From assembly GCA_964538685.1 (NCBI GenBank), contig CAZIFD010000004.1, positions 1 through 62,270 of the forward strand: a stretch of 62,270 nucleotides of DNA, read 5' to 3'. Source of the stretch: an uncultured Bdellovibrionales bacterium. Lineage in GTDB: Bacteria; Patescibacteriota; Minisyncoccia; Moranbacterales; UBA2206. The notes beneath the pieces were generated by a model. That model was not told the origin of the DNA, made no database searches, and saw only the letters and a program-made list of their open reading frames with translations. The translations under genes and the position numbers were made by a program. Positions 1 to 62,270 of the stretch are shown one piece after another (within the stretch, counting starts at the first letter, position 1; each line of letters starts with the position of its first letter).

Positions 1-50
1 ATTTTTCAGAAATCTTTGGTAAAGTAAGTTCGAGCTTGGTTGTATAGATA

Positions 51-187
51 CACCACTACAAAACAAAACGGCTTTTTGAGAGCCAATTCGTGGGCGGCAC
101 GCAGTGCCGCCCATTGGTTTTTGTGCGGGGAATCCTTGCCGCTCGGCGCGCTGACGCGCGCCTCGCGGTTGGCCAAAACGAGGTTCG
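51..187 (-). repeat. Left arm of perfect 137 bp inverted repeat bracketing LSR-1 (partner 1777-1913)
   Basis: caccactaca...gaggttcg (51-187) is the exact reverse complement of 1777-1913; identity stops 1 nt into the tRNA-Lys acceptor stem. Confidence 0.97.
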
Positions 188-247
188 CTCTTGTGCGATT
201 TTGAAATTCTGTCTGGTATTTGCTTTGCCCATAAAAAGAATTTTTGC
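188..247. other. Leader tiled by four short segments complementary to the LSR-1 CDS
   Basis: 188-202 rc=1716-1730; 203-214 rc=1031-1042; 216-231 rc=761-776 (1 mismatch); 233-247 rc=392-406. Confidence 0.9.
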
Positions 248-371
248 TATACTGAAGTTGCGACCAACCGAAACGAGAAGCCTTTTCTAGTGGCCGTCTC
301 GGAATCAATCAAGGTTTCTCTTGGTTGGTCGCACCGGGGCGGCCATTTGAGTTTTAACTTTTTCAAAAAAT

Positions 372-1973
372 ATGGACAAAGCAATACAACCGCAAAAATT
401 CTTTTTGTACGCCCGCAAGTCCACAGATGTGGAAGATAAACAAGTGAGGTCTATTGAAGATCAAGTCGCAGAATTGCGCGCCTATGCCAAACAAGAGGGG
501 TTAAATATTGTTGAAGTTTTTATCGAAAAGCAATCGGCCAAAATTCCAGGCAGGCCAATTTTTAACGAGATGTTGGATAGAATAGAGAAAGGTGAGGCAA
601 ACGGAATTTTGGCTTGGCACGCAGACAGATTGGCGCGCAATTCTGTGGACGGCGGGCGTATTATTTATCTTTTAGATACCGGAAAACTTGCGGCCCTGAA
701 GTTTCCAACTTTATGGTTTGAAAACACACCGCAAGGAAAATTTATGCTGAACATTATCTTTGGACAAAGCAAATACTATGTTGATTCGCTTGCCGAAAAT
801 ACAAAAAGAGGTTTACGCCAAAAAGTGAAACGCGGTGAATATCCGGGAGTTGCGCCTATTGGCTACATAAACGATGTTCGTACCAAATCAATCATCTTGG
901 ACAAAAAGAAAGCTCCAATTATTCGCCGCGCTTTTGAACTTTATTCACAGGGTGATAAACGGCTCGAAGATATCGCCGACTTTTTGGCACAAAACGGAAT
1001 CTTATCTTCCGGCGGCAAGCGAATCAAACGAGACAGAATTTCTTTTATCCTTTCAAATCCTTTTTACATCGGGTTGTTTAGATATGCCGGTGAAATTTAC
1101 GAAGGCAAACATCAGCCAATAGTCTCAAAGAAAACTTTTGATAAGGTGCAGGAAGTTTTGAAGCAAAGAGGACGACCGCGCCACAAAACCAAAAATCAAC
1201 CACAGCCATTTTGCGGTCTTTTGCGTTGCGGAACTTGCGGCATGATGATAACCGGCGAATACAGAATAAAAAGGCAGAAAAACGGCAATGTCCACGAATA
1301 TGTTTATTACCACTGCACCAAAAAGCGAAAAGATTTCAAATGCCCCGAGCCCTGTATCCGCCAAGAAGAATTAGATCGTCAGTTATCCTCTCTGCTTCAA
1401 AAATTTTCTTTGCCACCGGATTGGGCGGCGGAGATGAGAAAGATGTTGGAGAAAGACAAAGTGGAAGCCGCCCAATCCGCAACCGCTTTTGTTCAAGAAA
1501 CGCGGGAGAAAATCCGCACTATTCAAACGAAGCTCCAGCGACTTCTTGATGGCTATCTTGAACAAGACATTGAACGTGAAGTATATCTCACTGAAAAAGC
1601 CAAACTCCTTTCCGAAAAGAAGTCGCTGGAGGAGCAATCTTTCAATCTTGAACAAAAGCGGACTGGCTGGCTCGAACCGATGGCAGAATGGATAAAAGAG
1701 GCAGAAAACCTGCCTAAAATCGCACAAGAGAGCAACCTTTTTGCGAAAAAGGTTGCTTGCCGAACTTTGTTCGGCTCGAACCTCGTTTTGGCCAACCGCG
1801 AGGCGCGCGTCAGCGCGCCGAGCGGCAAGGATTCCCCGCACAAAAACCAATGGGCGGCACTGCGTGCCGCCCACGAATTGGCTCTCAAAAAGCCGTTTTG
1901 TTTTGTAGTGGTGCGCCCACCAGGACTCGAACCTGGGACCGTTTGCTTAAAAGGCAACTGCTCTACCAACTGA
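372..1973 (+). CDS. Large serine recombinase (resolvase + recombinase + Zn-ribbon + coiled coil), LSR-1
   Basis: YARKS catalytic Ser motif, DRLARN, CGTCG...YYHC zinc ribbon; last 19 codons are antisense tRNA-Lys (RPPGLEPGT...). Confidence 0.95.
   Translation: MDKAIQPQKFFLYARKSTDVEDKQVRSIEDQVAELRAYAKQEGLNIVEVFIEKQSAKIPGRPIFNEMLDRIEKGEANGILAWHADRLARNSVDGGRIIYLLDTGKLAALKFPTLWFENTPQGKFMLNIIFGQSKYYVDSLAENTKRGLRQKVKRGEYPGVAPIGYINDVRTKSIILDKKKAPIIRRAFELYSQGDKRLEDIADFLAQNGILSSGGKRIKRDRISFILSNPFYIGLFRYAGEIYEGKHQPIVSKKTFDKVQEVLKQRGRPRHKTKNQPQPFCGLLRCGTCGMMITGEYRIKRQKNGNVHEYVYYHCTKKRKDFKCPEPCIRQEELDRQLSSLLQKFSLPPDWAAEMRKMLEKDKVEAAQSATAFVQETREKIRTIQTKLQRLLDGYLEQDIEREVYLTEKAKLLSEKKSLEEQSFNLEQKRTGWLEPMAEWIKEAENLPKIAQESNLFAKKVACRTLFGSNLVLANREARVSAPSGKDSPHKNQWAALRAAHELALKKPFCFVVVRPPGLEPGTVCLKGNCSTN
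1777..1913 (+). repeat. Right arm of 137 bp inverted repeat, inside 3' end of LSR-1, ending at attL-like tRNA junction
   Basis: Exact reverse complement of 51-187; contains hairpins ggcgcgc-gtca-gcgcgcc and gggcggcac-tgc-gtgccgccc. Confidence 0.97.
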
Positions 1974-1984
1974 GCTATAGGCGC
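1909..1984 (-). tRNA. tRNA-Lys(TTT), with encoded CCA
   Basis: rc = GCGCCTA TA GCTC AGTTGGTA GAGC A GTTGC CTTTTAA GCAAA CGGTC CCAGG TTCGAGT CCTGG TGGGCGC A CCA; 76 nt cloverleaf. Confidence 0.96.
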
Positions 1985-2057
1985 ATATCAAAAATATCTT
2001 ACCAAAAAATTGCAACTCTGCCATTATAACACCGCTTTAGCGTTAGTCAACCCTCTT

Positions 2058-2558
2058 TTATCTATTAATCCTTTTTTGAATCAAAACCAAAAAAAATAAC
2101 GGTAAAATCATCCAAATAAAAGGCCAAAAAGAATCAGCTAAATATCCGTAAGCTGTTGGAGAAATAAAATTCAATGCTTCTTTTTTGGGAATAATTTCAA
2201 CAATCACACTTAAAATCAGAACTACTTCCAAAAAACTCATTGCAAAAATTCGCCCCAAATATCCTGCTCCCGAACCGGAAATATAAATTTCAAAAAGCTT
2301 TTCTCCAAAAAAAGTCATTCCGGCAATAATAGCCAAAAAAATTATCGCCAAATAAGTTGAACTGCTTATCCATTCATCAGGAATGACTCCCAAAATTGCC
2401 ACACCAACATAAATATTCGCCAACATTGTAACTAGGTGATGACGACCAACAAGCAATCCCAAAAGAAAACTGACTACTACAATGACAATCAAAAGTGTAA
2501 GATCTTGGGTTAGTTCTTTGGAAATCCCCAGAACAGAAAAAAGGGAATTTAAATTCAT
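2058..2558 (-). CDS. Hypothetical multi-pass membrane protein
   Basis: 166 aa ORF with about 5 hydrophobic segments, host-like composition. Confidence 0.75.
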   Translation of the reverse strand: MNLNSLFSVLGISKELTQDLTLLIVIVVVSFLLGLLVGRHHLVTMLANIYVGVAILGVIPDEWISSSTYLAIIFLAIIAGMTFFGEKLFEIYISGSGAGYLGRIFAMSFLEVVLILSVIVEIIPKKEALNFISPTAYGYLADSFWPFIWMILPLFFLVLIQKRINR

Positions 2559-2864
2559 TTATTTTGATTTTTATTTTTTACCTCTAAAGTATAATAAAAA
2601 AAATTCTGTTTGTCATTAATATGAAGACTTGGTTCTAAAAAAATAAACCCCCCTCCGCAAAAAGCGAGGGGGGGGAGGATCTGGTGGGTTTACCACCAGA
2701 AGAAAAACAACCTTTTCAACGCCATCCCCAAGGCGTTATCTATTTTTTTCGCGATTCTGTCTATTTTTCCCATTTTTCTTTTTCCCTTTCTCTCGGTTTT
2801 TTTATTTGACCCCATATTGTATCATAAAAATATATTTTTGTCAAATAAAATATTGATTCGTGGC

Positions 2865-3968
2865 TTATATTCCCTCTTTTTTTAATTCTTCTAAGAGTTG
2901 TTTTTGTCTGCGACTGAGTTTTTTGGGAGTCGCAATTCTAACCTTCACCAAATGATTGCCTTGTCCCCGACCGTGAAGATCCGGAACTCCCTGATTCTTA
3001 ATCCGAAAGATCTCTCCCGATTGAGTTCCTGCTGGAATTTTAAGAACCAATTTTTCAAAAATTGTTTCAACTTCAATTTTTCCGCCCAGCGTTGCCAAGG
3101 AAAATGAAATTTCTTCTTCGCTCAAAATATCCAAATCTTTCCGAGAAAATTTCGGATGAGCTTTCACTCGAATATTAACATACAAATCCCCGTTGGATGC
3201 TCCTTTTGCCCCGGCTTCTCCGGCACCTTGAATGGAAATTGTTTGCCCATTCTGAATTCCAGCCGGAATTTTAATTCTGATTTTCTCTTCTTTTTTAAAT
3301 CGTCCGTCTCCACCGCACTGAGAACATTTTTTTTCATACACTTCGCCCGTTCCGGAACACTCCGAACATTCAACCACTTGAGAAAAATTACCAAAAAAAC
3401 TACGGCTGGTTTTTTGAATCCGTCCTTTTCCTTGACAAGTCGGACAAGTTTTTTTGCGAGTACCTGCTTCCCCTCCAGTTCCGCCACATTTATCACAAAC
3501 AACTGTTTTATACAAACTGATTTCTCTTTCTGCTCCTTTGGCCATTTCCGAAAAATCTATTACAACATCAACTTGAATATCCGCCCCTCGTTTTTGTTGA
3601 CTACTTCCTCTGCCTCCACCAAAAATATCGGAAAAAATATCGGAAAAATCAGAACCTCCGAAATTAAATTCAAATCCGCCCGAATTTTGTCCGCCAAATC
3701 CTTGAAATCCGGAAAAATCAAAGCCACCAAAACCTTGACTGCCTTGCCCAGAAGATCCTTGAAATGTTTGTCCAAATTGATCGTACTGAGCCCGCTTAGT
3801 TTTGTCGGACAATATTTGATAAGCTTCGTTTATTTCTTTAAATTTCGCTTCGTCTCCGCCCTGCTTATCCGGATGATATTTGTGAGCCAATTTTCTGTAG
3901 GCCTTTTTGATTTCATCATCGGTTGATCCTTTGGAAACACCTAAAATTTCATAATAATCGCGCGCCAT
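2865..3968 (-). CDS. dnaJ: Chaperone DnaJ
   Basis: J-domain HPD motif, G/F-rich linker, four CxxCxGxG repeats. Confidence 0.98.
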
Positions 3969-4015
3969 AATACAATTAACTAATTTATAATATGCTTATT
4001 TCTTTGTGGAATATT

Positions 4016-4042
4016 TGTCATTCCCGCAAAAGCGAGAACCCG
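4016..4042. repeat. REP/dRS3-like palindrome (GTCATTCCCG...GGGAAT family), degenerate
   Basis: tgtcattcccgcaaaagcgagaacc; same family at 7526, 8485, 9258, 9308, 10701. Confidence 0.65.
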
Positions 4043-4091
4043 TCCAATTATTAAAAATTCTCCTTGGATATTCTAACACTAAATAAAAAAA

Positions 4092-4118
4092 TTAGCAATC
4101 CCAAACCTTGAGTGCTAA
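4092..4118. promoter_or_regulatory. CIRCE operator (HrcA site) upstream of dnaJ
   Basis: TTAGCAATC-N9-GAGTGCTAA, one mismatch from TTAGCACTC-N9-GAGTGCTAA. Confidence 0.9.
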
Positions 4119-4133
4119 TTAGGATAATTTCTT

Positions 4134-5129
4134 CTATTCAATTATTTCCATTTCAACCGGAATTTTCCCAATTTCAATTAATCGTGTCTTACAAAAAATC
4201 CAAAATAGGAAATGAACCAAATAAACAAGCATTCTGGACAAAAGCGAACCCAGCGATAGCAAGGTTAAGAAAAGAATCACAGTCAAAACTGCCGAAATCA
4301 GTTCGCCTTTCAATTCAAAGTCATCACTCGGCAGAAAAAAATTATTAATTCGGAAATTCACCGCTTCAGAAAAAACATCCGCCACCTTTTCTTTTCCACT
4401 CAAGGTTTGACCGGAAATTTCTTCCAATTGTTCTCGTCCCGAAGCTAATATCTCGTCTCTTTTCAGTTCTTCTGTCTGATAAATTATTTCCATTTCACCA
4501 CTACTTTGTTCAATTGATTGATTTTTCAAGTATTCATTCCGATTTTTTTCATAATTTTTCCAAATGAATTCATCAACTGTCAAATTTTCATCGTCCATAT
4601 TTTCAAAACCGGGAGCAATTTCCGAAAGTGTTTTTTTCGTCCAAGAAGAAGAAATTATTTGTGAAAAATTAAACTCCGGAACCAATTCGGAAATTCCTCG
4701 CTCTTTTGACTGAAAAAAATATTGTCCGCAAACCAATAAAGCGAAAACTAAAATCAAAACCGATCTTCCCAAACGAAGAGTTTTGGTTGCATTGATCCGT
4801 AAATTATCTTCCAAATCAGCTTTGATTTTCCAAATGGAAAGAAAGAGCAATAAAATTCCTAAGAACACCAACAAAACATACAGCCAATCAAAGAAAAATA
4901 AAAGTGAAGTTAATACGACTATTGTTCCCGTAACATTTGGCCAAATGGACCGAGAAAAAATTATTGACAGAAGGGAAAATAAAACATACAAGCAAGAAAA
5001 CCAAACAACAGAAATAACCCAATTTTCGGACTCGCTGGAAGAAATCACTTTGTCAATGGAAAACCAAAAAGCGATTGCTGAAAATATGGAAAAAATAATT
5101 AAAAAAAATAATAAACCTTGCTTTTTCAT
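4134..5129 (-). CDS. Hypothetical membrane protein
   Basis: 331 aa, N-terminal TM cluster, soluble middle, C-terminal TM helix. Confidence 0.8.
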   Translation of the reverse strand: MKKQGLLFFLIIFSIFSAIAFWFSIDKVISSSESENWVISVVWFSCLYVLFSLLSIIFSRSIWPNVTGTIVVLTSLLFFFDWLYVLLVFLGILLLFLSIWKIKADLEDNLRINATKTLRLGRSVLILVFALLVCGQYFFQSKERGISELVPEFNFSQIISSSWTKKTLSEIAPGFENMDDENLTVDEFIWKNYEKNRNEYLKNQSIEQSSGEMEIIYQTEELKRDEILASGREQLEEISGQTLSGKEKVADVFSEAVNFRINNFFLPSDDFELKGELISAVLTVILFLTLLSLGSLLSRMLVYLVHFLFWIFCKTRLIEIGKIPVEMEIIE

Positions 5130-5224
5130 TTTTTATAAAATTTAACTTTATTCTAACAAATAAAAACAGGAAAAGAAAACAGGGAGACGGGGCTCTGCCC
5201 CGTTCTCCCTACTATAATACTCAT

Positions 5225-5413
5225 TCATGCCCGAGCCTCCTTTGTGGCAATAAAAAACAATTCCCTCATGCCCGGTATGGCCCAAGGCACAACAGGGAAA
5301 CCACTCTTTGAAATGTATCCATTTATCTCAACAATTATTCTTCCATCCTTAGTGTCCCAAATTATATTACCATTCAATTCTGAGTCCAACGGAAAGACAA
5401 TTATTTCACTCAT
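5225..5413 (-). CDS. Small hypothetical protein
   Basis: 62 aa ORF with GGGAG upstream and a GC-rich hairpin (5182-5209) downstream. Confidence 0.4.
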   Translation of the reverse strand: MSEIIVFPLDSELNGNIIWDTKDGRIIVEINGYISKSGFPVVPWAIPGMRELFFIATKEARA

Positions 5414-5473
5414 TTCATTGCTCCCTTTTGAGTTTCCAATAATCTAGCTCTTTTTCTATAAACAGTCAATAGC

Positions 5474-5506
5474 AAAAGCGGTCCGCTAATGAAACGGACC
5501 GCTTTT
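5474..5506 (-). terminator. Intrinsic terminator after dnaK
   Basis: aaaagcggtccg-ctaatgaaa-cggaccgctttt stem-loop with A/T tails. Confidence 0.8.
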
Positions 5507-5515
5507 AAAAATTGT

Positions 5516-7456
5516 TTATTTTTTATCTTCTTCCGAAGAAATATCCTCCTTTTTTTCCGTCTCAGCATCTTTCACCTCTCCTTCCTTCGGCTGTTCACCG
5601 GCTGAAGGTGCTTCTTGTTCATTTTTCTGTCCGCTTTGAGCAGAAGCAGTCTGAGCCGCTTCATAAAGTTTTTGTCCGATCTTTTGAGCTTCTTGAGAAA
5701 GTTCGTCAGAAGCTTTTTTAATCGCTTCTATATCATCTCCGTCTTTAACTTTCTTAAGCGCTTCAATCTTTTCTTCAACCGGTTTTTTTTCGTCAGCTGT
5801 AATTTTATCACCCGCTTCCTTCAAAGCTTTTTCAGTAGTGAAAACAAGAGTATCAGCCATATTTTTCGCTTCAACCGCTTCTTTTTTCTTTTTGTCTTCC
5901 TCTGCATGAGCTTCAGCATCTTGCTTCATTTTTTCTATTTCTTCTTTGGAAAGTCCGCTTGAAGCTTCAATGCGAATAGATTGCTCTTTACCTGTCGCTT
6001 TGTCCTTGGCTTTCACCGACAAAATTCCATTGGCGTCAATGTCAAAAGAAACTTCCACTTGAGGAATTCCTCTTGGAGCTGGTGGAATACCATCCAAAAT
6101 AAATCTTCCCAAAGTCTTATTGTCGGCCGCCATTTCTCTTTCCCCTTGAAGTACATGAATTTCAACTGAAGACTGATTGTCAGCTGCAGTGGAAAAGATT
6201 TGGGATTTGGAAGCTGGAATGGTGGTGTTCCGATCAATGAGAGGAGTTCTCACACCACCCATAGTTTCAATTCCGAGCGTTAGCGGAGTAACATCCAAAA
6301 GCAAAACATCCTTGACATCGCCTTGTAAAACTCCACCTTGAATAGCTGCGCCAAGTGCCACTACTTCGTCCGGATTGACACTGGCATTTGGTTTTTTACC
6401 AAAAAATTCTTCCACTTTCTTTTGTACCAATGGCATTCTGGTCATTCCTCCAACCATCACCACTTCATTTATGTCTCCAGTGGAAAGTTTGGCATCTGCA
6501 AGAGCTTTTTTGCAAGGTTCAATAGATTTTTCAACTAAATCCATTACCAACTCTTCCAATTTTGCCCTAGTAAGTTTCATTACCAAATGCTTAGGACCAT
6601 CAACTCCAGAAGTTATAAAAGGCTGATTAATTTCCGTCTCCATTGCTGTTGAAAGTTCAATTTTGGCCTTTTCAGCTGATTCCTTAATTCTCTGAAGGGC
6701 CAGTGAATCCTTGGAAAGATCAACTCCTTCCTGTTTTTTAAATTCATCAAGAATCCAATTAATTACTCGCTCGTCAAAATCATCTCCACCCAAAAAGGTG
6801 TCTCCGTTGGTGGATTTCACTTCTACCGTATCTCCTCCAACCTCAAGAATTGAGATATCAAAAGTTCCACCTCCAAGGTCATAAACAGCAATTTTTTCGT
6901 CATTTTTCTTATTGAATCCATAAGCTAGAGCGGCAGCTGTTGGTTCATTAATAATTCGTCGCACCTTGAGTCCGGCAATCTCTCCGGCATCTTTGGTGGC
7001 TTTTCTTTGTGAATCGTCAAAATAAGCTGGCACTGTGATTACTGCTTCTTCAATTTTTTCCCCCAATTTTTCTTCTGCATCCGCTTTTAACTTCTGAAGT
7101 ACCATAGCAGATATTTCAGCCGGTCTATATTCTTTTCCGTCCATTACAATATTCACTGAACCATTATTTCCTTCTTTCACTTCAAAAGGGAAAGTTTTGA
7201 TGGATTTTTGAACTTCTGGATCACTAAATTTGCGACCAATTAGACGCTTAGCCGAAAAAATAGTGTTTCCCGGATTGGTAACCGCTTGCCTTTTAGCCAG
7301 AAGCCCCACCAATCTTTCTCCGTTTTTGGAAATAGCTACAATGGAAGGTGTAGTTCTGTTTCCCTCTTTGTTTTCAACTATATTAGGACTACCACCTTCA
7401 ACCACAGACATAGCCGAGTTGGTAGTTCCAAGATCAATTCCGAGTATTTTACTCAT
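5516..7456 (-). CDS. dnaK: Chaperone DnaK
   Basis: [23 protein letters not shown] Hsp70 signatures. Confidence 0.99.
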
Positions 7457-7525
7457 AATATTTGAGCGATATATAACACCATTTGATGTAATATCCGCTT
7501 GATTAAATTAATTTGCTAGCTATTT

Positions 7526-7596
7526 TGTCATTCCTGACCTGATTGGGAATCCAGTCAATAATTTTTTGTATGAATTCCGCTTTCGCAAGAATGATA
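7526..7596. repeat. Inverted pair of REP-like palindromes between grpE and dnaK
   Basis: tgtcattcctgacctgattgggaatccag ... tgaattccgctttcgcaagaatgata. Confidence 0.7.
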
Positions 7597-7599
7597 CCT

Positions 7600-8478
7600 T
7601 TATTTCACTATCACTTTCACCGCCCGAATCACTCTGTCTCCAATCTTATATCCTTTCTGCGCAATTTTAGTGATTTTGTTATTATTTTCTGTATCCTTAT
7701 TCGCTTCTTTCGTGTCTATTTCCAAAGCTTCATGAATCTCCGGATTGAATTCATCTCCCACTTTTGTTTCTATCTCCATTACGCTATTTTCTTTCAAAAT
7801 ATTTTCAAGTTGCGTTTTAATGTGATTAATTCCAACCACCCAAGCTCCGTCTTTTTCTTTTTCCGGAACATGAAGAAGCGAAGCTTCAAAATTATCCACA
7901 ACCGGCAGAATTTCTAAAATAATTCTTTCTTTGGAAAATTGTTCAGCTTTTCTTTGAACTTCCAGCTGTCTTTTCTTATAGTTTTCAAAATCAGCTAGAC
8001 ATCGCTGCCAACCGGATAAATATTCATCTTTCTTTTTTTCTTCTAAATATCTTTCAATAATCGTTTTGGTGCCAATAGCAATGTCCATCTTGAACGCTCC
8101 TTCCGGATCCACCCAAACAAATTCGTCTTTCAAATATTCTTTTTCATCTAAATTTATTGCGTCTTTTTCCCCCTCATAACGACACAAAAAATCTGCAAAA
8201 ATAATATGTTTCTTTTCGGCAAGATCTTCTTGAAAAACGCTGTCTGAAAATCCGATTTTCTTTTCAATCAAAACTTCAATTCCGGCTTCTTTTTTTATTT
8301 CCCGAAGAATCACCTTTTCAAGAGTTTCTCCGAGCTCAATATTTCCTTCAAAAACAGTATATTTCTCATGGCACTTTTGATTTTTAGCCAACAAAATGAG
8401 CCCGTCTTGATTCATAATAAGCGCCCTTGCAATAACTTCAGGATGCGCACTTCTTTTAATTTCTTTTTTATTTTCCAT
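7600..8478 (-). CDS. grpE: NUDIX-like domain fused to nucleotide exchange factor GrpE
   Basis: N-term G-x5-E-x7-REIKKEAG (degenerate Nudix box); C-term GrpE motifs RCLADFENYKKR, LPVVDNFE, FNPEIHEA, GYKIGDRVIRAVKV. Confidence 0.9.
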   Translation of the reverse strand: MENKKEIKRSAHPEVIARALIMNQDGLILLAKNQKCHEKYTVFEGNIELGETLEKVILREIKKEAGIEVLIEKKIGFSDSVFQEDLAEKKHIIFADFLCRYEGEKDAINLDEKEYLKDEFVWVDPEGAFKMDIAIGTKTIIERYLEEKKKDEYLSGWQRCLADFENYKKRQLEVQRKAEQFSKERIILEILPVVDNFEASLLHVPEKEKDGAWVVGINHIKTQLENILKENSVMEIETKVGDEFNPEIHEALEIDTKEANKDTENNNKITKIAQKGYKIGDRVIRAVKVIVK

Positions 8479-8484
8479 GATTTA

Positions 8485-8514
8485 TGTTGCCATTCCCGAT
8501 TTGGGAAGATGACA
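8485..8514. repeat. Degenerate REP-like palindrome between hrcA and grpE
   Basis: tgttgccattcccgatttgggaagatgaca. Confidence 0.5.
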
Positions 8515-9252
8515 TTAAATAATATTTATAAAAATCACGACTCCCAAACTTCCGCCCAAAATTCCTTTCACAAATTCCAAAAGTGATTTATTTTTGGCGT
8601 ATTCCATTCTTTTGGGGCCAATAAGAGCTAAAATAGCCTTTTCCCCTTCTTTGTTTTTATAAGGAGAAACAACCATTGAACAATTGGAAATTTCTTTAAT
8701 TGGATTTTCTTTACCAATAAAAATTTGGGTTTTCCCCTCTTGAACTTTAGCGAAAATCTTATCAATATTCTCATCAATATAATCCAAAACTTCCACTATT
8801 CGGCAAAATTCATCTCTTTCTGAAAATTCTGGATTACTTAAAAGTTCCCGAATCCCGAAATCATAAACCTCTTTCTCGGTTCCAGTAATCGCCAAACTAC
8901 CACTAAAATTGGAAAGAACCTTGGCCATCGTCCGACTCATTCGTGATTGCTGGGCTTTGAGTTTTAGAAATTCGGTTTGTAGTTTTTTCTGTTCCGAAAA
9001 AGAAAGCACTTTGTCTTCCATAATCTCTTCCACGAAGTAGCGATAACCTTTGTCCGTCGGAATCCGTCCAGCGCTCGTATGAGGCTGAAAAAGAAATCCG
9101 ACCGCTTCCAAGTCCGCCATATCATTTCTAATAGTCGCTGAAGAAGCTTTGATGTGGTATTTTTCCACTAAAACCTTTGAACCGACCGGCTCAGCCGAAT
9201 CGGTATATTCTTTAATAACTGCCCCTAAAATTTTTCTTTGTCTTTCATTCAT
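8515..9252 (-). CDS. hrcA: Heat-inducible transcription repressor HrcA (short, 245 aa)
   Basis: EPVGSK, SSATIRNDMADLE, QPHTSAGRIPTDKGYR, IGPKRMEY; CIRCE upstream. Confidence 0.95.
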   Translation of the reverse strand: MNERQRKILGAVIKEYTDSAEPVGSKVLVEKYHIKASSATIRNDMADLEAVGFLFQPHTSAGRIPTDKGYRYFVEEIMEDKVLSFSEQKKLQTEFLKLKAQQSRMSRTMAKVLSNFSGSLAITGTEKEVYDFGIRELLSNPEFSERDEFCRIVEVLDYIDENIDKIFAKVQEGKTQIFIGKENPIKEISNCSMVVSPYKNKEGEKAILALIGPKRMEYAKNKSLLEFVKGILGGSLGVVIFINII

Positions 9253-9257
9253 CAGAT

Positions 9258-9335
9258 TGTCATTCCCGACCTGATCGGGAATCTAGTCATTAAGCTAAGC
9301 TATTTCGCTGGATTCCCGCTTACGCGGGAATGACA
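9258..9335. repeat. Inverted pair of REP/dRS3-like palindromes in hrcA leader
   Basis: tgtcattcccgacctgatcgggaatctag ... ctggattcccgcttacgcgggaatgaca (ATTCCC-N8-GGGAAT core). Confidence 0.8.
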
Positions 9336-9362
9336 GGAACAAACATTTTCATTACTGAAACC

Positions 9363-9404
9363 ATTATAAACAATAATTTAGCACTCGTCAAGCCTGAGTG
9401 CTAA
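9363..9404 (-). promoter_or_regulatory. sigma70 promoter overlapped by perfect CIRCE
   Basis: TTAGCACTC-gtcaagcct-GAGTGCTAA at 9378-9404; minus-strand TTGACG (9386-9391), 17 bp, TATAAT (9363-9368). Confidence 0.93.
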
Positions 9405-9417
9405 TTAAACTTTTTGG

Positions 9418-9699
9418 TTAATTTTTGGCTATTATTTCAACTTTTTTTGTTTTATGCTCATTTGCCGACGGACAAGGATCGTATCCCCCATCATTCCAAG
9501 GGTGGCACCGGCTTATCCTTTTTGAACCGAGATATATGCCTCTCAAAACCCCGAAACGCTTGATTGCTTGGATCGTATATTCACTGCAAGTCGGATAAAA
9601 ACGACAAGTGGCCGTTCCAAAATACTTGTGAGGAATGCCGTGATCAAAGGACAATGTTTTTTGATAAATCCTGATAATAAAAATAAAAAAACTCTTCAT
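9418..9699 (-). CDS. yidD: Membrane protein insertion efficiency factor YidD
   Basis: IRIYQKTLS, CRFYPTCSEY, RCHPWNDGGYDP. Confidence 0.93.
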   Translation of the reverse strand: MKSFFIFIIRIYQKTLSFDHGIPHKYFGTATCRFYPTCSEYTIQAIKRFGVLRGIYLGSKRISRCHPWNDGGYDPCPSANEHKTKKVEIIAKN

Positions 9700-9783
9700 A
9701 AATTCAAATTAAGCCTTTATGGACTTTTCTTCGCTCAACTGTTAGAATAATGTCATAAAATAACCCAAAAAACAAATAAATCT

Positions 9784-10692
9784 ATGCGAGAAATTCAACT
9801 TAAAAAAACCCGTTGGATAGATCTTGAAAGTCCGGCCGCCGAAGACATCTCCAAATTGCGTCAAGAATTCAATCTTCACCCACTGGTTGTGGAAGAATTC
9901 AGTGTTCCCACTCTTCGCCCCAAAGCGATTGAATATGATGACTGTCTTTATTTGGCTATTCACATTCCTCTTTACGACACCGAAAATAAAACTACCTACC
10001 CGGCAGAAATTGACATCGTTCTTACCAAAGAAACGCTCATCACTTCCCATGATCATGAAATATATCAACTCAAAGAATTTTTTAATGAATTGGGTCAAAA
10101 CGAAGAAAAAATGACTCTTTTTCAAGACAGAACTCCCGGAGCAGTTCTCCATTATTTAATTGAAATGTTGTTTGAATCTTGTTTTCCGAAAATTGACCAC
10201 ATCGTCAAAAAATTAGATCACATTGAAGATGAAATTTTTGCCGGCAATGAAAAAGAAATGGTTTTTGAAATTTCAGTCGTCAAAAGAGACATCCTAAACT
10301 TCCGTCGAACAATGAAACCACAACGATCAGTCGTTGAATCGCTAGCGCAAAGAGATTACAAAATTATTGAGAAAGATTTGAAACCCTATTATCAAGATCT
10401 CATCGGAACCAATATCCGAATTTGGAACTCATTGGAAAGCGTGAAAGAAACCATTGAATCATTGGAAGATACCAACAATTCTTTGCTTTCAAATAAATTA
10501 AATTTGATAATGAAGGTTTTGACTATTTTTTCGGCTATTATGATGCCTATGACTGTCTATTCCAACATTTTGGCAATGAGCGCTGACATTCCTTTTGGAA
10601 AAAATCCTTACGGATTTTGGATTCATATGGGAATTATGCTTGTCATTTCCGTTTTCACCATAACCATTTTCCGAGTCAAAAAATGGCTCTAA
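9784..10692 (+). CDS. corA: CorA-family Mg2+/Co2+ transporter
   Basis: WIDLESP, LHPLVVE, MKVLTIFSAIMMPMT, two C-terminal TM helices; canonical GMN reads AMS here. Confidence 0.85.
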   Translation: MREIQLKKTRWIDLESPAAEDISKLRQEFNLHPLVVEEFSVPTLRPKAIEYDDCLYLAIHIPLYDTENKTTYPAEIDIVLTKETLITSHDHEIYQLKEFFNELGQNEEKMTLFQDRTPGAVLHYLIEMLFESCFPKIDHIVKKLDHIEDEIFAGNEKEMVFEISVVKRDILNFRRTMKPQRSVVESLAQRDYKIIEKDLKPYYQDLIGTNIRIWNSLESVKETIESLEDTNNSLLSNKLNLIMKVLTIFSAIMMPMTVYSNILAMSADIPFGKNPYGFWIHMGIMLVISVFTITIFRVKKWL

Positions 10693-10700
10693 AAAAATTG

Positions 10701-10728
10701 TGTCATTCCCGTGAAAGCGGAAATGACA
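10701..10728. repeat. REP-like palindrome before cysS
   Basis: tgtcattcccgtgaaagcggaaatgaca. Confidence 0.7.
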
Positions 10729-10737
10729 ATCATCCAT

Positions 10738-12171
10738 ATGTTAAAACTATACAACACTCTCACCAAACAAAAAGAAGAATTTAAATCAATCCACCCCGGA
10801 AAAGTCGGGATGTATTCTTGCGGTCCGACAGTTTATGATTACATCCACATTGGGAATATTCGCGCCTATCTGAATGCTGATGTCCTGAGAAGATACCTAA
10901 CTTATCTCGGCTATGAAGTTCGCCACATCAAAAACATTACCGATGTCGGACACTTGACCGAAGATGACATCGGACAAGGCGACGGCGGTGAAGACAAGTT
11001 AGCCAAAAAGGCTACTGCCGAAAAAAAGACTCCGGAAGAAATTGCTCATTTCTATGAAAAGTTTTTCCGAGCAAACGAAAAAAAAATAAATATCCTTCCC
11101 GCTCATTATTTTCCTCGCGCTACTGCTCATATTCCTCAAATGATAAAAATCATTGAGAAGCTAATTAAAAAAGGCTATGCTTATGAAAAAAACGGAAATG
11201 TTTTTTTTGATGTAACCAAATTTTCCAATTATGGTCACCTTTCTGGCAACACCTTAGAAAAACTGAAAGTAGGCGCTCGCCTTGAAGAACATCCTGACAA
11301 ATTAAATCCCTGGGATTTTGCCTTATGGCTTCATGCCCCCAAAGAACACTTAATGAAATGGGAATCGCCCTGGGGAATCGGTTATCCCGGTTGGCATATT
11401 GAATGTAGTGCTATGAGCATGGAATATCTTGGTGAAACAATAGATATTCATACTGGAGGAGAAGATAATATTTTTCCTCATCACGAAGCTGAAATTGCCC
11501 AGAGCGAATGCGCCAACAACAAAAAATTTGTTAATTATTGGATTCACAATCGCCATCTCTTAGTTGACGGAGAGAAAATGAGTAAGTCCAAGGGAAATTT
11601 TTATCGCCTAGATGACATTTTAGAAAAAGGCTATACCCCCTCAGCTGTCCGACTGCTTTTGCTATCCTCCCATTATCGCAGTCAAACCAATTTCACTTGG
11701 AAAGCTATGGAACAGTCTAAGATTAATTTGGAAAAAATTTATGATTGGATAAATAATCTGGAAAATATCTCAAAAGAAAACACCTCCTTTGATTTAAAAG
11801 AAATTGATCTTGAAACTTATCAGAAAAAATTTGAGGAAGCAATGAATGACGATCTCAACACACCATTAGCTCTTTCTGTAGTTTATGAGTTAATTAACGA
11901 AACTAACAAAAAGATTTCCGAAAAAAAATTATCTTCAAATGAAGCTAAGAATATTTTCAATTTCTGGGAAAAGATAAACAAAGTTTTTGGACTAACTATT
12001 AAAAAAAATACCACTATCCCGGAAGAAATAATCAACTTGGCCCAAAAAAGAAAACAGGCAAGAGAAAATAAAGATTTTCAAAAATCCGACGAATTAAGAG
12101 CGGAAATTGAAAAAGCCGGCTATCTCATTAAAGACATTGAAAATAATAACTATCTAATTAAAAAATCCTAA
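10738..12171 (+). CDS. cysS: Cysteine--tRNA ligase
   Basis: MLKLYNTLT start, CGPTVY, HIGN, GYPGWHIECS, KMSKS; start moved from 10711 to 10738. Confidence 0.98.
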   Translation: MLKLYNTLTKQKEEFKSIHPGKVGMYSCGPTVYDYIHIGNIRAYLNADVLRRYLTYLGYEVRHIKNITDVGHLTEDDIGQGDGGEDKLAKKATAEKKTPEEIAHFYEKFFRANEKKINILPAHYFPRATAHIPQMIKIIEKLIKKGYAYEKNGNVFFDVTKFSNYGHLSGNTLEKLKVGARLEEHPDKLNPWDFALWLHAPKEHLMKWESPWGIGYPGWHIECSAMSMEYLGETIDIHTGGEDNIFPHHEAEIAQSECANNKKFVNYWIHNRHLLVDGEKMSKSKGNFYRLDDILEKGYTPSAVRLLLLSSHYRSQTNFTWKAMEQSKINLEKIYDWINNLENISKENTSFDLKEIDLETYQKKFEEAMNDDLNTPLALSVVYELINETNKKISEKKLSSNEAKNIFNFWEKINKVFGLTIKKNTTIPEEIINLAQKRKQARENKDFQKSDELRAEIEKAGYLIKDIENNNYLIKKS

Positions 12172-12335
12172 TGGGAAATTATTGTGGTTGCGGTTGCGAA
12201 ATTGATCACAATGAGAGCAAGGAAACAAAAACCCCGGAAGACAAAGTGATGGCGCTGAAAAAAGCTATCGCCAATCTGGGCTATGATGTTTCCGAGACGG
12301 CTAACGGGGAGATAAGAATAAGTCAATCGGAATAA
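12171..12335 (+). CDS. 54 aa Cys-rich small protein (not in ORF track)
   Basis: MGNYCGCGCEIDHNESKETKTPEDKVMALKKAIANLGYDVSETANGEIRISQSE; TAATG overlap with cysS stop; ends 8 nt before the next gene. Confidence 0.7.
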   Translation: MGNYCGCGCEIDHNESKETKTPEDKVMALKKAIANLGYDVSETANGEIRISQSE

Positions 12336-12343
12336 TTGAAAAA

Positions 12344-13318
12344 ATGAAAAAAAGTTTCTGGGAAAAAATAAAACACCCTATTTTAGCTTTGGCGCCAATG
12401 GCTGGAATTACTGATAGCGCCTTTCGTCAGATTTGCCGAAAATACGGGGCAGATGTGGTTTACAGTGAAATGGCCAGCGTTAGCGCGCTGTTTTTTAAAC
12501 CGGAAAAAACTCTGGAACTTTTGAAAGTTTCTCGGAAAGAAAAATTTTACGTTGTTCAGCTTTTCGGAAAAGATCCAAAACATTTTGCCAAGGCTACTCA
12601 GATTGTAAGTCAAAAAATTAAACCAGACGGAATTGATATCAACTTTGGTTGCCCAGCCAAAAAAGTTTTTAGTCATGGAAGTGGTTCTGCGCTTATGCCC
12701 CAAAAAGAATTGACTCGCAAAATTATTCAATCTGTTATAAGCAACACCGATTTGCCTGTCTCTCTTAAAATTAGAGCTGGAATAAAAAATACTACCGCCT
12801 TGGAATTCATTGAAAATGTCAAAGATTTAGACTGGAAAGCGCTGATGATTCACGGCCGAACCTATGAAGGAGGATTTTCAGGCCCAGTTAATTTTTCCCT
12901 AATAGCAAAAATAAAATCTTTGATTCCCGATAGAATTGTTTTGGCTAATGGTGGAATTCAAACCCCAGAAGACGCAGTCAAAATTTTACACGATTATTCA
13001 AATTTTGACGGATTAGGCATCGGAAGAGGTGTTTGGGGCCAGCCTTGGATATTTGAAGACATAAAAAGAATATTGAAAAATAAAAAGATTAAGACAAAAA
13101 CTTTCAATTACCTTTCAAAAATTGCCATTCTTCATGCTAAGCTTCTTGAAAAATCCAAAGGTAAAAAAGGATTCTTGGAAATAAGAAAACACCTGTCTTG
13201 GTATTTCAAAGGTTTTCCCCAAGCTTCCCATCTCCGCCAAAAATTGGTTCAGGTGGAAAGTATCCGGGAAATTAAAGCTATCTTAAAAGACCACAGTTTA
13301 TCCAAAAAACAAGGTTGA
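12344..13318 (+). CDS. tRNA-dihydrouridine synthase
   Basis: LAPMAGITD, DINFGCPAKKV, HGRT, ANGGI, GRG motifs. Confidence 0.93.
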   Translation: MKKSFWEKIKHPILALAPMAGITDSAFRQICRKYGADVVYSEMASVSALFFKPEKTLELLKVSRKEKFYVVQLFGKDPKHFAKATQIVSQKIKPDGIDINFGCPAKKVFSHGSGSALMPQKELTRKIIQSVISNTDLPVSLKIRAGIKNTTALEFIENVKDLDWKALMIHGRTYEGGFSGPVNFSLIAKIKSLIPDRIVLANGGIQTPEDAVKILHDYSNFDGLGIGRGVWGQPWIFEDIKRILKNKKIKTKTFNYLSKIAILHAKLLEKSKGKKGFLEIRKHLSWYFKGFPQASHLRQKLVQVESIREIKAILKDHSLSKKQG

Positions 13319-13343
13319 TTTAGATGTTGTTGACAGCTATAAT
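13315..13343 (+). promoter_or_regulatory. Putative sigma70 promoter of dnaB
   Basis: TTGATT-17 bp-TATAAT. Confidence 0.6.
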
Positions 13344-13367
13344 GAATAAACCTAAGATAATACCTCA

Positions 13368-14729
13368 ATGACTCAAAACACTTCTCAAAACCCAAAGCTC
13401 CCTCCGCAAAATATTGAGGCTGAAAGGTCGGTTTTAGGAGCGCTTATGCTAGACAAAGACGCCATCATCAAAGTGGCTAATCTGATTCGCATTGGTGATT
13501 TTTATAAAGAAACTCACAATCTAATTTACGAATCCATAATTGAACTTTATGAAAAAAGAGAGCCAATTGATGTTTTGAGTCTTTCCAATCGGTTGGAAGA
13601 AAAAGGACAACTGGACAAAATTGGTGGTTCTAGTTATTTGACTGAGTTGGTTACTTCTGTTCCTTCCAGTTCCAATGTCGCCCACTATGCCAAAGTAGTC
13701 CAAAAAAAATCTACCCTTAGAAAATTAATTAAGGCGGCTAGCGAAATTTTAGAGTTGGGATACAAAGAAGAAGAAGATGTAGAAAAACTTTTAGACCAAT
13801 CTGAACAAAAACTTTTTGCCGTTTCTCAAAAATATATCAAACAAGATTTTGTGCCCATTCGTTCCATCTTGGAATCAGCTTTCAACAGAATTGATGAACT
13901 TCACAAAGGCGATCACAAATTACGCGGAATTCCAACCGGATTTCCCGATCTTGATAAAATATTGGCTGGCTTCCAAAATTCCGATTTAGTAATCTTGGCC
14001 GCCCGACCATCCATCGGAAAAACTACTTTCGCTCTTGACTTGGCTCGCCAGATCGCAGTCAGGGAAAAAGTTCCCGTAGGAATTTTTTCTTTGGAAATGT
14101 CATCCGATCAACTAATTGACAGGATGCTAAGCGCCCAATCTGGTGTTGATTTATGGCGACTTAGAACCGGAAACCTCAAAACCGATGAGGGCTCGGATGA
14201 TTTCCAAAGAATCGGAGAAGCAATGGGAGTTCTTTCAGAGGCACCGATTTTTATTGATGATGCCGGTAGTGCCAATGTAATGGAAATGCGCACAATGGCT
14301 CGTCGCCTTCAATCAGAACATAATGTCGGAGCGATTATTATTGATTACTTGCAACTTATGGAAGGAAGAAGTTCCGGCGGAGACAATAGAGTTAATGAAA
14401 TCTCGGAAATTTCCCGAGCCCTAAAACAACTCGCTCGCGAACTCAATATTCCCGTCATTGCCCTTTCTCAGTTATCCCGAGCAGTTGAATCCAGAAGTCC
14501 GCAAATTCCAAAACTTTCAGATTTGCGCGAATCAGGATCCATAGAACAGGATGCTGACATTGTAATGTTTCTTTATCGGGAAGATAGGGAAAAACCGGAC
14601 ACCCCAAACAAAAACATTGTTGAAGTCCATATTGCCAAACACAGAAACGGTCCGGTCGGAAAACTGTCGCTGTATTTCAATGAAGCCTCAACCACTTTTA
14701 AATCGCTGGAAAAAGTTCACACCGAATAA
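13368..14729 (+). CDS. dnaB: Replicative DNA helicase
   Basis: PPQNIEAE, AARPSIGKT, IDYLQL, LSQLSR, DLRESGSIEQDAD; no intein. Confidence 0.98.
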   Translation: MTQNTSQNPKLPPQNIEAERSVLGALMLDKDAIIKVANLIRIGDFYKETHNLIYESIIELYEKREPIDVLSLSNRLEEKGQLDKIGGSSYLTELVTSVPSSSNVAHYAKVVQKKSTLRKLIKAASEILELGYKEEEDVEKLLDQSEQKLFAVSQKYIKQDFVPIRSILESAFNRIDELHKGDHKLRGIPTGFPDLDKILAGFQNSDLVILAARPSIGKTTFALDLARQIAVREKVPVGIFSLEMSSDQLIDRMLSAQSGVDLWRLRTGNLKTDEGSDDFQRIGEAMGVLSEAPIFIDDAGSANVMEMRTMARRLQSEHNVGAIIIDYLQLMEGRSSGGDNRVNEISEISRALKQLARELNIPVIALSQLSRAVESRSPQIPKLSDLRESGSIEQDADIVMFLYREDREKPDTPNKNIVEVHIAKHRNGPVGKLSLYFNEASTTFKSLEKVHTE

Positions 14730-14746
14730 AATTAAACTTGATTTTT

Positions 14747-15334
14747 ATGTTTCCCCAATCTTTCAAAAAATTGATTGATCAATTTGCTTCCCTTCCTTCA
14801 GTCGGACCAAAAATGGCCGAAAGACTGGTGCTTTTTCTTTTCAAACAAGATCAAGAAAAACTTTTAAGTTTTTCTAAAAGTCTCAGTGAACTCAAAAGCA
14901 ATTTGTCTTATTGTCAAAAATGTTTCAACATTAGCGAAGGCGCGCTATGTCAAATTTGCTCCAACCCGAAAAGAAATCAAAAAATAATTTGCGTAGTTGA
15001 AGAACCATTGGATATTATTGCAATTGAAAAAACCCGCCAATTTGAAGGACTTTACCATGTCCTAGGAGGAGTTCTTAATTCTTTTGAAAGCGAAATTAAT
15101 CAAAAACTGAAAATTAAAGAATTGGAACAACGGATTAAAAAAGAACAGCCCGAAGAAATTGTTTTAGCCTTAAACCCAACTACTGAAGGCGATGCTACCG
15201 GACTTTATCTCAAAAAAACATTAGCTGATTATCCAATTAAAATAACTTCTTTAGGAAGAGGACTTTCTTCCGGTGGGGACATAGAATATGCTGACGAAAT
15301 CACTTTGATTTCAGCTCTTAGAAACAGAAGATAA
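14747..15334 (+). CDS. recR: Recombination mediator RecR
   Basis: LPSVGPKMAER, C4 zinc finger, YHVLGG, EGDAT, DIEYAD. Confidence 0.96.
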   Translation: MFPQSFKKLIDQFASLPSVGPKMAERLVLFLFKQDQEKLLSFSKSLSELKSNLSYCQKCFNISEGALCQICSNPKRNQKIICVVEEPLDIIAIEKTRQFEGLYHVLGGVLNSFESEINQKLKIKELEQRIKKEQPEEIVLALNPTTEGDATGLYLKKTLADYPIKITSLGRGLSSGGDIEYADEITLISALRNRR

Positions 15335-15437
15335 GCATAAAAAAAGGGAGCTTCTGAGATTATTCTTACAAAAAAACACCGCTTAAACACGGTGATTTTT
15401 TATTTAAAAAGATATTGTGTTTTATGAAATAAACAAC

Positions 15438-15941
15438 CTAACGCTTCGCCCACTGCGGACTTCTTCGCGCTTTTTTGAAACCAGGCTTCTTTCTTTCCAC
15501 TACTCTTGAATCCCGAGTCAAAAATCCCAAATCCCGAAGAACTTTGCGGTAAACTTCGTCAAACCTCACAATTGCCCTGGAAACCGCCAATCGGAGAGCT
15601 TCGGCCTGAGAATTGACACCTCCGCCGGAAACCTTTCCCCAAACACCAAATTCTCCTCCAAGACCGGTTTTCTCAAAAGGCTCTTTCAAACAATCCCGAT
15701 GCCGTTCAATTGAAAAATAGGCATTCAAATCTTGATTATTAATCAAAACAGCCTTGCTTCCGCTTTTTTTAGTTGGAAACAGCTTAACTTGAGCAATGGA
15801 AGTCTTTCTTTTTCCCAAACCATAAAAATATTCCCCGGAAAATTCAAGCGTTTTTTTAGAAGTTTTCTTTTCAACAGGTTCCACTACTTCTTTCTTGGTT
15901 TTTTTTACAGTTGCAACTTTTTTTACTTTTTTCTCTGCCAT
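15438..15941 (-). CDS. rpsI: 30S ribosomal protein S9 (N-terminal extension)
   Basis: GKRKTSIA, GGGVNSQAEA, RVVERKKPGFKKARRSPQWAKR. Confidence 0.96.
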   Translation of the reverse strand: MAEKKVKKVATVKKTKKEVVEPVEKKTSKKTLEFSGEYFYGLGKRKTSIAQVKLFPTKKSGSKAVLINNQDLNAYFSIERHRDCLKEPFEKTGLGGEFGVWGKVSGGGVNSQAEALRLAVSRAIVRFDEVYRKVLRDLGFLTRDSRVVERKKPGFKKARRSPQWAKR

Positions 15942-15973
15942 ATAAATATATTATTTTTCCAACAATTTAAAAC

Positions 15974-16375
15974 TTAATGCGTAACTTCAATCTTATGTTC
16001 TTGTATCGCATCCTTATAAATATGTAACCTGGTCATCATTCTATCCCGAAGTTTGTTTTTGGGAAGCATTCCATAAACAGCAGACTTGATCACTTTGGTA
16101 GAATCTTTTTTCATTTGATCCTTAAGCGTTATAGACGAAACCCCTCCGGGATAACCGCTAAAACTGTGATAAATTTTTCCTTCCAGTTTGTTTCCGGTAG
16201 CTACTAATTTGTCAGTGTTTATTACTACAACAATATCTCCCCCGTCAATATTGGGAGTAAAATCAACCTTATCTTTTCCACGAAGAACCTTGACTATTTC
16301 CGTAGCCAATCTTCCAATCACCCTGCCCTCTGCATCAAAAAGATGATATTTCCGTTGAATGTTTTTTTTCGTCAT
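15974..16375 (-). CDS. rplM: 50S ribosomal protein L13
   Basis: DAEGRVIGRLAT, FTPNIDGGD, SGYPGG, GMLPKN. Confidence 0.96.
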   Translation of the reverse strand: MTKKNIQRKYHLFDAEGRVIGRLATEIVKVLRGKDKVDFTPNIDGGDIVVVINTDKLVATGNKLEGKIYHSFSGYPGGVSSITLKDQMKKDSTKVIKSAVYGMLPKNKLRDRMMTRLHIYKDAIQEHKIEVTH

Positions 16376-16411
16376 ATCGTTGTTGTTCTTGTTCTAAAAT
16401 TAGCTTGTCTC

Positions 16412-16780
16412 TTAGTTAACAAATTCTATAATTGCCATCTCTGCTCCATCACTTTTTCTTCTTTCTAATCGGATAATTCTGGTGTATCCGCTATTTCTGG
16501 ACTTAAATTTTTCCAAAAATTCTGGAGAAACAATTTTCTTAACCGCCATCTTTGGAATTAAATTATTAAGACTTCGGATGATAGCTACTCCGCCTGGTCC
16601 TTTTTCATATTTCTTAGCTTTGTTGATAATCTTGTCAATTAAGCCTTTAATTTCCTTAGCTTTCGCCTCGGTAGTTTCTATTTTTTCTTTCACAACTAAA
16701 CTGCCCAAAAGGGTTTTCAATAAAGCCTTTCTTTGCTTTCTCACTCTTCCTAATTCTCTTTTTTTCTTTAAATGCTTCAT
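16412..16780 (-). CDS. rplQ: 50S ribosomal protein L17
   Basis: IETTEAKAKE, RNSGYTRII, DGAEMAIIE. Confidence 0.96.
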   Translation of the reverse strand: MKHLKKKRELGRVRKQRKALLKTLLGSLVVKEKIETTEAKAKEIKGLIDKIINKAKKYEKGPGGVAIIRSLNNLIPKMAVKKIVSPEFLEKFKSRNSGYTRIIRLERRKSDGAEMAIIEFVN

Positions 16781-16803
16781 GACAATTAAAATCTAAAATC
16801 AAT

Positions 16804-17784
16804 TTATTCTTTCTTTAAATTAAACCCGAAATCTCCAATAGCTTTCTTAATTTCCTTGACTCCTTTTTCTCCCATTCCATCCAAATTTTTGAGTTGATCC
16901 TCGGTAAACTTCAAAATATCTTTAATTTTTGAAATCCCCTCTTTTTCAAAAACATTCAAAGTTCTGGTGGAAAGGCTTTTAAGCTCGGAAATCTCTAAAT
17001 TTTTATAATCCGCCTCTCTATCTTCATTGATTTTTTCGTGATTTTCCGCCGGTTCTCTGACAATTTCAGCAACTTTTTCTTCTTTTTCCGCCGAAAATTC
17101 GTCCAATGAGGTTAGCACCGAAAATTGATCAACCATGATTTGAACTGCTTTAGAAAAAGCCTCTTCAGGAGTCATACTGCCATCGGTAACAACCTCCAAA
17201 TTTATCTTTTCAAAATCAGTTCTTTTTCCAACTCGCATATTATCAATAGTATAGTTTACCCTTCTGATAGGAGTATAAATAGCATCTACAGCAATTACAC
17301 CGACTTCCTTTTTTTCTCTTTCCTGTTGTTCAACCGGAACATAACCAATTCCACTAGATACTTCCATTTCCATTTCAAACTCACCTTTAGGATTGGTGAT
17401 GGTCGCAATAGGAGCATCTCCATTAACTACTGAAATCTGACTTGGACATTCAATCATTGAAGCTGTGATAATCTTTTCTCCTTTAACTTTCAAGGCCACC
17501 TTAACCGGCTCGTCAGAATGCATCTCAAATCTGACTTTTTTTAAGTTAAGAATAATTTGAATAACATCTTCCAAAACATTGGGGATAGTTGAAAATTCAT
17601 GAGATACTCCCTTAATTTTAACTGAAGTTATGGCTGCTCCGGGAAGAGATGACAAAAGAACTCTTCTGAGAGCGTTTCCCAAAGTCGTTCCATAGCCAGG
17701 ATAACAACCTTCAATTACAAAATTGCTGGCGTTGTTGTCAATCTTCACAAATTTAGGCTTTTGAGGAAGTGTTATGGATTGCAT
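16804..17784 (-). CDS. rpoA: RNA polymerase alpha subunit
   Basis: GYGTTLGNALRRVLLSS, HEFSTIP, DAIYTPI, TDGS, C-terminal HhH. Confidence 0.98.
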   Translation of the reverse strand: MQSITLPQKPKFVKIDNNASNFVIEGCYPGYGTTLGNALRRVLLSSLPGAAITSVKIKGVSHEFSTIPNVLEDVIQIILNLKKVRFEMHSDEPVKVALKVKGEKIITASMIECPSQISVVNGDAPIATITNPKGEFEMEMEVSSGIGYVPVEQQEREKKEVGVIAVDAIYTPIRRVNYTIDNMRVGKRTDFEKINLEVVTDGSMTPEEAFSKAVQIMVDQFSVLTSLDEFSAEKEEKVAEIVREPAENHEKINEDREADYKNLEISELKSLSTRTLNVFEKEGISKIKDILKFTEDQLKNLDGMGEKGVKEIKKAIGDFGFNLKKE

Positions 17785-17840
17785 TTTTTTGTTGCCGCCT
17801 CACCAAAAACAAGGCGGGCGAATTTATTAATTAAATAAAT

Positions 17841-18473
17841 TTATCGGGAATAATATTCAACTACTACTTGGGGATCAATACTTAATCCCAATTCTTCACG
17901 AGTTGGCAAATTAGTTATCTTAGCTTCTTTCTTAGAAGCATCAAAAGAAATCCAGGCCGGAACATCTTTTTTGTTTTTGAGAATTTGCTCTAAATTTTTG
18001 AAATAATTTTTCTCTTTCTTGTTTTCTTTTATAGAAATTACCTGGCCAATTTTCACTTCAAAAGAAGGCACATCCACCCTTTTTCCGTCAACCGTAATAA
18101 GTCCATGATTGACAATCTGTCTAGCTTGAGGACGAGAATTTCCAAACCCTATTCTATAAACCACATTATCCAAACGAGATTCCAGTCTTTGCAAAAGCAA
18201 ATCGCCGGCAATACCTTCTTTGTTTTTCACTTCATCAAAATGTTTTCTGAATTGTTTTTCCAAAACCCCGTACATTCGCTTAATTTTTTGCTTAATTAAA
18301 AGCTGATTTCCGTATTCACTGAGATTTTTAGTTCTTTTCTTTCCATGAACACCCGGTGCATAAGCTCTTTTGGCAAAAGCACATTTAGGCGAAACACAAC
18401 GGTCACCCTTAAGAAAAAGCTTTTCCATAGCTCTTCTGCATTGTCTGCATTTTGCATCAGTATTTCTTGCCAT
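17841..18473 (-). CDS. rpsD: 30S ribosomal protein S4 (Zn-binding type)
   Basis: CRQCRR...C-x4-C, LESRLDNVVYR, ARQIVNHG, VVEYYSR. Confidence 0.97.
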   Translation of the reverse strand: MARNTDAKCRQCRRAMEKLFLKGDRCVSPKCAFAKRAYAPGVHGKKRTKNLSEYGNQLLIKQKIKRMYGVLEKQFRKHFDEVKNKEGIAGDLLLQRLESRLDNVVYRIGFGNSRPQARQIVNHGLITVDGKRVDVPSFEVKIGQVISIKENKKEKNYFKNLEQILKNKKDVPAWISFDASKKEAKITNLPTREELGLSIDPQVVVEYYSR

Positions 18474-18513
18474 AATATTGTATAAACTTCTAAATTACTT
18501 CAAAAAAAATTAA

Positions 18514-19023
18514 TTAAACTCTCCTTGGTTTTCTGGGTCGGCATCCGTTGTGAGGAATTGGAGTTCTGTCTTTGATAAGCACCAAATTAAAACCTTTCCC
18601 CGCCAAAGCTCTAACCGAAGCTTCTCTTCCACTGCCAACACCCTTAACATAAACTTCCAATTCTTCCAATCCGTACTTTTTAACTTTTTCCGCCACATTT
18701 CCAACTACCTGAGTTGCTGCGTAAGGAGTAGCTTTTTTTGCACCTTTGAAACCAAGCATCCCGGAAGAAGCCCAGCCCAAAACATTGCCAGTGAGATCGC
18801 TAATACTAATCACAGTATTGTTATAAGTACACTTAACATTGGCCTTTCCTTTGAGAATCTGCTTCTTAATCTTTTTTGTTTTCTTGGATTTTTTGGCTTC
18901 CTCTTGATTTTCAACCTTTTCAGAATTAGCCATTTCTTCGGAAACCACCAAGTCAGACGACTTTTCATTAGTCGCATCAAGCAATTCATTTTCTTTTTTT
19001 TGAATATCCTTTTCCTCGCTCAT
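18514..19023 (-). CDS. rpsK: 30S ribosomal protein S11 (N-terminal extension)
   Basis: TYNNT, GFKGAKKATPYAA, GVGSGRE, TPIPHNGCRP. Confidence 0.97.
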   Translation of the reverse strand: MSEEKDIQKKENELLDATNEKSSDLVVSEEMANSEKVENQEEAKKSKKTKKIKKQILKGKANVKCTYNNTVISISDLTGNVLGWASSGMLGFKGAKKATPYAATQVVGNVAEKVKKYGLEELEVYVKGVGSGREASVRALAGKGFNLVLIKDRTPIPHNGCRPRKPRRV

Positions 19024-19063
19024 TATATTAAAACCTTAAATTACGAAATTAAATAAAAAATTC

Positions 19064-19450
19064 CTAAGTCTTTTCGGTCTTCACTCTTCCACTACCCATT
19101 GTTCTTCTGACATTACCTCTTACTGTTCTGGTGTTAGTTTTGGTTCTTTGTCCCCTAACCGGCAAACCTTTTTGGTGCCTTAAGCCTCTGTAGCAACCGA
19201 CTTCTTTGAGTCTTTTGATATTGCCTCTAACTTCGTGCTTAAGTTCCCCTTCAACTTTAATTTTTTTCTCAACAAAATCCCTGACTTTGTTTTGCTCGTC
19301 TTCAGACAAATCTTTGACTCTTTTTAAGGGAGAAACTTCCAGCTCTTTTAAAATTTTCAAAGCCGTAGAAGGTCCTATGCCATAGACATAAGTCAATGAT
19401 ACTTCTATTCTTTTTTCGTCAGGAATATTAACTCCGGAAATTCTTAACAT
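19064..19450 (-). CDS. rpsM: 30S ribosomal protein S13
   Basis: LTYVYGIG, YRGLRHQKGLPVRGQRTKTN. Confidence 0.97.
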   Translation of the reverse strand: MLRISGVNIPDEKRIEVSLTYVYGIGPSTALKILKELEVSPLKRVKDLSEDEQNKVRDFVEKKIKVEGELKHEVRGNIKRLKEVGCYRGLRHQKGLPVRGQRTKTNTRTVRGNVRRTMGSGRVKTEKT

Positions 19451-19468
19451 AGTTTTTTTTGACTCAGA

Positions 19469-19582
19469 TTAACCTTGTCTTTGTTTATGCTTTGGATTAG
19501 AACAAACCACAAAAAGCTTTCCTTTTCGTTTTACTAACTTGCACTTATCACAAATTTTTTTCACTGATGCTCTTACTTTCAT
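19469..19582 (-). CDS. rpmJ: 50S ribosomal protein L36 (not in ORF track)
   Basis: [37 protein letters not shown]; ATGA overlap with infA. Confidence 0.97.
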
Positions 19583-19797
19583 AACCTTTGAGTGATTCTT
19601 CCCTTGGTTAAATCATAGGGACTCATTTCCACCAAGACCCTGTCGCCGGGAATCAATCTTATGTAATTAACTCTCATTCTACCGGAAATATGAGCCAATA
19701 GAGTGTGGCCATTGTCCAGCTTGACTCGGAAAGTAGTACTGGGAAGCACCTCGTCAATAATTCCCTCTAATTTTACCAGTTCCTTATCTTGAGACAT
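19579..19797 (-). CDS. infA: Translation initiation factor IF-1
   Basis: [35 protein letters not shown]. Confidence 0.97.
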
Positions 19798-19964
19798 TTT
19801 AAATTTTAGTTTTAAAAAAAATTAACAAACAAAAAAATAGACGGATTTCGCCAAGGAAAAACCTTGGGAAAATCATTTAGTCCTAATTCTTGAAAATCAG
19901 AGATTCCCTCTATTTGAAAGCCCGTATTCTTTTGTAAATACTCTACCTAGCAATATTAGCGAAC

Positions 19965-21989
19965 TTAATTCAGATTGTCAAGAGAGATAGATACCCGACT
20001 TTCATATATTGGTATTTTTCCAGTAATAAAGGGTGGCCAATACTCAACCGAAGCTTTTTCTATTTCAGAATAGGATTTCAAATAAACTTTAAGCTGTTCT
20101 TCATCTTTCCCCAATATTCCTCTTTTTAAGTTATCCAGATCAATGCTTTCTGCTGTGTTGTAAGTGGCGTGAATTCTGATTATCATTGTTCCGTTATTAA
20201 AATCAACATCTGTTTTTCCAAATTCCAGTTCTACTGAATTTTCACTCAAATTTCCCTTATCTTCACCTTGAGAAATATTGCGACCTATCAAAGAAATTAC
20301 ATTCTTTTTTTCAACAACCAAAGCTTTGACAGATAGTTTCACTTTCAAAGAAAACCTATCGGCAAGCTCGTCAACTGTGACAGAAGATTCATACTGAGCT
20401 TCATCAAAAAAGATTGCTTCATCCGGCAATATGGCGCCATCGCCAATTAATTTCTCCAGTTCTTTTTTTGCTTCCGTCTTGGCTTTTTCCAAAAGTTGAC
20501 TTTTAGCCGTATCAATATCTTTTTGAGCGACTACTTTCATTTCTTCATTACCTGCGCCACCACTTTTCATAGCTTCCGTTGATTTAGCATAAAACTTAGC
20601 ATATTTTTCCGCTCCACTACTTTTGAATCCGGGAATAGTAAATGTAGTCGGTTCAATATTGAAATCTTCTCCCGCTTCATCAGCCACCACTTCCGCTTCT
20701 ATCGTCCCTGGTTCGTTGCCTTTCATTCCCGGAACAGTCACCCCGCTCAACAAACGAAAAATTTTTCCATTTTCACTTAAAAATCTGGTTGTAGCCACCA
20801 ATGGTTGATCCGAGGAAGTATATTCGTTATATATTATTATTTTTCCTTTGGCTTTTTGATTGGAAACCGATTTTGAACCACTTGATGGAAATGTTTCTGA
20901 AATTTCCGCTTCAGCAGAAACTTGACGAGCAGGAATTATTTTGCCGACATAATCAATTTCAGATATATTGGTTTTGGCATTAATTTCAACATCCGTTTCC
21001 CCTGATTGAATCTTGGCATATATTTTGACTGATGCTTTGGGTAAGAATATATAAGCTCCCATAAAAAGCGCTACTAGAATAACCAGACCTCCAAAAAACA
21101 AAAAACCTCGCTTAAACTTTCCGGAAACAGATACCTTCCCATAATCTTCAAATTCATTTCTCTTTTTTTTGGTTTTTTTTATTTGGTTTCCCCATTCTTT
21201 GGCAACAGATTCTTGCGCCAACTTATTTTTGGAAAAAAATTCCTCCAAACGATCTACGCCTTTTTCTTTGGGAATCATTCTTCCCGAAATAATTTCCGGA
21301 GATTTTTTTGGACTTACTGTTTCAATTTCATCATCATTCAACGCAGATCCGTCAAAAGAATATTCTTCGCTCGCGGCATCTACATTCCTAATCATATCCA
21401 AAGAGCTTCGGTTTTTTTTCTTAAACATTTTTACTCCACTTCTAATCTCTTTACTAATATTGGTAACTAACTCTTTATTAGTAATACTTTCAAAATCTTT
21501 TTCCGATTGTTTCTCCGCTTCAACTATCAAATCGTCTTTCTCTCTTGAATTTTCCGAAAAATACTCTGCTGATCCGATTTCAATAATCTTGGATTGATTA
21601 TTTTTTTTCGCTCTGGTTTTTTGACTTTTTTTCTCTTCTTCGGCTTCCTTTTTTTCATCTTCAAAAGCCATTACTTCTTCCAGCCCTTCATCCAACTTCT
21701 GCTGAACCAAAATTCCTGCTTTTTCTATGAGCATTTTTCCCAGTTTATCTTGAGTAACGATCATTATCTGCTTTTTCAAACTATCTGCTTCTTTTTTGAG
21801 CAATTTCAAATTAACAATGCTTTGAATCAAAAGCGCTCGCTTGGGAACCACAATAATCACTTCTTCCGCCTTGGCTTTTCTGATTCTATCCACAATTGAA
21901 GTTATTTCTTCATCTATATCAATATAAAATGTCTGATGCACAGTATTAATTTTAGAATTAAAATTTGAAAATATTTCTCTAATAAACAA
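19965..21989 (-). CDS. Large membrane-anchored hypothetical protein, C-terminal half possibly baseplate-J-like
   Basis: 674 aa; charged low-complexity middle, one TM helix near residue 300, beta-rich C-half (AKGKIIIYN, ATTRF, VTVPG, VVADEAG). Family assignment from recollection, not a search. Confidence 0.6.
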   Translation of the reverse strand: MFIREIFSNFNSKINTVHQTFYIDIDEEITSIVDRIRKAKAEEVIIVVPKRALLIQSIVNLKLLKKEADSLKKQIMIVTQDKLGKMLIEKAGILVQQKLDEGLEEVMAFEDEKKEAEEEKKSQKTRAKKNNQSKIIEIGSAEYFSENSREKDDLIVEAEKQSEKDFESITNKELVTNISKEIRSGVKMFKKKNRSSLDMIRNVDAASEEYSFDGSALNDDEIETVSPKKSPEIISGRMIPKEKGVDRLEEFFSKNKLAQESVAKEWGNQIKKTKKKRNEFEDYGKVSVSGKFKRGFLFFGGLVILVALFMGAYIFLPKASVKIYAKIQSGETDVEINAKTNISEIDYVGKIIPARQVSAEAEISETFPSSGSKSVSNQKAKGKIIIYNEYTSSDQPLVATTRFLSENGKIFRLLSGVTVPGMKGNEPGTIEAEVVADEAGEDFNIEPTTFTIPGFKSSGAEKYAKFYAKSTEAMKSGGAGNEEMKVVAQKDIDTAKSQLLEKAKTEAKKELEKLIGDGAILPDEAIFFDEAQYESSVTVDELADRFSLKVKLSVKALVVEKKNVISLIGRNISQGEDKGNLSENSVELEFGKTDVDFNNGTMIIRIHATYNTAESIDLDNLKRGILGKDEEQLKVYLKSYSEIEKASVEYWPPFITGKIPIYESRVSISLDNLN

Positions 21990-21996
21990 ATTTTTA

Positions 21997-23265
21997 TTAT
22001 TTTTGCATCATCTTGACCGCCCGACGCAAAATTCCGGCCATCATTTTTTCTTCCCCGACTAAATCCAAAACCAAATTGGCCAACCCCATCGGAGTAATGT
22101 CTTGAGGATCCTTAAGCTCTCTAGTTTCATCAATTATATTGGCTACATCCTTGGGTTGCAAGAAGCTCACCTGAGGAGATTTGGCAAAAGGTAAATTTTT
22201 AATCCACCGTGGAGAATTGAGAGCTTTTTTAATTCCAGGCAAACCGGAGCCTCCACCACAAAGAAATAATTTATGTGGCAAAAGATCGGAATCAGAAAAT
22301 TCACCAAGAGCCAATTCCACACCCGAAAGCCAAACACTGCAATCATCTTCCAAAATTTTTTCAATTTTCATTGTTACTTCTTTTCCGAGACGCCCTTCCG
22401 CGTACTTTATTTTTAACCTTTCAGCTTCGTCAAAGTTGATTCCCAATTCTTGCGCCAGTCTTTTAGTAAAAGCTCTGCCACCCAACGCAAACATCTTAGT
22501 TCCTTCCAATCCGCCATTTCGCACTACGGCAATATCAGTCGTTCCGCCTCCAATGTCAATAAAAACAGCACTGAAATCTAAGGCATCGTCAATTCCCATT
22601 GATCGCGCTACTGCATACGGTTCAGCCGCAATATTCAAAAGATCCAATTTCAATTCATCAGCAATACTTTGAAGAGCTCCCAGATGAATCATCGGTGCAT
22701 AAGCGTTAAAAACTGAAATAGAAACATCTTTTCCTTGAAACCCGATTGGATTAGTCACTCTATAACCGTCAATCCGAACATCAACAATTGCTGCATTAAT
22801 AAGCTTAACTTCAATTTCACTGTGTCCCGTCTCCCACGCCAATTGCTGGCGGATTCTATCAAAAGCTTTCCATTGAACTTTTTGAATGATATTTTTGAGT
22901 TCCGGCAAATCAATTCTTTGTTCCGTCCGAATTCTTTCATAATGAACTGTGGTCGTCGTACCCTTCACCAATTCCCCGGCAATTCCAATTATGGCTTTTT
23001 CCACTTTTTTAATTCCAGCCATTTGTTTGGCAATCTCAATCGCCCGTCTGGAATTTTCAATCACACCAGCAATGTTGGCCACTGCTCCGCTTTGCATATC
23101 AGCAAGTCCTTGTTTGGCGCGCCCAACTCCCTTGACAATTCCATTGCCTGTTTCTTTGTTAATCTTAAAAACAAGAGCTTTCACTACTTCTGTTCCGATA
23201 TCCAGCGACAAAAGATAATCTGATGAAGTATGATTAAAACCTAAAATTTTGGAAAAAATTCCCAT
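21997..23265 (-). CDS. FtsA-like actin-fold ATPase
   Basis: LDIGTEVVK, AEPYA, IDIGGGTTD, LCGGGSG actin-family motifs. Confidence 0.85.
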   Translation of the reverse strand: MGIFSKILGFNHTSSDYLLSLDIGTEVVKALVFKINKETGNGIVKGVGRAKQGLADMQSGAVANIAGVIENSRRAIEIAKQMAGIKKVEKAIIGIAGELVKGTTTTVHYERIRTEQRIDLPELKNIIQKVQWKAFDRIRQQLAWETGHSEIEVKLINAAIVDVRIDGYRVTNPIGFQGKDVSISVFNAYAPMIHLGALQSIADELKLDLLNIAAEPYAVARSMGIDDALDFSAVFIDIGGGTTDIAVVRNGGLEGTKMFALGGRAFTKRLAQELGINFDEAERLKIKYAEGRLGKEVTMKIEKILEDDCSVWLSGVELALGEFSDSDLLPHKLFLCGGGSGLPGIKKALNSPRWIKNLPFAKSPQVSFLQPKDVANIIDETRELKDPQDITPMGLANLVLDLVGEEKMMAGILRRAVKMMQK

Positions 23266-23371
23266 TCCTTAATCGTTTTTATTTTTAGTTTTCTTGTTTG
23301 ATTATATAACAAAAAGCTTTTTATGACAAAACAAACGCACTTATTTTAGACATTTTTTAATACTAAACAAA

Positions 23372-25261
23372 CTATTCCAAAACCGCCTTTATTCTTCGCA
23401 CTCCAGCACTTGAAGATTCTTCTTTTTTAATTCTAAAGTGACCCAACTCTCCGGTATTTTCCGTATGCGGACCGCCACAAATTTCCCGACTGAAAGCCAG
23501 ACCTCCTTGGGCGGATTCCAAGCCAATTGTGTACACTTTCACTTTTTCGCCATATTTTGATTCAAAAACTCCCATCGCTCCTTGAGCCTTAGCTTCATCC
23601 AAAGTCATTTCTTCACAAATTACCGGCAAATTTTTTTCAATTTGTTCATTAACCAGTCTTTCCACTTCTCGCTTTTCCTCATCTGTCATTTTTTCGTTAT
23701 GTGAAAAATCAAATCTGAGTCTTTCTGATGTAATATTGGATCCTTTCTGCACTACATGATCACCTAAAACTTTTCGGAGAGCCGCCAAAAGCAAATGAGC
23801 CGTTGTGTGAAGTTTGGTTGTTTCTTTCCCGGCATCAGCAAGTCCACCCTTAAACATTCCGGCTGAAGCCGTTCTTGAAAGCTCTTGATGTTTTTTAAGC
23901 CTATCATTAAAATCATCCAGTATCTTACTATTAATATATACTATTTCCCTCTTGTCTAATTCCTCGAAAAACATTTCTATAGGGAATCCGTATGTTTGAT
24001 ATAAATCAAAAGCCATATCACCATTTACAACATACATTATTTCACTATCATTCTTATTTTTTTCTCTTACAAATAATTCTAATTTATCAAATTCCCTCAA
24101 TCCTTTTTCCAAAGTCTTTCTGAATTTTTCTTCTTCTTTTTGAATTTCATCTAAAATCAATTGTTGATTGTCTTTCAGTTCTTTATAAAAATCACCGTAA
24201 TTTTTAATCACTGTTTCGGCAATCTGAGAAGTAAAGTTATTTTCAATTCCCAAAATTTTTCCGTGTCGCACCGCTCTGCGAATAAGCCGACGCAGAATGT
24301 ATCCGCGATCGGTGTTTCCCGGCAAAACTCCGTCTGCCAACATAAAAACGGTCGCTCGCAAATGATCGGCAATAATTCTGAAAGATTTTGTCAGATCGTT
24401 TTCTTCATATTTTTTCCCGGAAAGCTCGGAAATATTTTCAAGGATTGGCTGAAAAAGTTCGGTTTCAAACACATTTCCCTTGCCAGAAAGAACCGTCAGC
24501 GTCCTTTCCAGTCCCATTCCTGTATCCACATTTTGTTTGGCCAGTTTTTCATAATTTCCCTCCGAAGTTTTGTTAAACTCCATAAAAACATCATTCCAAA
24601 TTTCAATCAAACGAAAATTGTCAACCAAGTCAGAAAATTTTCCTGTTATTTCTCCTTCTTCCGGTCGCGTATCGTAAAACATTTCAGTATCTCCTCCACA
24701 AGGTCCGGTTACACCAGCAATCCAAAAATTATCGTCCACCCCGAGCGGAATAATTCTGACATTGTCTTCAATAATTTCATCTTCTCCCGCCACCGCCACA
24801 TCCATTCCAGCCATTTCCTTGAAAACTTTTTTCCAAATTTGAATAGCTTCTTCGTCTCGCGGAATTCCATCTTCACCCTTGAAAGTCGTTACGAAAAGCT
24901 TTTTTGGATCAAGACCCAAACCATTTTCTTTGTCAATCAAAAATTCAAAGCTCCACTCAATCGCCTCTTTTTTGAAATAATCTCCAAAACTCCAATTCCC
25001 CAGCATTTCAAAAAAAGTCAGATGGCGATTATCGCCTACATCTTCAATATCGCCTGTTCGTACACATTTCTGTACATTAGCCACTCTACTCCCTCCAGGA
25101 TGCTTTTCTCCCATTAAATAAGGCACTAAGGGATGCATTCCAGCCGTCGTAAAAAGCGTAGAAGCGTCATTCTCCGGCACCAAAGAAGCACTAGGCAAAA
25201 TTGTATGCCCCTTTGATTCCATAAAACGCAAAAATTTTTCTCGCAACTCTTTAGCTGTCAT
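23372..25261 (-). CDS. alaS: Alanine--tRNA ligase lacking C-Ala domain
   Basis: FTTAGMHP, HLTFFEMLGN, DTGMGLER, editing HTTAH...CGGPH, ends at GVRRIKAV. Confidence 0.95.
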   Translation of the reverse strand: MTAKELREKFLRFMESKGHTILPSASLVPENDASTLFTTAGMHPLVPYLMGEKHPGGSRVANVQKCVRTGDIEDVGDNRHLTFFEMLGNWSFGDYFKKEAIEWSFEFLIDKENGLGLDPKKLFVTTFKGEDGIPRDEEAIQIWKKVFKEMAGMDVAVAGEDEIIEDNVRIIPLGVDDNFWIAGVTGPCGGDTEMFYDTRPEEGEITGKFSDLVDNFRLIEIWNDVFMEFNKTSEGNYEKLAKQNVDTGMGLERTLTVLSGKGNVFETELFQPILENISELSGKKYEENDLTKSFRIIADHLRATVFMLADGVLPGNTDRGYILRRLIRRAVRHGKILGIENNFTSQIAETVIKNYGDFYKELKDNQQLILDEIQKEEEKFRKTLEKGLREFDKLELFVREKNKNDSEIMYVVNGDMAFDLYQTYGFPIEMFFEELDKREIVYINSKILDDFNDRLKKHQELSRTASAGMFKGGLADAGKETTKLHTTAHLLLAALRKVLGDHVVQKGSNITSERLRFDFSHNEKMTDEEKREVERLVNEQIEKNLPVICEEMTLDEAKAQGAMGVFESKYGEKVKVYTIGLESAQGGLAFSREICGGPHTENTGELGHFRIKKEESSSAGVRRIKAVLE

Positions 25262-25272
25262 AGAATAATTAA

Positions 25273-25551
25273 CTAAGAAATTTTTACACTGTCAATAACC
25301 GTTCTTAAAATTTTTTTTATTTCAAAATCCTCCATGTCAATCTCTAATTTTCCATTCATACTATCCATTTCACTGGCAATATTGGAAACTATTTGATGCA
25401 ATCTTCGTTCCAATTCACCAACTTTTCTTTTTTGAATAGCTATTTCCCTTTCAATTGATTGTTTATCTTGTCCTTCTTTCCCCTGCAAAGCTTCTTGGAA
25501 AAATTTGTCCTCAATAACCTTGGACAGATCCGACTTAATTGATACTTGCAT
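25273..25551 (-). CDS. Hypothetical coiled-coil protein
   Basis: 92 aa ORF co-oriented with neighbours. Confidence 0.65.
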   Translation of the reverse strand: MQVSIKSDLSKVIEDKFFQEALQGKEGQDKQSIEREIAIQKRKVGELERRLHQIVSNIASEMDSMNGKLEIDMEDFEIKKILRTVIDSVKIS

Positions 25552-25578
25552 ATTTTTTAGATTAAAAAATTAATAAAA

Positions 25579-25863
25579 TTAGAATCCGCTCATTGTGTTT
25601 ATTTCTTTCTTGAGTTTTTTTGTTTGATTCTCCGCTTCAATTATTTCACTTTCCAATTTCTTAAATTTTTCTTTTGCTTCCTGAAATTCCATTGTTGCCC
25701 TCTCAAGGTCCTTTCTTTTTCTTCTAATTTCAACTTCCAAATCCTGCTTTTGTCTTTCCATTTTCCGAAGGTCGGATTCAAGCATAGCCAGCTCATTTTG
25801 AAGAGCGTGTTTTTTGACACTGGAATTTTGATTGCCTGAATTGGGATCGCTATATTGATACAT
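25579..25863 (-). CDS. Hypothetical coiled-coil protein
   Basis: 94 aa, heptad-rich. Confidence 0.65.
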   Translation of the reverse strand: MYQYSDPNSGNQNSSVKKHALQNELAMLESDLRKMERQKQDLEVEIRRKRKDLERATMEFQEAKEKFKKLESEIIEAENQTKKLKKEINTMSGF

Positions 25864-25873
25864 TTTATATTTC

Positions 25874-26938
25874 TTAATCTTTAATAATTCCCCCTCCCAA
25901 AACTTCTCCTTGAGAAGAAAAAAATACTGCCGATTGACCCGAAGCTATTCCTGATTGCAATTTTTCAAAGACAATATTTGTTCCTCCGGCACTATCTTCG
26001 CTTATTATAGCAGAAATTGGTTTTTGTTGATACCTAATTCTAATCAAAGCCTGATAAGGAAATTTTGGCTTTTCCAAAATCCAATGAACTTTTTCAATTT
26101 CAATTTTCCTTTTTAAAAAATTGGTTGCCACTTTTTCATTGGAAACAAGCAAAAAATTATTATTGAAATCTTTAGCTACCACAAAATATGGTCCGACACC
26201 TCCGATATTAATTCCTTTTCTTTGTCCAATAGTATAAAATGACAATCCTTGGTGCTCCCCGATTTCTTCGCCTTTTTCATTGATTATTTTTCCCTTTTTA
26301 GAAAAAATATTAGCTTCCAGAAACTTTCTAGTATTATTTTTTTTCAAAAAACAAATATCTTGAGACTCTTTCTTTTCCAGAAAATCCAATCCGAACTTTT
26401 GAGCTATTTTTTTTACTTCAATTTTTTTTAATTCTCCCAAAGGAAAGATTAATTTTGACAGCTCTTTTTGATTCAAGGTGTAAAGAAAATACGATTGATC
26501 CTTGATCTCGTCAAAACCTTGCCACAAATTAAATCTCGGTTTTTTACCGCGGATTCTGGCATAATGACCGGTTGCCACCCAGTCAGCTTTTTGCTTTTTC
26601 ATTTCCTCAAAAAGCACTTTTAATTTAAATTTTTTATTGCAAAAAACGCAAGGATTGGGAGTGCGACCGGATGAATATTCATTTAAAAAATAACCAACCA
26701 CTTCTTTTTTAAACTCCTTTTGAACATCAATGATTTTCAAATCAATTCTGAGCTTATTAGCCACTCGTTTAACATCCCGCAAAGAATCTTTGTCGGAAAG
26801 ACCCTTTTCTTTCCAAAGACGCAAAAAAACACCCCTAACCTCAAATCCTTGCTCCCTAAGAAGAATTGCCGCCACCGAAGAATCTATGCCACCAGACATA
26901 CCTAATATAATTTTCTTTCTTTTTTCTTGATTTTGCAT
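25874..26938 (-). CDS. mnmA: tRNA 2-thiouridylase MnmA
   Basis: MSGGIDSS, TPNPCVFCN, ATGHYAR, KDQSYFL, ESQDICF, GQSAVF. Confidence 0.95.
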   Translation of the reverse strand: MQNQEKRKKIILGMSGGIDSSVAAILLREQGFEVRGVFLRLWKEKGLSDKDSLRDVKRVANKLRIDLKIIDVQKEFKKEVVGYFLNEYSSGRTPNPCVFCNKKFKLKVLFEEMKKQKADWVATGHYARIRGKKPRFNLWQGFDEIKDQSYFLYTLNQKELSKLIFPLGELKKIEVKKIAQKFGLDFLEKKESQDICFLKKNNTRKFLEANIFSKKGKIINEKGEEIGEHQGLSFYTIGQRKGINIGGVGPYFVVAKDFNNNFLLVSNEKVATNFLKRKIEIEKVHWILEKPKFPYQALIRIRYQQKPISAIISEDSAGGTNIVFEKLQSGIASGQSAVFFSSQGEVLGGGIIKD

Positions 26939-26993
26939 ATTCTCCTATTCTTTAGCAATAAAAAAACAAAAAAGCAACCCCCTGATCGCTTTT

Positions 26994-28811
26994 TTATCTA
27001 TCAAGACTTTTACCCTTGAATTTCTTCGGACCAATGTACTGAATCTGGGAAAGACTGATTGGCTTTTCCTTGGAAACAAAAGTTTGAGAAATTATTTGTT
27101 GATTTTCTTTATTTTCAATTTTTGTTGCTTTGTTTGAGTTCTGTTTTTCTTGCTTTTTTTCTTCTTGAATTTGTTTCTTTTTTTCTTGAAGCCGTTGATA
27201 ATCCTTAAGACACTCCCTACAAAAGGCCGGTTTTTTTGGATCAGGCTTAAAAGGAACCCAGATTTCTTCTTCGCAAGTATCGCAAACAGCAAAATAAAGA
27301 GTTCTGCCATTATCATCAATTTTGGTTTTTGATTCTTGTTGACCCGAAGCAACAACTTCATTTTCAGAAATGTTTGGCGTGTTTTCTGCCAACTTTTTTT
27401 TCTCTTGAATTGATTCTGGTTGTTTATTTTTAGAAACAAAAATTTTCTTTGCCGGTTTTGAAAGATCCTTGTTTGGCAATTGGACTGATTCTGAAAAAGA
27501 TTCGCTTTTTCCTTCTCTGAAGACTTCTATCCCGCTCCAGCGAGAAATTTTTTCTTCTACGCTTTCTCTGGATTTTCCATATCTCTCCCGAGAGCTGTTT
27601 ATTACTTTTTCTTCATTCTCCATCGTATCCGTTAAATCAGCCGGCGGAAGTGTAGTGGCTGAAAAAGCATCGCCGGCTATTCCATCTATCATTAGCTTCA
27701 AGTAAATGTGATATTTTTCCAGATTGACAATGTCGTTCATTAGAAACACCGGGTCAAATTCCTTTTCCAAATGTTCCGCATCTTCCGCTCCCACCCGAAA
27801 AGAAACCATTGTTCCAACATTACCAAAAACCGCATCTCTAACCGTAGTATTGCCGTCAAAAACCAATTGATTAATGTACTGATGAGCTAAGATCAAATTG
27901 AGACGATATTTTCTGGCTTCTGATAAAATATTAGCAAAAGATTCCGTGGCAAAATTTTGAAATTCATCCACATATAAATAAAAATCGCTTCTGTCTTTTT
28001 CTTCCATTTCCACTCTTCCCATAGCCGCCAACTGAATTTTAGTAATTATCATTCCACCCAAAAGCCTCATTGAATCTTCTCCGATTTTTCCTTTGGACAA
28101 ATTGACAATCAATATTTTTTGATTATCCATAATGTCTCGCATATCAATAGTTGACTTGGGTTGCCCGACAATATGGCGAATAACGGAAGAAGATAGGAAT
28201 TGACCCACTTTGTTTTGAATAGCCGCTACTGCTTCTTTTCTAAAGCGGTCTTCCCATTGATCAAATTCATTAATCCAAAAAGATTTAACCACTGGATCTT
28301 TAATTTTTCCATAGACTCTTTTTCTGAAATCCTTGTCAAACATCATCCGATTCACTCCCAGCATAGTTGATCCGGGATAATCCAAAAGAGCCAAAATCGT
28401 ATTGTTAAGAATATACTCCATTCTAGCGCTCCAAACATCCGGCCAAATCTTTTTAAACACTCCCATCATCCCTGATGCCACTAAGTTCTTTTTATCCTCC
28501 GCCACCGATTCTAAAATATTAAAAGCTATCGGAAATTCACTGTCAGCCGGATTAAAATAAATTACATCATTAATACGATTGCTCGGAACCGCTCTCAACA
28601 TTTTTTCCGCAAATTCTCCATGAGGATCAACCACACAAACCCCTTCGCCATTTCTGATGTCCTGTATGGCCATATTTTCCAACATATTGGATTTTCCCAT
28701 TCCGGTCTTTCCGATCATATACATATGTCTCCGACGATCATCCCGTTTGATTCCGAAAATCCGCTCCTGATTTCTGAAATTGGTTTTAGCAAAAAAATTT
28801 ATATCGTTCAT
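26994..28811 (-). CDS. VirB4/TraG/HerA-like P-loop ATPase with C-terminal CxxC-x17-CxxC domain
   Basis: Walker A GKTGMGKS, VVDPHGE, Walker B YVDEFQ, RKY, CDTC...CREC. Confidence 0.85.
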   Translation of the reverse strand: MNDINFFAKTNFRNQERIFGIKRDDRRRHMYMIGKTGMGKSNMLENMAIQDIRNGEGVCVVDPHGEFAEKMLRAVPSNRINDVIYFNPADSEFPIAFNILESVAEDKKNLVASGMMGVFKKIWPDVWSARMEYILNNTILALLDYPGSTMLGVNRMMFDKDFRKRVYGKIKDPVVKSFWINEFDQWEDRFRKEAVAAIQNKVGQFLSSSVIRHIVGQPKSTIDMRDIMDNQKILIVNLSKGKIGEDSMRLLGGMIITKIQLAAMGRVEMEEKDRSDFYLYVDEFQNFATESFANILSEARKYRLNLILAHQYINQLVFDGNTTVRDAVFGNVGTMVSFRVGAEDAEHLEKEFDPVFLMNDIVNLEKYHIYLKLMIDGIAGDAFSATTLPPADLTDTMENEEKVINSSRERYGKSRESVEEKISRWSGIEVFREGKSESFSESVQLPNKDLSKPAKKIFVSKNKQPESIQEKKKLAENTPNISENEVVASGQQESKTKIDDNGRTLYFAVCDTCEEEIWVPFKPDPKKPAFCRECLKDYQRLQEKKKQIQEEKKQEKQNSNKATKIENKENQQIISQTFVSKEKPISLSQIQYIGPKKFKGKSLDR

Positions 28812-28831
28812 TTTTTATTTAAAAATGTTTC

Positions 28832-30094
28832 TTATTGAATTGGCAAATTAAACGGAGCTGTTCCTCGCTTGGAATCCACCCTGGAAACCGACGGACTTTT
28901 AACATCCATATCCGGAAAATGAAAAAGGGTCGCTAATTCCCGAACTGATAAAGTAATATTAACCCCATCCATACTTCTATCTTTGTATCTTTGATAAATC
29001 AACCGTTTTCTAAAAGATGACCGTGAATCTTTGAAAACATAATTAGCATAAGTCTTGCTCTTGTCGTTTGGCTTAAAATTATTAAGATTTAAATCATTAA
29101 ATTGTTTGAAAGCTCCCATAAAAGAAGAAACGAAAGATTTTTGAAAATTCTCTTTTCTTCCCAAATAAAGCACCCTCACTTTGGTTTTAAAATGATTGAA
29201 GCCCAAATTTTCCTCCACCGCTTTCAGAACTTCTTTTTCCACCGGCGTCAAACGAAATTCCAAAGGGGCCTGTTCGGCCTTAGCTGACCCAGCGAATTCC
29301 ACCGGTCCCAAAAATCCTTTTGGGACACTTTTTAAAACATCAGCAATATGGGAAAAAGCGCTTTTGCTTTCCGCCACCCCTCTACCTGCCAATTCCTGAA
29401 TTACTTTAATTTCATCTTTTTTCCAACCTTCACCCAATGGTTCAATCACATATTGAAGCCAGATATGTTGATTTGGTGGCAAAGATCCAAAAACTTCTGT
29501 TATCCCTCCAACCGGATCAATCATCCTGCCAGTAATGTCTTCTTCAAATTTTTCATAAGTTTTGATTGGATAGGCGTCTGGCATTAAAAACTCCATATCC
29601 GCTCCCCACAAATCCCAGTTTTTGTTAGGTATGGTTTTTGGAAATTTTTTAGTATAATCCTCAACTTCTATTATTTCCGATTCCGGATATTGAGCATAAA
29701 TTTGAGCTTCAATTAAATTTCTGAATTGTTTTTGAGTTCTGATATAAAAATGCACTCTTCCCTCTTCACCTACCATCTCTAACGAAAAACGATGAGTAAA
29801 CGCCCCTTTAAGGTACACATCGAAAGTATTGTAAGTTGTTAAAATTCCTGCCATTGACCAAAATAGTGGCTCCATTAATTTGGGACTTTTTTCAATTTCC
29901 CGAGGAGGAATAACCTCCAAAACCGTCCATTCCAATCCAGATAACCAAGAAAATTTAGACTTGGCTATCACAAAATCCATCCAAAGAAATTTGAAAACAT
30001 AAAAAAAAGCTATTGGAAAAATTATCCACCCCAGATAGTGAATCACTGTTCCAATAGCTTCAAAATACGCAAACATTCCCAAGACACTTTCCAT
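28832..30094 (-). CDS. Conserved hypothetical membrane-anchored protein, partner of the ATPase
   Basis: 420 aa, N-terminal TM, FSLEMVG, QIYAQYP, ELATLFHFP. Confidence 0.7.
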   Translation of the reverse strand: MESVLGMFAYFEAIGTVIHYLGWIIFPIAFFYVFKFLWMDFVIAKSKFSWLSGLEWTVLEVIPPREIEKSPKLMEPLFWSMAGILTTYNTFDVYLKGAFTHRFSLEMVGEEGRVHFYIRTQKQFRNLIEAQIYAQYPESEIIEVEDYTKKFPKTIPNKNWDLWGADMEFLMPDAYPIKTYEKFEEDITGRMIDPVGGITEVFGSLPPNQHIWLQYVIEPLGEGWKKDEIKVIQELAGRGVAESKSAFSHIADVLKSVPKGFLGPVEFAGSAKAEQAPLEFRLTPVEKEVLKAVEENLGFNHFKTKVRVLYLGRKENFQKSFVSSFMGAFKQFNDLNLNNFKPNDKSKTYANYVFKDSRSSFRKRLIYQRYKDRSMDGVNITLSVRELATLFHFPDMDVKSPSVSRVDSKRGTAPFNLPIQ

Positions 30095-30129
30095 TTTTGT
30101 TTTAGCTAATTTTTTTAACCCTTCAAAAA

Positions 30130-31167
30130 CTACTTCTTGACCTCAAACAAATCTTTCTTTTTGACAAAAAATCGGTCGTTATTCAAATTAATCATCACGG
30201 TTGCCTTTTTGACTTTTCTCGTTTTGAATATTTTTTCAAAAATATCTTCCTTGCTAAGTGGACCGTTTTCCTTGAGAATATCCCGTAAAACCTCTCGCAC
30301 TGTTCCTTTATTATATCCCCATTCAGAAAGAGCATAAATACCCCGTCCGATTAAAACAAATCTGTCATCCTTAATTAACTCATTATGAACCGTTTGGGGA
30401 TGAGACTTTCTAGAAGAAAGTCCATATTCGTCAATCAAATTGGCTATTCTGGAAAAATGAAGCGGTTTTTTGGTTTCTTTGAGCACTAAATAAATCTTGT
30501 CTTTAGTGTTTTTAGGTTTTATTTCAGGCCAAGAACATAATCCCCATTTCCCAAACTTATTAGAACAAACCTCGGATAAAGTTTCAAGGAAAAATTCAAT
30601 TGTCTTTTTGTCTAATTCCGGCAATTTGGCAGAAATTTCTTTAATCAAAAAAGCAACAGAAGTAGGACTTTTTTTCTCTTTCAAAAGTTTTTTGGCAACT
30701 TCATCAACCTTCTCAACTTTATCCAAAATACTTCTGGAAATCAACCAAGATTTTTCAATAATTCCCTTGATTTCAACAATTTGAATATCATTACTGCAAT
30801 CAGCAAAAAATAAAGCGGAATTTTTTTCTTTCGGCGTATTGTCTTTGAGATTATCAAGAAACCAATTCTGATTAATTATACCATTTCTTGATTCAATCTC
30901 CAAAACAATTTTATTTTTTGCAGTAATAACTTCCAATGGCAAACCACTTTTTCCAAAGACTTTTTTTAAAGAATCAGCGATGATTTGTCTGACCCGTTCC
31001 CGAGTTATGCCATACTCCTTCCCAATACTATCCAAAGTACTAGGCTTTCCATTCAAAAGACCGAATCTTTTTTTGACAATTTCCCGAGATCTGGGAACCA
31101 ATTCTTCCAATGATTTATTAGCCAAATAAAAAAAAGACTTTTTCATCAATTCTTCTCTTGTTTCCAT
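30130..31167 (-). CDS. Sigma70 region-4-like HTH plus C-terminal winged-HTH protein
   Basis: TLDSIGKEYGITRERVRQI; TVHNELIKDDRFVLIGRGIYALSEWGY. Confidence 0.75.
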   Translation of the reverse strand: METREELMKKSFFYLANKSLEELVPRSREIVKKRFGLLNGKPSTLDSIGKEYGITRERVRQIIADSLKKVFGKSGLPLEVITAKNKIVLEIESRNGIINQNWFLDNLKDNTPKEKNSALFFADCSNDIQIVEIKGIIEKSWLISRSILDKVEKVDEVAKKLLKEKKSPTSVAFLIKEISAKLPELDKKTIEFFLETLSEVCSNKFGKWGLCSWPEIKPKNTKDKIYLVLKETKKPLHFSRIANLIDEYGLSSRKSHPQTVHNELIKDDRFVLIGRGIYALSEWGYNKGTVREVLRDILKENGPLSKEDIFEKIFKTRKVKKATVMINLNNDRFFVKKKDLFEVKK

Positions 31168-31299
31168 CTAAATTAACTTAAAAAATATTAACTATACCCC
31201 TTTTAAATTTCAACCAACCATATCACACAAATCCATATTTTGTCAAGGGAAAACAAAAACCCCCTAAAACTGGGGGGCCAAACTATTGAAAATTACGGC

Positions 31300-32304
31300 T
31301 TACAATCCGTATTTCGCTTTATTGGCGTTATGTTCGTCCAGCGTAACAGAAAAAATTGTTTTTTCCGTCGCCGGATCGCTTAAGAAAAAATTATAATTGG
31401 AATCTTTTGGATAGATAGATGCCATAATAGCCGAAATTCCCGGATTGGAAATCGCTCCCGGAGGAAGTCCACGATTAATGTAGGTATTGTAAGGAGAATC
31501 CACCCGAGTATCTTCAAAACTAAACTGTTCTTTGGTTTTTGAAAGAGCGAAAGAAACTGTGGCGCAACTTTGAAGAGCTTGACCAATTTTTATTCGATTC
31601 CAAAAAAGACCGCTCACCAACTCTCTATCCTCATAACTATTCACTTCCCTTTCCACTATACTGGCCATAATTATGACCTGATCCAAAGTACGCTTGTCTT
31701 TCAAAATAGCATCTAACATCTTTTGATTTACCTTGAAAGAAAAATTGTCCAGCATCTTTTTGATAATTTCTTCGGCAGAACTATTTTCTTCAAAAAAATA
31801 GGTGTCCGGAAAAAGATACCCCTCTAGACTCTCCATTTGACTCTCCCGCAAAAAAGAATAATCATTTTTAAAATAATTGGGATTATTCACCAGTTTCAAG
31901 AAGCCATCTCCGTCCAAACCTTTTTCTGTCAATCTTTCCGCCATTTTCTTGCTAGTCCAACCTTCCGGAAAAGTTATTTTAATATCCGTGCTTTGAGCGG
32001 TGGTGATAATGGAAGCGATTTCCGGAATGGTCAATGATCCAGAAATCAAATATTCACCCGGCAAAACTTTTTCTTCTAGATCTTTTTTCTTGAGATAATA
32101 AAAGAAAAAATATTTATTTCCAATCAGCTGTTCGCTTTTGAGCTTGGTAGCTATTTCATCTACGCTTTCCCCTTTTAATATTTCTAATTTAATTGAATTG
32201 GAATTTTCTCCTTGGGCATAAAAAACTTGATAGTGAAAATAAAAAAAGACAGTCACCAAAACAATCATTCCCAGTAAAATAAAAATTCCTAATTTTTTCT
32301 TCAT
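31300..32304 (-). CDS. mltG: Endolytic transglycosylase MltG
   Basis: ITFPEG, LEGYLFPDTY, MASIVERE, SPYNTY, GLPPGAISNPG. Confidence 0.95.
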   Translation of the reverse strand: MKKKLGIFILLGMIVLVTVFFYFHYQVFYAQGENSNSIKLEILKGESVDEIATKLKSEQLIGNKYFFFYYLKKKDLEEKVLPGEYLISGSLTIPEIASIITTAQSTDIKITFPEGWTSKKMAERLTEKGLDGDGFLKLVNNPNYFKNDYSFLRESQMESLEGYLFPDTYFFEENSSAEEIIKKMLDNFSFKVNQKMLDAILKDKRTLDQVIIMASIVEREVNSYEDRELVSGLFWNRIKIGQALQSCATVSFALSKTKEQFSFEDTRVDSPYNTYINRGLPPGAISNPGISAIMASIYPKDSNYNFFLSDPATEKTIFSVTLDEHNANKAKYGL

Positions 32305-32314
32305 TAAAAAATAA

Positions 32315-32932
32315 TTATTCCATTATTAAGGGCACGAAAGCAAAACCGGGAAATTGTTCTTCATAAAATTCTGCTTCTCCTTTTTTCTCTAAAAAAAATA
32401 AACTATTTCTAGTTGGAACAACCATCCTGCCATCAACCTTAAGTTGCTTCTTAAGTTCTTCAGAAATTTTATCTGCCATAGCTGAAACCAAAATTCCATC
32501 GTATGGAGCTTCTTTTGAAAAACCGCTACTTCCGTTGCCTTGATAAAATTGAGCGATGCCTTTTTTCACATAACCCAACTTGTTTGCATTTTCTTCTCCC
32601 ATTTTTCTGAGTTCGTCAACCAATTCAACCGCAATAACTTTTCCTTTTTCACCCACAATATGCGAAAGAAGAGCCGTTGTCCAGCCAGATCCGCTTCCCA
32701 CATCCAAAATTTTCTGTCCTCGCTTAGGATTCAAAAGTTCCAACATAATCGCCACCGTAGTCGGCTGAGAAACAGTTTGTCCATAGCCAATCGGCAAAGC
32801 CACATCCGATTCCGCCACCAATTCAAATTCCTTAGGAACAAATTCAACCCGGCTAACTTCGGAAAAGGCCTCAATGACCAAATCGCTTTTGAGATAACCA
32901 TCTTTAATCAACTGGTTAACCAATTCGCTCAT
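32315..32932 (-). CDS. pcm: Protein-L-isoaspartate O-methyltransferase
   Basis: PIGYGQTVSQP, LDVGSGSGW, APYDGI, FAFVPL. Confidence 0.93.
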   Translation of the reverse strand: MSELVNQLIKDGYLKSDLVIEAFSEVSRVEFVPKEFELVAESDVALPIGYGQTVSQPTTVAIMLELLNPKRGQKILDVGSGSGWTTALLSHIVGEKGKVIAVELVDELRKMGEENANKLGYVKKGIAQFYQGNGSSGFSKEAPYDGILVSAMADKISEELKKQLKVDGRMVVPTRNSLFFLEKKGEAEFYEEQFPGFAFVPLIME

Positions 32933-32949
32933 ATATATTGGTAAAAAAA

Positions 32950-33390
32950 TTATAATCCAATAATTTGAATCAAAACATCCCTGGTTCTGGACCCATCGGT
33001 TTCCACTAGAAAAATACTTTGTTTTTCCGTAATTAAAATTTTTCCTTTTTCAATCGGCAAAGTCTGGCTCACTCCCAAAAACATCGCCTTGCAATGAGAA
33101 TGTCCATTGCTCCGACCGTCGGAAACCTTGGAACGACTAATTTCAAAAAGATCATGAGAATAACTATCGCCAACTGGAATCAAACGATACAATACCCGCA
33201 TAAAATCCCTGACGAGCATCGGCTCATTGTGATTTACTACAACACCAGCTGTTGTGTGAGGAGAATAAATTAAAACCTGACCTTCTCTAATTCCGGAATT
33301 GGAAACTATTTCTTCCACCTTTTCAGTAATATCCAAAAATTCCATTTGCCCTTTGCTTCGCACTTCTATTTTTTGTTTAAATATTTTCAT
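32950..33390 (-). CDS. yjbQ: YjbQ/UPF0047 family protein
   Basis: HTTAG, NGHSH, QSIFLVETDG. Confidence 0.88.
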   Translation of the reverse strand: MKIFKQKIEVRSKGQMEFLDITEKVEEIVSNSGIREGQVLIYSPHTTAGVVVNHNEPMLVRDFMRVLYRLIPVGDSYSHDLFEISRSKVSDGRSNGHSHCKAMFLGVSQTLPIEKGKILITEKQSIFLVETDGSRTRDVLIQIIGL

Positions 33391-33394
33391 TTTT

Positions 33395-34516
33395 TTATTT
33401 TATCACTTTGGCTACCGCTTGAAAAACTTTTTTGTCTAAAGCGTCTGGTATTATTTTAACAGCAGTCGGTTTTTTTATCAACGCAGCAATCGCTTGAGCG
33501 GCTTTTATTTTATGATCCTCGGTGATTTTTTCCACTTGATTATCAAGAGCTCCTCTAAAAATTCCCGGAAAAGCCAAGACATTATTTAGCTGATTGGGAA
33601 AATCACTTCTGCCTGTTGCCACCACCCTAGCACCACCATTTTTAGCAACATCCGGCATAATTTCCGGAGTTGGGTTGGAAAGAGCAAAAACAATTGAATC
33701 CTTGTTCATCGTTTTTATATCTTGACTTTTTAAAAGTTTGGGAGCTGAAACTCCAATAAAAATATCTGCTCCAACCAACGCCTCCCTAAGACTCCCTTGA
33801 TTTTTTTCTAAATTAGTTAAATTGGCAATTTCCATTTTGGCCGGATTCATTCCGATTTTTCTTTCTTTAAAAATTATTCCCGTGCTATCAACCGCCAAAA
33901 TATTCTTGGCTCCTGAGAGAATCAGTAATTTTATGATAGCTGTTCCAGCCGCTCCGGTTCCGGAAACTACAATTTTTACTTGACCGATTTTCTTCTTCAC
34001 CACCCGAAGAGCATTAATAATCCCTGCCAAAACCACGATAGCTGTTCCATGCTGGTCATCATGCATCACCGGAATATCCAGCTCTTTTTTAAGTCGCTCC
34101 TCAATTTCAAAACAACGAGGCGCCGAAATATCTTCAAGATTGATACCCCCAAATCCCGGGGCCAACATTTTTACAGTTTTTATAATTTCTTCCGTATCTT
34201 GAGTAGCCAGAACTATTGGAAAAGCATCTACTCCGGCAATTTCCTTAAAAAGTAAAGCTTTGCCTTCCATAACCGGAAGCGCCGCTTCTGGTCCAATGTT
34301 CCCCAATCCCAAAACCGCGCTTCCATCAGAAATAACCGCCACTGTATTTTTTTTGATAGTATATTCTCTAACTAATTTTTTATTTTTGGAAATAGCCAAA
34401 CAAACATCCGCCACACCGGGAGTATAAAGAACTTTTAGATTTTTCTTACTTAATTTTTGCTTGCTTCTTATTTCAATTTTTCCTCCCAACTTCTTGCTAA
34501 GTTTGATTGGATCCAT
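33395..34516 (-). CDS. NAD(P)-dependent malic enzyme
   Basis: YTPGVA, DGSAVLGLGN, VMEGKA, NLEDI, HDDQHGTA, TGRSDFPNQ; start reassigned to MDPIK. Confidence 0.93.
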   Translation of the reverse strand: MDPIKLSKKLGGKIEIRSKQKLSKKNLKVLYTPGVADVCLAISKNKKLVREYTIKKNTVAVISDGSAVLGLGNIGPEAALPVMEGKALLFKEIAGVDAFPIVLATQDTEEIIKTVKMLAPGFGGINLEDISAPRCFEIEERLKKELDIPVMHDDQHGTAIVVLAGIINALRVVKKKIGQVKIVVSGTGAAGTAIIKLLILSGAKNILAVDSTGIIFKERKIGMNPAKMEIANLTNLEKNQGSLREALVGADIFIGVSAPKLLKSQDIKTMNKDSIVFALSNPTPEIMPDVAKNGGARVVATGRSDFPNQLNNVLAFPGIFRGALDNQVEKITEDHKIKAAQAIAALIKKPTAVKIIPDALDKKVFQAVAKVIK

Positions 34517-34533
34517 ATTTTTAGGATAAAAAA

Positions 34534-35463
34534 TTATTTTGATTTCAAATACCTGAAAACTCCTTCGGATGCAATAGCTCCTTCGGAACAAGCTGTTAAT
34601 ATTTGACGAAATTTATTTGATCCGGTTGTAATATCGCCTGCGGCAAAAACCCCCGCCACATTAGTACTTTGATCTGGATTAGTTTGAATAAATCTTTTTT
34701 CATCAACCGCTACTCCGATTTTTTCCGCCAACTCCACTCCCGGTTCCGATCCAATTTCCACAAAAACTCCGTCAATCTGAATATTTTTTTTACCAGAAAA
34801 TTCTTTATCCAAAACAACCTCTTGCACCTTTCCTTCTCCTTTTATTTCCAAAATATTAGTTTCGGTGATAATTTCTATTTTCTCCTCTTTAGCAACCTTG
34901 TCTAGCCAAAAAGGCTCGGCTTTTAATTCGCTTCCCCTGTAAACCAAAAAAATCTTCTTAGCAAACTGCGCCAGCTGAAGAGCTGAAACCACAGCCGAAT
35001 TTCCTCCGCCAACCACCAAAACAACTTTATCCCGAAAAAACATTCCATCACAAGTGGCACAATAAGATACCCCCTTACCGGTAAATTCTTTTTCTCCAGG
35101 TATGTTCATTTTTCGGTAAACTGTTCCCATTGCCATAATTACAGCTTCAGAGTAATAAATATTAGCTCCTGTTTCTGTTTTCCAGCCATCCTCCGCCTGA
35201 GAAATAGCTACGGCTGATTCCGTTCTAATTTCCGCTCCCAAATCTTTGGCTTGTTCGGAAAATTTCTGAATCAATTCGGCGCCAGAAACCGAAGAAAATC
35301 CAGGATAATTTTCAATTTTCCAAATCTCATTCATCTGTCCCCCAACTTCAAATCCCAAAACCAGATGATTTATTTTATAACGCGAAGCATAAATTGAAGC
35401 CGCTAATCCAGCCGGACCGGCGCCAACAATAATCAAATCATAATGTTTTTTTTCTTCTAACAT
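34534..35463 (-). CDS. trxB: Thioredoxin reductase
   Basis: GAGPAG, GVSYCATCDG, GGGNSA, FAAGD; start reassigned to MLEEKK. Confidence 0.9.
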   Translation of the reverse strand: MLEEKKHYDLIIVGAGPAGLAASIYASRYKINHLVLGFEVGGQMNEIWKIENYPGFSSVSGAELIQKFSEQAKDLGAEIRTESAVAISQAEDGWKTETGANIYYSEAVIMAMGTVYRKMNIPGEKEFTGKGVSYCATCDGMFFRDKVVLVVGGGNSAVVSALQLAQFAKKIFLVYRGSELKAEPFWLDKVAKEEKIEIITETNILEIKGEGKVQEVVLDKEFSGKKNIQIDGVFVEIGSEPGVELAEKIGVAVDEKRFIQTNPDQSTNVAGVFAAGDITTGSNKFRQILTACSEGAIASEGVFRYLKSK

Positions 35464-35492
35464 AAATAAAATCCCCCTGCAAAAAAAAATTA

Positions 35493-36620
35493 TTAAATCC
35501 AATTTTGTATCAAATAAACTCCCACAAAAAACATAATAGCGCTCATTGTAATTCTAATCAATTTTTCATTGGCAAATCTCAATTTTGATCCTTGTTTAAA
35601 TAACATTTTTTCGTTTTTTATTCCAAATATCAACAAGAAGATTGCCACCATTGGTAAAAGAAAAATAAAATTATACAAGATAAATCCCATTATGGTCTTG
35701 AATAAATTCTGATCCAAAGAGAATATTTTTGCCGTAGACAAATAAGGACGACTAGCGCAAGGCAATAAGAAAAAAACTGAAAAAAAGCCTAAGACGAAAC
35801 TTCCCCAAGGATTAAAAATTTTTCTAAAAAAAGAACCACTTTTTTCAAAAAATAATTCCCAGTCGCAACCGAAAAATTTTTTTTTCGGAAAAACATTTTT
35901 CAATCCGAATATTCCAATAATTATTGAAATAATTCCCATACTGATAGAAATAATTTTTGAAAAATGAGACAAATTCAAAAAAGCTCTGGAAAATCCGATA
36001 CCCACCAGAAGATAAGCCCCATAAACACCGACAATAAAAGCTAATCCGGAAAAAAAACCTTTTCTCTTACTGCCAACAAAAAAAATTAAATTTAAAAGAA
36101 CAACAATAACCGCAAAAGAACAAGGACTCACCGAATCAATCAATGAAGCGCCAAGAAGCATAGAAAAAGAAACTGGATTTTCAATTGAAAACTGAGAGCT
36201 TCCTGTTTCCTGATATTTTTCAATTTTCTTTTTCACTTCAAGCGGAATAGGATAATTCATATCTTCAACCGCTTCCATTTTTTCAGAAAATCTTTCCTTA
36301 ATTGACTGGCTTCCAATTAACATTTCACTACCGAAAACTATCGCCGGCCAGCCTCGCTTTTCCTCATTAACTCCAAAAACATCAAAAAATTCATTCAGGT
36401 AATTGAGATTATATGGCCCACTAACTTCAATTTTTTTTATTTCATATTTTTCATAAAATCCTTGGGAGGAAAAATATTCATTCACTTCCTCGCACAAAGA
36501 ACAACTCTCAGAATAGAAATAAAGCGCTTTCTTTTTTTCATCTTGAGCCAAAGCCAAAGAAGGAAATAAAAGCAACAACCACAAAAAAATAAAGTAAATT
36601 TTTTTCATTTTTATTAACAA
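35493..36620 (-). CDS. Thioredoxin-like domain fused to CcdA/DsbD-like membrane domain
   Basis: Signal peptide, CSLC, WPAIV; TM domain with DSVSPC and LLPCASRPY. Confidence 0.8.
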   Translation of the reverse strand: MLIKMKKIYFIFLWLLLLFPSLALAQDEKKKALYFYSESCSLCEEVNEYFSSQGFYEKYEIKKIEVSGPYNLNYLNEFFDVFGVNEEKRGWPAIVFGSEMLIGSQSIKERFSEKMEAVEDMNYPIPLEVKKKIEKYQETGSSQFSIENPVSFSMLLGASLIDSVSPCSFAVIVVLLNLIFFVGSKRKGFFSGLAFIVGVYGAYLLVGIGFSRAFLNLSHFSKIISISMGIISIIIGIFGLKNVFPKKKFFGCDWELFFEKSGSFFRKIFNPWGSFVLGFFSVFFLLPCASRPYLSTAKIFSLDQNLFKTIMGFILYNFIFLLPMVAIFLLIFGIKNEKMLFKQGSKLRFANEKLIRITMSAIMFFVGVYLIQNWI

Positions 36621-36631
36621 AAGTAAACTAG

Positions 36632-37345
36632 CTATTTTCCAAACCTCCGACTTCGCTGAGAATAGTCATTCAAGGCTTCATCTAATTTCTCCGGAGTAAA
36701 ATCAGGAAACTTTTCTTCACTAAAATAAAGTTGAGAATTGGCCGTATCCCACATCATAAAACCAGCCGAAAGATGAGGTTCCCCGCCAGTCCGAATCAAA
36801 TAATCCACTGCCGGCAATTGACTGGTCATTAAATTTTTTTTCACAATCTCCGCCGTTATCTTGGCGCCCTTGTCCAATGTTTCGTGTATTTTTTCAATAG
36901 CTTCCAACATCTCATCGTCCCCGCTATACGCCAACAAAAAATTTAAAACTTTTTTCTCAAAGTGCCTGGTTTTTTCCATAATCTCCCGCAAAGTTTTTTT
37001 GAGTGATTCCGGAAATTGGCTTTCCCATCTTCCAATTATGTTTACCCGTATCTCGTTATCATACAAATCGTCCCCTTCCAACAGTCTTTTGAAATAACGC
37101 TTATAAATATCCAAAAGCGCCATCTTTTCCTGAACCGGTCGCTTGGTGAGATTGTCCACCGAAGATCCCCAAAAAGAAAGACAATAAACACCCTTTTCAA
37201 AAGCAAATCTGGTAAGCTTTTCAATATTTTTTGCGCCCTCTTCGTGCCCCATCCACGGTTTCAATCCCCGCTCTTTTGCCCAACGCCGATTGGCATCGGG
37301 AATGATTACTAAATGTTCCGGCAACTCTTTTCTTTTCTTTTCCAT
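36632..37345 (-). CDS. uppS: Undecaprenyl diphosphate synthase
   Basis: IIPDANRRWA, NLTKRP, YLIRTGGE, HLSAGF. Confidence 0.93.
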   Translation of the reverse strand: MEKKRKELPEHLVIIPDANRRWAKERGLKPWMGHEEGAKNIEKLTRFAFEKGVYCLSFWGSSVDNLTKRPVQEKMALLDIYKRYFKRLLEGDDLYDNEIRVNIIGRWESQFPESLKKTLREIMEKTRHFEKKVLNFLLAYSGDDEMLEAIEKIHETLDKGAKITAEIVKKNLMTSQLPAVDYLIRTGGEPHLSAGFMMWDTANSQLYFSEEKFPDFTPEKLDEALNDYSQRSRRFGK

Positions 37346-37387
37346 AATTAAATTTTAACTTGAAAAATAAAACTATCTTCAAACAAA

Positions 37388-38455
37388 CTAAGTTTCTCGA
37401 GTACTTATATATTCAGCCAGTCCGAGAAAAAATTCCTTGGATTCATTTTTTATTTTCAATTTATTAATTTCTTTTTGGCTTTTTTGAATCAATTCCTGCA
37501 TTAAATTTTTAGCAAAATCCAAAGAACCAGTTCTAATAACAATCTCTTGAAAATTTTTAATGTCCCTTGAAGTCAAATTTTTATTTGCAATCAAAGCTTG
37601 TATTTTTTTTCTGTCTGATAAACTGCCTTTTTCAATCGCTTTCAACAAAAGAACTGTTTGTTTTCCTTCTCTAATATCAGATCCGACCAACTTTCCTATT
37701 TTTTTCTCCGTACCAAAAATTCCTAAAATATCATCTTGAATCTGAAAAGCCATGCCCAAAGGAATAGAAAAATTACTAAAACCGTCAAGAATATCCTTAG
37801 AAGCGCCACCCAAAATTCCCCCCAGATGCAGTGGTCCTTCAAAAGTGTATCGGGCTGTTTTATATTCATATATTTCTAGCACTTCTTTCATTGTCGCTTT
37901 TTTTCTGTAGCCCATATAAAAATCCTTAGCCTGACCAACAATAGTAAAAGCCACTATGTCTTGCAACTTTGAAAGCGCCTTAATCACAAGATCGGGCTCA
38001 AAATTGGAGTTAAAAAGAACTTGATTACCAAAAGCCGCTATCATATCTCCGATAATAAGCGCCATTGAATTTCCAAAATGCAAAGAATCTTCCTTGGGGA
38101 AAAACCTTTTTCCCATTTTTTCATAAGAATAATTGATAGTATCTTCACCATGACGCATAATATCTCTATCCATAATATCATCATGGACAAGCAAAAAAGC
38201 ATGAATAATTTCAACACTGATACAGGTTTTTAGCATTTTACGCTTATCATCCCCGCCTGAACCAATATAGCCATAATACATTACTGCCGGACGCAATCTT
38301 TTCCCTCCGGACATAATATTTTTTTTCACTTTTTCCAAGGCCTCTCCGATCAATTTGTCTTTCGGAGAATATTCTTTAATTTTAGCGTCTAAAAAAAGCT
38401 TTATTTCTTTATCAACTTCTTTTTTGAATTCAGCCAGATTATTTTTTATATCCAT
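37388..38455 (-). CDS. Trans-polyprenyl diphosphate synthase
   Basis: GGKRLRP, HDDIMDRD, KTA, FQIQDD, DIREGKQT. Confidence 0.92.
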   Translation of the reverse strand: MDIKNNLAEFKKEVDKEIKLFLDAKIKEYSPKDKLIGEALEKVKKNIMSGGKRLRPAVMYYGYIGSGGDDKRKMLKTCISVEIIHAFLLVHDDIMDRDIMRHGEDTINYSYEKMGKRFFPKEDSLHFGNSMALIIGDMIAAFGNQVLFNSNFEPDLVIKALSKLQDIVAFTIVGQAKDFYMGYRKKATMKEVLEIYEYKTARYTFEGPLHLGGILGGASKDILDGFSNFSIPLGMAFQIQDDILGIFGTEKKIGKLVGSDIREGKQTVLLLKAIEKGSLSDRKKIQALIANKNLTSRDIKNFQEIVIRTGSLDFAKNLMQELIQKSQKEINKLKIKNESKEFFLGLAEYISTRET

Positions 38456-38507
38456 AGGAAATATTAGTTTTCTTTAGTTAATAATAACTCATTTTTAAAT
38501 CGTTTAC

Positions 38508-38543
38508 AAGCAAAAAACAGGACTCCTCCTGTTTTTTGCTTGC
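38508..38543. terminator. Terminator-like hairpin downstream of tRNA-Glu
   Basis: aagcaaaaaacagg-actcct-cctgttttttgctt. Confidence 0.7.
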
Positions 38544-38565
38544 CTTAATTTTCCAGAAAAATCAG

Positions 38566-38641
38566 TACCGCCAAGGGGATTCGAACCCCTGATTTCCAGG
38601 ATGAGAACCTGGCGTCCTAGACCGGGCTAGACGATGGCGGC
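38566..38641 (-). tRNA. tRNA-Glu(CTC), CCA not encoded
   Basis: rc = GCCGCCA...CCAGG TTCTCAT CCTGG...GGTTCGAATCCCCT TGGCGGT A, followed by CTG. Confidence 0.95.
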
Positions 38642-38702
38642 ATAAGAAAACTTGAAAAACAAAGATATTCTTGCACAAAAAAAATGAAAAGGCAACTGAA
38701 AA

Positions 38703-40004
38703 TCAAACATCCCTGACTGGAACCTTTTTCCAATCTTTGTTTTGTCGCGGAATCAATTTTTCCGCTTCCTCCGGATGAAGCATTACTTCTTCCAATATTT
38801 TTTCCATCCTTGTGCCCTGAGAACCCTTGACTAAAACCAAATCATCCGGACGCAAAAATCGTTGAAGACATTTTCCAGCTTCTAATGAATTTCTAAAATG
38901 AATCATCTTATCTTCAGGAAAGCCTTTTTTTCGCAATTCATCAATTGCTAATTTCATCCGACTACCCACTCCGATAAAAATATCTCCTTTAATTTCCAAA
39001 AATTTTCTAGCCACTTTTCTGTGTCCTTCTTCCATTTCCGCTCCCAGCTCCAACATATCACCCAAAACCACAATTTTTCTTTTTGATTCTATTTCTCCAA
39101 ATACTGTTAAAGCGGCCAGTGCCGAAACTGGAGAAGAATTGTAAGTGTCGTCAATCAATAGTGAATTTTTTATTCCAAAAATCAAATTCATCCTTCCGAC
39201 CGGAGAAGAAAAATTTTCCAAAGCGAAAGCAATTTCCAAAAGATTCATTCCCAATTCAATTCCAACCGCCACCGCTGAAAGAGCGGCGTATATTTGATGC
39301 TTGGCTAAAATATTATTAAGCCGAACAGGCAAGTTGGTACCTTTGTAATTCAATTTAAAACTAATTCCTTTGATCAGTTTATTTTCATAATTATAAAAAA
39401 TCTCTTCTGCTCGTAAATCAGAATCTTCTGAAAAACCAAAGGATAACGATCTGATTTTTAATTGCTTTTTGGTTTTCAGCAATTGTTCATCATCGCCATT
39501 TAAAACCGCCAGTCCATTCGCGGGAAGACTTTTTACTAAAAAGCTTTTTTCTTTCAGCACGCCTTCAATGTTTCCGAAAAATTCCAAATGGCTTTCGGAA
39601 ATATTGGTTATTATGCTTATTTTTGGTTTTATAAATTCAGTTAAATATTGAATATCTCCCGGTCTGTCCGCCCCCATTTCCAAAATCAAAATCTTTGGAT
39701 ATTTGATTGGAAAAATCATCATCCCAAGCCATTTCAAAAAAATAATAACCCACTTGAAAATAGATTTTCCGCCTGTTTCAACTCCCAAAACCGTTAACGG
39801 AATTCCGATTTCATTATTATAATTTTTTTCATTTTTTCTAACTCTAAATTTTTTTGAAAGCACTGCAAAAACCGCTTCCTTGGAAGATGTTTTCCCTACC
39901 GACCCAGTAATACCAACAATCAAAGGTTTATATTTGACCAGCAAAGTTTTTGCCATCAATCTAAGAACTTTCTCCAAAATTATTATTTTTTTTGCTTTTT
40001 CCAT
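38703..40004 (-). CDS. murF: UDP-MurNAc-tripeptide--D-Ala-D-Ala ligase
   Basis: GITGSVGKT, NYNNEIG, LEMGAD, DDTYNSSP, GDMLELG, KGS. Confidence 0.9.
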   Translation of the reverse strand: MEKAKKIIILEKVLRLMAKTLLVKYKPLIVGITGSVGKTSSKEAVFAVLSKKFRVRKNEKNYNNEIGIPLTVLGVETGGKSIFKWVIIFLKWLGMMIFPIKYPKILILEMGADRPGDIQYLTEFIKPKISIITNISESHLEFFGNIEGVLKEKSFLVKSLPANGLAVLNGDDEQLLKTKKQLKIRSLSFGFSEDSDLRAEEIFYNYENKLIKGISFKLNYKGTNLPVRLNNILAKHQIYAALSAVAVGIELGMNLLEIAFALENFSSPVGRMNLIFGIKNSLLIDDTYNSSPVSALAALTVFGEIESKRKIVVLGDMLELGAEMEEGHRKVARKFLEIKGDIFIGVGSRMKLAIDELRKKGFPEDKMIHFRNSLEAGKCLQRFLRPDDLVLVKGSQGTRMEKILEEVMLHPEEAEKLIPRQNKDWKKVPVRDV

Positions 40005-40010
40005 ATATTT

Positions 40011-41933
40011 TTAGTTTTCAGTTTCTTTATTTTTATCTTCTTCTTTAACTTTTTTTTCCTCCTCTTTAATTTCTTCTTTCTCTTCTTTTTCTTTTTGCAA
40101 CAAAAATTCTTTCAAAACATGTGTTGAGCGAAAATCGTCCAAATCTTTTTGTGTGTATTCTTTAGTTGGTTCAATATTATAATATTCTAACAAAAATTTC
40201 ATCAATTCTCCAAAAGCTGGCGCCGCACTGGATTCAGCCCATTCCACTGCCTTGGGATTGTCCATTCTTACTACAATAACAAATTTAGGATCATCCGCCG
40301 GACCAAAACCAGCAAAAGATCCAATAGAAATTCCTTCTTCATAGCCCTGCTTTTCTTGACTAGCCACTTGAGCTGTACCGGTTTTTCCGCCTATCACATA
40401 ACCCGGAACGCCAGCCCTTTTGCCATGACCTTTTTCCACCACACTCACAAGCATATTAATCATGTCCGAAGACGCTTTGGGAGAAATTACTCTTCGTATT
40501 TCTTCCGGTTCAATATTTTTTTCCTGACCGGTTGAATCAATTTTCTTTTCAATTATTTGAGGCTTCATAAGTCTCCCACCATTAGCAATAGCACTATAAG
40601 CCGCTGCCAGCTGAATCGGAGTAGTTGTTATGCCTTGTCCAAAAGAAACAGTAAAAAATTGAATATCGCTTTTCAGATTTTTTAGATTATTAATGTTTCC
40701 TGAAGCTTCCCCGAAAAGATCCACTCCCGTAGCTTTTCCAAACCCGAATCTTTTTATATATTCAGCAAAGTCTTTATTACCAACCAGTTTTTCCGCAAAA
40801 ATCACTCCTGTATTCAGGGATTTTTCCAAAACTTCAGTCATTGTTTGAACACCATAAGCTTTATAGTCGGAATTCATAATGGAAAATCCAGCTTCTTTCA
40901 CCACTCCAGTATCAGTATAAGTAGTTTCGGGCGTTATTTTTCCGTTATCCAAAGCCGCCGCCAAAGTAAAAGTCTTAAAAACACTTCCTGGTTCATAAGC
41001 ATCATTAACCGCCAAATTGCGAAAAGCAGCCATATCTGAAACTTTGGAATATTCATTAGGATTAAAAAATGGATAATTAGCCATCGCTAATATTTTTCCA
41101 GTATAAGGCTCCATAACAATAATCGTTCCACTATCAGCTTCAAACTTTTTCATTGCTCCCTCAAGTATTTTTTCTGTTTCAAATTGAACGATGTGATCAA
41201 TCGTTAAAACCAAATCCTCACCATTCTCAGCTGAATCTAAAACTCTATCTCCAATAGTTATCCAACCCCCGGAAGCGTCTTTGTTTTGAAAAATGTTTCC
41301 TTCTTTTCCTCGGAGATCATCTTCAAATTCTCTTTCAATTCCATATTTTCCACCAAACTTATCCCCGCTCCAACCGACAAAACCCAACACATTGGAAGCC
41401 AATTCTCCGGCTGGATAATAACGATAGGATTCATCCATCAGTCTAATGCCATCCAGCTTTCTTTCTTGAATATTTTTTATTTCTTCTTCACTCAATCTAT
41501 GCTTCAAAACTTCATACATATCATCAGGCCGATCAAGCTTTTTTCTAACTTCATCCCTTTCTAATCCTAAAACCGAAGAAACAAAATCAACTGCTTCGTC
41601 TAAATTTTTTATTTCTTTGGGAACTGCATAAGCCATTTTGGTTTCTCTATTTACCGCTACTGAATATAATTTATCTTTTTCTTTTAAAAAAATCTCGCCT
41701 CTTTCCGGAATAAGCTCCCTAAAAATTGAATGTTGATTTTCAGACAAATCCCGATATGAAGAAAAAGAAATTATTTGCAATGAATAAAGCCGAAAAACTA
41801 TAGCCAGACCAATTAAAAAAAACAGAAAAAACAAGATTAATATCCTTAAATCAAAAAGGGGTGCGCCTTCTTCTTTCCCCAGAGAACAAGAATCACCCCA
41901 AACATATTGTCCTTTTCCTAGTTTACCTTTCAT
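40011..41933 (-). CDS. ftsI: Class B penicillin-binding protein (FtsI)
   Basis: RGEIF, EPGSVFK (SxxK), SLN, KTGTAQ; dcw position. Confidence 0.9.
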   Translation of the reverse strand: MKGKLGKGQYVWGDSCSLGKEEGAPLFDLRILILFFLFFLIGLAIVFRLYSLQIISFSSYRDLSENQHSIFRELIPERGEIFLKEKDKLYSVAVNRETKMAYAVPKEIKNLDEAVDFVSSVLGLERDEVRKKLDRPDDMYEVLKHRLSEEEIKNIQERKLDGIRLMDESYRYYPAGELASNVLGFVGWSGDKFGGKYGIEREFEDDLRGKEGNIFQNKDASGGWITIGDRVLDSAENGEDLVLTIDHIVQFETEKILEGAMKKFEADSGTIIVMEPYTGKILAMANYPFFNPNEYSKVSDMAAFRNLAVNDAYEPGSVFKTFTLAAALDNGKITPETTYTDTGVVKEAGFSIMNSDYKAYGVQTMTEVLEKSLNTGVIFAEKLVGNKDFAEYIKRFGFGKATGVDLFGEASGNINNLKNLKSDIQFFTVSFGQGITTTPIQLAAAYSAIANGGRLMKPQIIEKKIDSTGQEKNIEPEEIRRVISPKASSDMINMLVSVVEKGHGKRAGVPGYVIGGKTGTAQVASQEKQGYEEGISIGSFAGFGPADDPKFVIVVRMDNPKAVEWAESSAAPAFGELMKFLLEYYNIEPTKEYTQKDLDDFRSTHVLKEFLLQKEKEEKEEIKEEEKKVKEEDKNKETEN

Positions 41934-41967
41934 TTTTTTGTCCTCTTTTGAAAAACAGCAGAAAAAA

Positions 41968-42369
41968 TTATTTCAGAGCGATAGGACCGTTAATCTCAAC
42001 ATAAGAAACATCTTTTGAACTAACCAGATTCAATCCTTCCACATCTCTTTCTATTGTATGCATAGATTTAAGCTCTGTCTCTTTTATCTTAAGTTTTTTT
42101 CCATTTTCTTCTAAAGACTGTATCTTATTTTCAATTTCTTTTATCTCAAATCCTTTGGTAGCCAAATCATTTACTTGATAAAGATAAATAAAACCACTTA
42201 AAAAAAAGATTATCAAAACCAAAGAAGCCACTGAAACCACTCCCACTCTAGCGTTTCCCGCATAATTATCCAATCCGCCTTTCTGACCGGACAAATAAAA
42301 ACCACTTGAGCCGTTTCTAACTCTTCTTGATTTTAAATAAGAATTTTTCTCGCCGAAAACTCTTGCCAT
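41968..42369 (-). CDS. FtsL-like protein
   Basis: Single TM plus coiled coil, between rsmH and ftsI. Confidence 0.7.
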   Translation of the reverse strand: MARVFGEKNSYLKSRRVRNGSSGFYLSGQKGGLDNYAGNARVGVVSVASLVLIIFFLSGFIYLYQVNDLATKGFEIKEIENKIQSLEENGKKLKIKETELKSMHTIERDVEGLNLVSSKDVSYVEINGPIALK

Positions 42370-42422
42370 GAATTTTAGCTCCCCCTAAAATTCTGCTTTC
42401 AACAGAAATTGTATTTTTATTT

Positions 42423-43361
42423 TTATTTTTTTTCACAAACCCGAAGCTTAGCACTTCTGGATCTGGGATTTTCTCTTATTTCTTTTTCCGCAGGTAAAAC
42501 AGGTCTCTTGGTTACAAGACTCACCAACGGCGACCTCCCGCAAACACATTGAGGAAAATTTTCCGGGCAAATACATCCCCCTGCATTTTCCCGAAATTTA
42601 TGTTTAACTATCCTGTCTTCTAATGAATGAAATGAAATTATGGCTAATCGTCCAAATGGATGCAAAACACTTATTGCTTCATCAATCATTTTTTTCAGAT
42701 TGGAAAGCTCTCCATTAACCTCAATCCGAATGGCTTGGAATATTCTGGTAGCCGGATCAATCTTTTTGTGAAATCTTTTCGGAATTGCCTCTTGCGCAAT
42801 CTCCGCCAACTCAACAGTTGTGTCAATCATCTTTTCCGCTCTTCTTTCAATAATTTTTCTAGCAACGAGAGAAGCAAATCTTTCTTCTCCGAATTCCCTG
42901 AATATTCTTTCCAGATCGCATTTTTCATATTCATTAACCACCTTCCAGGCTGTTAATTCATTTTCCCTTGAAAGTCTCATGTCTAAATCGGATTCTTTCT
43001 GAAAACTCATTCCATATTCCGGATCTTCCAGTTGATCGGATGAATATCCCAAATCTGCCAAAACACCGTCAACCTTGTTTATTCCCAACTTGTTTAATAT
43101 GCTTTCTAAATTGGAAAAATTGTCATTTATCAAAAAAACATTATCCTTTCTCTCCGATGATTCAATTTTTTTCTCAAATCTTTCAATGTTTTTTTTGTCC
43201 CAATCAATAGCAATTAATCTTCCGGTCTTTCCTATTTTTTTTAAAATTTCTTCCGAATGTCCTCCTGAACCGAGAGTTGCGTCAACAACGACTAATCCTT
43301 CCTTAAGATTTAACCCCACTATTGATTCTTCCAATAATACTGGCGTATGCTTGATTTTCAT
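42423..43361 (-). CDS. rsmH: 16S rRNA m4C1402 methyltransferase
   Basis: HTPVLL, DATLGSGGHS, FQAIRIEVN, SFHSLED, NPRSRSAKLR. Confidence 0.97.
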   Translation of the reverse strand: MKIKHTPVLLEESIVGLNLKEGLVVVDATLGSGGHSEEILKKIGKTGRLIAIDWDKKNIERFEKKIESSERKDNVFLINDNFSNLESILNKLGINKVDGVLADLGYSSDQLEDPEYGMSFQKESDLDMRLSRENELTAWKVVNEYEKCDLERIFREFGEERFASLVARKIIERRAEKMIDTTVELAEIAQEAIPKRFHKKIDPATRIFQAIRIEVNGELSNLKKMIDEAISVLHPFGRLAIISFHSLEDRIVKHKFRENAGGCICPENFPQCVCGRSPLVSLVTKRPVLPAEKEIRENPRSRSAKLRVCEKK

Positions 43362-43429
43362 CCAAATTTCCGAACGAATCTCAAAATATTCAAAAATACG
43401 GAATAATTCAAGATTTGCTCAAAATAAAT

Positions 43430-43864
43430 CTAATAAACTCCCAATTTTCCCAGTTGTTCAGCAATCTCATCGGTATTTTTCTCCGCCGATTTTTTATATT
43501 CATTCCATTTGTTTTCGTCCCAAATTTCTAATCTGTTGAAGAGTCCGGCAATCACAACATTTTTGGAGAGTCCGGCATATTCTTTCAAATAATCCGGAAC
43601 CAAAATTCTTCCCTGTTTGTCAATTTCCACATCAATAGCGCCAGTCAACATCAAGCGGACAAAACTTCTGGTTCCCGACTCCCCCATCGGTAAATTACCC
43701 AATTTCTCCGCTAACTCGTTCCAAACTTTCACTGGATAAATAAACAAACATTTATCCAATCCGCGCGTAACTACAACTTTATTTTTTAAGTCGCCCCGAA
43801 ACTTGGCCGGAACCGCCAATCTTTTCTTCGGATCAATTGAATGAGAGTATTCTCCAATAAACAT
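43430..43864 (-). CDS. mraZ: Transcriptional regulator MraZ
   Basis: MFIGEY, DPKKRL, DKQGRIL, LEIW. Confidence 0.97.
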   Translation of the reverse strand: MFIGEYSHSIDPKKRLAVPAKFRGDLKNKVVVTRGLDKCLFIYPVKVWNELAEKLGNLPMGESGTRSFVRLMLTGAIDVEIDKQGRILVPDYLKEYAGLSKNVVIAGLFNRLEIWDENKWNEYKKSAEKNTDEIAEQLGKLGVY

Positions 43865-43869
43865 ATATT

Positions 43870-43898
43870 CCCCACTTTATGACACTTAGTAGCAACTT
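43870..43898 (-). promoter_or_regulatory. Three 10 bp-periodic repeats, likely MraZ binding sites
   Basis: Minus strand aagttgctac-taagtgtcat-aaagtgggg directly before the mraZ start. Confidence 0.6.
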
Positions 43899-44027
43899 AA
43901 ATCTATTTTAACCCACCAACTATTACTCGTCAAACACTTTTCCCTATATTTAAAAAACAAAAAAATAGCCCAAATAAGCTATCATCATAAAAGTTATCAA
44001 CACTCTATCCACAAAAAGCATTAATTT

Positions 44028-44966
44028 TTATTTTTTTATTTGACGCAAGGAAATTTTTCCAAATTTCCGCGCCTTAGAATTATATTTTAAAAGCATAGAC
44101 TTGATTTTTTTCTCTGTCCATTCTTTTTTTTCTTCTAAATAGTTGCGAACTAAAATAATCGGACCGGGAACCTCACAAGCTTCAAACAAAAAATCATCAT
44201 TTTGAGATATTTTTTTCAATCTTTCATTTTCATCTTTATTTCTTCCCACTACAAAACAATGGTTCTTCTCCCAAATTTTCCTGCCGACTTTTAGAAGTTC
44301 TATGTCATTGATTTCCAAATTTTTCTTTTTTTCCAACAACTCTTTTAGGTTGTCAGAAAAAATTTTTTCCGTTAAAAGACAACCGCCTGAAGGAGTGGAA
44401 AATTTTTTCAGTTTGTATTTTTTTGCCAAAGCCAATTGAATTTTCCGATTTCTTCCTGAAATTGAAAGTAGTTTTTCCCTGTCAATTAATTTATCTTTTT
44501 CCATTTCAGTTTCCAAAAGTAATCCGGCTGAAAGCGGACGAAGGATTTTTCCCTGCAAACCAGTTTCTTTTTCAATGATTTGAAGCGCTTGTTTGTTTTG
44601 GCTCATTGGTCGCTCACCCAAAACCTCGCCCGTTGCCAAAAAATCAAATTTTCCTTTTTTCAATTCTTCCTTAGCTATTTGAAGCATCAGCGCGTGGCAA
44701 TCAATGCAAGGATTCATATGTTTGCCAAAACCATACTTAGGATTTTTTAGCATTTTCAAATAAACAGAGGAAAAATTTCTAATTATTAGTTTGATTCCTA
44801 TTTCCCGAGCCGATTCTTCTGCTTCTTTGGAACCGAAAAACGGACTCACAAAAACCAGCCCGCAAACTTGAACTCCTTGTTCTTCTAAAATTTTAACTGC
44901 CAAAATAGAATCCAGTCCGCCGGAAAATAACACTAGCGCTTTTATTTTTTTAGATTTTTTTTCCAT
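44028..44966 (-). CDS. PP-loop tRNA thiolase-like protein (ThiI/MnmA-like)
   Basis: SGGLDS, NPCIDCH, ATGEVLGERP, PSGGCLLT. Confidence 0.8.
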   Translation of the reverse strand: MEKKSKKIKALVLFSGGLDSILAVKILEEQGVQVCGLVFVSPFFGSKEAEESAREIGIKLIIRNFSSVYLKMLKNPKYGFGKHMNPCIDCHALMLQIAKEELKKGKFDFLATGEVLGERPMSQNKQALQIIEKETGLQGKILRPLSAGLLLETEMEKDKLIDREKLLSISGRNRKIQLALAKKYKLKKFSTPSGGCLLTEKIFSDNLKELLEKKKNLEINDIELLKVGRKIWEKNHCFVVGRNKDENERLKKISQNDDFLFEACEVPGPIILVRNYLEEKKEWTEKKIKSMLLKYNSKARKFGKISLRQIKK

Positions 44967-45077
44967 AAATTAAATTCCAATTATCCTATCATTTTCAGAT
45001 ACTTATGGCAAACAATAAAGAAAAAAGACCAAGCCCGATTGTCTGGAGCTTGATCTCCAAAAAAATAATCAAAAAAA

Positions 45078-45581
45078 TTATTCAACTACCTTAAATTTTT
45101 CTTTTGGCGCTCCGCAAATCGGACAAGTGTTCGGCGCTTCATTTCCGATTGTGTGTCCGCAAACTTGGCAAACAAAATATTTGTTTATTTCAATATCATT
45201 TCCAGAAACAACTTTTTCAAAAGCCTCTTTATACATTTCGCCATGTCTTTCTTCTACCTTGCCCGCCCACTCAAAAACTCTTTTAGCCTTCATTTCACCT
45301 TCATTTTCCGCTTCTGCCACAAAAACCGGATACATTTCTTTCGCCTCATGATTCTCTCCGGCAATTGCCGTTGACAAATTGTCTTTGGTTGATTTTATTT
45401 CCCCCAAATTATACAAATGATTCGTGGCATGAACTGTTTCACTTTCTGCTGTTGCTCTGAAAAGTTTGGCGACACCCGGCATATTTTCATCTTCCGCTTG
45501 CTTGGCAAAAGCTAAATATTTCCGATTAGCCTGCGACTCTCCCGCAAAAGCTGTTTTTAAATTATCGTTTGTTTTTGACAT
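45078..45581 (-). CDS. Rubrerythrin
   Basis: FAGESQA, ETVHA, GENHE, EERH, C-terminal CQVC...CPIC. Confidence 0.93.
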   Translation of the reverse strand: MSKTNDNLKTAFAGESQANRKYLAFAKQAEDENMPGVAKLFRATAESETVHATNHLYNLGEIKSTKDNLSTAIAGENHEAKEMYPVFVAEAENEGEMKAKRVFEWAGKVEERHGEMYKEAFEKVVSGNDIEINKYFVCQVCGHTIGNEAPNTCPICGAPKEKFKVVE

Positions 45582-45616
45582 TTTTTTATTTTTAATTGAT
45601 TAGCACTTGATTCATT

Positions 45617-45871
45617 TTACCACAGTTCCTTTTTTAATTCTTGTTTCAAATTATCGTCTATATTGTCCGGCAATAAATCTCCTTTAGGATTATACTTAGT
45701 AGCTTCAAAATAAATAAAATTTTCCGCTTTGGAAACAATTTTTTTAACAATTGGTCGCATTGAGTCTCTTATTTTCAGTCTTCCCGAATCAACCTTAAAC
45801 AAAAACAAAGACAATATTATTGAAAATATTCCCAAAAATATCACAAATCCAATCATTATTCTTTTTATCAT
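45617..45871 (-). CDS. Small membrane-anchored hypothetical protein
   Basis: 84 aa, N-terminal hydrophobic helix. Confidence 0.6.
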   Translation of the reverse strand: MIKRIMIGFVIFLGIFSIILSLFLFKVDSGRLKIRDSMRPIVKKIVSKAENFIYFEATKYNPKGDLLPDNIDDNLKQELKKELW

Positions 45872-45892
45872 ACATTTGTTTCTGTAGAAATA

Positions 45893-46687
45893 TTATCCCT
45901 CTAAACTGCAATCCTCGCAAATATCAGGAATTTCTTTCATCCCCTTTTTTCCATCCTTTTTCCAGGCTCTGAAAGAATTGTATTTCATCGTGTCCAATAC
46001 TAAAATTTTTTCGTCTCGGTTCGGTCTTCTGGAAGACTTGGAATAATAGACCAAATAACGAGGTTTTTTTATGAAAGAAAGCGCTTCCGCCAAATCAAAA
46101 AGGTCGCCAACCACCAGATCCATATTTTTTTCAAAATCGTCAAAAGGACTAACTTCAAAAATCATATTTACATTACCATCCCGATTATTGATCAACATAT
46201 CCGCTTCAACATAGCGTTTGCTTTCTTGTCCGCCAATCTTCACATATCGCCCCAGTTCAATGCAGTGCAAGGGATATTTTAAATTTTCAATTAATTTAAT
46301 GTAGAGTTGGGCTTTGATTAGTTCTTCTTCTTTGTGCTTAAGTTCTTCCTGATTTTTCCCGTCAGAAAGATAAACTACTTTTGATTCATCCCGAATAACA
46401 AAAATTTTAGGGAAAACCTGAGGATTTTCAGCAATATAATTTCTTCGCAAATTATCCTTAACCCAAGAAGCTCTTTCTTTTTGATTCAAGGTTCCAAAAA
46501 CATTTTTAGACAATTCTTTGGAAACCTGATAAGTTAAATATTCAAATTTTTCCGCTGAAACAATCACCGCCTTGGGTTTTCCTCTTTCAGTGAGCGTGTA
46601 ATAGATGTTAGGTTTTTGAACTTCGTCCACAATGGAAAATATATTTTTTCTTCCTTCTGAAACAGAAAGAGTGTTTTTGGTTTTCAT
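45893..46687 (-). CDS. Phd/YefM antitoxin-like domain fused to restriction-endonuclease-like (HsdR-N-type) domain
   Basis: N-term LSVSEGRKNI...LTERGKPKAVIVS; C-term EE...LKYP...EADMLI...FEVS. Confidence 0.6.
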   Translation of the reverse strand: MKTKNTLSVSEGRKNIFSIVDEVQKPNIYYTLTERGKPKAVIVSAEKFEYLTYQVSKELSKNVFGTLNQKERASWVKDNLRRNYIAENPQVFPKIFVIRDESKVVYLSDGKNQEELKHKEEELIKAQLYIKLIENLKYPLHCIELGRYVKIGGQESKRYVEADMLINNRDGNVNMIFEVSPFDDFEKNMDLVVGDLFDLAEALSFIKKPRYLVYYSKSSRRPNRDEKILVLDTMKYNSFRAWKKDGKKGMKEIPDICEDCSLEG

Positions 46688-46811
46688 ATTGTTTTATTAT
46701 TTTAATTTAAATTTTATTCAAAAAAATAAACAAAAAAAACTGCCATCTTTTCAGCATAATCATTCCTCCTTTATAAAACAAATAACTTAAGTACATTGTA
46801 GCGTACTTGTT

Positions 46812-47480
46812 TTATTTCATCCAGCCTTCACATTTGAGACTCAAATAACTGTGAGATGAAACAATTACATGATCCACTATTTCAATTCCCATTATTTTTC
46901 CCGCCTCTTGCAGTCTGTTGGTAATTTCAATGTCCTCATCTGATGGTTCAGTCGCACCGGACGGATGATTGTGAGCTAAAAGAATTTGCGCGGCGCAATT
47001 GCGCACTGCCGATTCAAAAACTTCTCTTGGATGAACCAAGCTGGCATTTAGCGTTCCAATGGAAATTATTTCTTTCTGAATTTCCTGATTTCTAGCATCT
47101 AAATAAAAAACTATAAAATGTTCTCGCTTGCTTGCACGAATTTCTTTGAGATTTTCCCAAACATCCTTGGGAGACAAGATAATATCAGTTTTTTTATCTT
47201 TCAAAAATCTTTTTCCGAGTTCAAAACAAGCAATTATTTCTGAAGCTTTGGCTTTTCCAAGACCATCAATTTTTTCCAAATCGGAAAAAGAAGCTTCCAA
47301 AATTTTATTACCGGGAAATGTGCGAAGAATTTTTCTGGATAATTCCAAAACTCCCAATCCTCTAATTCCGTTTTGAAGAATAACCGCCAAAAGTTCGGTA
47401 TCGGTTAGTTTTTCCGGACCGTATTTTTCTAATTTTTCCCGAGGACGATCTGATTTGAAAAGAGTTTTTATTTTATTCAT
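46812..47480 (-). CDS. radC: RadC/JAB-domain protein
   Basis: PREKL, HhH GLGKAKA, VHPREVF, AHNHPSG, DHVI. Confidence 0.95.
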   Translation of the reverse strand: MNKIKTLFKSDRPREKLEKYGPEKLTDTELLAVILQNGIRGLGVLELSRKILRTFPGNKILEASFSDLEKIDGLGKAKASEIIACFELGKRFLKDKKTDIILSPKDVWENLKEIRASKREHFIVFYLDARNQEIQKEIISIGTLNASLVHPREVFESAVRNCAAQILLAHNHPSGATEPSDEDIEITNRLQEAGKIMGIEIVDHVIVSSHSYLSLKCEGWMK

Positions 47481-47609
47481 TTTTTTAGAACAATTATTAT
47501 TTTGTACCTAAAAATGTTTTTCTGGTGTTATTCTAACATTAATCTTATTTTTCGTCAAAAAAATAGTCCCGAGAGACTATTTTTTAAAAATGCTAGAATA
47601 TTTTATTTT

Positions 47610-48074
47610 TTAGGGAGTATATTTAGCACATCCGGATTTGCCAGTAAAATTAAATTCAGAATAACCCAAATTCCACCAAGTGGAAGCATCTATATTCTGA
47701 CCACAAATTATATAAGTTTCTAATTGTGAACTATAGATAGAAAAAAACCACCTATCTAAATCTATATTACTGCCTATTCCACCTGGCATATAAATAAAAC
47801 TAGTATCAACAATGTCTGGATAATTTTCACTGCCCAAACAAACTTCCGTCCCACCCGCACCAGAAGCGGCTGGATCAATCAGATCTTTTCCATCCATAAC
47901 ACAACTACTTGCCACCTTACTAAGCGACTGCATAGTTGAAAAAGCTTGAGCTATTTTAGCCTTTTTTCTGGCATTGGAAAGCGACACTAAAACTGTCGCC
48001 GCCAAAATTCCAATAATAGCGATTACAATTAAAAGTTCAATTAAGGTAAATGCTTTGAGTTTATTTTTTTTCAT
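47610..48074 (-). CDS. Type IV pilin-like protein
   Basis: Class III signal KAFTLIELLIVIAIIGILA; Cys pairs; low GC. Confidence 0.9.
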   Translation of the reverse strand: MKKNKLKAFTLIELLIVIAIIGILAATVLVSLSNARKKAKIAQAFSTMQSLSKVASSCVMDGKDLIDPAASGAGGTEVCLGSENYPDIVDTSFIYMPGGIGSNIDLDRWFFSIYSSQLETYIICGQNIDASTWWNLGYSEFNFTGKSGCAKYTP

Positions 48075-48168
48075 TGATATTTTTTATTTTTCAAGCACCC
48101 TTAGTTTTATAGATTATATCACATTATTTTCTTTTTTACAAAAATTTGTATAAAATTCGCTCTAATTT

Positions 48169-48879
48169 TCATTTTTTTAAATACTTTTTTCTTTTATTTT
48201 CAGGAAATCTTTCAATTGCATAGCGAAGCATTGTCCGAGGCATTTGCTGATAATATTTATCCAAAAAATTTTCCTCAGTTTTTTCGTTGCATTTTTTTCC
48301 CACCTCCCGAAGCATCCAACCGCAAGCTTTGTGAATCAAATCTTCTTTGTCTTCCAACAACAATGCGATCAATTCAAAAGTATCTTTATATTCTCCGTTT
48401 TTTATGAATTCAAAAGTTGAAATAATGGCGATTCTCCTCTCCCAAATATTTTTCGATCGGGCTAATTTATATAAAATTTTTCTGTCTTTTTTTAATAAAA
48501 AACTTCCTAAAATATTGGGAGCCGATAAATCAACCAAGTCCCAATTGTTAATTTGCTTGATATTTTTAAGATAAAGTTGGCAAATTTTTTTCTTTTCTTT
48601 TTCACTCCCATTTTCAAATTTTTTAACTAAAATTAAAAGCGCAATCAAACGCTCTTCGTGATAACTGCTTTCCAAAAGACTAGCAATCTCCGTCAAGGAC
48701 AGCTTTTCAAAATATTTCCCAACCAGTTGCCTCTGAAGTGGAACCGTTATTCCTAAAAATTTATCCCCCTCACCATATTCCCCTTTTCCCGTCTTGAAAA
48801 ATCTGGAAAGAATCTTGGCCTTTTCAGGATTCTTGAGATTTTTAATTTCTCTGACTATTTCTTTAAAATTCTCTTCCAT
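48169..48879 (-). CDS. DNA alkylation repair protein (AlkD-like HEAT repeats)
   Basis: FFKTGKGEYGEGDKFLG, NNWDLVD, WERR, HKACGWMLRE, RTMLRYAIE; start reassigned to MEENFK. Confidence 0.9.
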   Translation of the reverse strand: MEENFKEIVREIKNLKNPEKAKILSRFFKTGKGEYGEGDKFLGITVPLQRQLVGKYFEKLSLTEIASLLESSYHEERLIALLILVKKFENGSEKEKKKICQLYLKNIKQINNWDLVDLSAPNILGSFLLKKDRKILYKLARSKNIWERRIAIISTFEFIKNGEYKDTFELIALLLEDKEDLIHKACGWMLREVGKKCNEKTEENFLDKYYQQMPRTMLRYAIERFPENKRKKYLKK

Positions 48880-48918
48880 ACTAACAATTTCATTAAAAAA
48901 CCTGCCTGATAGAAAAGT

Positions 48919-49019
48919 GTCGCATTTACTGAACGAAGCTCGAACCTTTTTTGAGCAACAAATTCTGCCGTGAACGGCAGAAACCCGCCCAGCGTCTCCG
49001 CCCGCCGATACTCGGCGAG
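48919..49019 (+). repeat. attR-like junction plus L segment; diverged inverted copy at 60296-60387
   Basis: Shared ctgaacgaagctcgaac and tccgcccgccga-a/tactcggcgag. Confidence 0.85.
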
Positions 49020-49102
49020 CAAAGCAAAACAATTTTCTTTCAATTTTTTATCGCCCGCCCGCCAAATTTTTCTTAAAAGGAATTGAAAATTGTTTTGCTT
49101 TG
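49020..49102 (+). repeat. 83 bp unit U (18 bp terminal inverted arms), copy 1
   Basis: caaagcaaaacaattttc-47 nt-gaaaattgttttgctttg; copies at 54903-54985 (identical, minus) and 60213-60295 (3 substitutions, minus). Confidence 0.95.
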
Positions 49103-49246
49103 ACGTCTTGATACCAAGACGGCGGAAACGCTTCGCTACGCCAATTTTATTTTTCGGGCGGGGCGGAAAAAAAGGGGGGGTCTGGGGGGAATTCCGCCCC
49201 GCCCTCTCTTTTCCGCTTTCACTTTTTTCGCTGGCGCTGGAGGCCG
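49020..49246 (+). repeat. Left arm of perfect 227 bp inverted repeat bounding cassette 1 (partner 54759-54985)
   Basis: Exact reverse complement, including homopolymer lengths A7, G7, G6. Confidence 0.95.
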
Positions 49247-49270
49247 TGCCAACTTCATTGGCGCGCCACC

Positions 49271-50086
49271 TTATAATTTTTTTATTGTTTCCGATCCGTT
49301 GGTAGAAATTATTACTGGAGCGACGCCTTTTGTTCCAATAACATATGTTGCCACATTTACTATTTCTCCCTTTTTAGCAAATTGAGCCATTGCTCCGGTC
49401 GTCATCACTACTTTCGGAGGCATGGGGACTGCATAAGTATCAGCGACACCACCCTTTGAAGAATTGTAAACCGAAACCGATTGATATTTCTCAACGCTAG
49501 CTTTGGTCATTATATTGCCTGGCAATTCAGCACTTCCCTGCAGACAATCAGGATGTGTTTTGTTAATTTTTAATCCTAAAATCAGTGACGAAATAAAAAG
49601 GCGTTTTATCTCTTTACGATCTCTTGCTAAAGTTTCGGAATCTTTAACATCCCTTATTTTTTTATTTCCGTATTCGATATCCAACCTGCTCTCAATTAAA
49701 TTATCCTTATTCTTGTCAGGGTCAAACCCTAAATCAAAAATCGGAAATTTGTTTTGTTTGTATAATGCAACTTCCTTTTCATTAAGTAACGTTCTTGTTA
49801 TTAAACACGTTAAATCTCCTTTTTCCAAAAATTTGGATAAACTTCCTCTTGCTTCAACCTTTCTATTATCTTCCCCTTCAATTACAAATGTCTTTATCCT
49901 GTTTATCCAATTATTACCGTTAATTTTTGTTACTATTACTTGTTCCCATGGCAAAATATCGCTTTTTCTTAAAATGCCTTTTGGAATTACCAAGCCCTCG
50001 GCAATTTCGTCCTGTTTAAAAGTATTCCTGCAATTGGTGATAACAAGGTTGTGGATAGCGCTTCTTTTGAAAATTATTTCTTTCAT
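49271..50086 (-). CDS. Tandem double PanD-like (pyruvoyl decarboxylase fold) protein
   Basis: Domain 1 RSAIH...DILPWEQV...NRIKTFVI...GD; domain 2 QGSAELP...DTYAV...GAMAQ...GE, with the Gly-Ser cleavage motif only in domain 2. Confidence 0.75.
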   Translation of the reverse strand: MKEIIFKRSAIHNLVITNCRNTFKQDEIAEGLVIPKGILRKSDILPWEQVIVTKINGNNWINRIKTFVIEGEDNRKVEARGSLSKFLEKGDLTCLITRTLLNEKEVALYKQNKFPIFDLGFDPDKNKDNLIESRLDIEYGNKKIRDVKDSETLARDRKEIKRLFISSLILGLKINKTHPDCLQGSAELPGNIMTKASVEKYQSVSVYNSSKGGVADTYAVPMPPKVVMTTGAMAQFAKKGEIVNVATYVIGTKGVAPVIISTNGSETIKKL

Positions 50087-50186
50087 AAAATTCAGCATTA
50101 CCTTATCACATTGCGCAATATAAGTAATTTTTAAAAATTAAATCCTATGCAATTATAATACGTCTTTTTCTATAAAAAATCAATGA

Positions 50187-50676
50187 AAACCACTAGCTTA
50201 TACGCTAGTGGTTTCTATCCTGCCGTCTAACGACGGCTAGAACAACTTGAGGTTTTCCATATCTACCTGTCGGTTGCTTTGGTTTTGAATATACTTACGG
50301 ATGGCAAATTCATTGATGCCAATGGTAGAAACAAAGTAGCCCCGTGCCCAGAGACTGCCTTTGGGGAATTTTTTAGGCGGTATGACAAGATACAAGTGTA
50401 TATGCTCGTCGCCAATGTGCCATTCGAGAATTTTAATCCCCTTCCATTTGGCAATGAACTTGAATATTCTCTTAAGTTCTAGTTTAATGTAAGTATCTGC
50501 CATTACCTTGCCTCGGTATCTGGGAGTCCAAACTACATGATACTGACAACAGTAAGTGCAGTGCTCTAGTTTATAGAGTTTGGTCAACATAAAATCACCT
50601 CCTTGCTAGTGGGTGATTTTATTATATTCCAAGAGCTAACGCTCTAAACGCACACACCGGCTGACGCCGGTGGTTT
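50187..50676 (-). mobile_element. IS200/IS605-family element, transposase-only, internally deleted
   Basis: tnpA ORF flanked by hairpins aaaccactagc-ttatac-gctagtggttt (50187-50214) and accggc-tgac-gccggt (50656-50671); exact ends uncertain. Confidence 0.7.
50237..50590 (-). pseudogene. tnpA: IS200-type Y1 transposase TnpA with in-frame internal deletion
   Basis: YHVVWTPRYR, HUH motif EHIHL, LWARGYFVSTIG, KYIQNQ; segment normally between IPPK and FP is missing. Confidence 0.8.
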
Positions 50677-50691
50677 ATCTGGTTAAAAAAA

Positions 50692-50723
50692 AGGAGCGGC
50701 TCTCTTTTAAGATTACCGCTCCT
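50692..50723 (-). terminator. Hairpin after radical SAM genes
   Basis: aggagcgg-16 nt-ccgctcct followed on the minus strand by a T-run. Confidence 0.6.
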
Positions 50724-50727
50724 GAAT

Positions 50728-52260
50728 TTAGAGTCTGCGCGTTACAGACCTTCCCAAGCGCTCATTGATGGATTTCACCTTGCGGTGCATTTCATCAAGT
50801 AACGCATTCGGGTATGGCCATACCCCCGTCTTCCGAGAGAATAAACAATGCTCGAACGGCGCAGTCGGGTAGAGCTGCCGCCACGAACGCCGATATTCTC
50901 GCGTGACAGGAGAGAGGGTCAGAAAGATCGCTTGGTGCAAGAATTGCTGCTCAAGACACTCTGTGATGAATCGGAAAGTTTCTTCCAATTCGCACGGCCT
51001 TTCGGCAGGCTGTCCATTTGTTTCGGGAAAACCGCCTATGAAAAAGCCCTCACGATTGGTCGTTTGCAGATTCTCCTTGGCAAACTCGAGAACTTTCCGC
51101 ACCACAGACAAGGTATGCGGCTTTCTTATCATGCGAAGTACTCTGTCGTTTCCGTTCTCGCATGGAAACGCGATGTGCCGTACATTGCCGTTCTGACTGA
51201 ATTGCCGGAGCAACCGGAAGTTTTCCCTAGTCATTGACTCGAAAGTAAGGCCGTTGGAAAATCCGATCTGGTACCCCGCGCTGGCTACTTGAGAAAGAAT
51301 CTCAAAAGCCAAGTCGCGAGAGGAGTTGTTTCCGCCGCCGAAATTGTTGTCCATAAAGTCAATGTAGTTGATGCCGAAAAGGCAATCAAACTCATTGATG
51401 ATTTCCATGGTGTTCTCGACAGCGTACCTTACGAGCCGCTTATCTGTGTCGCAAAAACTGCAGTCAAAACCGCAACCGTACGACGTCAGAAGTGGCAGGT
51501 AGGCAACAGGCCCCTGAATGCCAAGGATGGTACCGATTCGTCCGGCGTGAGGATTACCGACAAAGGAGTAAAGATCCAATGCTTTTTCCCTCCCAACAAC
51601 TTCCACTCGCGGAAGCAAGTTGTAGTCGGGAATTGCGAAATGATCGGGTTGAAACTCGGACAGACCGGAAAATTCAACACGACCATTGAATCTGCGAGCC
51701 ACTCCTTGCGGCAAGTTACCCATAGCTGGTTCGTCAAAACAGCGTAGTAGAGAAGTTATCACCGGCTGACCCGGGCCAACAACGACATAGTCAATTGCCG
51801 GAATTTCTCCGATAGGAAACGGAGTATTGCCGAGGATTTCTTCGTACCACTGCGAAGCTTCATGTCCGCCCAGAATAATGGGCGTTGCAGGAAATGCTTC
51901 CTTCAGGGCCTTAGTTGTTTTTGCCACTTCGCCTCGATCAACTACCGTGCAACAGCTCATGCCGATCACATCCGGCTCACGCTTGACCACTTCGTCTACG
52001 ATCTCCTCGATCCGCAGTCCAGTTTTCCAGTAAGGAATCCCGTCAAGTTCCTCAATCGCTACCGGATTATAGGAAGAATCAAGGATACCTTTTTTTAAAC
52101 CCTCGGCCGCCGCGTCAAAGAGAAATGCTTCGTAGCCATTTCTTTTGGCTTCCGCCAAAACAGAAATGGCTCCCAATGGCGGGTGAATGCGGGGCGGAGT
52201 TCCAGCTGGAGAGACTGCGCGAGGTGTTACAATGACAAACCTCTCTATCTTTCGTTTCAT
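50728..52260 (-). CDS. B12-binding-domain radical SAM enzyme
   Basis: PPLG, PDVIGMSC, IILGGHEAS, CGFDCSFC, DNNF, CENG, FFIGGFP. Confidence 0.9.
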   Translation of the reverse strand: MKRKIERFVIVTPRAVSPAGTPPRIHPPLGAISVLAEAKRNGYEAFLFDAAAEGLKKGILDSSYNPVAIEELDGIPYWKTGLRIEEIVDEVVKREPDVIGMSCCTVVDRGEVAKTTKALKEAFPATPIILGGHEASQWYEEILGNTPFPIGEIPAIDYVVVGPGQPVITSLLRCFDEPAMGNLPQGVARRFNGRVEFSGLSEFQPDHFAIPDYNLLPRVEVVGREKALDLYSFVGNPHAGRIGTILGIQGPVAYLPLLTSYGCGFDCSFCDTDKRLVRYAVENTMEIINEFDCLFGINYIDFMDNNFGGGNNSSRDLAFEILSQVASAGYQIGFSNGLTFESMTRENFRLLRQFSQNGNVRHIAFPCENGNDRVLRMIRKPHTLSVVRKVLEFAKENLQTTNREGFFIGGFPETNGQPAERPCELEETFRFITECLEQQFLHQAIFLTLSPVTREYRRSWRQLYPTAPFEHCLFSRKTGVWPYPNALLDEMHRKVKSINERLGRSVTRRL

Positions 52261-52312
52261 GATTTTACCTCCTTTTCAGAAAAAGAGGCGGCAAGAAATG
52301 AATCCCGCCGCC

Positions 52313-53566
52313 TCAGGTGGTTGAACTACCGCTTTTCCGCATTGTCTCATAGAGGCAGTTGGGATCCTGCTGATCGTAGTTGCCCCAGAAGTAGAAGCGA
52401 TTAGCTGGACATTCGTTTTTACAGAGACGATTGCAGCTATCGCATTCGCGGGGTTGACGAATCGCCCGAACGGTTTGGAATTTATTCCCGACTTTTCCTT
52501 GCCAAAAATCTCTGATGGTTCCATCTTGGTAGATTTTCCCAAAAGAGAAGGTTGGCCCGAAGAAAACGCAGGGACTTATCTTGCCGTTGGCGTCAATGTG
52601 CATGGAACGGTTAGCCGCTCCGCACATTCGTCCGCGCAAGAGTTTCTGCAACACCCCAGCTGGCTGGCTGAACATCATGCCTTCGTCCATCAGCACATAC
52701 GGTAGCACTTTTGGGCTATTAAGGTATTCCAGTACCTTGAGATAACGCGGGGAGTCTTGAGGGCTTAGCATTGTTTGATTATGCACAGCCCTGCCGGCCG
52801 GCCTGCAGTAGGAGAATTTGATTTTTACTCCTCTGCTTCTAGCCAGTTCTACTAACTCCGGCACATTATCCAAGTTTTGTGGTAACAGCGTAGTCCGCAA
52901 AAGTACATTGACGCCGCCTTCCTTGAGTGTTTCAAGAGCGGCGAGTGCTTTCCGGAAATGACCAGAACCACGCAAGCTGTCATTGACCGCTTCCATGCCC
53001 TCAATACTTACCGAGGTGCGAATTTTGGCATTAGCAAGCAAGTCAACTGTTTGCGGGGTTACTACTGCACTGTTCGTGCTGATTGTGAGAAAACATCCGG
53101 CTGAACGGAGCAGGTTAATGATGATTTCAAAATCAGGATGAAGAAAAGGATCGCCACCGCCGATTTTGACGTACATAACACCCAGCTTCTGAATTTCCGC
53201 CGCAAGTTTCTTAATTGTCGCCACGGGCAAAGATGTTTTTAGGCCTCGTCCCGCTTCCGACAAACAGAAAGGACATTGGAGCGAACACGCCAGCGTGATG
53301 TCGAGGTAAATCTTGAACGGAGCCGAATAGGCGTTTAGGACTGGCGAATTGTGAACAATCCGAACTGCCTTGTCACTTAATTTCTGCCCGACAAACTGTC
53401 CGATAAGATCGGGCTGTGCCGAATCGAAGGGAATCCACTGCGGAGATTGCAAAGTATGAACTTTCAACACTCCGCTATTGGAATCAAACTCCACCAGTTT
53501 ATCGACTTCCTCCTCTCGTAAAGAGGAAAAGCCGAAGCTGGTGTTTTCCAGCCTTATGATCTTCAT
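52313..53566 (-). CDS. Radical SAM enzyme with SPASM domain
   Basis: CSLQCPFC, GGDPF, STN, CGAA...ISPC, CDSC-x3-C-x3-C. Confidence 0.92.
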   Translation of the reverse strand: MKIIRLENTSFGFSSLREEEVDKLVEFDSNSGVLKVHTLQSPQWIPFDSAQPDLIGQFVGQKLSDKAVRIVHNSPVLNAYSAPFKIYLDITLACSLQCPFCLSEAGRGLKTSLPVATIKKLAAEIQKLGVMYVKIGGGDPFLHPDFEIIINLLRSAGCFLTISTNSAVVTPQTVDLLANAKIRTSVSIEGMEAVNDSLRGSGHFRKALAALETLKEGGVNVLLRTTLLPQNLDNVPELVELARSRGVKIKFSYCRPAGRAVHNQTMLSPQDSPRYLKVLEYLNSPKVLPYVLMDEGMMFSQPAGVLQKLLRGRMCGAANRSMHIDANGKISPCVFFGPTFSFGKIYQDGTIRDFWQGKVGNKFQTVRAIRQPRECDSCNRLCKNECPANRFYFWGNYDQQDPNCLYETMRKSGSSTT

Positions 53567-53581
53567 GGCTTTTCCTCCTTT

Positions 53582-54232
53582 TCAGTCGAGAATTCGGGAA
53601 GTCAGTATGTCTGCTTTCAGGCAACGGGCGGCGGCGATGGCCGTACCAATCGGCTTGAGAATTCCGTCATCGGGCAGATCAATCCTTGATGTGATTTTTC
53701 CGCCTGCTTTTTGGAATTCTTTGACTGACATTGGCTTTTCCGCTATCTGCAAAAGCAATTCTGCTTCCAGCTCAATGAGAGCAGGGTCGTCGATCGGCCT
53801 AATCTCGCCAGAGGTAAATCTTCCAGCATAGATCAGGACATTAGTGAACGGTTTGCGGCCGGCTTCGGCGCGCGGACTGCGAAAGATAATGATAGGCAGA
53901 GGCTCATTCGTCAGATCGGTAGCAAGATATATTTTTTCAATGGACTCCGAGTCCATCAAAATTGTCTCATCGCCGTGATGATCCGCGATGTCCACGTCTG
54001 ACCCAACTTCCTCAATCGCTTCCCGATGCAACGAAGCACCTGGCAATTCGTTCGGTTCCAGTTTTCCACCAATCCCGCCAAAAGGCAGGATTGAAATACC
54101 CTCTTCGGTCTTACCCCAACGGTGGGGTTGCTTTAAAGTAAAGCAGAAACCGAAGCCGCGGGTTGCTAGCAAACCAGTCCCCAGATCCGCTTCGGGATCC
54201 TGAAGAAACTGTTCCAGTTTATGCTCATTCAT
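53582..54232 (-). CDS. NUDIX hydrolase
   Basis: Perfect Nudix box GKLEPNELPGASLHREAIEEVG; start reassigned to MNEHK with AGAGGA RBS. Confidence 0.9.
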   Translation of the reverse strand: MNEHKLEQFLQDPEADLGTGLLATRGFGFCFTLKQPHRWGKTEEGISILPFGGIGGKLEPNELPGASLHREAIEEVGSDVDIADHHGDETILMDSESIEKIYLATDLTNEPLPIIIFRSPRAEAGRKPFTNVLIYAGRFTSGEIRPIDDPALIELEAELLLQIAEKPMSVKEFQKAGGKITSRIDLPDDGILKPIGTAIAAARCLKADILTSRILD

Positions 54233-54365
54233 TTCTGTATCCTCTTTAGGTTTTTGGTTGTCAATGTGCTCACCAGAACGCTCTAGCTTGACGTTGTATT
54301 TTATAGCAAAAAGGCGTATTTTGTCAAGGATATTGTGTATTTTAGAGATAAATGGATTCATAAGC

Positions 54366-54575
54366 TTATTTGAGCAAAATATCAACAGAAACACCTAATG
54401 CTTTGGCAATTCTTTGAACAGTATCAATAGTCGGGCTTTGTATTCCGCCCGATTCAATTTTAATAATTGTGGCATGAGCCACATCTGCCAATCTTGCAAG
54501 TTTGTCTTGCGATAAACCTTTTTCCTTGCGGTATTTCTTTATGTTTTTTGCAATAGTTGGAATTATTTTTGACAT
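54366..54575 (-). CDS. XRE-family HTH regulator (cassette 1)
   Basis: NIKKYRKEKGLSQDKLA...IIKIESG...PTIDTVQRIAKALGV. Confidence 0.93.
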   Translation of the reverse strand: MSKIIPTIAKNIKKYRKEKGLSQDKLARLADVAHATIIKIESGGIQSPTIDTVQRIAKALGVSVDILLK

Positions 54576-54588
54576 TGTGATATGTTAA

Positions 54589-54610
54589 TATCTATACTAT
54601 AATATAGATA
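54589..54610. promoter_or_regulatory. Palindromic operator candidate upstream of XRE-1
   Basis: tatctata-ctataa-tatagata; half-site atatctata repeated near 54624-54632. Confidence 0.5.
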
Positions 54611-54758
54611 GTAATTTATCTTTCAGTAAATATCTATATTATTATGATACACAATTTTTATTTATTAGTAAATGGGAGTTCTTTGTCGTTGCCCGCGCAC
54701 GGGTGGGTTGGAGCAAGGGCAACATCCTTTTCGGCGGCGCATTTCGCTTTGCGAAATG

Positions 54759-54985
54759 CGGCCTCCAGCGCCAGCGAAAAAAGTGAAAGCGGAAAAGAGA
54801 GGGCGGGGCGGAATTCCCCCCAGACCCCCCCTTTTTTTCCGCCCCGCCCGAAAAATAAAATTGGCGTAGCGAAGCGTTTCCGCCGTCTTGGTATCAAGAC
54901 GTCAAAGCAAAACAATTTTCAATTCCTTTTAAGAAAAATTTGGCGGGCGGGCGATAAAAAATTGAAAGAAAATTGTTTTGCTTTG
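54759..54985 (-). repeat. Right arm of 227 bp inverted repeat of cassette 1 (includes U copy 2 at 54903-54985)
   Basis: Reverse complement of 49020-49246. Confidence 0.95.
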
Positions 54986-55118
54986 ATGTTTGGCTTAACG
55001 CCAAACGGCGGAAACGCTTCGCTTCGGCTCGGGCGTGGCGGAATTCCTCCCCCCAACCCCCTCCTTCCGCCACGCCCTCGCTCGGACTGCTCTTTTTTTC
55101 GGCGGAATTGGAGGCCGT
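54968..55118 (+). repeat. Left arm of perfect 151 bp inverted repeat bounding cassette 2 (partner 60080-60230)
   Basis: Exact reverse complement; diverged homolog of the cassette-1 arm. Confidence 0.95.
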
Positions 55119-55141
55119 GCCAATTTCATTGGCGCGCCGCC

Positions 55142-57961
55142 TCATTTCTGAATTAAATACTCCTCAAGTTTCTCAAGAATATTATCAACAGTCAATTGGT
55201 CTTTTGGCGAACAACCGACAATATGATCAATGTATTTATCTTTTTTCAATTCAGTCAAAATGTTCGCACTCTGATTTCCTTTGCCGGAATGGTGATAAAT
55301 TTGACCTGTGATAATTACATTGTATTTTGTTTGCCCTTTTTTCAATCCACCCAAGACATCGCTATTCCTGATTTTGGAATTGCCAAAAAACGCAACATCC
55401 CAATCAGTCGCTTTCAATCCGTATTTTGCGAAAAAACCTCTCAATTTTTCTCTGATTAAATCCTCGCCAACAACTTCGCCCAAAATACAAATATTGAACG
55501 GAGACGGAATTTTGATATTTTCGGCTTCTTCTTTCGCGCCAGCTTTCGGTTGAAATGCCAGAGCTTCTTTCAAACCGCCGATTGTCGCTTGCGCGTTTTG
55601 CAAATCAAGTTTCAAAATTTCATTTTCAAGTTTTTTGTCGTCGAGATTTTTAATAGCCTTTGTCAGCTCGCCCTCGTATAATTCAAGCAATTCCTGATCT
55701 TCTTTTGACTTTTCCGCCTGTTTTTCGGAAACAATTTTACGACTTTGGGTATATCTAACTAAATTTTCTTCAAATTGAGGTTTGAAACTTGCTAAATCTT
55801 GATTTTTTAGAGCGACAAAAAACTTGTAGTAATCAGACGGCGAAATAATGTAAAAATAAAAATTTTCTTTGCCTTTGTATTCTTTTTGATATTTTTTCCC
55901 TGCGTTTAATTTGAGCAAGTTTTCATTTTTGAAGTCTCGGTCATCTTTAATTTCAACAACAAGGGTGTCTTTTTTCGTTTTTATTACAAAATCAGGATAA
56001 AAAGCGTAATAACTGCCGTGGCTATTGCCGTTTTTCTTGTAGGCAATTCCAAAATACTTGCTTTCTGAAACGCCATTTTTAAACCACCACAAAACATCGT
56101 TGTCGGTCTTTTCCAGTTCATCAATAAATACTTTTTCGGGCTTGGACCATTGCTGTTTTCCGTTTTTATCTCGTTTTACAAAGTAAGGTTTCAAAACCGA
56201 TTTTTTGATAGTTTTGATTTCATCAAAATTTTCAAAAACGCTTATTATATCCGGCACTTGCCAATTTTCATTGGGGATAACTTCGTCTGCTTTTTCAGGC
56301 AACGATTTATATTTACCTTTTGCTGTTTCAATAAGTTCTATAAATTCACCTTTATTGACTGGATTCAAAACAATCGTTGCGATTTCGTCCTCGTTATCAA
56401 TTCCAAACGCTTTTTTGAAAAACGAACGCAAGCTTGATTTGATAATTTCAGTCGGGCGACCACCGCCAGTAAACGGAAAAGTTAGAGATTTTATAAATGC
56501 CGTGTATTCGGCGCAAACTTCCTCGCGGTCTCTTACAATTGCGCCTTTCTTTTGAAAATCAACGGCTTGCTTTTTATCAATTTCGGAAATTTGCCCCTCA
56601 AAACCAATATCTTTTTTGAAAACTATTTTGCCGATGTTGATTTTCTTTTCTTTGAATTTCAATTCATCGCCAGCTTGAAACAAACAATCCTTAAATTCAC
56701 CCGACAATCTAAATAATTCTCTTTTTCTTCTGATATGTTCGCTTGGCAGATAAATATCTTTATAAATCGTATTGTCGCGCACCATTTGATCTTTGCTGAC
56801 ATAATCCTTTGCTAAATCTTCAACAATTTCAAAATTATCAGAAGCCGTATAAACATAGCCGATATTCAAAGCGGGATAATTTTCGTAATGCTTTTGCTCT
56901 GGCATACGCATAATACGGCCAAGCGTTTGGATATTGAAAACATAATTTTCGGCGTTCCATTCCCGTTGAAGCAGTAAAATGCTGGCGCGTGGGCAATCCC
57001 AACCTTGTGCAATAGCTTCTTTGAATACTAAAACATCAACTCCGCTATCGTGATTTTCAAGGTAATCAAGATTTTTCTTTTTATCTTTTTCGGCAAGCCA
57101 AAGAGCAAGTTTTCCATTTTCAATCGTTATGCCGTCTTTGTTCAAAATTTCAATGATTTTGTCTTCCGGCTCTCTAATATCCGATTTCTTTTTCTTTGGT
57201 ATTTGGATTAAAAGCAAAGGATTTATATCGGTCTTGGCTTCTTCGTAAAGCCGTTTTAATTCCTTTCGTTTTTTCAACGCTTCACGAACAATGTCCTCGT
57301 TTGTCTGCACTCGGCCAAGTCCAGGATTTATCTGTATCCCTTCCTTAATCATTCCCTCGGCCACAACTTCGCTTAATTTGACGGTTATTTTGTGGTCATT
57401 GGTTACGCCCTCTTTTGGCGTGGCCGAAACTTCAATCGTCGATTTTGGGCTAATCATGTTGACGATTTCTTGCGACTTGCTTGTTTTTGCCGTTCTGTGG
57501 CTTTCGTCAATTATCAAAACAATGTTTCTGCCCTCGTCTCTCGTATTTTCGGCAACTTTGCTTAAATTCCAATCCTTTTCATTGTCGGACATAAAAAGCG
57601 AAATACCCTCTTTATTCAAAGAATCCCAGTTCACAAAAACAATCTGGTTTTGCTCAATTATATTGTTTTGAATTTCGTTAATTCCAATGCAATCAAGCAG
57701 TCGCTCATTTTCAAAATGCTTTTCCAGTTTTTCTTTTCTTTGTTCGTTTAGTGCGTTTACTGAAATCCAAACAAAAGCTAATTCCTTTTGACCGCCAAGC
57801 TCTTTTACTATTCGCGACATTGCTTCGGCAAGCATAATTGTTTTACCTGCGCCAGTTGGAGCTTGAAAAACAATCAATTTTGGGTCTTCATCTTCAATAT
57901 ACCCAACGGAAGTTGAGACAAGTTCTTTGATGTATTTTTTTTGATATGCTAAATCTTTCAT
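55142..57961 (-). CDS. Type III restriction enzyme Res subunit with C-terminal extension
   Basis: QAPTGAGKT, IIDESH, SATP, EAIAQGWD, QTLGRIMR, PD...VEIK nuclease; 4 nt overlap with mod. Confidence 0.9.
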   Translation of the reverse strand: MKDLAYQKKYIKELVSTSVGYIEDEDPKLIVFQAPTGAGKTIMLAEAMSRIVKELGGQKELAFVWISVNALNEQRKEKLEKHFENERLLDCIGINEIQNNIIEQNQIVFVNWDSLNKEGISLFMSDNEKDWNLSKVAENTRDEGRNIVLIIDESHRTAKTSKSQEIVNMISPKSTIEVSATPKEGVTNDHKITVKLSEVVAEGMIKEGIQINPGLGRVQTNEDIVREALKKRKELKRLYEEAKTDINPLLLIQIPKKKKSDIREPEDKIIEILNKDGITIENGKLALWLAEKDKKKNLDYLENHDSGVDVLVFKEAIAQGWDCPRASILLLQREWNAENYVFNIQTLGRIMRMPEQKHYENYPALNIGYVYTASDNFEIVEDLAKDYVSKDQMVRDNTIYKDIYLPSEHIRRKRELFRLSGEFKDCLFQAGDELKFKEKKINIGKIVFKKDIGFEGQISEIDKKQAVDFQKKGAIVRDREEVCAEYTAFIKSLTFPFTGGGRPTEIIKSSLRSFFKKAFGIDNEDEIATIVLNPVNKGEFIELIETAKGKYKSLPEKADEVIPNENWQVPDIISVFENFDEIKTIKKSVLKPYFVKRDKNGKQQWSKPEKVFIDELEKTDNDVLWWFKNGVSESKYFGIAYKKNGNSHGSYYAFYPDFVIKTKKDTLVVEIKDDRDFKNENLLKLNAGKKYQKEYKGKENFYFYIISPSDYYKFFVALKNQDLASFKPQFEENLVRYTQSRKIVSEKQAEKSKEDQELLELYEGELTKAIKNLDDKKLENEILKLDLQNAQATIGGLKEALAFQPKAGAKEEAENIKIPSPFNICILGEVVGEDLIREKLRGFFAKYGLKATDWDVAFFGNSKIRNSDVLGGLKKGQTKYNVIITGQIYHHSGKGNQSANILTELKKDKYIDHIVGCSPKDQLTVDNILEKLEEYLIQK

Positions 57962-62270: not shown

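What the first reader, a model, noticed from the sequence alone, without database searches (positions are those of the whole stretch)
49271..50086. Tandem PanD-like protein with split active-site residues
Seen: two aspartate-decarboxylase-like repeats. Only the second has the Gly-Ser autocleavage site and the T-Y motif. Only the first retains the Arg of the R-x-x-T-[YF] motif (NRIKTF) and the N-terminal His. Established: PanD is a ~125 aa homotetramer whose substrate-binding Arg54 comes from the neighbouring subunit. Inference: a pseudo-heterodimer with half the sites active, possibly with a substrate other than aspartate.
Basis: partly seen in the sequence, partly recalled or inferred. Interest (0 to 1): 0.62.

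Follow-up and report, generated by a model that had tools for sequence, protein, structure and literature searches.

The report
Fused two-barrel PanD-like decarboxylase
This gene encodes a rare enzyme made of two fused copies of the aspartate-decarboxylase (PanD) fold, each keeping only its half of the shared active site; it sits beside two radical-SAM enzyme genes on a mobile cassette, so it probably makes something other than beta-alanine for coenzyme A.

Summary
The ORF at 49271-50098 (minus strand, 275 aa; likely start at 50086) contains two PanD-like double-psi barrels. Each half scores above the Pfam cut-off, the AlphaFold2 model has pLDDT 94.5, and PanD structures are the top fold matches.

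PanD's catalytic residues are split between the halves.
- The C-half keeps the residues PanD supplies from its own subunit: Gly188-Ser189, Thr221-Tyr222 and the G-A-x-A loop.
- The N-half keeps residues from the other set: Arg67, equivalent to Arg54 (documented as coming from the neighbouring subunit), and His16, equivalent to His11 (origin assumed).

This pattern is near-invariant across 138 relatives, and both halves are under purifying selection (dN/dS about 0.07-0.10).

It is not a canonical PanD. It scores 31 bits against a cut-off of 106 on TIGR00223, lacks Lys9, Tyr22 and Ile86, and the genome has no panC. The family is rare: 39 clusters among 1.8 billion representative proteins. It is nearly always next to two radical-SAM genes. 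Here it lies in a 5.5-kb cassette flanked by inverted repeats, present in 1 of 201 genomes of the order.

Cleavage, substrate and domain geometry remain untested. I rate it a new variant of a known kind, of moderate interest.

The parts
49271..50098 (-). PanD2 ORF: tandem PanD-like protein, 275 aa (probable start ATG at 50086, giving 271 aa)
49715..50098 (-). N-half (residues 1-128): PanD-like barrel without a cleavage serine. It keeps His16 (=His11), Arg67 (=Arg54) and invariant Cys98 (=Ile86 position), and is the proposed donor of the trans residues.
49604..49714 (-). Structured linker or insert (residues 129-165), confidently modelled, with dN/dS 0.15
49274..49603 (-). C-half (residues 166-275): PanD-like barrel with the putative processing site and the cis catalytic residues
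49532..49537 (-). Codons GGA-AGT for Gly188-Ser189, the predicted self-cleavage and pyruvoyl site (= PanD Gly24-Ser25). Invariant Cys185 is encoded at 49544-49546.
49433..49438 (-). Codons for Thr221-Tyr222 (= PanD Thr57-Tyr58)
49898..49900 (-). Codon AGG for Arg67 (= PanD Arg54, the distal-carboxylate binder supplied in trans). It is kept in 137/137 family members.
50190..50684 (.). IS200-derived insertion (remnant ORF 50237-50590) between the B12 radical-SAM gene and PanD2. It is absent from 91-97%-identical cassettes elsewhere.
50728..52260 (-). B12-binding radical-SAM enzyme (510 aa), a conserved partner of PanD2
52313..53566 (-). Radical-SAM/SPASM enzyme (417 aa). Its best named match is the mycofactocin maturase MftC, at 150 bits, below the cut-off. 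It is a conserved partner of PanD2.
53582..54394 (-). NUDIX-like hydrolase with an intact Nudix box GKLEPNELPGASLHREAIEEVG (probable start near 54232). It is a frequent fourth member of the cluster.
54366..54575 (-). Small helix-turn-helix (XRE-like) ORF at the head of the cassette. This was judged by eye and not scanned.
49020..49246 (.). Left arm of a 227-nt, 100% complementary inverted repeat that brackets the cassette
54759..54985 (.). Right arm of the 227-nt inverted repeat

Best explanation
PanD2 is a single-chain 'heterodimer' of the PanD fold.

Inferred mechanism:
- The C-terminal barrel is the catalytic repeat. By analogy with PanD, the chain rearranges at Gly188-Ser189 with help from Thr221 and cleaves into a roughly 21-kDa beta chain and a roughly 9-kDa alpha chain. 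The alpha chain's N-terminal serine becomes a pyruvoyl group.
- Tyr222 would act as the proton donor. The backbone of Ala236/Met237 would bind the substrate's alpha-carboxylate.
- The N-terminal barrel has lost the serine. It keeps the residues proposed to come from the neighbouring subunit: Arg67 for a distal anionic group (documented for PanD Arg54), plus His16 and probably Cys98 (origin assumed).
- Each functional site is therefore a composite of the C-half (cis face) and an N-half (trans face).
- Two chains would rebuild a PanD-like ring N-C-N'-C' with two live sites and two degenerate sites.

Inferred role: the enzyme decarboxylates an alpha-amino acid, or an amino-acid moiety, that carries a distal anion. 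It does not supply beta-alanine for coenzyme A. It works in an accessory pathway with a SPASM radical-SAM enzyme, a B12-binding radical-SAM enzyme and a NUDIX hydrolase, carried on a mobile cassette.

Shown here: the two barrels, the complementary residue pattern and its conservation, purifying selection, the gene linkage and the mobility. Inferred: cleavage, pyruvoyl formation, oligomer, reaction and substrate.
For: - Fold and repeats.
- Residue split: read against PanD structural literature (Arg54*/Lys9* in trans, Pyr25/Thr57/Tyr58/Ala74-75 in cis: PMC3314653, PMC6969166; Thr57 needed for activation: PMC3975893).
- Conservation in 138 sequences down to 23% identity: S189 136/137, G188 134/137, T221 135/137, Y222 137/137, R67 137/137, H16 132/133, C98 and C185 137/137.
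- dN/dS is 0.07 (N-half), 0.15 (linker) and 0.10 (C-half) among 12 close relatives.
- The two lowest-confidence internal blocks of the model, residues 61-70 and 181-190, are the Arg67 loop and the cleavage loop.
- Enzyme rather than scaffold. Homologues without radical-SAM neighbours sit beside methyltransferases, GNATs, ATP-grasp ligases, transporters and, in Streptomyces flavusporus, a B12 glutamate (methylaspartate) mutase.
- Not for CoA. TIGR00223 scores 31 against 106. The own genome has no PanC and no other PanD.
- Linkage to two radical-SAM genes holds in most loci and in several gene orders.
Against: - No biochemical evidence for cleavage or decarboxylation.
- Lys9, which pairs with the alpha-carboxylate in PanD, has no aligned equivalent. 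Tyr22, Asn72 and Ile86 are replaced. The chemistry may therefore differ.
- Two invariant cysteines (C98, C185) not found in PanD hint at another mechanism.
I could not check whether Arg67 faces Ser189 within the chain, across chains, or at all.
- One subfamily has Met-Ser instead of Gly-Ser (P0133, P0141).
- One distant member (P0151) lacks the serine.
- In gut-type clusters a small peptide gene follows PanD2 and is fused to it in P0115. That could mean a peptide-directed or non-catalytic role.
Confidence: 0.6

Rival explanations
1. It is a genuine L-aspartate alpha-decarboxylase in an unusual fused format. It would make beta-alanine as a building block for a beta-alanine-derived metabolite rather than for pantothenate.
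For: Gly-Ser, Thr-Tyr and the Arg54 equivalent (which binds aspartate's side-chain carboxylate) are all kept. Public annotations call it aspartate 1-decarboxylase. Methyltransferase or GNAT neighbours in some lineages would suit modification of a small amine. Earlier notes describe panD-methyltransferase and panD-B12 radical-SAM pairs (unchecked).
Against: TIGR00223 scores 31 bits against a cut-off of 106. Lys9, Tyr22, Asn72 and Ile86 are replaced and Asn112 has no conserved equivalent. There is a new Trp64 and two invariant cysteines. In S. flavusporus the neighbour is glutamate mutase, which makes 3-methylaspartate rather than aspartate.
Confidence: 0.15
2. It uses a pyruvoyl group but is not a decarboxylase. 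With its two invariant cysteines it might catalyse a reductive cleavage, a transamination-like reaction or an elimination. Precedents are the pyruvoyl-dependent proline and glycine reductases.
For: C98 and C185 are invariant in 137/137 sequences. They map to PanD positions described as close to the active site: Ile86, and the Leu20-Gly24 loop. Lys9 is missing.
Against: Tyr222, the proton donor of decarboxylation, and the alpha-carboxylate-binding backbone loop are strictly kept. No reductase partners or selenoprotein genes are nearby. The precedents have a different fold (from my own knowledge).
Confidence: 0.1
3. It is a non-catalytic adaptor. It would bind a peptide or small ligand and present it to the two radical-SAM enzymes, like a recognition element in peptide-maturation systems.
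For: It is tightly linked, with overlapping genes, to the radical-SAM genes. In gut-type clusters a conserved small ORF follows it and is fused to it in P0115 on three contigs. The N-half's 'dead' cis face is still highly conserved: E34, G35, T70, F71, G85, S86.
Against: Near-invariance of precisely the catalytic Ser, Thr, Tyr and Arg is hard to explain without catalysis. Homologues occur without any radical-SAM gene. No small peptide gene of that kind is in the window's cassette or other type A loci.
Confidence: 0.08
4. PanD2 is itself the substrate. After self-cleavage, its new chain ends or its invariant cysteines would be modified by the SPASM and B12 radical-SAM enzymes to build a protein-derived cofactor.
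For: SPASM enzymes usually modify peptides or proteins, and the best named match is MftC, which acts on a C-terminal residue. Cleavage would expose an invariant ...H-P-D-C-L-Q-G C-terminus. No separate precursor peptide is in the window's cassette.
Against: The same invariant residues persist in lineages with no radical-SAM neighbours, such as Streptomyces, Coriobacteriales and an archaeal bin. No precedent is known to me.
Confidence: 0.07

Closest known systems
PanD, pyruvoyl-dependent L-aspartate alpha-decarboxylase (EC 4.1.1.11; PF02261; e.g. E. coli 1PPY/1AW8, M. tuberculosis 2C45)
   Same: The double-psi beta-barrel fold is shared: top Foldseek hits have TM 0.79-0.87. The C-half keeps the Gly-Ser processing site, Thr57, Tyr58 and the G-A-A loop. 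The N-half keeps Arg54 and His11. The active site is built from two barrels.
   Different: There are two barrels in one 275-aa chain instead of four identical subunits of about 125 aa. Each barrel keeps only half of the catalytic set. Lys9, Tyr22, Asn72 and Ile86 are replaced, and two new invariant cysteines appear. The protein scores below the TIGR00223 cut-off (31 vs 106). There is no panC in the genome. It is linked to radical-SAM genes on a mobile cassette.
Eukaryotic class 2 S-adenosylmethionine decarboxylase (two fused class 1b repeats)
   Same: The evolutionary logic is the same. A pyruvoyl enzyme that works as an oligomer of identical protomers was duplicated and fused, and only one repeat kept the self-cleavage site and cofactor (PMC10407285).
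   Different: The fold is unrelated (alpha-beta-beta-alpha sandwich). In AdoMetDC the N-terminal repeat is the live one. Here the C-terminal repeat is live, and the dead repeat still donates conserved active-site residues.
Trypanosoma AdoMetDC/prozyme heterodimer
   Same: A catalytically dead paralogue is needed next to a live pyruvoyl subunit (PMC5201418, listed).
   Different: There the two partners are separate genes and the dead one acts allosterically. Here they are fused, and the dead repeat appears to complete the active site.
CrpG, beta-methylaspartate alpha-decarboxylase of cryptophycin biosynthesis (from my own knowledge, not checked here)
   Same: It is a PanD-family enzyme recruited to secondary metabolism for an aspartate analogue. 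The S. flavusporus homologue lies next to a glutamate (methylaspartate) mutase.
   Different: As I recall, CrpG is a single-domain PanD homologue. No radical-SAM partners are described for it.

Membership tests
PanD / aspartate 1-decarboxylase (NCBIfam TIGR00223 equivalog) | Whole-protein score at or above the curated cut-off (106 bits) | tested here: not met
   31 bits, E 1.9e-7
PanD / aspartate 1-decarboxylase (NCBIfam TIGR00223 equivalog) | Double-psi beta-barrel PanD fold | tested here: met
   AF2 pLDDT 94.5. Foldseek's top 20 hits are all PanD, rmsd about 1.5-2 A over about 115 residues. Both halves match by profile.
PanD / aspartate 1-decarboxylase (NCBIfam TIGR00223 equivalog) | Gly24-Ser25 processing site with Thr57 | tested here: met
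   Present in the C-half only (G188-S189, T221). The N-half has E34-G35 there.
PanD / aspartate 1-decarboxylase (NCBIfam TIGR00223 equivalog) | All strictly conserved residues present: Lys9, His11, Tyr22, Gly24, Ser25, Arg54, Thr57, Tyr58, Gly73, Ala74, Ala75, Ile86, Asn112 (list from PMC3314653) | tested here: not met
   Pooling both halves, Lys9, Tyr22 and Ile86 are still absent, and Ala75 is Met or Leu. Asn112 aligns to non-conserved Glu270 in the C-half and could not be placed in the N-half. Neither half alone has more than 6 of the 13.
PanD / aspartate 1-decarboxylase (NCBIfam TIGR00223 equivalog) | Subunit of about 115-140 aa forming a homotetramer | tested here: not met
   The protein has two repeats in 275 aa, and about 140 homologues are 240-330 aa long. 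The oligomeric state itself could not be tested.
PanD / aspartate 1-decarboxylase (NCBIfam TIGR00223 equivalog) | Pantothenate pathway present (panC) | tested here: not met
   No PF02569 match in the complete 860-kb genome; the control genomes gave matches.
PanD / aspartate 1-decarboxylase (NCBIfam TIGR00223 equivalog) | Self-cleavage to a pyruvoyl cofactor and decarboxylation of L-aspartate | not testable with these tools
   Needs protein expression, mass spectrometry and an enzyme assay.
Pfam PF02261 Asp_decarbox domain family | Score above the gathering threshold (25 bits) | tested here: met
   67.9 bits for the whole protein; 35.8 and 35.6 bits for the two halves separately.
Internally duplicated pyruvoyl enzymes with one dead repeat (class 2 AdoMetDC type) | Two homologous repeats in one chain, only one with a cleavage serine | tested here: met
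   This is an analogy only.
Internally duplicated pyruvoyl enzymes with one dead repeat (class 2 AdoMetDC type) | AdoMetDC fold or homology | tested here: not met
   All significant fold and sequence matches are to PanD; none is to AdoMetDC.
RiPP (ribosomal peptide) maturation cluster | Precursor peptide gene and a recognition domain in the cluster | tested here: inconclusive
   The window's cassette and other type A loci have no ORF with the K-P-[ST]...C-G motif. Pfam finds no PqqD-like domain in the SPASM enzyme. Gut-type (type B) clusters do carry a conserved small ORF plus an ABC exporter.

The most novel reading that the evidence does not exclude
PanD2 may define a new use of the PanD fold. 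It would be a pyruvoyl decarboxylase that trims an amino-acid 'handle' (an aspartyl-, phosphoseryl- or aminocarboxypropyl-like group with a free amine and carboxylate) attached to a larger scaffold. That scaffold would be made by two radical-SAM enzymes: a ribosomal peptide in the gut-type clusters and a nucleotide-derived molecule in the NUDIX-containing CPR clusters. The cassette would then encode an undescribed natural-product class spread between ultra-small bacteria by a mobile element. The product might be aimed at leucyl-tRNA synthetase, whose gene, sometimes in two copies, repeatedly flanks the cluster.
Probability: 0.15. Interest if true: 0.8.

Novelty: new variant of a known kind. 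Interest (0 to 1): 0.6.

Why it matters
PanD is a textbook case of an active site shared between identical subunits. This would be its first described fused, sub-functionalised form: one barrel carries the cofactor and the other supplies the partner residues. It parallels the evolution of eukaryotic AdoMetDC in an unrelated fold.

Databases label the family 'aspartate 1-decarboxylase'. That label is probably wrong or incomplete, because the organisms lack pantothenate synthesis.

The near-constant pairing with two radical-SAM enzymes points to uncharacterised chemistry. A RiPP-like peptide accompanies it in gut bacteria, and a NUDIX hydrolase accompanies it on a mobile cassette in CPR bacteria. 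The protein is small and soluble-looking, so it offers an easy experimental entry point.

Tried and rejected
1. Canonical PanD for CoA: rejected.
2. A second, ordinary panD in the genome: none.
3. Naturally split two-gene versions: the short hits are fragments or frameshifted pieces.
4. Closer single-domain relatives: none. The exhaustive search found only 39 clusters with E<=1e-3, and canonical PanDs appear only at E about 1e-4.
5. A small precursor-like ORF in the window's cassette or other type A loci: motif scan negative.
6. MAFFT placed the gut-type small peptides on the N-half segment ...V-x-x-C-G-S.... A shuffle test showed this is not significant (z <= 1.6), so I dropped it.
7. Anti-phage defence models: no PADLOC hit for PanD2 and only weak generic radical-SAM hits for its neighbours.
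8. Phage-borne copies: none in viral contigs.
9. Literature: six searches found no description of a tandem PanD or of a PanD/radical-SAM cluster. The library is limited to open-access papers.
11. Inter-domain geometry (does Arg67 face Ser189 within the chain?): not obtainable, because the tools return no coordinates.
12. tRNA genes as a common cause of the LeuRS adjacency: no consistent tRNA next to the clusters.
Full report
**The gene.** The finding lies in one ORF, 49271-50098 on the minus strand, 275 aa. Most homologues begin at the corresponding MKEII..., so the protein is probably 271 aa. I use 275-aa numbering throughout.

**The two repeats are real.**
- Pfam PF02261 (Asp_decarbox) matches at 67.9 bits, E 8.9e-19, in two stretches.
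- When the whole genome is scanned, the two halves score separately at 35.8 and 35.6 bits against a cut-off of 25.
- phmmer against the PDB aligns residues 35-116 and 177-254 to different PanD chains.
- Profile-profile comparison gives N-half vs PanD 98.7% (E 4e-16), C-half vs PanD 98.2% (E 5e-14), and N-half vs C-half 96.4% at 18% identity. Each half is closer to PanD than to the other half, so the duplication or fusion is old.
- AlphaFold2 with a 34-sequence alignment gives pLDDT 94.5 and pTM 0.91. The same strand-helix order occurs twice, joined by a structured linker of about 40 residues.
- Foldseek's top 20 PDB hits are all PanD: TM (target) 0.79-0.87, rmsd mostly 1.5-2 A over about 115 columns.

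**The residue split.** I aligned both halves of 34 family members with E. coli PanD and three other PanDs using MAFFT. hhalign gave the same register.

| PanD residue | C-half | N-half |
|---|---|---|
| Gly24-Ser25 | G188-S189 | E34-G35 (no nucleophile) |
| Thr57-Tyr58 | T221-Y222 | T70-F71 |
| Asn72 | T234 | R84 |
| Gly73-Ala76 | G235-A236-M237-A238 | G85-S86-L87... |
| Arg54 | V218 (variable) | R67 (motif NRIKTF) |
| Lys9 / His11 | L172 / L174 | A14 / H16 |
| Ile86 | N248 | C98 |

The Gly-Ser dipeptide in the N-half (G85-S86) aligns to PanD Gly73-Ala74, not to the cleavage site.

The PanD literature says the site lies between two subunits. Arg54* and Lys9* come from the neighbour. The pyruvoyl group, Thr57, Tyr58 and the Ala74/Ala75 backbone come from the same subunit (PMC3314653; PMC6969166). 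Thr57 is the residue required for activation (PMC3975893). The C-half therefore keeps the 'cis' set. The N-half keeps Arg54, the documented 'trans' residue, and the His11 equivalent, whose trans origin I assume because I found no statement of which subunit supplies it.

**Conservation and selection.** In 138 non-identical relatives, down to 23% identity, the counts are:
- S189: 136/137
- G188: 134/137
- T221: 135/137 (plus 2 Ser)
- Y222: 137/137
- R67: 137/137
- H16: 132/133
- K11: 132/133

Two cysteines absent from PanD are invariant. C98 sits at the Ile86 position of the N-half. C185 is an insertion in the loop equivalent to PanD Leu20-Gly24, four residues before S189. Both PanD positions are described as close to the active site.

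Among 12 close relatives, dN/dS is 0.07 for the N-half, 0.15 for the linker and 0.10 for the C-half. The 'dead' repeat is not decaying.

The two lowest-confidence internal blocks of the model, residues 61-70 and 181-190, are the Arg67 loop and the cleavage loop. This would suit mobile active-site loops but proves nothing.

**It is not an ordinary PanD.**
- The NCBIfam equivalog TIGR00223 scores 31 bits against a cut-off of 106.
- Of the 13 strictly conserved PanD residues, Lys9, Tyr22 and Ile86 are missing from both halves. Asn112 has no conserved equivalent in the C-half (it aligns to Glu270) and could not be placed in the N-half.
- The own genome is 860 kb in 21 contigs, rated 100% complete, a CPR-sized genome. 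It has no pantoate-beta-alanine ligase and no other PanD.

**A rare family.** An exhaustive HMMER search of 1.84 billion representative proteins found 39 clusters with E<=1e-3. Canonical PanDs appear only at E about 1e-4. Shorter hits are fragments or frameshifted pieces, so I saw no naturally split two-gene form. Sources label the proteins 'aspartate 1-decarboxylase' by automatic annotation. In seven searches of the open-access library I found no paper describing a tandem PanD or a PanD/radical-SAM cluster.

**Gene context.** I collected 70 related loci and compared them by tblastn and Pfam. Four contexts recur.

- *Type A (the window's type; CPR and others, about 25 loci).*
  - PanD2 lies with a radical-SAM/SPASM enzyme and a B12-binding radical-SAM enzyme, often with a NUDIX hydrolase.
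  - At least three gene orders occur, sometimes with overlapping genes.
  - The SPASM enzyme's best named match is the mycofactocin maturase, at 150 bits against a cut-off of 265.
  - The B12 enzyme matches P- and C-methyltransferase families only weakly.
  - The NUDIX protein has an intact Nudix box.
- *Type B (human-gut and other metagenomes, about 10 loci).*
  - PanD2 is followed by a conserved ORF of 43-55 aa (M-x-I-[IV]-x-K-P-[ST]-...-V-x-x-C-G...).
  - An ABC exporter and two other radical-SAM enzymes follow, once beside agrB.
  - In P0115 the small ORF is fused to the C-terminus of PanD2, on three contigs.
  - This looks like a ribosomal-peptide cluster.
- *Type C.*
  - PanD2 lies with methyltransferases and transporters (an archaeal bin, L049, L002 with PEMT-type enzymes).
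  - In Streptomyces it lies with PGM1-like and other ATP-grasp ligases.
  - In S. flavusporus it also lies with a B12 glutamate (methylaspartate) mutase and a TauD dioxygenase.
- *Type D.* PanD2 lies next to a GNAT acetyltransferase (Coriobacteriales L015, L050).

The catalytic residues are kept in all four contexts. Occurrence without radical-SAM genes argues that PanD2 is an enzyme in its own right and not merely a scaffold or a substrate of those enzymes. The partners (methylases, acylases, ligases, exporters) suit an amine-forming step in specialised metabolism.

**Mobility.**
- In the window, the cluster is bracketed by a 227-nt, 100% complementary inverted repeat (49020-49246 and 54759-54985).
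- The same arm follows PanD2 in L006 and L023 and forms both ends of contig L007.
- Cassettes that are 88-97% identical occur in bins labelled Falkowbacteria, Gracilibacteria, Magasanikiibacteria and even Gammaproteobacteria. Some of these labels may be binning errors.
- Only 1 of 201 genomes of the window's own order carries the gene.
- Earlier notes place the cassette in a tRNA-integrated serine-recombinase island. I verified only the repeat.
- A 495-bp IS200-derived insertion (50190-50684) separates PanD2 from the B12 gene here but not in the closest relatives.
- A terminator-like hairpin at 50215-50186 and a promoter-like site at 50183-50155 lie upstream of PanD2. These are consensus matches only.
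- In this lineage PanD2 has GC3 0.29-0.37, whereas its radical-SAM neighbours have 0.47-0.62. Other lineages are uniform. The cluster therefore looks like a mosaic.

**How it most likely works.**

What the data show:
- two PanD barrels in one chain;
- complementary, near-invariant halves of the PanD active site;
- purifying selection on both halves;
- linkage to radical-SAM genes;
- horizontal mobility.

What I infer:
- The chain self-cleaves at Gly188|Ser189 into pieces of about 21 and 9 kDa, and Ser189 becomes a pyruvoyl group.
- The live site combines the C-half's cis face with an N-half's trans face.
- Two chains form a PanD-like ring with two live and two degenerate sites.
- The reaction is alpha-decarboxylation of an amino acid, or an amino-acid moiety, with a distal anion held by Arg67.
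- The substrate is probably not free aspartate destined for CoA.

Open points:
- I could not read inter-domain distances, so whether the live site is intra-chain or inter-chain is unknown.
- The N-half's own 'cis' residues (E34, G35, T70, F71, G85, S86) are also highly conserved. The second interface may bind something.

**Comparison with known systems.**
- By fold and Pfam domain it belongs to the PanD superfamily.
- It fails the tests for the PanD equivalog: score, conserved residue set, subunit format and pathway context.
- In design, its closest analogue is eukaryotic class 2 AdoMetDC. That is two fused class 1b repeats with only one cleavage site (PMC10407285), in an unrelated fold.
- It is loosely like the trypanosome AdoMetDC/prozyme pair.

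I rate it a new variant of a known kind.

**Limits.**
- No experiment was possible.
- The literature library covers open-access papers only.
- Taxon labels of metagenomic bins are unverified.
- Earlier AI notes describe single-domain PanD variants with NUDIX fusion, Cys86, B12 radical-SAM or methyltransferase partners. They agree with the theme but were not checked here.

Noticed in passing
L001 11586-16810; L004 8977-11400; L018 3438-5855; L031 3221-5680; L033 3777-6215; L038; L046: A leucyl-tRNA synthetase gene lies directly beside the PanD2/radical-SAM cluster in at least five differently arranged CPR loci, on either side. L001 carries two LeuRS paralogues (54% identical) within 5 kb. This could be synteny, or a hint of a LeuRS-related product or immunity gene. 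No consistent tRNA gene explains it.
   Followed up: partly
L021 3375-3521; L052 2417-2548; L053 1287-1421; L057 10824-10991; L066 10802-10963; L071 4504-5481: Gut-type clusters carry a conserved 43-55-aa ORF (M-x-I-[IV]-x-K-P-[ST]...V-x-x-C-G...) right after PanD2, followed by an ABC exporter and two radical-SAM genes. In P0115 (L071) the ORF is fused in frame to PanD2, on three contigs. It looks like a RiPP precursor.
   Followed up: partly
window 49271-54394; also L022, L027, L031, L040: Within one cluster, PanD2 has GC3 of about 0.3, whereas the SPASM, B12 and NUDIX genes have about 0.5. Other lineages have uniform GC. This suggests the cluster in this lineage is a recombinant mosaic.
   Followed up: partly
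window 50190-50684: An IS200/IS605 transposase remnant (117-aa ORF, truncated) is inserted between the B12 radical-SAM gene and PanD2. It is absent from the closest relatives. L025 and L026 have a different insertion of about 1.1 kb at the same spot.
   Followed up: yes
window 49020-49246 and 54759-54985: A perfect 227-nt inverted repeat brackets the 5.5-kb cassette. Related arms occur beside PanD2 in L006 and L023 and at both ends of contig L007.
   Followed up: partly
protein P0102 (alignment A1): This homologue has Trp wherever the family has conserved Gly (e.g. CLQWSAELPW, MTTWAMA). It most likely comes from an organism that reads TGA as Gly (code 25, Gracilibacteria/Absconditabacteria) but was called with TGA=Trp.
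   Followed up: no
L015 7560-7976; L050 about 1051-1680: A small GNAT acetyltransferase sits immediately next to PanD2 in a Coriobacteriales genome and in L050. This recalls PanZ/PanM, the GNAT-fold activator of E. coli PanD, or it may be an N-acetylase of the amine product.
   Followed up: no
L017 1262-3211: In Streptomyces flavusporus, the PanD2 homologue lies in a cluster with a fused B12 glutamate (methylaspartate) mutase, a TauD dioxygenase, two ATP-grasp ligases, a PLP enzyme and a methyltransferase. This suggests 3-methylaspartate or a related acid as substrate there.
   Followed up: partly
L057 6460-9565 and 15440-17324: The AT-rich gut-type cluster interrupts a GC-rich pyruvate phosphate dikinase region. 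Host sequence (the PPDK 3' part and a membrane-protein gene) is repeated on both sides. This is either an insertion with a large duplication or an assembly artefact.
   Followed up: no
proteins P0133, P0141, P0144: A subfamily has Met-Ser instead of Gly-Ser at the predicted cleavage site (C-I-E-M-S-A-E-L-P), Ser-Tyr instead of Thr-Tyr, and I-S-G-A-L instead of M-T-T-G-A-M.
   Followed up: no
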